64,000 nucleotides of DNA from Oculina patagonica. Taxonomy: Eukaryota. The stretch is from the NCBI RefSeq assembly GCF_052425735.1, contig NC_135763.1:3162001-3226000 (forward strand), in the 5' to 3' direction. Positions 1 to 64,000 of the stretch are shown here, in pieces; position 1 is the first letter of the stretch, and each line of letters starts with the position of its first letter. Position numbers and translations under genes: made by a program. Under the pieces are notes generated by a model. It ran no database searches and was not told the origin of the DNA. It worked only from the letters and a program-made list of their open reading frames with translations.

Positions 1-3000
1 GTACAGATACAAGAATCAGCCAGTGAAATATCAGCTCTTTGTTCACGGTGAGGATTCATCTTTGGGGAAGATTAATTTTGACAGCGAAACCGTCGACTTG
101 GTAGCTCTCTCCGACACCGTGGATCAACTGACAAGAGGCACGGAGGAGATTCCTGCCCTTCATGAAGATCTCGAGAAAGTATGTGAAGCTTTCAAAAGCA
201 GTTCAGATCGACAACATGCTGAAAAGGTTGGTGCAGGTGTGCTTGCTCCGGTCAAAGATTTTAAGTAATCGTGTTTTTTGGTACTAGGCTGTGGTTAGCA
301 AAATATAGAAAAGGAATAGCATTCAGTGTACGTCAATAAAAAATATTTTGCGTTTTCTTTCTTTAAAGCATAATAAAATTCTTTTTCCTTCACTTTTACA
401 GACTTTAAGTTACTGCCTAAAGAATATCTTTAAGTTGTCAAGTAAGTTTGTCCTATTTTTGTCAGGTCTTGATTTTCTTCACGGATCACAAAACATGCTT
501 AAAATCCCAGAAAGATCTTGTAAAGGAACAAGTCAAGAAAGTCAAGGTCGACATGGGAATCAAACTAGTGCCAGTCGGTATCGGCTCACATATCAACATC
601 CGGGAACTGGAGAGAATCAACAATGATGGACGCGACGCCATCCATTTTGGGGAATATGAAAATCCTAAAAACGTTGGAAAGAAAATTATGCACGGTAAGT
701 TGCAAACACTGCTTTATTTATTGTAATGTAATGTAAAAACTTTATTTATACACGGGAAACCATCAGTTACAATAAGCTCAAGTATTAAAGAAACTGAAAC
801 TAAAACTGCTTTACATGATTGCCGTGTGGGAATCCGATACGTCAGCTACCTTCTTGATAATTTTCTTAAAATTATTAACTGATGCGGCATTTTTAAGACA
901 TTTGGGCATGTTATTCCAGAGTATAGCGCCCCTGTAAGAAAAGCTTCGTTTTAAATAGTTGGTATTTGGTTTAGGTAGCGTCAGCTTTCCCTCAGAGTCT
1001 CTCAAGTTATAAACAGAGTGACGCTGAGAGAAAAGGTTTTGTAGGTAATCTGGGGCAAGTCCATTCACGGTTTTATACATGATTGCCACGAAAGAGATCA
1101 GTGTTCCGTTGGTTTCGTGAAGGAATTCTGTACATTTCTACAAAATTGTCAGATTAGAATTTTTGCTTTCCTGTAACCTGTGGAGAAGACATATAATTTT
1201 TGCTTTCCTGTTAACCTGTGGAGAAGACAGGGGACAGACACCCTAGAGAAAGAACAGTATGGGAGTTGATAGAGGGAATGGCGTGCAGCAGGTTTCCCAA
1301 GGTTGGGATTTAGGAGAAATAGAATGTGCCCCCCCCCCCCCCTCCACCCCCACCACACCCTTTAAATATTTATGTTGAACGTCTCAAAACCATTTTAAAA
1401 AATAGATAGCACTGCCACGTTAAATGTGTTTTTGTTTCTCTTTCTACAGAGTTACGAGGAAAGGATTTGTATGGTAAGTACTGTTTTTTAAAACGATTTT
1501 TAATTATTGCAAGGTAGGCGTTTGTTAAGATCTTCAGTTGTTAATGAACAACAAGCATAGAGAGTACAGCTTTTAAAAACGAAATACATGATCTCTGTTT
1601 TATTTTATCTGTTTACATGATTCATTTGATTTTTGTTCTCAGAAAGCTACTTGGAATACTTTACAACTCCTTACTTTGTTTTTCTCCGTGACACGCTGAG
1701 CTACCTGGCCCTCCTTGCGTTACACTTTGCTTTTTGTCTTGAGACATCAAGCATTCCGTTCAGCGGTCTGGAGTGGGCTATTTTCGTCTTCTTCCTGGGA
1801 AGAATTTTAATGGAATTTCAACAGCTCCTTGGAGGACAAACTAGAGAGACTGGAACTAAACAGAAGGGAACAAACTACAAACACTGTGCTGAAAGTGAGG
1901 AAGAGACAGAGCTCAAAATTACCGACAAGAAAAGAAAAGCGGCCATATTTGTGCTCAGGCTGTGTAACAAGTATCTCAGGTACATGTAAAGTACTGTGGT
2001 AGTTGTTTTTTTTTGTCGTTATATATAATGGTGTAATAAAATCAAAATATAATATTAATATTATATAAATATATTTAAAAAAAGGCCGACGTTTTAATTT
2101 TGATGGTAAAAAAAAACAAATAATGAATAAATAAATGCTTCCTTATCTAGCCTATTGCTGGTTTGCAGCTGACGTCACGGCGGCCATGCTGGGGGACAAA
2201 AACAAAGCGTTTCTCTGCGGTGGGAACCAAACTCTTTTATAATGCAGATCCTGCTAAAAAAGTTTTCATTGTTTTGTCCACCAAAATGCCCGCCTTGTCA
2301 CGGGTTGCAAACCAAAATGGACGGGCAGAATTTCAGTCAAAGAGCCGTGAAACGTCATCAATCCCACAACTCACTGCGTAGTTAAAAGATGGTGGCCTCG
2401 AAACCGTAAAAGAACGTTGTTTGAAGTGAATTTTCAAAATAATGATAGCGATTTGCACAATTTTATTAGTTTATATGGATTACATGACTGATTATGAAGA
2501 AACATTGTTGGTTCCTACTAGAATAACCGGGACAATAATATCATTCAATCTATTTCTTTCTAGTGATCGATGGAACATTTTGGACCTTCTAACCCAACTG
2601 GTATATTTAGTGACGTTTCTGCTGAGGATTGTCACTTGGACCGAGTCTGAATCGATTATCAACAATAGAGCCCTCGTCATCGCTGGTTATCTGTACGGCC
2701 TCAACACCATGTTCCTTACCCTCAGAGCATTTGGTCACGTGATGGAGACAGTAAAGAAAGTTGGTCCCATTCAAATCGCACTGTTTCACATCATTGGTGA
2801 CGTGGCCACGATATTTTGGCAGTTTCTTGCAACTATTCTGGCTTTTTCCATCGCCATCACAAAGGTGTACATGGCTGAAAGATCATTTCTACTAGAGACC
2901 AGCAGCGAGAAGTCGTGAGTAGAAATGTTAAATAAAATAAATTACTTTTATCCTTGCATTGTCGCTGTGTATGGCGCTTTTATGCTTGCAGAGGACATTG

Positions 3001-5978
3001 CAGAAGACTGCAGCAGAAAGCAGTATTGGGAACTTGACATATCCCAAGTACAGAAAGACTGACTTGAATCATCCAAACCCTTTAACGCTATCTCAAAGTG
3101 AATTAATCGTTCGGCGGAGAGAAACTGAGAAAGAGAACAGGCTATAATGAAATAAATTGCATGTTAGGCACTAATAAAACCCTATATTGCTTTTTTGCAG
3201 TGCTTGTCAAACATCTGGACTGGCCTGGTGAGTTTAAATAAGTTTTTCTGTACTTACAAACTAACACCCCCAAAAATAAAGGTACATGCATGATTTAGGT
3301 GAAAAAGATCCGTGCTATTGAAGTAAAAGAAACGTGATTTCTGTATAAAAGAAGCGTGATTTGAGTGCAAAAGAAGCTTGATTTTGTGCAAAAGAAGCGT
3401 GATTTGAGTGCAAAAGAAGCTTGATTTTGTGCAAAAGAAGCGTGACTTGGGTGCAAAAGAAGCTGATTTGGGTGTAAAAAAAAGCGTGATTTCAGGGTAA
3501 AAGAAGCGTGATTTGGGTGTAGAAAAAGCGTGATTTGGGTGTAAAAGAAGCGTGATTTGGGTGTAAAAGAAGCGTAATTTGGGTGTAAACGAAGCGTGAT
3601 TTCAGGGTTAAAGAAGCGTGATTTCAGGGTAAAAGAAGCGTGATTTGGTTGTAGAAGAAGCGTGATTTGGGTGTAAAAGAGGCGTGATTTGGGTGTAAAA
3701 GGAGCGTGATTTGGGTGTAAAAGAAGCGTGATTTGGGTGCAAAAGAAGCGTGATTTCAGGGTAAAAAGAAGCGTGATTTGGGTGTAAAAGAAGCGTGGTT
3801 TTGATGTAAAAGAAGCGTGATTTGGGTGCAAAAGAAGCGTGGTTTTGATGTAAAAGAAGCGTGATTTGGGTGTAAAAGAAGCGTGGTTTTGATGTAAAAG
3901 AAGCGTGATTTGGGTGTAAAAGAAGCGTGGTTTTGTGTATGAGAAGAGTGATTTGGGTGTAAAAGAAGCGTGGTTTTGTGTATGAGAAGAGTGATTTGGG
4001 TGTAAAAGAAGCGTGGTTTTGATGTAAAAGAAGCGTGATTTGGGTGCAAAAGAAGCGTGGTTTGGGTGTAAAAGAAGCGTGATTTGGGTGTAAAAGAAGA
4101 GTGATTTGGGTGTAAAAGAAACGTGGTTTGGGTGTAAAAGAAGCGTGATTTGGGTGTAAAAGAAGAGTGATTTGGGTGTAAAAGAAGCGTGATTTGGGTG
4201 TAAACGAAGCGTGATTTCAGGGTTAAAGAAGCGTGATTTCAGGGTAAAAGAAGAGTGATTTGGTTGTAGAAGAAGCGTGATTTGGTTGTTATTTGAAATT
4301 GCATTCTCACAGCGGGAATGCAAAAAAAAGCAGCCGACAAACGGTCTCCATATCCTCCGTGTTACGTTACCTACGACGTCAATTTAGGCAAAAACGTGAT
4401 ATTTTTGTTGTAAGCAAATCAGTGCTGTTATTAAACCCACAATTCCAACATTTTGTTTTTACTCAAAGTTGGTGGTCGATGGTAAAGCATCTTTGTTGGT
4501 CTCTGCTGGGAATAGCTGAATTGGATCCTTTGGACTCAGTTGACAGTCCTTCAGTGACACTTGTCCACTTTCTTTATGGAGCTTTCCTTGTCATGGGAGT
4601 CATTCTGCTCGTCAACATGATGATAGCACTACTCTCTAACACATACCAACGAGTTGAGGTATGACACCTCACTTTTAGTGCCAATCTAATAAGTATAAGA
4701 TAAAATTTATGATTATTTAGATGGGACCGTCAAAAAAATGATGTCTGTCTCAAAGTTACGATCTTCTCCGGGGGAAGGGACTCCCATATGAATGTACGGA
4801 GATGCTCTGCGACTCGCTTAGGAGTTTAAATTTCGGGGTTTTAGTCTCACTTAGGATGTTCTGGGAAGAACGCCAATATTTTTAGCCGTCAAAATTTCGT
4901 TTAGGGTTGCACGCGAAGAAATACACAAAATAATATCAATTCAATATCTTTAGTATTTTGGTATCTTTCACGGATCAAAAAAGCTTGAGCCACGCCCAGA
5001 TTGGTCTGTTTTGGGTTTCTTTTTAAAATTTCAGACGAGCATCCCCGCCCCTTTCATATGGGAGATCCCCTCCGGGGATCTTCTACGAACATAATAACTC
5101 CCTCCATATTACAAAGTTAATGCATGTTATCATTTAGGTAAACCAATATGTGATGTAATATACTTTAAATTGTTAAAGACCTTTTTACTCAAGCCAAGTG
5201 TTTGTACCAACGGAACCCGAGTATTTGACTTTTCAACTCATAAGCTGTAGCAGGAAATACTGTAGACAACATTAGGTCACCCACACTCGAACATAATGAC
5301 TATCTTAAGGACTAAAATCATCTTGTTTTGTACATTTTCGTCTCTTTTTTCTGAAGGACAATGCTTTGAAAGAATGGTCGTACAAGAAAGCCATCACGAT
5401 CCAAACATACAGTACTTATCACCCAATACCGGTGCCTCTTAACCTGATATCAAACTTATTTTTATGCATTCGGTGGCTTTGGTGGATGTGTAAAACTTGT
5501 TGCAAGGCCGGACACCCACTGAGGAACACGACTTGGAAGAGAAACGAACGAGTAAGTAGTGTTCCCTAGTTGAGAAATAAGTGGCTCTGGGGACACATGA
5601 TTTGATTGGCTTGATTTTTTTAACAAAAAGAATATATCGTCTAGCCAATCAAATTGGCTAGACTTTAATTCCCTTTGTTGAAGATCTAACCAATCGAATC
5701 ATGTGTCCTCAAAGCCACTTGTTTCTCGTGCCCCAGGCTCTGCTGGGTAAGAGGGACATGCAACTCTGGAAACGAGAATAGCTTACTGGAACAAAAATCT
5801 GACATTAGGTTAAACACGTGGTTAAACAATGCTTGAAAGGTTTCGGTTAGCTTGTTCCTTTAAGCGAACCTATAGCTCGGTAGATGGAACGAAACCATCG
5901 GAGATCAGATCTAGAAACCAATATAAACAATCCACCTGAATACTCTTGGAACGTTCATTTTGCGATCTAACATCGGTT

Positions 5979-6036
<58 letters not shown>

Positions 6037-9000
6037 TAGTGGTAACCAAAGGTTAGAAAGTGTGGGCCTTGACGCACTTAGAAATGGTACTGGTACGAGA
6101 GTACGTAATTTTAGATGGCAGTGTCAATAAATAAATGATTAAATGGACAAAAGACAATTATCCCGAGTAACGCGTCACGCAAGGAATGCATGTTGTTATC
6201 GTTTTGGGAAGTGTAATCGAGCACGCAGTGTGAATTGAGATGTGATTTTTCTCAGTCGGTTAACTCGCTATGTTGTGCTCGCCTTTTATTAACGTGGCGC
6301 GATTAATAATAAATCACGCTTAATTGCCGCTAACCGGCCGCGAACCAGTCAGAGTTGTTTTTTGTCGGATTGACAGTTTGGTGAACTGTAGTCTTGATTT
6401 TCCTCGGTCGATAAACTCGCTATGTTGTCAGTGTTATAACGAATTTCTCGAGAATAACCGTTGTTGGAATCATTCACTTTGCCGTGGTTTATGCGTGATA
6501 CAATCAGAGCAAATTTTCGCAAAAGCAACACCCGTAAAACAAGTCTGCAAATTGTAATGTTTGCAATCTTCCATGTGACAGAAGCCTAGATCTTATGTGA
6601 CAATCGTTCATGGAGAACAGATTTTCTCTTCCGGTGTTACGACAAACTGTCGTGATTGACACATTTTTCGCATTCCGATCGTTCTTAGTGGAAGAACAAA
6701 ATTTTCAACTTCTGTTTTCTGTTCGCCCTTTATTAACGTGGCGCGCACGCGTAAAACGCAATCCGCTGGTCACTGTCAAGATTAGGGTTGCGGGCCTCTC
6801 TTGGGCCCGCAATAAATCAGGTAAAGGAATTTCAGTGAGTAGACAAGATTGCAAATTTTTATGTATTTACTTTTGTACAAGAACAATAGCTAATATCTGA
6901 AATTTTTAAGCCATCGTGCAATTTGCATCATCATTGGAAACGTCCTTTCGTCAGATATGTTCGTTACTTAACAGTGAGATAAACATTTTCAGACTACTGA
7001 TTATTATAGCTTTGTTGATTTCCAACAACCACTATTGTGTCCACTTTTCTAAACTGTCTCATGATTTCCTTTACTGCTCGTCGAACCTCTTTGATCTTCC
7101 AGCAGAAAAGAACTGGATTCAGTGAAGAATTAAGGTAAACTAGGGCAAATGCCCATCCCTGAGCTAATAAAACAGACGAGGTAAAGCCTCGAACAGCCGT
7201 TAGTACCATTACTACAGAAGAAGGAAGATAACATGCTACTAGTGTAAGGTGAACCCACAATGCATTGTGAACAGTCTTCTTGTATCGTTCCATGTTTAGT
7301 CCAGAGCTTGCAGTCAGTCCAAGAGGAGAACTTCGTAGTTGTATTTGCCGCTGACGTCGAATTGTGAGAAAAATTCTTGAATAAGAATAAGTTGAAATTA
7401 GAAGCGGAAGTAGATTGATTGTACATACACCGGAAATGATAAGGTATGGATTCATGTCCGAAACGTACGTGAGAACGCCTGTCACGCTGGTTGAAAGCCA
7501 AAAAAGGACGACAACCGCACGAACTCGCTTAACGGTTACAACTTGTCTATATCTTAACCTCAATAATAGAGCGAGAAGCCTGTCCACGCTTATTGCGGTC
7601 AGTGTCAGTAGAGATACGCAAGAAAATATCGTGTTGAAGACGTACATCAATATTTTGGCCATTCGACAAAGATCCCAACTTGCAAATAAAGCTGAGAAAA
7701 TAAAAATAACACATAGTGGTAGTCCGATTATGCCAACACAGAGATCGGTGACAGCCAGAGTGCGAAGCAATATTTTTGATGGAAGATGAAGAGATGTGTC
7801 CTTATGAAGGGCGGCTAGGATCAAGCTGTTCCCAAGAGTAGCTGTTATTGTTAGAGAAATGTATACAGGCACAAGTAGTTTGAAAGCGAACAGAAGGCCA
7901 CTGCCTTGATCGTTATCGCCATCAGAAACAGTACAAAACAGAAATCGGCGAAGAGCTTCTTTTCTGCTTTCATCGCTGAAGTTTGACATCTTTCCATGCA
8001 GAAATTGCTCCAGTGGACTTGTTATAAGGCAAGTCAGATGTATTATGTCGCTTAGTTTCTGAAGTTATCGATCGATGCAGTTTTTTGTCCTGAATGCTGG
8101 TAAAGCGATTAAATAAATTAGGTTGATGCCTGCATCTGGCCGCTGTGGGTTTTTGCGAGCATAGCTTTCTTTTTATTTTATTTGGTAAGTGTTCCTTTGT
8201 ACACGGATGTTTTATGTGATTGGTTTGATATGACATGGACGCTGTTAATGTTATATAGTTAAATCCTTTTCTGCTGAGTACCATTACTTAAAAGAAACAG
8301 AAACACCCACTTCAATTTACGTTTTGGTCATTGAAATGCTTTCGCAATGGCCATGTTAATTTTTTCAGTCGGAACGTCATTGTAGAAGACCACTTTTCCT
8401 TATTCTATGTTCATAATATCTACAGCTTAAAAAAAAACATTGAACATATCTCATGCTCCTGATTCTTGCTCCTGAAAAATTATACAAATATCATGCGTAA
8501 GCTGAAAAAGAAAATATTTGACAACCGCAAATGTAAACGTGTCCGCTGTCATACGCTAAACGTCTCAGTGTGTTAACAATCAGGCTGGACATTTCATCCT
8601 CTCAAGTCAGGACATATCATTCATTAAACACCCGCTGCAATTTAACTTATTGGCACCAATATCTCCTGCGCTCTATTCTTGCGTATGAAATGCTCAGTGA
8701 AGCTGAAAAGAAATTGTTTGAGAACCGGAAAAACATAAACGTGCTCGCTGACATCCGGTAATCGTCTGTTTTAACTAGAAATTTTATCCTTTCAAGTTGA
8801 CATATCAGCCATTAAACACCCGATGCAATTTAACGTTTTGGCACCAATGAAATGATTTTTACTAATGGTCATGTCAAGTTTTAAGTGGGTATACATTTCC
8901 TGCAGTAAGTGCAGAGGTTCTTTTTAATATCGAAAGTCTTGTCTGATTTGGTGTCAGCTGAATGTATAGTGGTATTCTGTACATTCACGAATTTTGCTTC

Positions 9001-11046
9001 CTGAACAAATAATCAAATTACTTTACGGCTGACAAGAGTGATTTGAGTTTAAGAGAATATTTTACACCTGCAACAATTGCTAATGTGCTGACTTTTATCC
9101 GCTAAAGGATACTAAAATGACAGTATTTGGATATGTGATCAGTTGAATTTAAAACGTTCATTAATAGTTAATTTCTCTTTTTGTTTTCTTGCCAGGGCAA
9201 ATCGCTGGACGCTGTAGTTGAAAATCTTCAACTGACGTACTTTGCAAAGTATGGCTACTCATTTCCTCTCACAGGTAAAATAATCTAGTACGCAAATTTA
9301 TTAGCTTTTTGGGCCTAAAAACATTTCATGACATTTCATGACTCTTCTACTTTATCGAAAATTCCAACTTTTTACCCACTAGATAAGAGAATTGGTAAAT
9401 TCAGTTCGCGAATTTTGAACTAGGTCTAGAATTTTGAAAACAACTCTTTTCAGACTACTTCATGGAATTTGTTTGTGCAAAGTCTCTGTGAGAAATTTCT
9501 CCACTTCTTTTCTTTGCAGATGAAAGAAAGATGGACCATGTTCTTCAAGAAACTGAGAGAAACCGACAGATGGCCAATCAGATTGCTCACAGAACATTTA
9601 CCACACATGGGTTTGATGACGGTGCCTTTCCTACTGGTCCGAAGGTTTCAACTAGATTTCTATGCTGCAACATAACTTTTTTTGTCATCGCTACGTTAGT
9701 TTTTTTAGCTTTAGTTAGCGGAAGTCCTTTTTCCCGCGCCTTATTCTTTTGCCGCTCACTTGAACTAATAAGTTCCGTGCTCATGACGTGCGCGTAAAAA
9801 TTCAAAACCCAGCGACACCCAATCACACAGATCTCTTTAAAACTACGTCATCATGATCAGTATGGAATTTTCGGGTCCAGTCTCTTACTTCTCTCCAGCG
9901 GGAAAAGGACATTCTCGTCCTCAGGGCAGCATGTCCCTCTTGGCTTAAGAGCCAATAACTAAAATCAACCAATTAGAAAGCTTCACTGCCAGTCCAATAT
10001 TTTTCATAGCATTATACCGGGTAAAGTTTTCATTACTCTTTTGTGATCATAAAGTCAAGGAAGCTAGGCACCTTGCTTGAAGATTATCGTCCCTCGTCTT
10101 TTCAGAAGAAAACCACACTGCACGCGATTGGTAGTGTGAAGACATGTGGGAGGAGACAAGGAGGCAAGCGTGGCCGAGTGGGTTGGGGCGCTGGTGTTGT
10201 AATCCGGAGGTCCCCGGTTCAGACCTGCCCTGGCCACTAGCTGGATTTGTTTCTCGGTTATCCCGAGTTCAAATCCCGACCACGCTTTGTATATAGCCAA
10301 CTGTCTGCCCCTGCCAGTTGATTTTCCTTTTTTCATTTAATATTTGTTTCCTCTGTTTCAGTGGAGCCTGTAACAGCTATCCGTAGAGATAGAAGCTAAG
10401 TGCATGACCACTATAAACACCATTTATTATTTATTATTATTATTATGTGGTGGACATTCTCCCAGAACGGCTCTTGTGTTATGTTGATAAGTATGTATCT
10501 TTCTTCTCTTACATCCTGGACCACTTTAGCTACACTAATAGAAACTTCTTTTTACTGATCAGGCCTGGCAAAGCCAAGGAATAAGAATCGAAGGATGTCT
10601 TTTGATTTGCGAAGGAAGCGAGTGCTGTTCCACATGTAAAGATGACCCGTCTGATAATCATGGGGCAAGATATCTGTTTCCTTTCTCTCCAGAAACTCCT
10701 CATTTTGAGGTAGGTATTCTATTTAAGTGAAATAAACAAACAAACAGTATTTTTAGGATTTGTGCTCAGAAGTCGAGCAGGCCGTTGTTTGCAAGCTATT
10801 GAATTCAGTTCTTTAAAACAAAGAAAAATATCATCGCTCGTTTAAGCCATAGAAGCTGTCTGGAAATCGTGAAAAGAATATAAAAATGTTAGACTTTTGT
10901 GATGTTTGATTTACGGTAGCCTTTTCTTCTTTGGTGAATAACGACCTTTACCATAAGCCATTTTTTCTGGGGGCGTTGTGCTGGTAATGGGTGCATTTTG
11001 ATAGTCAGTGATAATGTTGATGTTGAGGGATAAGTACTGCTGCTGT

Positions 11047-11077
<31 letters not shown>

Positions 11078-14000
11078 TCTCTGGCGACTATACAATGACG
11101 ACGATGCTGACGCTGACACTGTTGCTGGTAGAAGTGGAAAATTGAAGGGTTTTATAGTCGATAACTTTTCATAAGATTACATGACTAATTTCACGTGCCC
11201 TTGTTTGTACTAGTCATTTTGATAATTTTCAAATAAAAACTTACTGCCCTCCCTACAAATAGGTTCTAATTCAAGAAACAGGAGAGCGGCGGTTTTTAGG
11301 TGTGGGTGTTGTTGGGAAGAATTATGGCAATCACGCCATGCCAGGCTGGCTGGATGGGACCGTGGGATACCACATTGATGATGGCAAAATATTCATTAAC
11401 TCCCCGGATGGAAACGAGTACGACGGTAAGGACCTCTTTGTCCCAATCCATGAAAAGATGTATATAGAGGATATGACACGGCGGCGCGAAGATATGAATT
11501 TTTTTTTGAGTGGTAAAACAATATNNNNNNNNNNNNNNNNNNNNNNNNNNNNNNNNNNNNNNNNNNNNNNNNNNNNNNNNNNNNNNNNNNNNNNNNNNNN
11601 NNNNNNNNNNNNNNNNNNNNNNNNNNNNNNNNNNNNNNNNNNNNNNNNNNNNNNNNNNNNNNNNNNNNNNNNNNNNNNNNNNNNNNNNNNNNNNNNNNNN
11701 NNNNNNNNNNNNNNNNNNNNNNNNNNNNNNNNNNCATCGGTATATCCAAACACCGAGAAGAGAGTTGAAAATACGACGCGACGGGGACTATTTTTGACGA
11801 ATTCGGGTGTTTGGTGGCCGTGACCTGTCTCGGCTTTTTATATCTTCTAGATCGAAACAAAAACTACGGAGTAAACGGAGAACTAAAATCGTGAAAATCT
11901 ATGCTAATTTAGACCGGGTATCCAAACCTCCTTCACGGTTATGATTTCCTGTGTTTTGATTTGATGAATTATTTATGAGTTTGAGAAGGCAATGCAAGGC
12001 TTTTCTTATCTCACCACTCATTTCATAATTCCTTAGATGCTATGGCATACAGAGGAGATGTAATTGGTTGTACTGTCAAGTTTGAATTGGCATCAAATGG
12101 CAAGATTCCAGTGGTTTTCTCTTTAAATGGAAGACAGATCACTCAGGACGAGATACTTATGGAATACACTCCAAATGAGAAATCACTGTTCCCTTACATA
12201 GCCATGGGACACGTGGGAATCAGAGTGTTGGCCAAGGTAAGTGTATTTTATATTTTAATACAAACACGGACAGTTGGGTAAGGACAATATTGGCACACCA
12301 CCCATTATCAGAACTGCGTGACTGTCAGACAGAGAGCGTAAAACCAATAAGGGTTTTTATCCAATTTAATTCAGGAGAGAGTAAAGGTCCCGGCGACAGG
12401 TTGCTGCGACATGCCGCCTAGTGTGACATGGGACAAACTATATCGCTGTGTCAAAATTTTGTCGCCGCGACCTGTCGCACGAATTCAAACTGGTTTGAAT
12501 TTGTGCGACACATCGCAGCGACAAAATGAGCGATAGCAGCGTTGTCACAGCGTGTGTACACGTCTGCGACAAGTCGCTGCGACAAAATATGAATTAACCA
12601 ATGAGGGCGCGTCATGTATTTTCGCCATATTGAATATAGAAAACTACTTCGCATTCCCACTCTTCCAAATTCTCTGTTTGTGCACCAAACAAACACCTTG
12701 TCGCAGCGACTTGTTTGTAAGCAGTACACACGGAGCGACTTGTCGCAGCGACCTGTCTCTGCGACTTGTCGTATAGTGGGTTCCGACCTTAAATGTTTCA
12801 CGAAAGACACTTGACAATTTGAAAATATCAGAGAATATTTCAATTATTAATTAACAGCTGCCTGAAGACTGCACTTGATCAAACAGTCTAGCAGGGTTAC
12901 CACAGCTCAGGAAATGTTCATTCAAAGAAAAAATAAAATTATTGAAGGTCTCGAATTCACCATTCGTCACCCTGAAAGTTGACATTTTGAAGAAAAGTCA
13001 GGGAAAATTGAAATTATAATGCCTTTGATTAAATATCATTCGCCTGTGGCTGGAAGAATCATTTTAGGTAAATGTGTTTACAAGTCAAGTCAAACTTTTT
13101 TCAGGCAGGGGGGGGGGGGGGGCCCAATCAGCACTTGGCTGGTATCAAAAAGGGCCCTGCGTTAACTATGACTACATAATAAAAATAATAAATAAAATAT
13201 GTACACGGACGAAAACGGATGAAAAAGAAAACGGATGAAAAAGAGCGCTTAAAAAACACAAATGAATCATAATTCAGCGTTGTTTTCCTTTTGGAAGCAG
13301 AGGCTGGAGGCCGCTACTATATCTGACCTTTTGATTTCCTTTGGCGAGGAAAGTTTTATTTTTATTAGGGAAAAGTCAAGGAATTTTGAAATGTTTGAAT
13401 AATTGTAGCAACCTTATCTGGGTTGAACACATGATAAAATCCAAAATTTGTTTTCTTTCTAATCCCAGATGCGATCCAACGACACGTACCATGTTCAGCC
13501 GACAACTACAAGAAAGAACGAACAGGCAATGGAAAGAGAACTTATCATGACAATCTTAGATAAAATTAATAACTTTAAAACAGAAACAGAAAAACAGGTC
13601 GAAGAAACTAACGAAGTCATAAGAAGTGCGGAGTTTGGGCTCCATCACTCACAATCCAGCCGCCGACGTTTATTTAATCGGCTAAAATACGGTTTTGAAA
13701 GCGTTAAGGACTTGTTTCGATGGGCAATAGAGGTGGACGAACGAAGGATGCACAGTCCTCGCTTAACGAGAAGAAATTTGAAGGATCTTTGCACCAAAGA
13801 TGAGATGGATCACAAAGAACAGTGGCCTACTAACACCGAACTGTTGACAAAAATAAGTAATAAATTGGCAGAGATTGAAGAATACACGGCTGAGATGAGC
13901 GGCACATTCCTTAAAAGACTGGAATGTTTGAAGACGGATATGAAGAATAATTGCGATGGGTTAAAAGACATGGGCACTTACGTTGAGAAAGAGTTCCGCG

Positions 14001-15149
14001 AAGTTACAGATTTGATAAAACAACATTGTAAAATGCATAAAGACAACGAATTCAAAGAAGACTAAAAGTTTCAGATAAAGGAGGTTTTTTTGCAGAAAAT
14101 TTCGTGTTCAGTTTTAACTTTTTAATGTGACACTCGGCTATATAAACAAAAGTAAACTGACTGATCCAAGAGTTGTAAAATGATTTAACATGTTTATTGT
14201 GAACAAAACATTCATAAATCAACAGTAGACAATATTTGTCGTTTTTCGCCTATCGACTTTCATTGGTGCAATGCAAAAAAAATTTCCACGTATTTTCGAG
14301 AAAACAATTAAATACATAAGATTGTGTAAATTCAAACTCTGCGCGCATGCATTCAATAGTATGATAAACAATTTTAATAAATGAGAAAAATTCACTGAGT
14401 CGCCGTTTTCAGTTCTTTGCGCTACTTAGTGCTGAACGATAAAGACAATAGCGTGTTTACGTATGTCTTGGGCATAATTAAGAAATTTTACAAAAAAAAT
14501 GTTTCCTTTCTTATCTCAGATGCGATCCAATGACACGCCCCATGTTCCGTCATTAACAGCAGGACAAGACGAACGTCAAAGGGAACGAGAACTGATCATG
14601 AAGATCCTGGAGGAAATTAAGAAGTTCAAACTAGAAACGCATAAACAGGTGGAAAAATCCGAAAAACTTATGGAAAGTACAGAATGGCAGCTTATGTCCA
14701 CAGCGTCTAGCCGCCGATGGTTACAGGAGAAGCTAGCAAGAGGTTTTGAGAGTATTAGGGACTTGTTTCGAAGATCATTACGAGCGGACGAACAGAGGAT
14801 GAGCAGTCCAGCCTTAGCTAAAGCAAACTTGATGTCACTGATCGAGAAAGATGAGAGTTACAACAAAGGACACTGGCCTACTAACACGGAATTGTTGACA
14901 AAAATAAGCGATGAACTGGCAGAGATTGGAAAATACACAGCCGACACGAGTGGTGAATTCCTTGAAAGAATGGAAAGTTTGAAGACGGATGCAGAGAAAC
15001 TAAGAAATGGGTTAAACGACATGGACAGTTATGTCGAGAAAGAGTTCAGCGAAGTAAAAGAATTGATTCGAAAGAACTGCACGAAATACAAAGAAGAAGA
15101 AGACGAAGAAGACAAATTCCTGGCCAGCATTGGGGTAATCAGAACATAA
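1..15149 (+). CDS. Multi-exon gene (5'-partial): TRPC-like transient receptor potential cation channel with an N-terminal vWA-like domain, a C-terminal SPRY domain and alternative coiled-coil last exons
   Basis: Hand-spliced exons, all GT-AG and phase-consistent: <2-226, 466-694, 1450-1473, 1643-1979, 2564-2914, 3201-3227, 4469-4658, 5357-5551, 9196-9274, 9520-9644, 10563-10709, 11263-11425, 12037-12236, then 13469-14065 OR 14520-15149 (about 960-975 aa visible). TRPC-like motifs: S1 TTPYFVFLRDTLSYLALL, S3 SDRWNILD, S4-S5 linker VGPIQIALFHIIGDV, pore LCWSLLG (cf. LFW), S6 LLVNMMIALLSNTYQRV, TRP box EWSYKKA (cf. EWKFAR) followed by PIPVPLNLI. Confidence 0.88.
2..694 (+). CDS. vWA-like domain exons of the TRP gene (2-226, 466-694)
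   Basis: Spliced product contains ...DRQHAEKVLIFFTDHK...GIKLVPVGIGSHINIRELERI, matching the vWA pattern R..A.KV.I..TDG...GI.I.AVGIG.....EL..I. Donors AAG|gttggt (226) and CACG|gtaagt (694); acceptor gtcag|GTC (466). Confidence 0.75.
722..1089 (-). mobile_element. 5'-truncated LINE (CR1/L2-like) 3' end in a TRP intron
   Basis: ORF 811-1089 (MYKTVNGLAPDYL...YNLR...RSFSYRGAILWNNMP) is the typical C-terminus of CR1/L2-type RT ORF2; short 3'UTR, AATAAA and (TTACA)n tail at about 722-745. Confidence 0.8.
1643..5551 (+). CDS. TRP transmembrane core S1-S6 and TRP box (exons 1643-1979, 2564-2914, 3201-3227, 4469-4658, 5357-5551)
   Basis: Hydrophobic helices plus WNILD, GPIQI, LCWSLLG, NMMIALLSNTY, EWSYKKA and PIPVPLNLI motifs in the correct order and frame. 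Confidence 0.9.
3294..4290. repeat. About 1-kb minisatellite, 22-bp unit AAAAGAAGCGTGATTTGGGTGT, about 45 copies
   Basis: Directly visible tandem array with variant units (GATTTCAGGGT, GGTTTTGATGT); it explains the ORFs at 3295-4323 and 3756-4049. Confidence 0.95.
4768..5078. mobile_element. MITE with CCGGGG...CCCATATGAA terminal inverted repeats
   Basis: ccgggggaagggactcccatatgaa at the left end and ttcatatgggagatcccctccgggg at the right end. Confidence 0.6.
5982..6035. repeat. (AAT)n microsatellite
   Basis: About 17 AAT units. Confidence 0.95.
6994..7989 (-). CDS. Intronless class A (rhodopsin-family) GPCR, melanocortin/adenosine-receptor-like orphan, nested in TRP intron 5552-9195
   Basis: 331 aa with 7 hydrophobic segments; GN (TM1), LAVTD (TM2), ISVDRL (DRY variant), CYLP (TM6), NSSLNPVLF (NPxxY variant), helix 8 KEVRRAVK. 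Confidence 0.9.
   Translation of the reverse strand: MSNFSDESRKEALRRFLFCTVSDGDNDQGSGLLFAFKLLVPVYISLTITATLGNSLILAALHKDTSLHLPSKILLRTLAVTDLCVGIIGLPLCVIFIFSALFASWDLCRMAKILMYVFNTIFSCVSLLTLTAISVDRLLALLLRLRYRQVVTVKRVRAVVVLFWLSTSVTGVLTYVSDMNPYLIISGVCTINLLPLLISTYSYSRIFLTIRRQRQIQLRSSPLGLTASSGLNMERYKKTVHNALWVHLTLVACYLPSSVVMVLTAVRGFTSSVLLAQGWAFALVYLNSSLNPVLFCWKIKEVRRAVKEIMRQFRKVDTIVVVGNQQSYNNQ
10160..10446 (+). mobile_element. tRNA-derived SINE, family 1
   Basis: A box (TGGCCGAGTGG), B-box-like (GGTTCAGACC), conserved body ccactagctggatttgtttctcgg, (TTA)n tail; other copies at 59390-59576 and 62955-63122. Confidence 0.8.
10563..12236 (+). CDS. SPRY domain exons (RanBPM/SPRYD3-type) of the TRP gene (10563-10709, 11263-11425, 12037-12236)
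   Basis: PHFEVLIQETG..FLGVGVV...MPGWLDGTVGYHIDDGKIF...GDVIGC...VVFSLNG...LFPYIAM reproduces the SPRY signature YFEV..G.IG..PGW...GYH.DDG..F..GDVIGCG...FFT.NG...LYP.VG. Confidence 0.88.
11038..11125. repeat. (CTG)n/(GAC)n low-complexity microsatellite in a TRP intron
   Basis: Visible trinucleotide runs. Confidence 0.85.
11525..11734. other. Assembly gap (210 N) inside an intronic repeat
   Basis: Run of N. The flanking exons (ending 11425, starting 12037) join in phase within the SPRY domain, so probably no exon is lost. Confidence 0.95.
12383..12792. mobile_element. MITE-like element with internal TGTCGC/GCGACA repeats
   Basis: Ends aaggtc... and ...gacctta; many palindromic tgtcgc/gcgaca motifs inside. 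Confidence 0.6.
13469..14065 (+). CDS. Alternative terminal exon A (198 aa, predicted coiled-coil) of the TRP gene
   Basis: Phase-0 acceptor ttctttctaatcccag|ATG matches the phase-0 donor at 12236; open to TAA; AATAAA at about 14376, upstream of the next acceptor. Confidence 0.75.
   Translation: MRSNDTYHVQPTTTRKNEQAMERELIMTILDKINNFKTETEKQVEETNEVIRSAEFGLHHSQSSRRRLFNRLKYGFESVKDLFRWAIEVDERRMHSPRLTRRNLKDLCTKDEMDHKEQWPTNTELLTKISNKLAEIEEYTAEMSGTFLKRLECLKTDMKNNCDGLKDMGTYVEKEFREVTDLIKQHCKMHKDNEFKED
14520..15149 (+). CDS. Alternative terminal exon B (209 aa), paralogous to exon A
   Basis: Phase-0 acceptor tttcttatctcag|ATG; same MRSNDT start; shared blocks RELIM, GFES..DLFR, WPTNTELLTKIS, YVEKEF; intact ORF. 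Confidence 0.75.
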   Translation: MRSNDTPHVPSLTAGQDERQRERELIMKILEEIKKFKLETHKQVEKSEKLMESTEWQLMSTASSRRWLQEKLARGFESIRDLFRRSLRADEQRMSSPALAKANLMSLIEKDESYNKGHWPTNTELLTKISDELAEIGKYTADTSGEFLERMESLKTDAEKLRNGLNDMDSYVEKEFSEVKELIRKNCTKYKEEEDEEDKFLASIGVIRT

Positions 15150-15234
15150 AAAAATAGCGAGCTTTTTAAATATTTTATTAGTGTTTGTATTTAAGGTTAA
15201 CTGTTACTGTTTCTTGTAAATACTAAGTACGTAT

Positions 15235-15772
15235 ATAGCATGATAAATTTTGCATTAACTGAAAAACTCGAAAAAAAAAATCCGAGTTCCAAATGGGATT
15301 TTAACCCACGACCCTCCGTGATCTTGTCGGATGCTCTACCAAAAGTACCACCGAGCTACTGGAGACTCTATGGCGAGCAAGGGTGAAATGTGGGTCTTGA
15401 CTAGAACCGCATCACGCAGTCACATAGTCAAATCAGTACAAGTACACATATGACTCATAACTGCATCGCGCAGTCACATTAAAGCATACCTGAGATGCAA
15501 ACCATCGAGCCGCCCAAGTGAGTCGTTATGTAGAAATATAGCATGAAAAATTTTGCATTAGCTGAAAAACTCGGAAAAAATTCCGAGTTCCAGATGGGAT
15601 TTGAACCCACGACCCTCCGACCCTCCAGTAGCTCAGTGGTAGAGCATCCGACTAGATCACGGAGGGTCGTGGGTTCAAATCCCATCTGGAACTCGGAATT
15701 TTTTTCCGAGTTTTTCAGTTAATGCAAAATTTATCATGCTATATTTATACATAACGACTCACTTGGGCGGCT
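15235..15772. mobile_element. tRNA-head-containing retroelement arranged as tandem plus inverted copies (fold-back)
   Basis: 15235-15365 is partly repeated at 15535-15620 and inverted at 15624-15772; the tRNA-like segment 15624-15691 has A box TAGCTCAGTGG and B box GGTTCAAATCC. Confidence 0.75.
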
Positions 15773-16259
15773 GGAAAGTACAGAAGTATATACTGAGTTA
15801 CAATTGGTTTTACGTACAGTACACTTATTGTGAATTATTTTGAGTTCTACTCAGCGAAATATCTTTTTTGTGACATAAACTTTTAAATGTTTATAGAGAA
15901 CTAAATATTAACAAATCATCATTTTGCACTTATATGTTGCCTATATCATGAGTGCTTTGCAAAAGTAAATTTCTCTAGATGGAAGCCGAGACACGAATTG
16001 GAAGAGGGAAATTGGGACAAAAGGTCTGGAGGCCAAAGACAACGTGTACTTGTTATTTCACTTATAACAAAAACGACCATATGCCTTACTACTTATGAAG
16101 AATATTTCTATTAATGTTAAGCTTTGAGTGTTTCCTGAAATAATTTAAAGAATATATACGTGCCATTTAATATTAGTTGAAGTTTGTAATACCGACAAAC
16201 AAAGTCACCTTGACATTCTAACTTTTCCACGGTCAAGGTGTAAAGCAAGGAAATGTTCT

Positions 16260-16601
16260 TTGGTACCGACCACGGGGATTTCGCAGTTTTTTGATCTCAA
16301 CTGTTCTGAAATTAGTGGTAGGCAACGTAACCCATGAAAGCATTATCTTTGATCATTAAAAGGAAGCTATAACCTTAATTTGCGGATAGAAAATCAAGCT
16401 ACGGCTATGATCAATATCGATTTTTTGAAGACTCGCGGAAACAACTTGAAAAGTTAAGCCTTAATTTTTCAAGTTACAATCCATTTCAATCCAAGCCATC
16501 CGCAACCAAAGACATTCTTTAACAGTCTCGGTGCTCTAATATAGCAATTTTTGATAAAAATGGACCATTATTTTTAGATTGTCTTTGACTTATATCTTAA
16601 G
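16260..16601. mobile_element. Degenerate copy of the TTAA-flanked (Kolobok-like) MITE
   Basis: Shares ctgttctgaaattagtgg...aatttgcggatagaaa(a)tcaagcta with 59977-60365 and 24254-24640. Confidence 0.65.
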
Positions 16602-16613
16602 TCGAGAAACAGT

Positions 16614-17575
16614 CCGAGGGGGCTACTCAAAAAGATTTATACAGAGAGGCTCCGCCCAGATCAGGTCCAGCCCCTTACCCAGTTTTTACGTATTTATTCA
16701 ATTAAGCACCCTGGCGCTTATTTAATTTTTGGACCTTGAAAGTGGGCGCTTATTCGAGGCTGGGCGCTTATTAAATTTTCACCATTTTTAGCAAAAAGTA
16801 CGTTTATTTTGCAAGAAAACAATATATAATAACAAAACGTGAAGATGTACCAAAGCTGAATTAAAACTGTTCCGTAAAAGTTTCTGTAAAATATTAAGAA
16901 AATGCGGTCTTCTGGGTAGTCCCTTAGTAGTACTTAGTCAATTTCAATTTAAATCAGTCTTGTGCCCTTTTTTTAGGGGGTGGGGGCGGGCGCTTATTAA
17001 CTATTCCTACCTATAGGATGGGCGCTTATTCGAGGTGGGCGCTTATTCGAGGTTGGGCGCTTAATCGAATAAATACGGTATATACCATTTTGACTAGTGT
17101 ATCAAAATTGATATTGTAGAATGTAATGTAGTGTATTCAACAATTTGTAAACTTTTACTGGTGTAGCGCTTTCGTAAATTGTAATCTGTAGTTCGTGTCT
17201 GTGTTTGAAATATAATAATAAACATTTGAAAAAAATATATGTATATATATACCGTTTTGACAGAAAAGGTACCCCTTTCGTATACCCTTTATTGAAAAAG
17301 GTACCCTTTTATATACCTAAATGACATGACATATACCTAAAACAGGAAGCCTTGTTGTCATTTTAATGTAGCGTTTAAGAAATTAAAATGATTCAGCCAT
17401 AAGGTGGGTCTGTTCGAAATATTTTAAATACTTCAATTTTAAAACACCTAAGCGACCGATTTTCCTACCCTTTCATACACCTTGACTTTTGAAATCCCTA
17501 CCCTTTTATATACCTGAAGTATGAAAAAGGGACCTCTTTCGGGCGGAGCCTTCCCGTAGAGGTACTCCCCCGGGA
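16614..17575. mobile_element. CCGGGG-type MITE carrying a nested TA-flanked MITE (about 16688-17080)
   Basis: Outer ends ...gaggctccgccc and gggcggagcc...tactccccccggg; inner TIRs cgtatttattcaattaagcaccc and gggcgcttaatcgaataaatacgg, with GGGCGCTTATT repeats; a truncated copy of the inner element lies at 50455-50510. Confidence 0.65.
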
Positions 17576-17729
17576 GAACCTACCTATATCTCTCCATGCC
17601 ATAAGGCACATAAGGCTTTGACATTCTCTTTTCATCTTCTACGATTTGCTGCAAGGGCTCTGACATTCGCCCATGACTGCCACCCAGCTGTTTGCCTTTC
17701 ATCTTCAACCATCCTCCTCCATTTCCCCG

Positions 17730-17908
17730 GGAGAAACAGACGCAGAACTTTGTCATCATTTCCTTTACTGCTCGTCGAACCTCTTTCATCTTCCAGCAGA
17801 AAAGAAATGGATTTAGTGAAGAATTAAGGAATTATAGGACCTATTTTTTTTTTCTAAATGCCTATCCCTGAACTAGAAAAAAATCAGGTAAAGCCCCAAT
17901 GGCTGTAG
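17730..17908 (-). pseudogene. GPCR pseudogene fragment (TM7-helix 8), same family as 6994-7989
   Basis: Close nucleotide match to 7065-7200 (tcctttactgctcgtcgaacctct...ttccagcagaaaaga...gaagaattaagg); translates LNSSLNPFLFCWKMKEVRRAVKEM; upstream part broken by indels. Confidence 0.8.
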
Positions 17909-17917
17909 AAGTTGTTC

Positions 17918-18073
17918 GAGGTTTAACCTCATCTCTTTTTTTTTAGCTCAAGGATGGGCATTTACTTTAGTTTACCTTAATTCTTCACTGAATCCATTTC
18001 TTTATTGCTGGAAGATCAAAGAGGTTTGATGAGCAGTGAAGGAAATGATAACACAGTTCTGCGTCTGTTTCTC
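17918..18073 (+). pseudogene. Second GPCR pseudogene fragment, inverted relative to 17730-17908
   Basis: Reads RGLTSS..LAQGWAFTLVYLNSSLNPFLYCWKIKEV then an in-frame TGA; reverse-complementary to the left fragment. Confidence 0.8.
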
Positions 18074-20218
18074 GACTTACGATATAAAATGGACACGTTT
18101 AATGGTTGTAGAAAATGAACAAAGCAAAAGCAATCCAAACAGCACTGTCCGAGAAAAGGAAAAATCTGACGAAAAGTAGGTTTTGTTAACAGGGCTGCAA
18201 ATAACAGTCGGTCATCGAACATTGGCCGACCAAGATTGGTTCATGTCCGACTAAATCCAAAGTGTGGTCAGACATGATGACCGGACAATTTTTTTTGTTA
18301 ATCATTTTATGGCAACGATGAATACAAATCTGTCCGACCACAATTTTGTTTTGTCCGACCAAGATGGTGTCTTAGAGAGATTGACTTAAGTCACTTAACG
18401 TTCGTGGAGATGCTGCTTACGACATTCTGGAAGTATTGGTAAACAAAAGGTGTTACCTTTCAGGCTGTCGTGTAAACGGAAAGACAAAAAAATTGCTATC
18501 TTTTCTACTCAAATGCAGTTGACAGATTTCTTTATTGATGTACACCTAAATTTTAGGCATGTTCCAAATATAAGCCCGACCATTGACGAAACTTGAAATT
18601 TCCATCTGATATTAAATCCCACCAAAAAAGTCCCACCAAAAAAGCCATAAATGAAACCAGGTCATCTTATCGAGATTTTACTGTATTAAGCTATTTCCAC
18701 AAGGAGCATTCATTTCGATTAATTCGTCTCCACAATGACGCACAAAAAAGTGAAGCTAGATCCAGTTTAAGAAACCGAAATGATCATTCATTATCATTAT
18801 TGTCATTGACAATTAAAAATTACAATAGAAACAATGGGAAACAAAGAGATTTTAAAGGTTTACGTACGATTCTCGTAGACTTAATAACTGTTATGTACGT
18901 GGAGAAGTACAGCTGCTACGTTTTACAATAACCTCCTAATTCCCAGGATTTTGAAAACGGATAAGAAAAGTTTTATTTTCCTGGGAAATACTTGCACGTA
19001 ACTGTTTAACTGGAAAGTTACGGCTGGTTTTGATTCACTTTCGATGCAGTTAGTCGCAGGAAGGAGGTTGTAACTCATAAGAGGAATAAAAATACATATT
19101 ACGTAGATGAAATAATGAAAAACAAATCGTGCATGATATTTATTCATTAAGACAGCCAACACGCGGTTTTAGAATATAAAGAATCTAAACTTCAGTTTAT
19201 CCCAGCTCAGTTATTAGTAAATAATTAAAATAAATTCCATAAAAACACCCGTTTTTGTTTTTCTTGAAATTGTTTGCGGAAATGAATTGTTTATTCTTTG
19301 CCGGGCTCTTAAACTATCGATGGTTTTATATGTGGAAGGATTATTGTCATTGTGAACGGAAATATTCCTTGGTTTATATTTTGCATAATGAACTCTATAT
19401 AATGATACTGTATAACAAGGAAACAGTTCATTCATTAAGTTCGGGGACCGGAAGAGTAACAAGCTGCTTCGCCGAAGTTGGTAAGTGTGGAAAACATGTA
19501 TAACTTGAACTTCTCGGTAGCTTGAACTAAAGACAGATTTGTTTTACCGTCCTTCCATTTAAACCCGAACTGTTTCTCTAACTTCCCTTGAGGGTTCGAG
19601 GTCTACATACTCTATCTTGCTTGTTTGAAGCAGTTATTTAGCTTTGTTTTTTGCAGGAACTGATGGTGGCAACTTTTAAAATTTCGTATCTTTTGAAGGA
19701 CTTTAGTTCGATCCCGACTGAATTTTCTATCTCGAAGAATTTTTCAAAATCACCACGAACATGGTTCTATTGTGACTATTGTCTACAAAAACATTCTCGT
19801 TCTCGTGTTTGGTGACGCGGTTATTGCGTGGCGTTTCGAGGCGTAAACGGAATCCTAATCTGGACTCTATCACATGCATAGTTATCGATAATAACTGCAA
19901 GGCTGCATTATGCAACAACATTTTATTAGTAAGCAGTTAATGACGATAATTTTGCAAGGAATGGTTTTGCTTTCTCGGCCAAGCCTAACTGCGATCAGGC
20001 GTTCTTTTTTGTCGGCATATTCTTCTGTTATGTTCCTACACAATAATTAGACAAAGCAATTTTTAATTTAACTAAGTACCTTGGTAGGTGATTAGATGTA
20101 ACTACCCTATTCACTCCCTATCTTTTTTTAGATCAAAGATGTCTGACATGTCATGACAAATTGCACCGCCTTGTGTCAATAAAACTGTAGCAGGCTTTGC
20201 AAAACTGAGAACTTCAAA

Positions 20219-21241
20219 ATGAACCATTCATCAAACACCTCAGGTGGTCTTTCCTCGCCCGCAAGCGTTGTGGAGCAAGGAAGAACGTTCTACACCCAGA
20301 CAACCAACTCCATCATTGCCGTTGTTGCACTTCTTGGTAACACGTTGGTGATCCTCCTACTTGTTGTTAACAGAAAAACACTGTTGAAGAAATCTTACAA
20401 CATGTTAATCCTGTCCCTGGCCATATCTGATGTCCTGACCGCCTTCCTGCTCATCACAAACCCAGCTCTGGTTCTTGGTGACGCGTTTCCATATCCAACC
20501 AATCACGTGTTAGGAGCCATCTTCTGCCGCGTCATATGGAGCCGCGTGTTTCTCTTCCAGTTGGTGGTTTTCTCGGCCTATATCTGTATGGCCTTGGCGA
20601 CGGAACGGTGGTACGCAGTGGTCATGCCTCACAAATACAAGGAGATGTTCAACCAGAAGCGAACCCTCGTTTACATTTTCCTTGTGTGGCTGTGGTCGCT
20701 GATCCTTTGCGGTACGTCTTTGTTTGAAACTGGATACGTTCCGTCAAATCCACCAAGCTTACGTTGCAATTGGCAGCTTTACTGGAGTAAACAGCCCGTC
20801 CGTGGTATTGTTGGCTTCATTCAAGTCCTGTTCAAAATGGCGCTTCCAAGCCTCACAATGTTGCTCTTGTTTATTCACATGGTTTACAAGACAAGCAAGT
20901 CCACGGTCGCCTCAGCTGAGAGTAGGGCTAAAATGCGCGGGAAAATTACTAGGATGGTTGGTGCAGCCTCCGTGATGCTGATAATTTGTTTCGCGCCAAG
21001 TCAGACCAACTACGCGTTGGCAATGGCGGGAAAAACCCGGCTAGGTACCAAACTGCATCATATTCTTTCTATTTTGGTTTTTGTTAACAGCTGTGTGAAT
21101 CCATTCATCTATGGGCTGAGCAACAAGAATTACCGCCTTGGTTATCGGAAGATCCTACTTTCAATATGTCCTCTACGCATTAGAAGTGGCAGGAACATTG
21201 TGCAAGCATTGGAAACCTCCAATGAACAACAGCTTGCTTAA
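20219..21241 (+). CDS. Class A GPCR with intronless CDS (peptide-receptor-like orphan; allatostatin/galanin/somatostatin-like group)
   Basis: 340 aa, 7 TM; N-terminal N-glycosylation sequons (NHS, NTS), LGN, LAISD, TM3 Cys plus ECL2 Cys, TERWYAV (DRY variant), CFAP, NSCVNPFIY. A probable 5'UTR intron is suggested by a donor near 19481 and an acceptor at about 20131. Confidence 0.92.
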   Translation: MNHSSNTSGGLSSPASVVEQGRTFYTQTTNSIIAVVALLGNTLVILLLVVNRKTLLKKSYNMLILSLAISDVLTAFLLITNPALVLGDAFPYPTNHVLGAIFCRVIWSRVFLFQLVVFSAYICMALATERWYAVVMPHKYKEMFNQKRTLVYIFLVWLWSLILCGTSLFETGYVPSNPPSLRCNWQLYWSKQPVRGIVGFIQVLFKMALPSLTMLLLFIHMVYKTSKSTVASAESRAKMRGKITRMVGAASVMLIICFAPSQTNYALAMAGKTRLGTKLHHILSILVFVNSCVNPFIYGLSNKNYRLGYRKILLSICPLRIRSGRNIVQALETSNEQQLA

Positions 21242-22914
21242 ACTGTCTTGTCCCAGACTTCTCCCCTTGGTTGGAGTGCGGTGCGCGTGGGGTTGTAAGC
21301 CTGTTCAAGCCAAGAGCCTGTTGGACTCGAAACACTGCACGCGCTAACCATCAAGCCCCACACGTCGTTTCCCGCCTTTGTTGTTGTTAATTTTTTTAAA
21401 AAAAAATGAAAATCTCTCAATTTAGCATGAGTTTATATGGAACTTACTGTTATCTCGTTATAAAAAGAAATTGTTAGCCTTTCTTCATCTATTCTGGTTA
21501 CTTACTTCGTTGTTTGTACATCAGTAGAGTGATTCCAGACAAATACGTACAAGCTTATTTTAATCCTGACAAAAAAATCAGTCAAGCCTTAAGTTTTTCT
21601 TTTTAGTTATCAAACTTTCTTTTATTTACCCATTTCAGCTGGTATCGATAATTTTCTACATACCTTTATGAGTCAATCTAAACTTTCCTCACGAATGTTA
21701 ACCGTTAGTAAAATTGAAAAACTTGAATATCTCTTCGGTACAATAAAGATGAATTAGTAATGATATATTGTTACTAATTTTACAGTAAAGAATAAAAAAG
21801 GTAAATTTTAAGCTCGGGGATGAATAATGAAGATGAAATGTTCAACATGAAACGAGCGAGGGGTCCCCGACGGGAAACGAACCCTCCCCCAAACCGGGGG
21901 GGGCCCCAACCATCGGACGGGGGGGGGGGCTTTTATAGATACGTTAACTTTGATCCGAAAAGAATGCGAGATATATAGTGACACTTGCATAAAATCTGTC
22001 GGGAATCGGTTTCAGAATACCGTATGTAATATACCCATACATATTTTTATGGTAGACTGTGAGTTAGATCGGTGGGGTAAGAAAAAGTATATTTTGGTTC
22101 AACGGCATAAGGCAGTTAAAGAAGCCGTCACGATAAATCGAGCCATTTCGAGCTGATGCACAATAAAATTAGTTTGAAGTCGAAGGGGAACCTCAAAATA
22201 CTAGTCTGGGAAAAAGGTAGAAAAACGTTCAGTAAAAATTTTAAGATAAGGGAAGAATGAAGTGGACTACGAACATTTAACTTGAACGTTAAGGCCAAAA
22301 TGTTGAGATTCTTCCAGGCTCTCAGGTTGTGGGGTAAAAAAAAAAAGGAAAATTAAGGAGGCAAAGGTTAGCCTGGAACAACCGTGACACCGCTGATCAC
22401 GTTTACTTTTAATGTTTGTGTTATTCCGTGGCATTACATTATTTTGCCTTACTGTAATGTAAGAATTATAAGTGTTTGACAATGTATAAGTGTTTGACAA
22501 TATATAAGTGTTTGATTACATTATTTTGTGGCTTACAGTAATTGCCATACTGTAATGTAAGAATTATAAGTGTTAAGACAATATATGTGTTTGACAATGT
22601 ACTGGCCTGAAGAAGACTAGCTCTGTAGTTGAAAGATTGGCCATAAATTTGCCTTCTGCCGTTGTACCAGCCTTGCAATCAATTTGGTTTATAAGCACTA
22701 GAGTGACGTCAGGTACGAGCATAAAAGAGAGGCAGCAGAGAAGCCAAGCAGTTTTTTCTCGTTGGGGTCCCCTACATCCAAACTGTTTTTATAAATGTGA
22801 CCTAGTAGTATATAAAAAACATTCTTGTTCACGTGAAGAAACGAACGTGTGAAAATAATAAGTGCGTTCGTTTAACAAAACAATATCAACGCAGCTTCTT
22901 TGCAAAATATATAT

Positions 22915-22920
22915 TTTATT
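22915..22920 (-). promoter_or_regulatory. Candidate polyadenylation signal of the dynein-like gene
   Basis: AATAAA on the - strand about 450 nt downstream of the stop codon at 23374. Confidence 0.45.
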
Positions 22921-23373
22921 TTCTGTACAAACGTGACGAGGCAAGAAGAGACCTCGCGAAATTAATTTAATTCACCTGAACGTGATGGGAATTTAGTAAC
23001 GTACAAACTGATGAAATATTTTTCTCCAGGACTAAAACCTTACAACGAACTTTTTAGTTCTTCTAAAATTACAGTTTAGAGAACCAGCTCTCTGACAAAA
23101 CATTGGAGATAACTACAAAGAAATGCAGCTTACGCCTTTCGGCTCTGCAGTTGGATGTTCTTCTTGAAAAACCATACACAGCAATGAACTGTAAGTGTTA
23201 ACTTTTTAAGGCAGAGCCTACCTGGCTTACATATAGCGAGGGTTTAAACATCCGGTTTTCTAAACACGCAAGTTATAGCTACAAATAACTAGACGCACAA
23301 GACACTGCTCAAATTCCTTTGATAAATATTGCCTGTAAGGGCACACAAATGCTCGCTTTGTAAAGATAATAAA

Positions 23374-26300
23374 TTAAAAGGGCCTTAATGTGCTAGAAAG
23401 TCCCCTGAGGGGCCAGCGCGTAGAAGGCACATCTTTGTTGTCCACGTCTAACAGCATCACAGGCTCCCGCTGACAAATCCTGGACGAGTAGCATGGGCAC
23501 GAGTATGACACAGCAGCACGTACAGGGTCATTCAACGTAGCCTTTTCAGTCTGAGGAAGAGCCACAATATGCACCACAGGGAGAGGGGTTGGGCCTGATT
23601 TGGGCGGCGCATCCAAGAGGTCCCCGGTAGTTTTTTCCCAGGCGCAGCCCCACAGGTAAATACCGTACACGAACATTCCGTCCAGCGGTGGTTCTCTCAA
23701 CTAGGAAAAGACAATTAAGGAAAGCCTTACTTTGCACGTTCAAAAAATCACTGGCAAACTGAAATCGTGCCAGAAATAGTTCGAAACAAAACAAAAATAG
23801 CAATTACAAGAAGAATTCCAGTAACAAAGGCCCCGCTCGCGATGGTTAAGTAACCTGATTACGTGTTACTTCTGGCGTTGAATTTCAGATCTTGAGCCCT
23901 GGCCGGGGTCGTTGAGCTGTGTTCTTAAGCAAGAAGCTTAATGCAATAAGCAATACCGGGTTCGGAGCGAGTACAGCAAAAAGAGGCGCCGTCTTTTCTC
24001 CGCGCCCACAGATGCTAGCCAATCACATAGTTGTTTATATCCTGTTTTGCAGCCGTTATTCAAACATACAAAATTACTCTACTGGAACAAAATATGAGAA
24101 GGTTTTCTTACGTGATCTTTGTCTCTTCCGGTGATTTCTGTCTGGAAAACAAACGGCTCTGTTGCGGAAGCTTTTCCTTCAGAGTTCCTAACGGCCTCCT
24201 GGACACAGACAATGAAAAAAAAAATATAGATTGAAAACATTGATCGTTTACCTTTAAAGGGGCTTTTTTCAGGGATTTTAACAGATTTTTGAACAGCTTA
24301 AATTCGTACTTGTGTTGTAGGAAACCTAAAAATAATGGTCCAATTTCTATTAAAATTGCTCTATTAGAGCACTGAAACTGCTTAAAAGCGTATTTGGCTG
24401 CGGATGGCTTGGATGGAAATGGATTGCAACTTGAAAAATAAAGGCTTAACTTTTCAAGTTGTTACCGCGCGTCTTTTACAAATTGATATTTATGGCTGTA
24501 GCTTGATTTCTATCCGCAAATTAAGGTTATATCTTCCTTAGGATGTTCAAAGACAATGTTTTTCATGGGTTTAGTTGCCTACCACTAACTTCAGAACAGT
24601 TTTGACCACAAATCTACGAAATCGCCGTGACGTAGCTTAAGCATGCTAATTGACCTCACCTGTTTAATAATGGAAAGAAACCGTCGGGGGTTGAAGAAAG
24701 CTCCTAGCCAATAAGCTGGTACTTTTTCACGACCCTGAAAAAAGGCAAGGATACGTATTAGCACGTTGCTGAAATCAACGCAAACCTAAAACTACGGAGT
24801 TTTGGTAAGCACCCAACATTAACAGTATCTGGGCTTTTGTTACCTGCACAATAATCCGGTCAATGTGCGAGAATCGGTTACCAAGGTCGGTAAACCACGC
24901 TGCTAAACTCCAAGTAGGGGGTGGGGAGGAATCGCCTCCCAATTGATTCCATTTGCTGGGGATTCTTGAGTGATACAAGTCGTCTGCGGCGTCCAGCAGC
25001 TCTTCACTAATGCGGTCACCACACAGGCCGTCCTCTGTCGCCGCCTTGATTGACTGCAATAAACACACAATTAATTTAACTGCGATGACATAACAGGAGC
25101 TACGTCAGGAAAATAAAAGGAGCTCGATGACCAACATTTGAAAAATTTAGCTTAAAGTTTCAATGCTGTCGCTTGTAATCCTTCTTCACAGTTAAAATCT
25201 ACAATGCAACGTGGGTAACAAATGCCAACAGCATAACTCAGGATTAATTATTTTATCATATTTCAATTCTTGTCATTTAGCATTAGACAGAGTTAGCGTA
25301 ACACACAGTCTTCGATAAACTCCTTTAAAAATGTAATTAGCTTAGTTTCTTCCTAAATTTGAAAAAAATACAAATAAAAAAATAAGCCAAAGAATTACAG
25401 TGCGACTACTCTAATCAAGGTCATCTGACAAAATCTGTGCAAAATCAGGAATGAAAACCTTGCATGTAAACAATAGATTTTCCGCAAATTGTGATTCTAC
25501 ACCAGCTACATGCTACAGAAACAATAAATTTGTGATCATTTTTATTGTTCTAACATTCAAAACTATTGGTCAATTTGTGAAGAATTTGCTTGGGTGGCCT
25601 TAGTTGGAGTAGTCACACTAAAATGAATGTTTGTTTTGCATCTAGTTGCCATGACAACGAAGACGCGCATGACGTTTCAATAAAACGTCATCGGTATTTT
25701 ACTGTATATTTAAATAAGTTCATTTACCACTAAAGTTTCACGAACGCATGCCAACAATCTATGCATACACTCCATTTCAGCTATCACGAATAGATTAAAG
25801 GGATTAGGACCTCCTGATTTCTTCATACGTTCATACACACTTTCCTGCAAAATAGAAACAAAGACACTCTAGTGACCGACCAACACAAAGATGACAAACA
25901 ACAAATGCTGTAGAAGTCTTTTTCATTATGTCAATCATTTAAAAAGAATAAAAGGATAAACCTTATAACGACGAACGAAAGGATGTCGCGAGCAATAGTT
26001 TAACGCGACAAAAGGGTAAAACAAGGAAGATTACTTCCCAAATCCATTAATAATTTATCAAGTTAAAACAAAAAAAATCATAACCGTGAAGGAGGTTTGG
26101 ATACCCAGTCTTAATAAGCATAGATTTTTACGATTTAATTTATCCGTTTATTCCGTAGTTTTGCCGATGAAAGTGTTACATCGGCTATCCAAACACCTCA
26201 AATTTCGTCACAAATACTCCGCTGCGCATTATATTTTCAACTCTCTTCTCAGTGTTTGGATATCTCCATGAAACACTGTAGCTCGTGTTTGATATATTAC

Positions 26301-29300
26301 AGCAAATATGTTATACTTGAGCGTTGTCTCACAAAGTCATAACAAAGTAATTAAGTATGGACAAGTGAAAACAGCAAGACAGCTTATTAGGAAGGACCGT
26401 CTTGGCAGAATGAAACTAACCTTAGTCCAGACTTTTGGAACCTTCGCCAGCATCGTCGTGCAAACTTCGTTGAGCTCGATCTCCTTGCGATTACGAAACG
26501 CGACAAGACTGGCACTAGCGAACACTCCCTTTTCGGCAACATTTATTGAGCCTGCTCCAGAGGTGTGTACCGCTGAACTCTGCTGAATAACGCCAGAGGA
26601 CGGCATGAGCGTAGAAGGCTCCACAACAGAGTGCGTGAGCGTGTCGGACGAGGCCATTCGATCCAGAAGGTAGTTTAAACGAGTGAACACGTACTGCTCG
26701 TCTCCCAGCTGAGTCTACACAAAAAAAGGATAACATCTTATTATATAGAAGCGAGTGTTTTACTGGAAAATAGACTACTGATAGAATTCACACGAAATTA
26801 CATCCGGGACCGTAGTGGCGTATTGTCCATATCCTCACTAGTGAGGATATCGATGACGTCATTTCGCGCCATTGCACGGCTGAACGGCGGCCAAACTTTG
26901 CCAAACGCCGGTTTAAAGATGGATAGTGATAGAGTGATAGATTCGTTTACTATTAAAGGGGCTAGAAAATACAAACACGAAGAAGAAAACTTTATGTGGC
27001 TCAAAACATTTTAAGGAGTTTCTTGCAAAATAGACCAAAGGAAAGATAATTAAGAAATTCCAGCCGCCGATCGCGAAGTGCAATAGTTAACATATAATAG
27101 GTTTGTGCTTTGGACACTTCTGTAGTTTTTGTCTATATAAACATAAACTACATTGCAAGGGAGTTTAAAGTGAACACACAAAATGTATTTACACTGAAAA
27201 AGGCAGCGCTTCTAGAATAAAAGCAAAAAAAGGTCCAACAGACAAACCATCTGAATTTTCTTCACATTTTTTATTTCTCAATTCTCAGATTGAGGATGCT
27301 CAGGAGGCTAAAAAACGCGCCACTTAAACGATTGTTACATTTTTCCAATTTAACATCGAAATTTAGAAGTAATTATTTATAAAGCGAACAAGTGTCCGTT
27401 AAAATTTTAAATGACAATGTTTAGAGAGGAAGCCACATCAGCTCCAGCTGGTCCTCTATCCAGGTCGAACTGGAATTTGGAATGTTGGTTTTTCAGGAGG
27501 GAGGAAAACCGGAAAACCCGGAGATAAACCCTCGGAGCAAGGCGAGAACCAACAACAAACTCAACCCACATATGGCGCCTGGCTGGAATATAACCTTGGC
27601 CACACTGGTGGAAGGCGAGCACTCTCACCACTGCGCCATCCCTGTTCCCTGTTTCACCGCGGTCAAACGTCTCAGGCAGCTTTTCTTTCCATTTCGACGT
27701 TTTTAGTTCATATTGAAGTATTAGTACGAGCAAGGATAGATAAAAAAATAGTTGCTGAGTGTAAACATAATCCCATTTCCTCAGGAAAACGAGTGTTTTT
27801 CCTTTTTAAATGTTTCGCATTCGAACCAAAGTGCTTTGACAAAATAGCGCCGACAAGTCCGCATATCGCTATTTTCAAACACGTAGAACTTTTTTAGTAA
27901 AGCTCAAAAAACTTAGTAAACCCTTAGAATACCGGTTATGTATCGAACTGTGAACTGTGAAAATTTATTTTTTTTTGCATATTCCTGTCGTTTGACCGCG
28001 GTCGAGTTCCCTGTAGACCCATTAGCAAGATGACGCCAAGAGAAATCGACAGTAAACCAAAGTCTTCGATAAACAGGCTCAGGAACTATATAATACTAAA
28101 TAACAACTTGTCTTAGAAGCTGCTAACCATTCTTCCTGAAGTTATGTAAACTATACCACTAAGAAGGAAGTTGTTCCTCTTGTTTGACATGCCACGTCAC
28201 TGCTGATCATTCTACTCACCTCAGGGGAGGGGTGGAGACCACATGCCTCAGGAACTTCGAGTCCTTCACCAGGTAACCCTTCAAGTGCTGACCACAGGTT
28301 GTTCAGTCTGACGTGACTGCCGAACAGCGCTGATGGTAGTTTATACTTGACTGCGAAAGAAGACAAAACAACACAAGTTTGGTAAAAAAAAAAAGCCTGA
28401 AGGAGACGTGAACAAAAGGAGAAGCCACGAGCCAAACGGCCCACACTGCCGGAGCTTATCCCGGTTTCCGTAGCATTAAGCGGCTAGGAATATTTTTACT
28501 CCCCCCTGAATGGGATGCTAGTCCATTGCAGGGTTCCCCCCCCCCCAGCATTATGTCGCCGGTACCCATTTATACACCTGGGTGGATAGAGGCATTATGA
28601 GAGTAAGTTGTCTTGCCCAAGAACACAACACATGTGACCCCGGCCGGGGCTCGAACTCGGACCGCTCGATCCGGGGCCCGGCGCACTAACCATTAGGCCA
28701 CCGTGCCTCCCATTAGAGTTTTCCGATTTAGCGGAAAATTCACTTAAATGGAACACATTTTTCCGCCTATTGAAAATCTTATTAAATTCACTTAGTTAAC
28801 CCATTAAAAGTACATTAATCTGCTGGCTTGTTTTCTCTGTTTTACTATCCCTCAGGAAAGTGGGATTCTACGGTAGTCTAAAATGTCAAAAGCTATCCCA
28901 GAATAAAATGATGTTGCCGTCAAGTTTGGGATTGGGTTCAACAGTTTTTTCGGGACCAAACCGAAAATTTCCCTTCATCGGATTGACATAAAAGTTACAC
29001 TAGTTATTGCTCTAGGATTGAAGTTTTGATGATGTGTATTTCTTACTCACTAAATCGATATTACCGTAATAACGGTAAACAGAAAACTCAAAATCAGGAA
29101 ATCTTAAATTTTGCGCGATCCACGTTTTGTTATAGAGAGCTATTACCAATATAGTAAAATGTGGTGCATTGGCAATAAAATATGTAAGAATTTTATTTTA
29201 AAAAAATCTTTTTTATTTCGAATAAAATGCACAAAATATTTCCAATCATTAACCTAGGCACGCAACGCCACTCGCGGCCACATTTCTCAACAGCCTGCAC

Positions 29301-32300
29301 AATCATCATTCTCAATAGATGTGTATCGATGATTTGACATTTTGCGCTTTGGTAACTTTTTCTTCCGCGCGTGTTGTCCACTACTCAAGGGCAGTGTAAT
29401 ATCACCATGCAGTGCAGCTCTCAAAAAAGTATTGCTCTCGTCAAATGGCATACCTGAAGGCAGCCAGTCCACATGACATGGCCACAGTTTCGAAAGAAAG
29501 AAGAATTAGTTCTGAAACAAAAGGCAAGATAGAAAACAAGATACGTGTGATGTTCGCCTGTTGTACTCGCTCCTAAGGTGCGACAAAAAAGGTGATATGT
29601 TATGTTTACCCGTGGAATTTTTATGTGCAAACGAAAAGAAAACAATAGAACAAAAAGATACCGCCTCATTTTCAAATCCCAAATTTCTATTTATTTGGTG
29701 GCAAAAAGCAAGTTGCAAAACCTTAGAGAAGTGTGAAGTTCCACAAATGGCAACTGTTTGGATGTAAAATAAGTTGTGAAAAAGTTATGCTGCGAAAACT
29801 TTCATGTTCGTTAACGTTTGGGGTTTACTCTGGTGTAAGAACTTGTAAAATGTTTCTTTGTTTTGGGGGCTATTGTTTTCCTGCTTTTTATTGTTTCGAG
29901 GTTCTTTGTTGTCTTGGTCGTTCTTTGTTTTACGTTACTTGTGAGTTTCACAGGTTTCACAGGCTTTTACGTATGCGATAAAAAAGCCGCCTCCTTTCAG
30001 TAACTATTTTTTACACCATGGATACTTTGCACCTAAAAACATTTTTCTTCAGTTGCCTCAGAAAATATACTGCTGTTTTCAATTTATTTTTCTGGGATCC
30101 GGCCTAAATATTTTCAAGCAGTTTAAAAAGAGTATAGTTTGCATTCCACCACGAGACATTGTATTTAGATTGCTAATTTAATCTACTCGTAAACAATGAA
30201 TAACAACTGAAATTTCATTGTAAAAATTGAAACAAACGGCACTTTGCATCTAATTAGCTATAACAGGCGGAAAAAGTCGTTCCATTTCCGTTTAATCGGA
30301 AAACTCTATTAGACGTGAACAAAGAAAAATCTAAGTGTGTTTTTACCCCACTTCGGTACATTTAGATTCATTTAGTAGTGGGCGCGTCATTTGCACAAAG
30401 TACTCAAATTTCTTAATAATTCATCAAGTTAAAACAAAGGAAAACATAACCGTGACGGCGGTTTGGAAATCTCATTTTAATAAGAATAAGTTTTTTTTTG
30501 ATTTTATTTCTCCGTTTTCTCCTTAGTTTTAGTTTCTGTTGAGAAGATATATCAAACACGTGAGGGTGTGTTTCGTCATATTTCCAAACAGCTCGAAGTT
30601 CGCCAAAAATACTCCGTTGCGCGTCGTAATTTTAACTGTTTCCTTGTTGTTTGGAAATGTAATAAAACACTCTCTGTCGTGTTTGATGTCACAAACACTC
30701 TTATAGCCGCCGAAGTGCATTCTACACAGATAAAGTACGTACGGAATTTTGCCACGAAATTCAGTTTTTTGCTCTTTTTTTTTCCAAACCAATGTCCGTT
30801 TCTTCAATCTCGGCACTCCAAGAAAAGAGCAAGGACATGAACAGCGAGAAACAAAAAAGTTTGCTTAATTCTCGTTACAGCTTAAAACGTACAGCTCTGG
30901 CACTTTTAATAAGCCTTTCATACTTACTCTTTGTTGCTTCGAATTCTCGTTTGACTGCTGCCGGACTGATCCAGTAATCGATCATGGCACTCAGGCCCTG
31001 GCGGTCAAACTCATCACTCATGCTTCTGCCGTATACAACCTGCATTTATACACAAAAGCACTGGCTCAATAGGACGTCATTGTTTACATTTTGCCTCATA
31101 AGCATATAACTTTGCGTAGAGAAGGCATTCTGCTATATACAAAGTGACTCCAGATATCTAAAGAGCTTGTGAACTTTAATTATCGGCGAAATTGTCAGCT
31201 CTTTTTGCGCAATATTCAAGGAGATAAAAACGTTCAAAAACTGCAAAAATTTCTGGGTGGCAAAAGCGCGAATGATCTCATACGTTATTTACAATGTTTG
31301 ATATTCTTATGTTGTGGAATACCTCTGCTAACATGTATCTCAATCCATTCCACTGAATACTTCTTGCAGAGCCTCCACTCAGAGCTGCCAAGTCTGAACT
31401 GTCTTGAAACTCGCGTACAGCCAAGTCTAATGCTTGCTGTAATAAATACATCAGAGATGTCAACTCTAGCGATAAAAAACTCAGAACATAAAAATGCCAA
31501 CTTTGTAAAGTGTAAATATGCGTACCCAAAGTTCCGCCGTCCCTAAATTCCTTAGGTCCATGGGCTTGTTCCAGCCTGTCAGTCCATACCTTGTGCGTAA
31601 CCTAACAAGACTGTGCAACATGCACAGGTTGTGCAGCAGAGCAGGCCACTCTGCACGCATGCTAACTCGTAACAGGTCACTATCAACCCACTGAAGAGAA
31701 CGCTGCAAGCTGTCTTTTGTGTTCTACCAAAGGAAACAAAACAAAACCAGCCAGAGATTAGCATGAGCACACTTAAAGGCAGACTTCATACATGTCTTGA
31801 TCTGCGTTTGTTAAACCATTTACTATGTTGCATTGTAATTGTTTTAAAATCAACGATTTTGCGGCTTTAACCAAAGGGGAGCACTGCTTTTCAAGTATTC
31901 CGCAATTAAAACATTTTAAAACAAATTAAGGACTTTCCATGGTGTATGTGTTACGGAAAAGCGACATACATGGCGCTCAGGCTGTTGAACGCACAGGAAA
32001 TTTTATTTTATCTCAAACACATGAATTTTTACGTGAATTCCTTTACAATACACTCCTTACTTGCCAGGCAACCGTGACCACGTTATTGAAGTACAGTTAA
32101 CTCTCTCTCTAAAAAGGACCGGCTCCAACTGTCCGTCTTAAAAAAGTGTCCGTCTTATAGGGAGTTTAGTTACAGTAAAATTACTAAAAACAGCAGGAAC
32201 GAGACCAACACCAGGTGTCCGTCTTATGGAGGTGTCCGTTTAGAGAGACTTGGCTCTACTTCATCATGACCGTACCTTTGGCGAGTCAGCGACAACTTTA

Positions 32301-35300
32301 ACAGCAGACTGCAGAAGAGATGAAGGTATGTCTGTGTGAGGCTGGACGGACACCCACAGTCTAAACTCAGTGTCCACTGTCTTTGTCTCCTGCATGAATG
32401 AATCCAGCGCCGCCAGCAGACGAGGCGAATTGTGCGCGTTATGAAGGAGAACCCAGTGACCCTAAAGATTAAGAACAATCTATATGAACATGGTTTAATC
32501 GCCAAAACAATTTAAAAAGGAACAACTTCAACTAGCTGAGATAGAGAACGTGTACAGTATGGGAATTCGCACTTGCAAATTTTGTTTAATTATCGACATC
32601 TCGCTGTTAGTTTTTTAAACCTTTCAGCAAAACAAAGGGACAACCAACCACACGTGCAAATTATCAGTGATAATCGGAAAATTTTTCCGTGTGCTGCATG
32701 GCACTTGTAAAAGTGACAGGGTTAAAACAAAGTTCTCACTTATTGAGAAGTACGTGCCATAAAAACGTATAAAGTTCCAGACGTTTCGGGCTCAGCCCTT
32801 CATCACTGGAAAAATTCTAGATTGTCAAATTCGTGCAAATTATTGTTATGTTGCTACTTTGATTTCCGCCTTCTATTCTCCTTCGCAGCCGTTATTTGAG
32901 AAGTCACGCATCGCGACGACGATCCGAATAGCGACTATAGCGAAGTGTCCACGCATTAGCATCTTACTTCTTATTCTCAGTTACGTACCTGTACCATGGC
33001 CTTGTGAATCATCTTTCTAGCAACACGTTCTTCACCAATACCAACATTTGCTAGAGCAAGAACGTGCAACTCCACCTAGAAACACAAGAAAAATGTAATG
33101 GAACTGCAGAGTCGTGGCGAGACGATCAAAACACTTTCTGTTCTTACGAGATGGTAAAGCCAATTGCCCATACCGCCGGAGCTTATCCAGGTTTCGGTAA
33201 CTTTAGGTGACTAGGAGTATTTCCACTCCCCCTGGATGGGATGCTAGTCCATCGCAGGGTTACCCCCAGCATTAATTCGCCAGTACCCATTTATAAACCT
33301 GGGTAGATAGAGGCACTATGAGTAAAGTTTCTTGCCCAAAAACACAACACAATGACCCCAGCCAGGGCTCGAACCCGGACTGCTCGACCCGGAGTCCAGC
33401 GCGCTAACCATTAGGTCACCACCTCTCCCACACATTATGACGAGATTAAGAGAAATATAAATAAATTCGGCGTTGTTATAAGCAAGAAAAATTTGCCAAG
33501 TATTTATCTGGTTAAAACAAAGCAGTTTTTTTGCTGAACAATTTACAAAACCTGTTTCTTTTGAGCTCCTTCTATGACCAGCTTTTCCACCATATTAGCT
33601 TCTTGAATGTACAGCAGCACAATGGGTGTACGGCTCTCGCTCTGACGGTATGCAAACGGCAGATCTAGCGGCATCTCAGAAGTGTACCTAAACCGAACAC
33701 AGCATAGCAAAGGATAAAAAAAAAATCAAAATGACAAACTTGTTTCTGCTGCTAAATACAGACGAGCCTACTCAATACGGACATAGAAGGAACAGACAAG
33801 TGTTTGTATTATATTACTTTTGGTCTTTCAAGCGCCAAGTCAGTTGCCCGTAGTAAGGTGCTATGATCTCATGCTATGAGAGGTTGGACTGCAATACAAT
33901 CGAACTTTAAGGGTCGATTATGAAAACGAACTCTATGCGAGAACTGTTTTACGGCAGAATTCAAGTCTCAACAGGCACGACCAACGGGGGCTCAATCGTA
34001 TTATTTAATTACAACGTGGATAAATCGCAGTTCACCTAGAACTGGTTTAAACGTGGTGTATCAGGTACAGCGTGGCTATTGATTTAGGTCCGGTTATGTC
34101 TAAACTTTGTTTTAATATTCGGTCATGAATCTTAAATGCAGAAATAAATGTAAATGTGACGGTAAGATATAAACGTAAATCGTTCTGCAAGCAACTGGCA
34201 CCTTGAAGGCGAGGCTTTCAAAAACTCGTAAGCGATAAATGAAACGCAAATCAATAAGCAGAACACATACTTCTTTCCCAGAACAGATGTTACAAAACAC
34301 GTAGCAGCTGGCATCAGGCGATCTCCTCGAATGGATCTGATCACCATGAATCGCTGAATCAACGTGAACCTGAAAAACATTCACAGACAGGCCTTAAACA
34401 AACAAGAAAAACGCTTCATTATCCCTGAAACGTCAACCTGTCAATTTTTACCCTTGAAACGTAAATTATTTTCAATTTGTCCACCAAATTAATTAACCAA
34501 GAGGAGTTCCCTCATTTTTTCTCAGGGGACGCTCGTGTGCTTTGCCGATTCGACAAACCCTGAAAACAACGCGGAACTACAGTAAAAACCCGCGTATAAG
34601 AAAAAGTGGATTAAGAACACCCAGGCCTGATTTTAGGAAATAAAGTACCATTTATATAAGAACACATTCAGCCTGAAAAATGAAAGTTGTTCTTATATGG
34701 AAAAAATATCAAAGATCAACACTTCTTTTCATTGCACACATAATAGTTCCACCCCAATTACAGTACAGTATTGCCTTGATTTATTCAATTTTATTAAAAT
34801 TAAAATACAATTGTGTGCATATATATTGATTTCATCTATTGGCAGCCTAGTATGTTCCTTATTTTAAGAAACTTTTTTTAAGAACACTTAAGAACACTTA
34901 TGTACAGGCTGATTTTGCAGATTATAACCCTTTATATAAGAACCAAATCAGCCTGAATCGCCAAAATAGGTGTTCTTATACGCGGGTTTTTACTGTACTC
35001 GTAGAATATACACGGATACACGTCAAAGAATTTAACCTCTCGTTCCCAGGCAAGGAATAAAGATTCTTATTTAATTTGACTACCTATAATTTTTATTTTT
35101 AATGTTGGTTATGAGAATTTGGCGGAAAGATGACAATTTTTCTTTATTCTCGTAAAGGTTAAATCGAAGCGGCTAGGACTATTAACTGGGGTGCTAGTCT
35201 ATCGCAGGCTACTCCCAAACATTTTGTTAGGTTCCCCTAACAGTTCGTTGGTTTCCATTTAGAGCGGTTTTCACTTGAGTGTCGAAATTAAAGTGAATTG

Positions 35301-38300
35301 CGTTTGCTTTGGTTTTGCATTACTACGCTTAGTGATTGGCTTAAAAGTCTCGCGCCACTTTCTCAGCCAATCAGAATTAAAACCAAAACCAATCGTGACT
35401 CGCTCGCGCACGTTTTCCCGCGCTTCATGCCAGCTACTTGTATTTGCTTCGAGTTTTGATTGGTTCACTGGATTGTCTGTGTCGTTTGTGATTGGCCAGA
35501 GTAATTGCTTTGGTTTTGGTTTTACGACACTCAATTGAAAACTGCTCTATAGGGTATTCTCCTGGGTGAAGAGAGCAGTGTGTCTTCCTGTCGAACGCAA
35601 CACAATGACCTCGGTCAGCCTTCGAACCCTTACATCACGATCCGCGGTCCAACTCATTTACCACCGCGACTCCCACGCAATGTTATGACACGATGAGGTT
35701 GACCTACGTCGATTCACATTCTCGCTGTAACCTAACGATACAGATGCCAATTTATGTTATCTACGTACTTTTCATCCAATCCGTCTGGAAGAGCGACCAG
35801 TTCAGGTCTATCGTGTTCAGTGATCTGTCTCCATTGTGTTTCACGCCCGTCTTTAGTCATCTTCTCAAACGCGTCCTGGAACCACTCGAAATGACCTGCC
35901 AAAAGCTAAAACAAAACGAATACAAAGCAATTAAACAGTGCAGCTCCACTTAACGCAACAACATCAAATCAAACGAGCTTTATTTACAGAATAACATCTC
36001 AGTTCCTGTGACTGTGTGCTCAGTCAAATCACACAACGTAACGTGACGTAAAATTAAGAAAATAATTCCCCTCAGCTCAAAAAACTTCTGACAAAACCGT
36101 CCTTGAATATGAACCCAAGGGATTATTACTTTTTTTCCGGTTTTAAGCCCCCTTACTATTTAACTTGTACTGACAGTATGTTCAGAATTTGCAGTATTCA
36201 AAACGCATCCAATTTATTTTTTTTAACACAAAAATGCCTTATTAACTTCTTTTGGGCTGATCTTGAAAATTAATCGGTAGGTCCTGATATGGCAGAAATA
36301 CGTGCTGTGACCTTTTTCGTTGCATTGTTCTAGACAATCGTTGATTTGTCCATTCAATGTCATGACATATGACTAACGTTATCGATAAGTGAGTATACAC
36401 TTGTATTGACAAGACACCGACCTGTAAATTGGAGTACTGCTCGTCCAACAGCCAATCAAATGGCTTCTTTGCGAGCGTTTTTGACGCAGCCTCTGACACT
36501 GCACTGGGCTGAAGAGCGGTCTTCACTGCCGCACCGAATGACGGGTGGATTAAGAACTCACGGTCACCAGGCCCCACGCGTCCACTGGAGTCTTCAACCT
36601 GCAAGCAAACCCAGTAACATTGTTATTAAAAACAACATGTCGTTAGTGCCGACCGAACACGGTGACTCACACCTGCCCCGAACAGAAGCACGGCGGGAGG
36701 CAGACCCCCGGGGACGGGCGCCGGGGACCACATGTGGAGGACGGCGGGGGGGGGGGCAACGAGAGGGGGGGGGGCAGGGGGGATGTAGTAGCACTTTAAG
36801 CTGGATGAATAACTTCTAAAAAAAAACAAAGTTGACGTCAATCGTTTTTTTAACAACCCACATTAGTAGAACTGTTCTTTTTCCTATCTAATCAACATAA
36901 ACATATATTTACAATAACATCGCGATTCCTAGAGCCCCCCCCCCCCCCCCCCAATAGGGAGGTTTAGCAATGACGGTGGCGAATTGATATTTTACTCGAT
37001 AATCTCGCGTTTATCTAGATGTATTAATTGCATCGATTGTTTAGGAACTAGCTCCAGCTGAATATGTAAAGAGAGCAATGAACCCAAAAAAGAAATACGA
37101 AAATTTAGCCGTCGTCGTTAGCGTTCTCTAAAATACACAGAATTTGGTCATTTCACGTCATTGTTTTTGCAGAGAACTGCTAAGAAATGTACCAACATTC
37201 ACAACGCACATACAGAGCTATAGTTATGCTCATTAAACCTTTTGTTTGGTGACGTTGTCGTTGCCGTAGCCGTCGTAGTTTGCTCCCTAAATTACTCGAA
37301 CCAAACTGGTTTCCCTTGGATTTGCATCACTCATTCAAGCACTGCCATTTTACTCCCGATTTCTCAAAGTAATTTTCCTTTCCCTTGGAGGTTCAAGTAA
37401 TAGGGATTTCAGTGTATTTTTTTTTTTTAAATATACACCTGCCTAGTGAAACGAACGTATATAATTAATGATCCAAAATTAGGTACAAAGCTTGCGGCTA
37501 AATAGGTTTTTGTGATGAAATCCCAAAATAATTCAAACAGTTTCAGTTTGAAACTACAGTTTGCTGTACCGTTCTGGTGAGAATCAAATGGAGGTCCTAC
37601 GTTCCCCAATGGTCTATTGCAACTAGCATATTATTACTAAAAGTTACCTCTAGAGCGCATAGCAAAGAAAACAGAGCTCTGTCTCGTTCAAACAAGGCCC
37701 GTGCTGACGTGTAGAACGCACTTTGAGTCAGCCTTTCCACTACCGCCTTCACGGCAGTCCTGAATAAAAAAAGAGAAAAGCGTAAAAACGTTTAACAGAA
37801 GGTAATCTTGCTTTCATTTACAATGAAATAAGTCATGTCCATGACAGTTTACCCCAAGCGTTCGTTCTGCATTCACATGACAAAGTCGACCGGCTCAACG
37901 TAAGGCGTTTTCACGTGCGCGGTTTTCGCGCGAGATCAAAAACAAATACGGCGCATGTTTCGCGCAAAGATGTTATTGTGGCCATTATTGGCCATATCTG
38001 CAATTTTTCAGTACGAGCAATTTGACCATAGGGCTGCTTCTTTGAGCTAAACAGGAAATACTATCACGTTTTTTCGCTCCTAGTTTAAACTGTGGCCTCC
38101 GTATTCGGTTTCATGAGATGCTGTTTCATCTCGGAACGAAGATCGTTTTCAGTTTCTGAACCAGAATGAAATGTTCCAAAACGAAAATTTCATTCCGGGA
38201 TGAAAAACCGGAGGAATGACTTGTGTGGGAACGAAATTTCGTCTCGGTATCATGTTAACAGATACAGAGAAATATATGGGGATGGAATGAAAGTCATTCT

Positions 38301-39667
38301 GGTATCATCAGGCCCTAACTTGATGCATGGGAAGCATGTTTACCTTTCTGAGTGTTTATAGCAGCATTGGAGGAAAGTGAACAAAGTAGAAATGTTAGCC
38401 TGTCAATTAAACACTGCAACTAAGATAAATCGATGACCAGCGAGACTGAAAAAAATGAACTACGATGCATAAGAAAGATGTTTACCTTTCCGAGTGTTTT
38501 ATAGCAGCATCAAACACCATCAGAAACTGAGCGAGAGAGGTCTGGTAAGCAGTGTTTATCTCGGCCATGGTCCTTGCCACGTCAAACATGACAGCTGCTC
38601 GGCGTGCGATTGGTCGATACCCCTCACGTGACTGAAGAATAGAGTTTTCAATGCCACGAGCACGTGTTTGGCTGGAGGGAAATATAAAAATAACTGTAGA
38701 TTAGCTAGTTGAATACGTGACAAGATAAATAATATAGCTTGCAAAAATTTCTTGGCACAGGGAGAAGAAGCAAATTCTATTTTAACTCCTTTTTTGCAAC
38801 ACCGCCAGACGTTTTAGATCGTTTAAAATGAAAGTATTTATTCCCTCGCTTTGGATTTGCGTTTGCTGAATTCTGTCAAGAAGAAAAAGGTTTGCAACAT
38901 GCAATCAGCGCAATCCCGGGCAACGAACCTTTTTCCCGCGTTCAAAAGTTCACGTGCTTTGCGTTCTAATGGCTTCATTTTGCCCTTTTTCCTAAAGTTT
39001 CAAATAACTTTTCATTATTTTCCAAGTCTTAAAAAACTGCCCAACGGTCCCGCTTGAAATTACATTTGCGAAAGTTCTGCAAGAAATTGTCGTTTACTTT
39101 GGCCTGGTTATGGCAAACGTTAAAGTTCATTATGTAGCCTTTTGCTACCACGCATTATGCCAGTCTAAGTACGAACCCTTCAACAATCTCCTCGTGTTGT
39201 TTCTTTATAGACGCAAGCTTCTTGGTGGCTGCCAAGTTGTGCAGAAGACGGTGTCCACTTCCTAAACACTCTAAGATGTTCTCCTCCGCTTCACGTAAGC
39301 CTTCCATTAGGGTCACCATTTCCTGATACAGAAAACATCAGTCAAGAACCAAAGAAGTACCGCATAAGCGATACTAAAAGCATTATGTACAAATTAATAA
39401 AATAAAACTTTGGTGTTATATTATAAGCATAATGTTAAGGTTAAAATCTGGTCCAATCCATTGGATTGCAGGAGCAAAGTGCTTCATTAGGCACGCCCAA
39501 TAATACGACACAACGACCCATTCTCGTCCCTACAGCCGCCTGTCCCAATTTTTTTTTTTTGTTTGCCTGTCCTTCTTAATCGGCGGGGCCTTTACACGAG
39601 AAACAAGTGGCTCTTGGGATACTTGTTTTGATTGGCTAGACTTTAAACTGTTTTCATTCGTTTGGGT

Positions 39668-39747
<80 letters not shown>

Positions 39748-40955
39748 TTTTTTTTTGGGCTTTAACAAGGGAAATTTTAGATCTAGCCAATCAAATCATG
39801 TATCCCCAGAGTCACCTGTTCCTCGCGCTAAGGCCCCCGCCAGCTAAGGAGGACATGCGGCTCTGTGGACGAGAATGCACAAAACCCTGAACAGTGCTTG
39901 AACAAAACCACTTCAGCACACTTACCATTAGGCTACCAAGCATAACAATAAATTATAATTACTGTACTTACATCCACCACTTGCGTCCTTGTGTCCTGCA
40001 TCCGGGGTTTCTCGAGTCTCAGGAACCGATCGAGGAACATTTCCTCAAGACCATCACGTGACTGACTGAATTCGACCACGTTAACATACGCCGCAATGCT
40101 TGATGGGACAGCCCGACTGGAAAACGTTGTAGCCAGTACCAACCTAATAAGGCAGAGGTTAGACATGTTAAGAACAAGTGCCGATTTTAGCTAGCCGAGC
40201 CTTTCCTTAGAAAATGAAGCAGATCCAACACGCTATCGTCAGTTTGCTTGGATAATTATCTATTATTTGGCACCTAATCTTGTTCAATCTGAACTGGCAC
40301 AATAGGCGTGAGTGCTTCTATAAATGACCAGTTGAACATAAAATGCAGACTACGCATATTCATTTAACTGAACAGCAGCTGAACTTGTTTTCACACAGAT
40401 TGAACTGAGGCCTCAGCTAGTAGAACTATATGAGAGCTCTAAGCAATTGTTTTTTCGAAAATGAAGGTGGAAAAAAACTTCCCAACCTCTTATGGTAAGT
40501 CGTGGAAGGGATAAAAATTACCAAAAACACGTAACAATTCATAACCAATCCCAAAACACAAACACTTCAAAAACGTTTTTTTAAAGAAACAACTTACCTA
40601 AAACCAGGCTGACACTCAATTTCATGTTCACCAACCTGGAAGGAAGTTTAGTAATTCAATTTAGTAAACGACCGGTAGCCAGTTGGAGAGCGAGGAACAG
40701 TGGGAAGGTCTCGGGCGAGTCCCAGACCGGACCAACACTAGGGTCTATGGGAGATGCTGCGCTCGCGGAGAACAGTCGAAGGACGAAAACGAGGCCCCGT
40801 CTCCTGCATCTCAGTGTAGGTCAGCAGGGGAGAGAACCCTCACACCATCGTAAAGAGTAGGGCATGGAGTTCCCGGTGTTGTGGTCTGGTCTTGCCCATT
40901 GTACTGTGCTACTGGAAATGCCGGAGAGCTGTATAAGCTACTCTTCAAATCGAGA

Positions 40956-41000
<45 letters not shown>

Positions 41001-44000
41001 AAAAATGCAACAAGCAGATTGCTACAATATGGGATTTTGTAGTGCAAACAAATGTCCACTGCTCAATTATGTTATGATGCTTGTTCTCTTGGGTGCTCTC
41101 GATAAATCGTCTTAACATTTCTGAACAGCTTCTGATTGTTACTGACCCAATCAGAACATCATACAATTTGGCGACATTCGCATACAATTGTTGTAATAAC
41201 AACATTTCTCATTCTCTTGCTTCCCGTTTATGTCTTAAACAGGCTACTAGAAAGGTTTTGTATTAAAATACACGCTTTTGTGATCTTACCACGAGTTTGA
41301 AAGGAGTACTTGATGTAAGGAACCTGTAACGACTCCTCAGTATGAAATAGAATCTGCTGTCATATTCCAACTCATTCACATCGACATCTGTCACAACCAG
41401 TGTGGTGCCCTCCATCAAACACGTCTCGAGGTGGCCACGCAGCTCCTGGGGTAAATAAAATAATAAAACAAAATACCGCAAATGCCTCTATTCTTCTCTC
41501 TCTCAACTTCATCACTCATTCAACAAACATCCCATCTACTAAGGTTTTAACCGAAGGAAATCCGGGAAAACTATTATTTGGAGGTAACTTATTATAAATG
41601 TTAAAATTGATTTCAGATTTCAGCGTGGTTTAAAAAATAAATTGTGGTATGTTCATATTCAAGTTTATGTTGCTATTATCAGCGTTGTTAAATATATTTT
41701 TTGATTGGAAAACGGTTTCAAACTGAAGAAGGGCTATGCCTGAAACGTTTGTGTAAACTACACAAAATGACACTATTCACAACATTTTTTTTAGTTTTTT
41801 GGTTTTATAGTACTATATTTTTTTATAACCCAGTTCAGTTATAGATATTCTATTTTAAATTACTAAGTAACATCTGCTTTAGCTAATCTCGGTAGTTTCA
41901 CCTTTGCATTGACTAAATGAAAAAAAAGGTAACTGTTTTTGTTGTTGTTAAGTTTTTTTGACGTTGTTGTTGTTGGCTTCTAAGACAGGAACCTGGCCTT
42001 TCATCGCTACTGGTCAGTTCGGCATTTCGCGAAGGATAAACGCCAAACCAGCCGGAAGTGATGATAGGCGGTTGTATTCGCAAGCCATTGTTGTTGTTGT
42101 TGCTGTTGTTGTTGCTGTTGCTGCTGCTGCTGAAATAACACCCTCTCTAAAGACCGTGTAAGCATGTAGCAGCCTTTACAGGAACGCAGCTGTTCATAAC
42201 CTTTCTACACTTCTCTTTATGTGATTATTGCTCACCTTGTATTTGACGAGCGTGGTTTGACCCAGCATGGTCAGGACCCAGGTGATGGCGATTCTTTGAG
42301 GATCGCACAGCAGAGCCCATGAGTCAGAACACTCCTCTTGAGAGAAGATACACACAGTGTCCATGGATATCGGGTCTGTGGGCAACTGGAGGTTCTCCCA
42401 TGTCTTCAATACTATCTGTTGAGTCAAAACACCGCAGAGCGTAATCAGGTAACGTATTAGCAATAAAAGGCTCTAAGGGTTTCCCTTAGAGCCACGAACC
42501 ACGAGCAAAGAGGTTGTAAAGGTAGTTAAGAAATTCAGAAGACAGCTTTGAAGCCGAGGGCTCATGATCCAGCACTACGGTTTTGATGTTAGACCGATTT
42601 ACCAACAATGTCTTCTGTTTTCATTCTTGCGTTTCAACGCACTGTAAAAATACGACTTCTAGTAGTTCAGAAAAAAAACCTCATAACAACGCACTACTTC
42701 ACTAACATCAGATACAAGAAACATGCAATACTTTCTCCTCTGCTTTATGAAAAAGCCAAGAATCCTTATCACTTAAAAACAACAACAACAAAAACAAACA
42801 AACAAACATAACAAACCTTTCCCTTGAGAAACTCTGGAAGTGTAAGACGGTCGAAGAGATGTTGATATTGAACTTTCAAACCATTATCTCTATTCACTTG
42901 CATGAAAAATTTGCCCATCCGTTTTCTGAGAAAATGAAACGAAATAAACACCTGTGTTTATTATTGTACTTGACAGTAATGATAAATGCTTTTCAACCAA
43001 TGGCAGCCCTCGAGTATTACTTTTTCTATTCCATAACACGGAATACAGTATCATCATTGTAAAACACGTTGTATTCCCGACACTCGCTCAAGTTTTAATA
43101 CGATTAAGGACACAAAATGATTTTACGAACCTTCTGTCAACTCCCATTGAACCACAGTAAGTTAGAAATGCCGCTCCCGCGATACAGTTAGAAAGCAGTA
43201 TTTCAGATGAGGTGTATTCGTCGACATACGCTTTCCATTCACGCTCCATGTATTTCAAGCTGTATAAAAAAACAAAAACAAATACGTTTTAAAACTCCAG
43301 ATAATGAACGAAATCACACATTCACGCCAACGGCTGACAGGTTATCTCACAATAAATAAATCAAATAAATCAACTTTGTTTTACGAGGGTTGCACATAAC
43401 AGTCTTTCGACTGACAAACCTGTGGCCCTCGGATTCCCGATCGAATTGGAATTTAGATAGCTGTAAAATTCTTTGCCCATCAGTTTATGAGCATCACAGA
43501 AATCATAAAAATTCTAAGAGTTTACTGTGGTATTGGGGGACGCTAACTCAAAATTAGAGACGTTTGTATGGATTTTGAGCCATGTTCCAAGGTCCATAAC
43601 TTCGTCTCTGTTCATCCTAAAAGCATCAAACTTGGTCAATTAACCAATCTCACCGTGATCTTTCATGTTATGTTGTCAGATTATTGATTGCTTCAAATTT
43701 AAAACTCGCTCCAGTCCCTTGTGCACCTTCGGAATGGCCAATAGCCAATCAGATTGCGAGTTTACCTAACAGTCGGTCACTGAGTAATGCTAATAGCTAT
43801 GAGTATCACGTGTTGGAAATACTTTATTTTTCTATTGTTGTCGAAAAAAGCATTCATAGCGGTTTTTTCAGCAGATATATACCTGTGCAGAAGGCCGGTG
43901 GCAGCTTTAAGCCTCTCACTACAAGATCTGACGTCATTGCCCAGGTTATGTTTCACTACCACTGCGTCATCATACTCTTTTTGAAGCCTGGTTACATCTT

Positions 44001-47000
44001 CTTGGAGGCCTGGCAAGTCAGCTTCGGTCAATTCAACCTCTGGTTCTGGCGTGGCTACCTGCAAATAAAAAAACAAACATTGACGCTGTCATACCTATCA
44101 GAATAAATGCGCGCCTGACGGGAAAAAAAGAACTCGCTGAGCGCTCAATTTCATCCAGGGAGGGAGCAGGCTGGGCCGGGGCGATGAAAGGCGCAGTCCA
44201 CCCTTCGTGTAATGTGTGATGCGGAGTAGCAATGGAACGGGCGCTCTCTGGCTTTTCCGGTACGAACTTCCGGTGCCTTCTTCCACCCTGATTTCATCCC
44301 CGCGCCTGAAATTCGATTCAAAAATGCTACACTGATGACGTAGCAGAACAGGGATCCATTCGGTGCTTCACTTGTGCCTGGAAGAGTCATAACCGAACAA
44401 CAACCAATCGTCTTAATCTTAAAAGAAAGTTCTGTAAGGTTGGTTTGTAGGCTTAATTGTTTGCTTTTTGTCGTCGTCGCCGCCGTTGTTGTTTTTATTT
44501 TGTTGTTATGTTATTGTTGTTGTTTTGACATAGTGAATATATGAAAGACATGTATGTGACCTGCGGATAAATGATGAAATGAATGATGTGATTCTCGCAG
44601 TGTGTAAGCAATTTAAGCAATTGCATTTTTTTTTTAAGCCAAAAAACGGGATTTGAACCCACGACCTCCGCGATACAGGTGCGTTCAATCAACTTTATTA
44701 AAAGAGGGTAACGGCAAACAGTAAAAACTATTAAAAAAAAAGCGGCCCCCGGATTAAAAATTACAAATAAATAATATATACTCGCGTTGTTCTCCCAACT
44801 GAGCTATGAAGTTACCCTTTGCCTCTTTTTCAAAACGAGTCTACGTGCGAACTATTCATCATGAAAATGAGTTTCACCTACAGGTCCATTTTTATGCAAA
44901 TCAAACTTATTTACATTTGAATGGTTTCGCACGTAGACTCGATTTGAGAGAGGCAAAAGGTAACTCGGAAATGGCCTATTGTGGGTCCCATTATCCCGCA
45001 TTTGGAGTAGATGACACAGTGATGAAATGAATTATGTGATCCTCATTGTGTCTAAGCAAACTGTCATTTTTTGTTTTGTGGGGCTAAGCCATGTCCCTCC
45101 TTACTTTTTCCATTTCATGCTCCTTTGCTTTTTTCTCTAACTCGGCTTGTCTCTCGTCATCTTCGCGTTCCTTAAGCAGCTCTTCTAAATAGTCACACGC
45201 CTTTCGGTACGGTTTGTAGAGCCTCGTGTACTCAACTAACGCCACAGTGTACTCCACAAGGACAGCGGCATCCTCTGACGAGTATTTGGCGGCTGTGGTT
45301 GTGATTCCTTGAGGTTTACGTTCTGTTCAAGATTAACAAACATATATCTGAGTAAGATCTGACTGCAGAATACTAGTACACTGGAAAAGTTGAAAATTTA
45401 CATGCACATGTAAATTACGATTTACAAAATGTAAATCTTATTTACATTCTTTGTAAATTAAAATTTACATGTTGGAGTTTTGTAAAACAAAATTTACATG
45501 AAATTTACAGTCTTCAACGGATCATGTAAATGTATTGTAAAAAGTGATTTACATGGTCCTTTATTACAACGCTAATTGTAAGAACATGTAAAAAACATGT
45601 CAAATGTATTAACCATTTTTACAGTTTCTTTCTTTGTAAAAAACATGTAAATTTCTTTACTAAATCATGTAAAGAACATGGAAAATTGACAAAGGGGCGC
45701 CGTTCGGAAACATGTAAAAACCATGGAAATTGACAAAGGGGGCCTGTTTGGAAACATGTAAAAACCATGGAAATTGACAAAGGGGGCCTGTTTGGAAACA
45801 TGTAAAAACCATGGAAATTAACAAAGGGGGCCTGTTTGGAAACATGTAAAAAACATGGAAATTGACAAAGGGGGCCTGTTTGGAAACATGTAAATACCCT
45901 GGAAATCGACAAAGGGGGCCTGTTTGGAAACATGTAAAAAATATGGAAATTGACAAAGGGGGCCTGTCTAGAAACATGTAAATACCCTGGAAATTGACAA
46001 AGGGGGCTGTTTGAAAACATGTGAACATGAGCTTTTAATTCATGATGTAACCCACCAAATAACTTTCGCGTGCATTCATTAGTTAGACAGAACGCATCAC
46101 GTGGTACGAAATTAAACGACGAAGAAGAAATCGGAGGGATTTAAGAAAGAATAAAATAAATATTTCCCCTTCCGGCTTGCTGGAGGATAATACTCCTTGC
46201 CTGAAAGATTATCCTCAAAATTTCAAAGTTGCCTTTGAAGCTTAGTCAACTGTTCATTTTTTCAGCCAAGGGCATTATCCTCCAATATGCAACCGCCTGA
46301 ATGGGTTTTTATTATTTACTAATTATCTAGATGAACGAAGCGCAAGACGAAATTAAGCGACTGATATCAGTTTTAACATAACTCATTACAAAAGCTCTTA
46401 GTTACAAATCTTTTACTAATATAAAAAAGTAAACAGATTATAAATAAAAACCTTTTGATGCAGAAAACGAAGGCGACTATGACTTCGTCTAACAATATTT
46501 TAAACAATCTGGAGCAGTGGGGGGAAAACGCTAGCGTCCATCAGTTTGGCTTATATATTTTTCGAGACATGCGTTTTGGTTTTCTTTATATTATAGACAA
46601 GGAAATTTTGCTCGCGAACGGCGGTATAAATTGGTCGTTTGCCGTGTTTGACCTGGTCGAGAGGTAAGGCCGAGAAGCACTGGCGCGAACGAAAATTAAT
46701 CCCGGCGTCCTCTCTGGTACTTTTTGGCGCTCGGTTCAACGGTTCGAAGATCGATCATTGAGAGGCCTTTTCTCTCGCTAAAAAGGGCAATTTTCCTCTC
46801 TTTAAGACTTTATTACTTCCAAATTAGCTGCATGGAGCCTTCTTTCACCGGATCTCCAATCAATACGCCTGTTTTAGCCAAGTTTCTTTCCAAGGTAAGC
46901 TTATATGTTAAAATATGTTTTGGTTGATTTCCTCTATGTAGCTTCTAGGTGAGATTGTTTTAATATTTTAATAGAAGTTCAAAATTAGAATTTCGTGTTT

Positions 47001-50000
47001 GTTCTTGCACTTCATACGTATAATTCAGCACTTCTTAAACATGAAGTTATTGTTAGAATAAATTGAATAATTCGTGTGCAGTAGAGATGTCAACACAAGA
47101 CTTTCAACATTTTTATTTAAAATATAAGCTTATATAATTTAAGAGTGCAAGGCTTATTTATTATTTATTTATGTATTTATTCATTTATTGTATTTTGCAA
47201 CAGTTTAAACTCAGTGAGGCTTTCAACTGGCAAATTATAAAGCAAACTAAAACAGCTTTAAAATTATCACCCAAAGTATTTAGCAGTATTTATCAATCTT
47301 ATCTATATAGTACTCCTGGCATATCAAACTCATTCGATTGGTTTTGTTAGTCGAAAAAAATCGAACTTCTATTTTGCTGTGAGTTCGATTATTCCCAGGG
47401 TAACCAATCGAATGTTCGGTAATCGAACTCAATCGAACACCAATTGTTCGATTGGGTTCGGTAATCGTACATAATCAAACTCACAATAAAATTTGGTCAA
47501 TCGAACTCAATCGAAAGTTTGATTACCGAACTCCTGTTTGTTTATACTGCGTATATATTGATTTATACTGCATACATATCGATTGATTTCAAGAGCCACA
47601 GCTGGGGCAGTAGAACAACGTACTCGTCCGAAACTGAAGTCAATTTTGCATGCAAGTTTTTTGCTTATTACGATGATTTTGGTCTTAAGAAAAAAAATAT
47701 TTTACTTGTTCACTTATTATTGTTGTCATCCATGTTGATAGTAAGCACTTCCTCCAATGTAATTATGCTAGAAATTGCTCTTCTCCTGTCAACGTCGCTT
47801 TTGGCCGCCCTCGAGGGCTAAGACAGACTGATGGCGGCAGCGTTTTGGCTCCCTATAATGATTCTTCACATATTGAACACACTGATTGCCTGTGTTGCAG
47901 TGAATGAAATGGTGCAACTTCTGTTTGAGTGTAACGGTAAAAACTGCAGGGCAGAAACCATATCCTTCCTTCTAATATAGAAATGTAAACAATAGTGCAT
48001 TTCAGTTATTTTACCGTCCTTCTGTTCTCTTCTACCAAATATATTTTACTAAACATTGACATTCAGTTCGATATTTGGACGTTTTTATATTTATTCCATT
48101 CAATAAAAGTTGATTTTGATTAGTCCTGTGTGATTTACTTATCAAGAGAAAGATTCAGAACTAGATCAAACCCGATTGAGTTTGACTGTTTTGATTATGT
48201 TCGATTGGTTCGAAAATCGGACTTACAGCAAAATAGATGTTTGATTTTGTTCGATTACCAAACCCAACGAAGATTGTGTCGATGGTCGATGATTTTTGTT
48301 CAATTTCTGGTGGATACCCCGGGGAACCAATCATACACAACCGAACACAACCAAACTCAAGTTCGACTTTTCGGAATCCATCTCTTGATAAGTAAAACAT
48401 CAGGACAAATTAAACCGAGTGTCAATGTTTTTTATACATATTTTTGTAAGAGAACGAAACAACAGTTAAATACTGATATATGCACTTTTGTTTACTTTTT
48501 TATAGTGGTGGGAAGGAAATGGTTTCTGCCTTGTAGTCACCATAAAACTCAAACAGAACATTTTTTTCTACTTAAACAGAACTTGCACCATTTCATTCAC
48601 CGCAACATAGGCAGTAGTAAAAACAAAATAAAATAAATAAATAAAAAAACAACAACAACAAAACATAGGCAGTAGTGCACCATACAAAATGTCTGCATAA
48701 TATACAAACAAGCAAGAGTTCGTAATCAAACATTCCATTTTGTTGGATGGACCAAATTTTAATTTTAGTACGGTTATGTGCAATTACCGTACCCAATCAA
48801 CCATTGGTGTTCGATGGGGTTTGAATATGGAATGTTTAATTGGTTACGTCAGGAGTACTGAAGTGACTTTTAATTGAGTCAGCAAATGACATTGAATTGT
48901 TTGGATGTGTTATTATTTTCAGATGAAAGGGTTGATAGCAAGAGTGGCATGTAAGTACAAGCCTCAATTTATGTCTCAATGACTAGCAGCTAATCAAAGT
49001 TTTAAATCCAATGTAGACTTAATGACCTGCAGTCAAAGGCTTTTTTCTGTAAGTCGAATAGCACTGCAGTAAGCCCAAATAGGACTGAGGTTAGCCGAAA
49101 TAACAACCTGGTTAACCTCAATACAGTGGAACCCCGATATAACGATCTTCGATATTCCCGATATAACGATGAATATGTTATGTCCCGGCAAAAATAAAAT
49201 GTATAGGACAGCACCCTGATATAACGATTCCTTGATATAACGATATAATTTTACTGCCCCCTTGGCATATGGTTATATCTGGGTTACACTGTACATGTAG
49301 CACTATTGTTAGCCTTAATAGCATTGCACTTACAATGTAGCCTAAATAGCACTCCAGTTGGCCTTAACAGCACTTTGTGTGGCCCTAAATTTTAAAACTC
49401 TGGTTAGCATGTTTATGGTTAGCCTTAAAATAATTAATAGTGGTAATGGTAACATAAAGTGTACTTTAAAAATTCTGACAGTTGGCAGCTGGCCACTGTG
49501 GTACAGTGGTCATGAGTATAGCTTACCATGCAATCAACTTTATAGGAAATTTGCTACATGTACATTTACAGCTGGTCTAGTACAAATTCCTACATGTCCA
49601 AATGTGCATCGTAGAGTGCTTAAAAAATACATGTTCAATTGTACATGTCATATTTTTGAATTTTGTGATACCATAAGGTCTTTATTTTTGTAAAGTTTAT
49701 ATTTGAGTGCAACCAATGGACTGCAAAACTCTACTTCTCACGTCCTTGACAACAACTGGATGGCAATGTAATGGAGCAATGTCTGCATGTAAAAAATTAC
49801 TTTCAGTCAGCTGTTCTCAAGGTCAGCTCTCCCAGTTATCTTGAAGTCCCTAATGTGCAGGTTAGAAGTAATTTTGTTTCAACTTTTCTTTAATTTTGCA
49901 AACCAGTTTATTTTTTTTCAGATAATATAAGAAAGAGAATGGAAGTAATTTTTTTACCACAGACAACCAGAATGTCATTCTAATGTTCTTTATATTTTTT

Positions 50001-53000
50001 AGGTTAAAGAAGGCTCTACCACTCACTGATGAAGTCTTTACATACAAATACTAAAAAGGTGGCAATAACCAGAGGTGGTTAAGGTGTAAAATCTTCACCT
50101 CGTATATCAGTCTGTACCACAAATGAAGCACTCTGAATAGTGTACAACATGTACATGTTGTTTTTTGTGGTTATTCCATCACTTTTTCTACTTTACAATA
50201 TTGACACTTTCAAATAGGACCATTAACAAAGCCTGACAATTCAGTGATAAATGTTTTGAACCTAGGCTGGTCAGTGTTCGAAATCATTATTCAGAGGTCT
50301 ACTATGGTATTTGATGCCATAGCTTTTTATCAATTGTAGTGCTATGATAGTAGTTGAAGGGTTGGAACCCAAACCATTTGCCAAATAACCACTTTAAAGG
50401 TAAAGAATTATTCTACATCAGTGTCAGTCTTAGTTCTTACTTTCACAATTAAGTGTTTATTCGATTAAGCGCCCAACCTCGAATAAGCGCCCACCTCGAA
50501 TAAGCGCTACTCTGTAGGTAGGAAAAGTTAAAAATAAGGTCTTGTAAATGTACAACAAGAGCGACCGAGCAATGATCAGCGTCTAATTCAAGGCTTTTTG
50601 GGACAACATACAATTTACTACCCTCGGGAAGGCCACCGGGGCAGAACTTTGGGCCACGAGGCGGAGAAGTGGGGAGGAGACTGGTGAAGAGGCACCAGTA
50701 CTCAATGAATTTATCTGTCAACATTCCTTCAAACTCTACTTTCTTTGAAATTAATTCTTAGTTTCTGCGGTTTTCGGGGTGGGAGTGAAAAATTAGCAGA
50801 GGTTGATGCAAGTTCACTCGCGGCTTTGCCACGTAAATGTTTGTGCGTGCTCTAAGGTGAGCCTACTCGCAGGCTAGTGTGAACTTGGCTGTTCAGTGTT
50901 CAAAATCATTGTGCAAAAGGTTGTGCAATGTTTATTATTCGTTTGATTTCATAGTTTTATGATATGGAAGGGTTGTGGTAGTAACTGAAGGGCTGAATGC
51001 AAAATCATGTGCCAAACATTACATGAATTGAAGCAAAAGAAAAACATTCAACAAAAATTTAATCCTGAAATACCATGGTTTCATTTCCAACCCTTCAGTT
51101 ACTGTAAAGTATATTTTATGCGGTTATTCAAAAAGACCATTTACGCCTATTAATAAAAGTGATCAATATCTTACCCATAGTATAACTTTAAAAGGCTCAT
51201 TTTCATCCTACAATACATGTCTTTCATGATATGGTACATTTTCATACATATGCTAAGCTATTGCATAATTCACCTCATATTGAGTGCATGAAGACACTTC
51301 AGTAGAGGAACATAGGATAAATCGGGGCACATGCCAAGCAAAATAGATTGGCTTTTTAAGAGAAAAGCAAACACCAGTGCAACATGCAGGATCAAAGTGG
51401 GCCTTTGCAATAGAGGAGTAGTATTATTACTATTTGGAAATGAAGTCACTGATATGTTATTAGACAGTTCTATCAATTAATCATGCAAAAATTTTTCTTA
51501 ATCTTTATTGTTTTCCATAATGATTACGTGAAGTTGAAATAATTGGTATCAGCAATTTTTGACCTAGTAAAACTGCTTTATTTGAACTGAAAAAACTATA
51601 CAAAACTATACGATCTAAATCATTTTATTCTGAATGAAATGCTAGTTTTTATTATATTTATAAAGAATATTCCAAGCTATATATACATGCTTTATTGCAA
51701 GATACTTGCAGACAAACTTTATTACTTATGGGGTATAAAATCATTTGTATGTATTATTATTAACTGGAAAAATATATGCACTGACGTACTGAAAATGAAT
51801 GTAGTTAGGATAGTATCAAGAAAAGGTTATAGACGAATAAAAGAAAACAGTGCCAGGCATTCTGTTCTTCATTTTAATTACAGGGGCTAGGCAGGTCCCC
51901 TTTGTCAATTTCCATGTTTTTTACATTTTTCAAACAGGCCCCCTTTGTCGATTTCCAGGGTATTTACATGTTTCAATCAGGCCCCCTTTGTCAATTTACA
52001 TGTTTCCAAACAGGCCCCCTTTGTCGATTTCCAGGGTATTTACATGTTTCAATCAGGCCCCCTTTGTCAATTTACATGTTTCCAAACAGGCCCCCTTTGT
52101 CAATTTCCATGGTTTTTACATGTTTCCAAAAAGGCCCCCTTTGTCGATTTCCAGGGTATGTACATGTTTCAATCAGGCCCCCTTTGTCAATTTACATGTT
52201 TCCAAACAGGCCCCCTTTGTCGATTTCCAGGGTATTTACATGTTTCAATCAGGCCCCCTTTGTCAATTTACATGTTTCCAAACAGGCCCCCTTTGTCGAT
52301 TTCCAGGGTATTTACATGTTTCCAAACAGGCCCCCTTTGTAGATTTCCAGGGTATTTACATGTTTCAATCAGGCCCCCTCTGTCAATTTACATGTTTCCA
52401 AACAGGCCCCCTTTGTCAATTTACATGGTTTTTACATGTTTCCATACAGGCCCCCTTTGTCAATTTCCATGTTTTTTACATGTTCAGTCTATTTATAAGC
52501 ATCAGGTATAAATGTTTTTACATGCTTTTTACAGGGTTGAGCGGATAAATTGACATGTTATTTACATGGTCCGTGGTCTTTCGTTCGGGAAATTTACATG
52601 ATGTTCTTGTGTTTTTACATGTTTTACTTCAAATATTTAGTTACATGTTTTGAGAAGAACATGTAAAAGGGTAAAAACTATGTAAATCATCCTTTACAGT
52701 GTCTTTACATGTTATTTACATGTTATTTACATACTATGTAAATTTTCAACTTTTCCAGTGATATTAAACCTGGAAAATGTTTCTGACATCAGAGAAGATT
52801 AGTTCTTTGTAGTTTCGTAAAATGTTGCATCTTATTTTTACGTCTCTGTAAAAGGGTGAGGTAACCTTAAATGATGGAACACTTTTTTTAGGGCACTGGA
52901 CTTAAAATTTCTTGTCAGGGTATTGGAGCTCCAGACCCACAACGCACAAGAAGTCACTGACTGTTCAATAATATGGTTCTTTTACCTCCTTAAGATTAAA

Positions 53001-56000
53001 ATTAATTTAGAAAACGGTCTTAAATTTCCACTGGTATTTAAGTAAGGATAACATGTAAACTGTACCTGAAGTAATGGATTGTCGACCGGAAGGGGACTGG
53101 TACGTACTAGCGCTAGCACCAGGAGCAGCAGTGCCCAGGTCACTGTCACCAACATCTCCACCATTAGAAGCGGCTAAAAAGGACTGGACACCCTTGAGGA
53201 TGTCTTCGGACAGGCCTTCCTTCCACGAAATGTGATGTAATGATTCAACGAACTTCTGTGAGTCGTTCATGGCTTGTTGAATAGCTTTCCATGTTGGTCG
53301 GTCAACTTTACCTTCTGCGTTAACTCCTGTCAAAGTGAAGTGAACAAAAAATAAGAGCTAAAAAGTTATCCAGTGAAAATTAAGAAAGCGGCACTATTAA
53401 ATTACATGTATTTTAAATATACAGGGGGTGCAATTGAGCATTACAATAATTGACAAATGGCATAAATCATGTGGAGGTACTGTTATAAAAGTCGATGAGA
53501 ATTTGAAAACAAAATTACAACCGTGGGCGAGTGTTTTCAATATTTCTCAAGAGGATTGTTTTAGGACAGTGTTATATGTGACTCTTCATATGCATTTTGA
53601 TAAAAATATCTACGCACATGAAATAATAAATACGGCTGTTCGTGTTTATACCAATAAGAGCGCGATGTACAATCTGCATTAAAATAATAATAATTAATAC
53701 ATTAGTCTGGTACAGAGATAATTTGAGGTAAAAGTCTTCGGAAATTAGTAATTATCAAATGAAGGAAATGCATTTTTTTAAAAATTTATGCAACAATAAA
53801 GAAGTAATTATAAAGTACCGAGCATAGGGGTCTGCATTCCTTTCTGAGGATACTCCTTGGTAGCAGGCCGTTTCCTGTGCGTTGCAGAACTCGTGCGGGA
53901 TGCCTCGTCAGACCCAGTCCCTAGAGAAGAGCTCTGATCTCCTTTCCGTTCATGCCTAGTCGGGGGAGGGTGGGTAGATCCTGCTCCTCCTATGCCAGCA
54001 GCAAACTCTTGTCTTCCTAGGAGAACCATGACCATAACCATGACCATACCAGCCATGGGAGGGGGACTCTGGAAGGCTCTGAGTCGCTCGCACAGGGATC
54101 GGTCTACCCTGTGCATCCAATGAGTAACCTGCAAACAATACACAAAGAAACCAATTATATGCTAAAGCATGGTTGTCACAGACATCAGTTTTCAAAATTC
54201 CCTTACTTTTCCTGCTAAAAATAAACTTTTTCACTGACCAAATAAATGCAAAAATGTCAGATATAGTAGCCGCCACCTGCCTCCCCTTCAAAAAAATAAG
54301 CATCAAAACAAAATTCCGTGACTTTTCTTTGACCTTGAAAGATTTTAATTTTTCCTGACCATTTCCTGACCTGTGACAACCCTGATAACAATTTTTATCG
54401 GGTTGAGGAATAACTTTCGGGAAGCGGGCGAAAGAATTATTAATGAGCAGAGGGCTTGTTATCGGAAGAGATCTTGCATTTCAAAAATTGTTGGCTTAAA
54501 TTTGGAAGGAATTACCCTGAAACATGCGATAACAATTAGCTAAGACATTGACTAAATCAACATAAATAACATTTACAGATCTTGTGGAACTAAGTTACGA
54601 AGCGCATTTCTTTATATCATTTCTTTATTTCATATCTGTCACATTGTACTAGTTCTGAAGAGCTAGTTTTTTCCTAATACCAGATTGAGGAAAAACAAAT
54701 TAAAAACTTTGCAAGTATGTGACGAACCTGTTCTTCAGATTTTTTCAGGGCTACTTTGGAGTCTTGTAAAGCGCCTTCTGCTAATTGAATCTCCTCTAAG
54801 ACCTTCAATCGGCGACTCTTAATGTTGGAGTTCTTCAGCTTCTCGAACTCTTCATCCAACTCGTCCGTGTCATCATCCTGTCATATAAAATGGAAAGAAA
54901 GTAAGGTGAAGAGTTGTTGCAAGGCTTACATTAAAAAAACAAACAAACAAGAAACGCACGAAGAAAAGAATGAACGAACAAACAAACGGGCGAGCGAACG
55001 AACAAACGCACACGAGAGCGAACGAACGATTGCAAGCAAGCTTTCTTTCAGAACTTCAAAATTAGCATGAAAAAAGCAAATGATAACTTCCCTTCGATCT
55101 CTCCCCACGTAACTCAGAACTAAGGAGAAATATCCTGTTGTAAGATGAGATTTTGTTGTTCTAATGAGCATTGTTGAACTTGCCCAAAACAACAAACGAA
55201 ACAATTTATTTTACGAGATGTAAATATAAACCTGTAACAAAGCCGTGTCATCTTCTTCAATTTCACTATCAATAAGCGCAACAAATGCACTTAAGGTGGC
55301 ACTGCCGATACCGAGTTTAGCTTTGAGTTTCTCCAGTGCTGTAGCTTTAGCTGTAAGAGCTTCCAGCAGCTCATCTGACTTGACTGTAGCTACAGACAAC
55401 TGCTGTTTGGTCTGTGAAATCACATCTTTGATCACTACAGCATCTTCTCGTGTTTGCTCCAGTGTCGCCAGAGCCCGGCTATGAGAAGGAAAGAAAAACG
55501 TTAGGGGCTGCCTCATCAAGAGAAATTCACATGGTTCCTGCCCTTTTGTTAGCAGCAAGAATTCACGTTTTTAAGGAACAAACATAAATCCAGTTTCACG
55601 ATCCAGTTAATTAAGGCACCAAGCATACGGTGCATGTCATTTTGCAACGATCAAGGCAAACTTTTAAGCTTAAAGGAAATATCAAAATACAAATTAAATA
55701 ATTAATTTAGAAAATGCGATAAGAAGAATAATTGCTCAAGAAGAATCGCGGATGGTAAAGACTAGGTAATGCACTGTACTCCATTCCCAAACACCTCTCT
55801 TCAACAACGAGAAAATTTCGTCTCGATCGTGCGCCTATACATGCACTTTACTCTCATTGAAACCTCCCCGAAAAGTCCTCTTTATATAACAGCCAGTTAA
55901 CTTTGCCCAGGATATCTGTTGTATGAGAGACTCGACTGTGTTTCATTCTGCGCGAAAACGTTCTCTTCATAGTCTCTTTCGTAGCCGTTGTATGGCCTCT

Positions 56001-59000
56001 TAACGCAACGTTCCCTCCCAAACAACGGGTGGGAAGGAGACTATTCTCTTCATGCCTCAGACTGTAGAGAAATTAGGCTTCACGTTTGTTTTTCCCGCGA
56101 ACGGCTAAAAAACAACTTTTGCCGTTTGCCACTTGTACGTCAAAGTGATTAGTTTCGTGTTTGGTATGAATAAGTAAATTTTTTTCTATTTAAATTTTCT
56201 GATGGATTTATTCAATAATTAGAGAAAAAGTAAGCAGAATCAGCAACACTCTGACGTTTGCGGTTTACTGTAAGGGACGGACCATTAAATAATTGGAGGG
56301 GGGGGGGGGGTGGATAAAAAAGCTTCCGTGCACGATTTTGTTAGGCCTCTGAAGGTTTTTTTTTGTAGTTCCGTTGCATGAATGTTTTTTAGGAATAACC
56401 GCTTGCAGGATTTTTTCAAGACAAGTATTCCTTGCAGGAATTTTTTGGGGAAAAGTAACCCCCCCCCCCCCTCCGGCTATTTCTAATGGTCCGTCCCTAA
56501 GAAGATTGTTTTACCCTTTTGTAACTGCACCAACTTACGTGAGTCTGTCAACTCTCTCATTCGCCTCCTTTCTCTTGTCTCTAAAGATGTGTCTAAAGCA
56601 GTGCATGAATTGTATGTACGTAGTAGGACCGACAAACACGTCCCCAGTTACATTGGCTCCGCCATTACGTTGATGCTTCAGGTCGATCTTCTCCAGCAGA
56701 ATAGACAGCGAACGCGGCTCACTTGCATTGGGATCTTCAGGCGGGGACTCGGCTCTAGTCAACAGATGGTCATCTCCGGCCCAGGGGATCTGGTGACACT
56801 CTCTTAACACGTGACCATGTATTGTGGACAGTGACGCCACAACCTTATCTCTGTAAAATGAATTTGAAAGTGTTTGTGTTGGCTCGCCTGGCTGGAATTA
56901 TAGCATAAAGTTATTCCATGATTGGGAGGCGCAGTGGCCTAATGGTTAGCGAGCTGGACCCCAGATCGAGCGGTCTGGATTAGAGCCCTGGCTGGGGCAT
57001 TGTGTTGTGTTCTTGAGCAAGACACTTTACTCTTATAGTGCCTCTCTCCACCAAGGTGTATAAATGAGTACCGGCGAAATAATTCAATGCTTGGGGGTAA
57101 CCTTGCGATGGACTAGCATCCCATCCAGGGGGCAGTAGAAACTACTCTTAGTCACTTATGTTGCAGAAACCGGGAAAAGCTCCGGCGCATGGACCACTTG
57201 TCACAATGCAGTCTTTACCTTTACCTATTCTTTGATTCATTTCAGCTGTAAAGTAGTTTGCGCATATAAATACAATACCTGCCTAGTTAAAACATCGCTG
57301 GCAGGACTTTTATTAGAAGATACACGCAAAGTTTCTCAACAAATGTTCAAAAAACAATAAGACATTAATTAACGCAGATCCGGAGCAGATCCACTGTTGA
57401 TTTAAAGGATTTTTAATACCTGACAGACAAATGTGGTCTAACAAATGGCGCTACAGTTACCTTGTTTGTTCAGAGATATCAGTGAGCACTTTGTGCCTCT
57501 CGAGATAATGGGTGGCTTCTCCTTCCAGTGCGTACTGAGGCCAGTCCTTTACAAAGTCCATTTGACAGCCATACAGGATACCAGGATAACAACTACAAAC
57601 AACAACATTGAGGACATTTAAGCCCAGTCCAGACGTCATACTACTGCTTTGAATGCCAAACTTAATTCAAGAATCACGTTTGGCTAAAGAACGACAGTAA
57701 CACCACAAGTTCCAAAAACCTTCCATGTAAACTCTAAGACTTAGCGCAGATTAAATTGCAAGCCGAACTACATTTCGAAATTGTATTGCAGTAAAAATCT
57801 CCCTTATGTAATTTATTTTTTCTTACAGTTTACATTTAGTTGCCCCCCTTACAAGAGTAAAGTCTTATGTTGATATATGAAGACATAGTTAATAAAGGGA
57901 AATGGTTAGGAAACCCTGTAAAGTTCTTTGTTGTATGTTTTTGTTCGCTGTTTTGGGGGTTGACCCTGCACAAAACCTGACAAAATACAATAGGTGGTTA
58001 CGTGGGTTCATGCAACTAACCAGTGGAAACACTGCGATTACGTAATTCATGCATAGTGTATGAGCGCAAAACAAAAGATGTGCAGGGTCGTGGACCTTCC
58101 AACATAAATAGTGGCCTCTTTGTTTGCTTCTTTGATGTTTGCCGGGTTTCCTAACCATTTCCCTCTATTAACTATGATGAAGACAACCATAAAAAGGCAA
58201 AGATAAGCTGAAGGTACAAAGTAGCATAGTGGCGACAGGGAAGTATGTCTTACCGTGGGCCGATTCTGAGTAATCTATGAGTTGGTGGAAGACAGAGAAT
58301 GATGTGAAGATTAGCTTTCACTCGTGTGATGAAAAACTTCATAGGATCCGCCAAAAAGTTGGAGAATTTCTTCTTGATGGCTGGCATCAAAGCCTGTCAA
58401 AAACATACAACAAACTTTCTAAAGAACTGTGTCTTGTACCCCTGTCTTAAAGCGCATTTTTATTGTCAAAGTGGCAAACGGGGTAAAAGCAATGGAATGC
58501 TTTACGAGGTAACAACCCTAAAAGATTTGACAAATATCTTCATATAATAAATGAAGGCAATGCTAAATGTTGCTGTGGAATTAGTAGATTACCTGTAGTA
58601 AACTGTCGAGTTCATCCACAGAGAACAAAGGTGGGTACTCTCCACTGATAAGCAAACTGTTCAAAGCATCAAGATACATGTCATCTCGAAGATCGGGTGC
58701 CTGAATGAAACATATACAAACGCGACTTTTGTAAGAGCTCTTCACTGATACAGTCGAATCTATGTTGTGGTTCAATTTTACCTTTTGGTGCAATCTGGTA
58801 ATTTCCTTGTTTTATATTACTATTATCATATATTGCCATACACCAGAACAATAGAAAATATGCCAATTTGTACCAAGGGTAAAATTGGACCACATCTACA
58901 CTTACGGACGCCTGCTGTAAGCTAACACCTCTCCTGAGCAGGGCTCGACGAAAAACTTGAATTCCATCTTGCCTTGCGGACGAGCAGATCTTAAATGTGG

Positions 59001-62000
59001 CTAACGCAGTTCCTTTGGGTCCTAGTTAGTTTGCCTCTTTCAACTATTAAGTGGGCAGACAACTTGCCTGGGCCCTTGCTTATCGGGTAAGTAAGAATGA
59101 AAAATTAGTTGACCCGGCAGGAAAGTAAATCTACTTGTCCGTGAACGACCAACCGTTATTTTTTCGAGCCCTGCTATGTGGACACTTTCTGGTGCCAGGG
59201 GTGTCGGCGTAATGCCTACAAGAGGTTCAGCTGCTTGGGGAAGAATTCAAAACAGTTTTGAATCTGAATCGTGAGATTATGGGACGGAAACAGTAAAATA
59301 ATAAATAAATAAATATGTTTATAGTGTCATGCACTTAGCTTCTCTCAAGAGAAGATTTACAGGCAGCGACGAAACAGAAGAAACAAATTTTTAAAATGAA
59401 CATAACAGGTTAAAAATCCCAACAGCAGGAGGCAGACCAGTTGGCTATACAAAGCGTGGTCGAGGATTGAACTCGGGACAACCGAGAAACAAATCCAGCT
59501 AGTGGCAGGGGCAGGTCTTGAACCGGGCACCTCCGGTTGAACACCAGTGCCCTAAACCACTCGGCCACGCGCCTCCTAAAAGTGAATAATAACAGTATTA
59601 ATAACAGTTCTAATCAGCAAGGCATTCACAGTCAATCCCGTTATGATCGTGGATCCTGACAATCAAGCCAAAAACACAGCTCAGTCTGGAAGCAAACTTA
59701 CAGTAAACAAGACAGTGGTGGTCTTTCCATCACAGCCAGCTTGACGTACAGCAGATCTGAGTCCATCAAGGAAGGTGTTGGGATATGTACAGTCAACAGG
59801 ATGAATAGGGTATTCCAACATGTACAGAGCCAATGCTGCTAATGAATTCAGGTGTGTTCCAATGGAGCCAATTAACAGTGCATTGCCTCTGTTTGACAAC
59901 ATAAAATAACATGATCAGTGTGTCCTTTAACAGAAATTTCTGAACATCTGTTGGGAATTTAGGCCGCGTCAATTAAAGGGACTATGTCACGGAGATTTCA
60001 CAGATTTTTGGTCTAAACTGTTCTGAAATTAGTGGAAGGCAACTAAACCCATAAAAAACAATATCTTTGAACATCTAAAGGAATATATAATCTTAATTTG
60101 CGGATAGAAATCAAGCTAAGGCTACAATTATCGATTTTTTGAAGACGCGCGGAAGCAATTTGAAAACGTTTGCCTAACGTTTTCATATTGCAATCCGTTT
60201 CCATCCGCGCCTTCCGCAGCCAGTAATGCTAGTTAACAGTTTCAGTGCTTTAATTGATAGCAGGTTCAAGTTTAATAAAAATGGACTATTATTTCTAGGT
60301 TTCATGCGACACAAATGTATATTTTGGCTGTTCAAAAATCTGGTAAAATCCGTGACATAGTCCCTTTAATCTCTTGGACATGTAGTGCATTTTGTGCACG
60401 ATATTTAGACTTTCGCCATTCAAATTAGCGTAGTTCGAATCAGCTATTTTGAAAACATGGCGCAACCCTATATTTGGGACCAATCAGAACACGGTATGGA
60501 ATTGTATGGTATGGATACTTTATTTAAGCTTGGATTTGTAGAGTAGCTTCATCATAGCTAATCTCTCCGAACATTTCCCACTCAACCCTCAGTGACAGTA
60601 CAATATACTCTTTTGCGACAAGGTGAGAAGCTTAGCGAGCCCATCAAGGCTCCCATGAGGAACACTGGTCTAAAGACCCATAAGATATCTTTTATAGTTC
60701 CAACAAGCAATCGTACATACGATGTGTAGAAATTACTTTGTTCTCTTTTCGTAAACTCCTTGTCCGGTTTAAAAGGTTTGCAATCTAGTGACTTTCCGCT
60801 GTGACGTCCGTTTACCTGTTTTTGAAACTTAAGATCCTGTGAAGGCGAACAACGTGAAACATGACATGAGATGAGATCATCAAATCCAGTCCGTCTCCAC
60901 TGAACTCGTCATTATACCGCTTCAGAAAGTTTTGCAAGCAAGGTGAAACTTCGTCGATGTTACTTATGGCTTGAAGAAGGATCTGCAATCACAAAAAAAA
61001 AACTTAGATACAGCACACGAGCCTCGCTTAACAGTAATGTCATACACTATTTCTGCAACGTATGGAAGAGGTAGAGTTAGGTGACAGGTACACTAAAATG
61101 TAATGCGCTGCGCGCATAGGTCTGGATTTTTTTTTTTGTTATATTTTATAGCCTTCTGACATGAGCTTGTGATGTGCAAATATGGGCTATAATTCAGTGC
61201 ATGTCCGCAAAGATCTATGTTGTACGTTTTACACATGAATAAACATCAACATAGAGAAGGGCTTACGTTAGAGCCTTACTGATAAACGCACTATTAAAGT
61301 GTCATCTAACTAAATTTAAGGTTATTATTTGTTATCATTAATCATTAAACAAGTTTACAAACTAGATCTAGTCGAAGATATTTTAGAAATTGATTGCTGA
61401 AAATATATTGGGGGGGGGGGGGGGCAAATGTATACTTTAATCCACCGAACTAGTCTATTTTGGGATCAAACTGTTACCAAGGAAAGGAGGTTTAAAATGA
61501 CAATTGAAAAATAACAACTGACTCATTTACAGCACATCAATCAACCACCACATATCACTTCTTTCAAACTTGGTATGCGTGCAACGTGGCTTCATTGTTA
61601 GACAAACCTTCGGAGCTGCACGACTCTGGGTCACGGGACGCTGAGCGAACAGTCCTGCTTCCAGCGGAAATGTGATAAACAGAGGAGATGGAGAGTTGGC
61701 CGGTAGCTCAGGGAAGTTCTGAAAATACAATAAAACCCAGAGATTTAGATGCAGTTAAATGCAAGTTAACGGAGTTAACAACAATGCAATTTAACGAAGA
61801 TAACAACAAAGAGAGTCAGTGTTCCCTCGTGGTCAGCGGTGTTTTGAATATGCCCATGCGCCAGGGCTCCATGTGCTCCGGATTTCAGGCGTGTGTTTTT
61901 AGTGTTGGCCAGGCCAGTGGAGCGTTTGCCCGGAGTTCTAGCGTTTAGTCTGTTCAACCCCTTCCTTCCCTCCCTTCCCACTGTTTAATCAGTGTGACGG

Positions 62001-63442
62001 GTGCCTGTCCTCCTTCTTTCTGCGTGGGGGCTCATGGCTGGGTTGCCAGGATTTCCAAGCCATGGGAGCAGTCTCCATCTAGGGGCTGGCTGCCAATAGT
62101 GGAAGCTCCTGGATGTCCCAAGCACCCAAACTTCATTTAGCGATGCAGTTGTTAACACGACTGTTGTAAATTTCCGAGTAAAGACTTATCAACACAAGAA
62201 AATGTATTCAGGAATTTTGTTATTTGATTTAAAGTTGTACCTCTTTAATTATTGTCTTCAGGGTCTTCTCGAACCATTTGATATCAACTGATCGGCATAC
62301 ACGGTCCTTTACCACTCTTGTCACTTCATGCTGCCAGAGTGATACCATGTATTCTTCATCAGCTCGCATTTCCTCGGAACAGTTTTTCAATCCCTAAAAT
62401 AAATCAGTAAATAATGACACAACAGAGACTAAACAAGTGGAATCAGCTAAGTAAAACGCAGGGATATCACTCTAGCATCCAATCTCAAAATTGCAATAAC
62501 CTTGAAAGGGCTGTAAGACAATAATGCAGTTGTCATAGAGATCACTGTTTATTGTGAACAAAACAACACGGAATAAAATAAAATAAAATAAATCACTTTA
62601 TTTAAGTGTCAATGTATTTAGCACTGTTGTGCTAAGTGAGGACACTGTAAATAGTGAATTAAATATTATAAATCAAACAGAAAATTGTGAAGAATATTAT
62701 TCTACATGACACGAGCGTGGGACAAAGAAAAAAATCTGAGTAAATGGCCTAGCTCACAGCGAGTCTCACGTAGCTCAGTTGGTTAGAGCGCCCAACCGGT
62801 ATTCTGGGAGGCCATGGGTTCGATTCCCGTCGGGGACTCAGATTTTTTTCTTTGTCCCACGCTCGTGTCATGTAGAATAATATTCTTCACTATTTATCAC
62901 CGAGCTTAAAATCTACCATCTTTATTATTTACTACTAAACAGAAAATTGTTGTTAAAAATCTCAACTGTCAGGAGGCTAACCAGTTGGCTATATACAAAG
63001 CGTGGAGGAGTTGAATTCGGAACTACCGAAGGCAAATTCATCTTGAGACAGAGTGGAGGATTTGAACCTGGGACCTCCAGATTACAAGTCCAGTGCCCTA
63101 ACCACTAGGCCACGCTGCCTCCATACAAAATGAAAATTCCATTAATATTGAAGAATCAACTCGTTCTCAATAAAGTTCTGTATGGTAAATCTCAGTTTGC
63201 CACGATATAGCGCACTTAACTAAGATTCAGTAAGCACAGACTTAACATCAAAAGAAAAGATACTGAGTTACCTGAAAGACTCTGGTAATATCTCTGAGGT
63301 TGAACTGGTAATGACACCTCCCTGGAGTGGGCGAAGGTCTCAGTACATCCTGCATGCTGGTCAGCAGCATACACGACGCCGTCACAATCTGTTCGTGGAA
63401 CTCTTGAGGCAAATCCATGCCTTGATTCTGCGCCATGTTAGC
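23374..63442 (-). CDS. Divergent dynein heavy chain-family gene (DNHD1-like or atypical axonemal type), 3' portion: AAA3 lid, AAA4, stalk/MTBD, AAA5, AAA6, C-terminal domain; 5' part lies beyond the window
   Basis: 40 phase-consistent GT-AG exons (6558 nt including stop): 63272-63442, 62241-62393, 61608-61718, 60816-60982, 59702-59888, 58593-58700, 58254-58393, 57461-57592, 56539-56850, 55232-55478, 54728-54877, 53819-54128, 53066-53326, 45105-45322, 43883-44058, 43131-43259, 42817-42925, 42236-42415, 41290-41445, 40598-40635, 39972-40143, 39177-39322, 38486-38671, 37648-37759, 36422-36598, 35769-35905, 34271-34369, 33552-33687, 32989-33075, 32276-32461, 31526-31723, 31323-31436, 30928-31039, 28220-28350, 26421-26714, 25728-25844, 24844-25053, 24660-24734, 24112-24198, 23374-23700. 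Dynein motifs: PTPGRCHYQFNLRD, LWQHEVTRVVKDR, GNALLIG, NSLLISGEYPPLF, RVKANLHIILC, WALLCDPQ, YRPIARRAAVMF, GHWVLLHNAH, EVVYG, YWLGAFFNP, DGMFVYGIYLWGCAW. Confidence 0.92.
24254..24640. mobile_element. TTAA-flanked (Kolobok-like) MITE copy, reverse orientation
   Basis: Reverse complement of 59977-60365; begins ttaaagggg. Confidence 0.7.
27410..27645 (-). mobile_element. tRNA-derived SINE, family 3
   Basis: - strand reads GGGATGGCGCAGTGGTGAGAGTGCTCGCCTTCCACCAGTGTGGCC (A box) followed by a SINE-type body. Confidence 0.7.
28417..28711 (-). mobile_element. tRNA-derived SINE, family 2
   Basis: Head GGGAGGCACGGTGGCCTAATGGTTAG, B box GTTCGAGCC; copies at 33155-33430 and 56924-57225; 13-bp TSD AGACGTGAACAAA at 28404-28416 and 30311-30323. 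Confidence 0.8.
28714..30308. mobile_element. 1.6-kb non-autonomous DNA transposon with TAGAGTTTTCCGATT TIRs
   Basis: TAGAGTTTTCCGATT at 28714 and AATCGGAAAACTCTA ending 30308; no transposase ORF. Confidence 0.75.
33155..33430 (-). mobile_element. tRNA-derived SINE, family 2
   Basis: Near-identical organisation to 28417-28711. Confidence 0.8.
34580..34995. mobile_element. Tc1/mariner (pogo/Tigger-like) MITE
   Basis: TA|CAGTAAAAACCCGCGTATAAGAA ... TTCTTATACGCGGGTTTTTACTG|TA: perfect 23-bp TIR with TA TSD. Confidence 0.85.
35260..35549. mobile_element. Palindromic MITE (TAGAG...CTCTA ends) inserted in a decayed SINE
   Basis: tagagcggttttcacttgagtgtcg and cgacactcaattgaaaactgctcta ends; gives mirror-image ORFs 35271-35534 and 35275-35538. 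Confidence 0.8.
39519..39877. mobile_element. MITE (CATTCTCGTCC...GGACGAGAATG ends) with a central poly-T run; related copy at about 5570-5780
   Basis: TIR pair and the internal palindromic motif tttgattggctagac / ctagccaatcaaa shared with 5620-5670. Confidence 0.65.
40957..40998. repeat. (GAT)n microsatellite, probably the tail of a retroposon at about 40680-40950
   Basis: About 14 GAT units; source of the poly-M/poly-H/poly-S ORFs. Confidence 0.9.
45670..46022. repeat. Left subterminal tandem array (44-bp unit GAAACATGTAAAAACCATGGAAATTGACAAAGGGGGCCTGTTTG)
   Basis: About 8 copies, visible directly. Confidence 0.9.
49124..49291. mobile_element. Tigger-like MITE nested in the CACTG element
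   Basis: TA|CAGTGGAACCCCGATATAAC ... GTTATATCTGGGTTACACTG|TA with internal GATATAACGA repeats. Confidence 0.75.
51895..52485. repeat. Right subterminal tandem array, reverse complement of the left array, with alternating long and short units
   Basis: AAACAGGCCCCCTTTGTC repeated about 15 times; source of the three overlapping repetitive ORFs. Confidence 0.9.
56274..56497. mobile_element. PIF/Harbinger-like MITE
   Basis: TAA|GGGACGGACCATTA ... TAATGGTCCGTCCC|TAA: GGG/CCC termini with a 3-bp TAA TSD. Confidence 0.8.
56924..57226 (+). mobile_element. tRNA-derived SINE, family 2
   Basis: GGGAGGCGCAGTGGCCTAATGGTTAG head; (TTTACC)n tail. Confidence 0.8.
57884..58176. mobile_element. P-element-like MITE
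   Basis: About 35-bp TIR CATAGTTAATAAAGGGAAATGGTTAGGAAACCC / GGGTTTCCTAACCATTTCCCTCTATTAACTATG; 7-bp TSD ATGAAGA on both sides. Confidence 0.8.
59390..59576 (-). mobile_element. tRNA-derived SINE, family 1
   Basis: Reverse complement of the 10160-10330 head and body. Confidence 0.8.
59977..60365. mobile_element. Kolobok-like MITE
   Basis: TTAA|AGGGACTATGTCACGG ... CCGTGACATAGTCCCT|TTAA. Confidence 0.8.
62687..62936 (+). mobile_element. Retroposon with a tRNA-like core enclosed by a perfect 55-bp inverted repeat, nested in a family-1 SINE
   Basis: Arms 62687-62741 and 62836-62890; A box TAGCTCAGTTGG and B box GGTTCGATTCC between them; 14-bp TSD AAACAGAAAATTGT (62675-62688 and 62937-62950). 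Confidence 0.8.
62955..63122 (-). mobile_element. tRNA-derived SINE, family 1 (tail probably continues at 62570-62680)
   Basis: - strand head GGAGGCAGCGTGGCCTAGTGGTTAGGGCACTGGAC...GGTTCAAATCC. Confidence 0.75.
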
Positions 63443-64000
63443 CTGTGCATATAATGACAATCAGAAAGGTATAAAAACGTTATGGTGCCTTAACACACAG
63501 AGGGCGCTTTCCATTCAACCAAAAATTCCGGGGATTCCCGGTTCGGAAGCGAATGGAACAGAAATTTCCAGTAATAAATTCCGGAATTTTAGAACAACCT
63601 CGCGAGGTTGTCCCAAAATTCCGGAAAATCGGATCAAGAAAATACCATTCCATGCTTGGGCCCAGCTTCTCCGAGCCGGAATCAAACGTGGCCGCATAGT
63701 CAAGATGGCTTTTTAATAGCAGTGCTCGGTGTGTTTGTTTGACACCGAAAGATTACAGCTCTTACTCAAACCAGATCCGTTACGGAGTGGTATCCTTCCT
63801 GTGAGCATGACCTCTCTCGTCCTTCGAAAGTGACTCTTGGACCCGTCAGAAAAATGTGCTGGTATCGTATATCAAAGTAGTCACGGACTCTATTTAAATT
63901 CCTTCGCAGGTGTGACAACGGGTTTTGCGTCTGTGACACGGGATTTGTTGCTCAAAACTATTTAACGGGGAACGGCGATGAGAGGCCTTTCTTCGGCTGA

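Follow-up and report, generated by a model that had tools for sequence, protein, structure and literature searches.

The window analysed here, a 64,000-nt stretch of DNA (G000:C6:3162001-3226000), contains a gene, referred to below as gene 3, whose last two coding exons are very likely tandemly duplicated alternative 3'-terminal exons of a single TRPC-like channel gene with a SPRY domain and a helical tail. Splicing of the donor at 12236 to the proximal acceptor at 13469 would give tail A, with its own stop codon and an AATAAA 311 nt further on. Splicing of the same donor to the distal acceptor at 14520, skipping 13469, would give tail B. The most likely mechanism behind this choice is a competition that would set the distal 3' splice site against the proximal one, which has a poly(A) signal downstream of it. 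All positions given below are those of the window, and all exons described lie on its + strand.

The coding part of last exon A occupies positions 13469-14065 (198 codons plus TAA) and that of last exon B, read from its acceptor, positions 14520-15149 (209 codons plus TAA, with FLASIGVIRT at the C-terminus). A preliminary description of this DNA, made from its letters, had placed stop-free ORFs of 198 and 209 aa, each at a phase-0 acceptor, at exactly these coordinates. It had further judged the two ORFs by eye to be colinear, about half identical and essentially without indels, and BLASTP agreed with this (102 of 187 residues identical, or 55%, 72% positives, 0 gaps, E 1e-68), a likeness well above what chance would give. 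Tails A and B thus differ at 45% of their positions. A pyrimidine tract and cag stand ahead of each exon, and both start with cag|ATGCGATCCAA(C/T).

Both exons can be joined in frame to the same upstream exon. The cag|ATG acceptors at 13469 and 14520 are both of phase 0, and exon 12037-12236 closes on a complete codon (AAG|gtaagt), which makes the donor at 12236 a phase-0 donor that is common to both acceptors. It is because exon 12037-12236 finishes on a whole codon that both acceptors fit phase 0, and the earlier statement that both exons match the donor at 12236 is therefore correct. The duplicated unit can still be detected in the DNA, where positions 13443-14016 and 14494-15067 share 72% nucleotide identity over 574 nt. 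This unit takes in 26 nt of the 3' splice region, with its pyrimidine tract and AG. The 3' splice region of exon A (13443-13468, pyrimidine tract and cag) is kept in the neighbouring paralog gene 2 and in the related sequences L016, L029 and L030, and for the 3' splice region of exon B (14494-14519) gene 2 agrees at every one of the last 28 nt. Since both exons end in a stop codon (TAA) and exon A is without a downstream donor, any given protein has either tail A or tail B. The adjacent A and B exons are homologous, with one upstream donor and one phase, which is the arrangement of tandem-duplicated alternative last exons.

To follow the joints in RNA, we aligned contigs of three presumed RNA runs (X1, X2 and X3) and the raw reads of X22, a small poly(A) read set, over positions 9500-15499. 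X1 and X2 come from two studies, carry the label "organism A" and are ∼2% diverged from the window, and X3, labelled "organism B", is nearly identical to the window and is the run closest to it. The two junctions that had been predicted from the letters, 12236 to 13469 and 12236 to 14520, were both present in spliced contigs of X1 and X2. Specifically, joint 12236>13469 (GT..AG) was covered at a depth of 27 in X1 and 38 in X2, and joint 12236>14520 (GT..AG) at a depth of 61 in X1, 77 in X2 and 42 in X3. The ratio of A to B joints was therefore roughly 1:2 in X1 and X2, with A accounting for about one third of the joints in both studies. As the contigs are 97.5-98% identical to the window and the exons of the neighbouring paralog just 86-90%, the contigs derive from the ortholog of this gene.

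The presence of cDNA in these runs is evident from the spliced contigs, with contig 3 of X1 joining 10563-10707, 11261-11424 and 12036-12236. Upstream GT..AG joints were found at 9644>10563 (X1 and X3), at 10709>11263 (X1, X2 and X3) and at 11425>12037 (X1, X2 and X3, and one raw read of X22). The overhang into the upstream exon is just 22 nt, except for the B joint in X3, where it is 38 nt. The 22-nt overhang ends precisely on the exon border, with GT..AG, and its sequence does not resemble the genomic 22 nt ahead of exon A. An overhang of 22 nt is the length expected where de Bruijn assembly stops at a branch point.

Tail B is the major form; the minor form, tail A, is on record from two studies, both on a very closely related species. 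In X3 only the B joint was found and the A joint was absent, which limits the A joint to organism A; exon A is covered ∼3x in X3, by a contig (13350-13868) that extends into the intron. X22 had no reads on exon A, and its reads fell on exon B only (14700-15099, + strand). The alternative choice of a last exon, as put forward in the preliminary description, is borne out by the observation of two joints instead of the single one that would have spoken against it, the A joint being seen only in the species that is ∼2% diverged.

These RNA data also bear on a different reading, according to which B is the sole functional last exon and exon A of this copy is a decaying duplicate with an acceptor that is used at a low, non-functional level. 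This would fit the restriction of X3 and X22 to exon B, and B having about twice the depth of A even in X1 and X2. It fits poorly with an A joint that makes up such a share of the joints in two independent studies. Further evidence on this question comes from the paralogs and relatives of the two exons, and from the selection that acts on them.

A single B-like tail is present in gene 1, ∼42 kb upstream of gene 3. In gene 2, ∼10 kb upstream, an A-type exon (A2, 81% at the aa level to A) is accompanied by a B-type exon (B2, 76% to B), the latter fused in frame to a further partial copy so that an ORF of 379 aa results. In a paralog on contig C2, one tail is intact and three further copies are decayed, and a single tail is found in other species, as it is in gene 1. 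The Logan contig L016, from a relative with 87% nucleotide identity, contains exon A, a spacer of ∼700 nt and the start of exon B. A whole B ortholog with 90% nucleotide identity is present in L026, from the sister sample, and two further samples have intact A-type exons with the same acceptor. Orthologs and paralogs of exon A comprise P0009, P0010 and P0011 as well as A2. In a maximum-likelihood tree the A-type exons formed a clade (96/94 support) with three other samples, and the B-type exons were placed near the base of the ingroup. The occurrence of A and B types in both gene 2 and the relative, together with the A-type clade, indicates that the A/B split is older than the duplication that separated gene 2 from gene 3 and older than at least one speciation. 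Judged from the genomic sequences, tail-exon duplication recurs in the coral TRPC-SPRY family, with A and B in gene 3, A, B and an in-frame second B in gene 2, and extra copies in the C2 paralog.

We next consider selection on the tails. Pairwise codon-model comparisons gave an omega of 0.37-0.52 in nine of the 14 pairs (A3-A2, A2-Ao, B3-Bo, A3-B3, A2-B2, Ao-Bo, T1-B3, P1-B3 and P15-A3), with LRT p-values of 5e-5 to 0.03. The other five pairs were not significantly below 1 (A3-Ao 0.73, B3-B2 0.77, B2-Bo 0.87, and two pairs involving P16). In three-taxon estimates, branch omega was 0.40 for B3 (bootstrap 0.18-0.83) and lay at 0.2-0.45 on most of the A-type branches. For A3, the window's own copy of exon A, the terminal branch had an omega of 0.7-1.1, with an interval that includes 1, and is indistinguishable from neutral. 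The tail exons of genes 2 and 3 are 86-90% identical with indels that are only in-frame, and the alignable intron is 74-84% identical and heavily gapped. Taken across both clades, these values (omega ∼0.3-0.5) point to a purifying selection on both exon types that is real but weak. Weak constraint is usual for exposed helical tails. The earlier suggestion of selection on both exons is supported, though weakly, for the two types, with an omega of 0.3-0.5 and intact exons in gene 2, gene 3 and the relatives; for the window's own A branch omega is not distinguishable from 1, and some of the B pairs are not significantly below 1.

The omega of 0.7-1.1 on the window's A branch would fit a decaying exon A, and decayed extra tail copies do exist in the C2 paralog. 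The single-tail genes, moreover, carry B-type tails with the FLASIGVI end. Set against this, the ORF, the acceptor and the AATAAA of exon A are intact both here and in gene 2, and A-type exons are intact in three other samples, with a branch omega of 0.2-0.45. By a rough estimate (t = 1.38 per codon), an exon free of constraint should have gathered ∼12 stop codons after A and B split. We consider it quite unlikely that exon A is such a remnant, and favour the reading in which A and B are both alternative last exons.

An AATAAA near 14376, ahead of the acceptor of exon B, had been noted before, and it was found at 14376-14381, past the stop codon of exon A. The likely 3' UTR of exon A spans 14066-14400 and is crossed by RNA contigs: the X2 contig halts at 14337, and the X1 exon-A contig spans the entire A-B spacer up to 14519. 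The 335-nt 3' flank of exon A is 85% identical to the corresponding flank in gene 2, with the AATAAA aligned. For exon B, the start of the 3' UTR is at 15150-15262; the X3 contig tracks the window up to 15262, and the X1 and X2 contigs diverge after 15161. No AATAAA was found near the end of exon B, the nearest signal being an ATTAAA at +329. The position of the AATAAA and its alignment in gene 2 suggest that exon A may use its own poly(A) site.

Alternatively, transcripts with exon A might read through to the poly(A) site of exon B, in which case exon B would serve as 3' UTR and isoform A would result from a choice between 3' splice sites. Contig 5 of X1, in which the 12236 overhang is continuous with exon A and with the full spacer as far as 14519, could be taken to reflect such a transcript, and the A flank in the relative's contig L016 is without an aligned AATAAA. 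A contig is not a single molecule, however, and coverage of the spacer could stem from pre-mRNA; in X2, moreover, the contig ends well within the spacer. Genes 2 and 3 also share the AATAAA, and their 335-nt flanks are conserved above the level of the introns. We regard read-through as unlikely, though it is the least unlikely of the alternatives considered here, and tentatively prefer the use of a separate 3' end for exon A. The protein would be identical whether isoform A uses its own poly(A) site or reads through.

The tails probably belong to a gene whose N-terminal exons fall at or before the start of the window. Upstream coding blocks were located by searching with translated segments from a distant paralog and from two further species. 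For the TM exon (2553-2915) and the pore exon (4452-4661), the matches in PDB were solely TRPC3/4/5/6 and TRPgamma chains; they were colinear, with E-values of 1e-4 to 7e-3 that are weak because single exons served as queries. The conserved part of the pore/S6 exon, 4452-4661, had TRPC3/6/4 as its only PDB sequence matches, at pore-S6 positions. It ends with ...NTYQRVE|gt in phase 0 and is kept in the paralogs and in other species. The next exon, 5357-5551, reads DNALKEWSYKKA...PIPVPLNLI and has an acceptor ag|GAC and a donor CGA|gtaagt, with phase 0 at both ends. This exon (...LKEWSYKKA...PIPVPLNLI), in phase directly after the pore exon, contains what we take to be the TRP box (EWKFAR-like), and its frame is kept in the C2 paralog, L019 and L027.

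Further downstream, a small conserved exon (9196-9274) has an acceptor ag|GGC and ends in phase 1, fitting the next exon. The 3.6-kb intron ahead of it holds an antisense GPCR ORF. Exon 9520-9644 has phase 1 at its 5' end and phase 0 at its 3' end, leading to joint 9644>10563. An ATG-starting frame of this exon was rejected, as conservation shows frame 3 to be the real one. Three SPRY-region exons follow. The first (10563-10709) is conserved and is spliced by joint 10709>11263 to the second (11263-11425), for which a phmmer search against PDB returned SPRY domain-containing protein 3 (SPRYD3; E 2.7e-7) and the SPRY domains of RanBP9/10. Joint 11425>12037 leads to the third (12037-12236), which carries the shared phase-0 donor AAG|gtaagt at 12236|12237. 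A run of N at 11526-11735 falls within an intron.

The exons 4452-4661, 5357-5551, 9196-9274 and 9520-9644 and the exon that starts at 10563 have GT-AG borders and matching phases throughout. The SPRY exons would be linked to the pore exons by the joints 4661>5357, 5551>9196 and 9274>9520, which we infer from these borders and phases. The order of an N-terminal block, a VWA-like block, TM, pore, small exons, three SPRY exons and tail recurs at six loci, namely three tandem paralogs on the contig, the paralog on contig C2, a contig from a coral genome in ENA and a scaffold from a TARA coral metagenome. The linkage from pore to SPRY is backed by the recurrence of this same gene order at six loci. 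These observations support the view that the tails probably form the end of a TRPC-like channel that carries a SPRY domain.

Searches for complete proteins returned little beyond short ORFs. No annotated or transcript-derived full-length protein with such a tail was found in full-library phmmer and word-index searches, and the searches with the tails returned only stand-alone ORF calls of ∼150-240 aa on genomic or short contigs. With the TRP-box exon as a query, just genomic ORFs running into the intron were obtained, and no spliced-contig ORFs across 5551>9196. A literature search for the combination of TRP, SPRY and VWA gave nothing relevant.

One could thus imagine that the two ORFs are independent single-exon genes, or that SPRY and tail form a gene that is separate from the channel. 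Both ORFs begin with an ATG exactly at the acceptor, the protein databases hold just stand-alone ORF calls of ∼200 aa, and the three connections from the pore exon to exon 9520 are predicted from exon borders and phases. However, both ORFs are spliced to 12236. The A exon of gene 2 begins with cag|TTG and not with ATG, from which it follows that the ATG at the acceptor is an internal Met codon and not a start. Consistent with this, no homolog with an upstream start was found in any species examined. The stand-alone ORFs in the databases are genomic calls that include intron read-through, and on the side of the channel the phase runs unbroken from the pore exon onwards and six loci keep the order of the blocks. 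Separate genes are therefore a very improbable explanation, and the preliminary description was right not to regard the two ORFs as independent single-exon transcripts. We return below to the reading of A and B as alternative ends of one channel.

TRP channels carry C-terminal coiled-coil helices, as seen in the CH2 helix of TRPC channels and in the coiled coils of TRPM and TRPA1. To obtain a view of the tails of gene 3, AlphaFold models were made for both with a 22-sequence alignment (mean pLDDT 75, helices 84-94). In these models a helix at residues 13-84 is followed by a low-confidence stretch at ∼85-121 and by a second helix at residues 122-196 in A or 122-203 in B. Both tails thus have one predicted shape, with two helices of ∼70 residues and a disordered linker of ∼37 residues. 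The heptad register is constant over approximately residues 141-190, and the coiled-coil character that had been ascribed to the tails is in agreement with this register and with the long modelled helices. Compared segment by segment, A and B are 50% identical in helix 1, 46% in the linker and 62% in helix 2, and thirteen positions are fixed differently between the A and B types. The B-type tails, including those of the single-tail genes of other species, end in an acidic run followed by FLASIGVI(RT), and the A-type tails stop before it. This C-terminal motif of B is kept in P0012, P0013, P0014, P0017, P0001 and gene 1.

Searches for known domains or folds gave no specific match. For both tails and for the single exons, Pfam returned only sub-threshold helical-bundle noise (Vta1, COG6_N, Syntaxin_2). 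A Foldseek search of the tail B model against PDB had no hit at E<=0.001, and only generic long coiled coils were listed (Rad50 hook, SMC arms, V-ATPase stalks). An ESM Atlas feature search with the tails was uninformative (scores <=0.83). A complex prediction with four copies of tail B (residues 13-209), which was run without an alignment, gave a score of 0.00 and a pLDDT of ∼40, values that speak neither for an association of the tails nor against it.

In the models the tails resemble the C-terminal coiled coils of TRP channels in that they would be long, presumably cytosolic helices with heptad periodicity that follow a TRPC-like core and its TRP box. Unlike the TRPC CH2 helix or the TRPM and TRPA1 coiled coils, they have a SPRY domain between the TRP box and the tail and form a two-helix unit with a disordered linker, for which no sequence or fold match to those helices was found. 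A common scaffold with a different surface and a C-terminal motif that is present or absent could alter subunit assembly, partners or trafficking. A more far-reaching idea is that the helical hairpin tail is a subunit-recognition code, such that the A and B isoforms form distinct channel populations or bind different partners, with the FLASIGVI end as an anchoring or trafficking signal. We regard this as speculative and improbable in its full form.

Homologous alternative 3' exons that arose by tandem exon duplication are a well-described class (PMC9741552). Among 236 human tandem exon duplication events, 77 swap C-termini, and these events are enriched for coiled coils and disordered tails (PMC9741552). 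The tropomyosin genes TPM1, Tm1 and lev-11 have three tandem 3' exons (PMC9741552). The pair described here is like the C-terminal swaps of the tropomyosin type in having adjacent homologous exons with a shared donor and phase and stops of their own, and isoforms that differ only in a homologous C-terminus. It is unlike the human events, which are mostly ancient, in that the A/B pair is young, fast-evolving (omega 0.3-0.5) and lineage-restricted, and in that its host is an anthozoan-type TRPC-like channel. An anthozoan-specific expansion of TRPC homologs is described elsewhere (bioRxiv 10.1101/2023.09.14.557824), and the presence of a TRPC-like core in multiple tandem paralogs of an anthozoan-type genome, as seen here, appears to be in line with it. 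SPRY or helical tails and alternative last exons are not described in the passages of that work that were consulted.

The class of mechanism is thus already known, and what is new is this instance in a coral TRPC-like channel, which represents real but ordinary alternative splicing. This kind of event is common in animals, so that the finding is useful and unsurprising. It provides a verified example, from a non-bilaterian animal and from an ion-channel family with an expansion in anthozoans, of how proteins diversify when a last exon is duplicated in tandem. The gene model is fixed as well, at a place where annotation pipelines could miss exon A or call the tails orphan ORFs, as public protein collections do. 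Should assembly or trafficking be under the control of the tails, the pair of natural isoforms, along with the single- and double-tail paralogs, would constitute a ready comparison set.

RNA contigs that cover the TRPC-like channel gene of the window reach depths in the hundreds to thousands and show numerous loose ends at 10150-10300, 11700-12000, 12500-13000 and 15270-15700, that is, in introns and 3' of last exon B (14520-15149). These high-depth stretches are dispersed repeats, some of which are tRNA-like or SINE-like. Loose read ends were also found at 11735, which is the edge of a run of Ns (11526-11735) in the intron that separates SPRY exons 2 and 3. In the intron preceding the pore exon (4452-4661), a long tandem repeat (3295-4323) reads on the minus strand as a repetitive ORF of 342 aa; similar repeats occupy the same position in gene 2, the tandem paralog upstream of the window, and in the TARA scaffold L027. 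An intact GPCR-like ORF of 331 aa, consisting of a single exon (6994-7989, minus strand), is located antisense within the 3.6-kb intron that separates the TRP-box exon (5357-5551) from exon 9196.

The 3' UTR of exon B differs structurally between the two organism labels of the RNA runs within window positions 15161-15262. Specifically, the exon B contigs of organism A (runs X1/X2) diverge from the window past 15161, with approximately 300-350 unlike letters, whereas the exon B contig of organism B (run X3) matches the window through 15262.

A homologous tail exon, P0001, was retrieved from another coral (ENA ERZ25067872, ctg20603). Within the 10 kb upstream of it, no SPRY exons were found, and ORFs are densely packed there (L017:1-7705), with Pfam matches to Collagen, Pox_A32 and Phospholip_A2_4. 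This ORF block may derive from a virus that has integrated here or from a Polinton-like element.

Additional tail copies were observed within the channel family. The B-type last exon of gene 2, located ∼8 kb upstream of the window (L002:1471-2611, G000:C6:3153403-3154540), is a single ORF of 379 aa, in which a B-type tail (residues 1-185) continues in frame into a second copy beginning at approximately residue 20. This fused exon would be expected to yield a four-helix tail. The distant paralog on contig C2 (L007-L009 and L021-L025, G000:C2:28630927-28666870) has the domain order VWA-TRPC-SPRY-tail in common with the window gene, and possesses one intact tail with the acceptor tag|ATGCGTCCC. 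Three further tail copies, all truncated or frameshifted, whose C-terminal halves are near-identical, lie 7-13 kb downstream. The presence of an intact tail alongside three damaged copies in this paralog indicates that tail-exon duplication recurs in the family, and that some of the copies decay.
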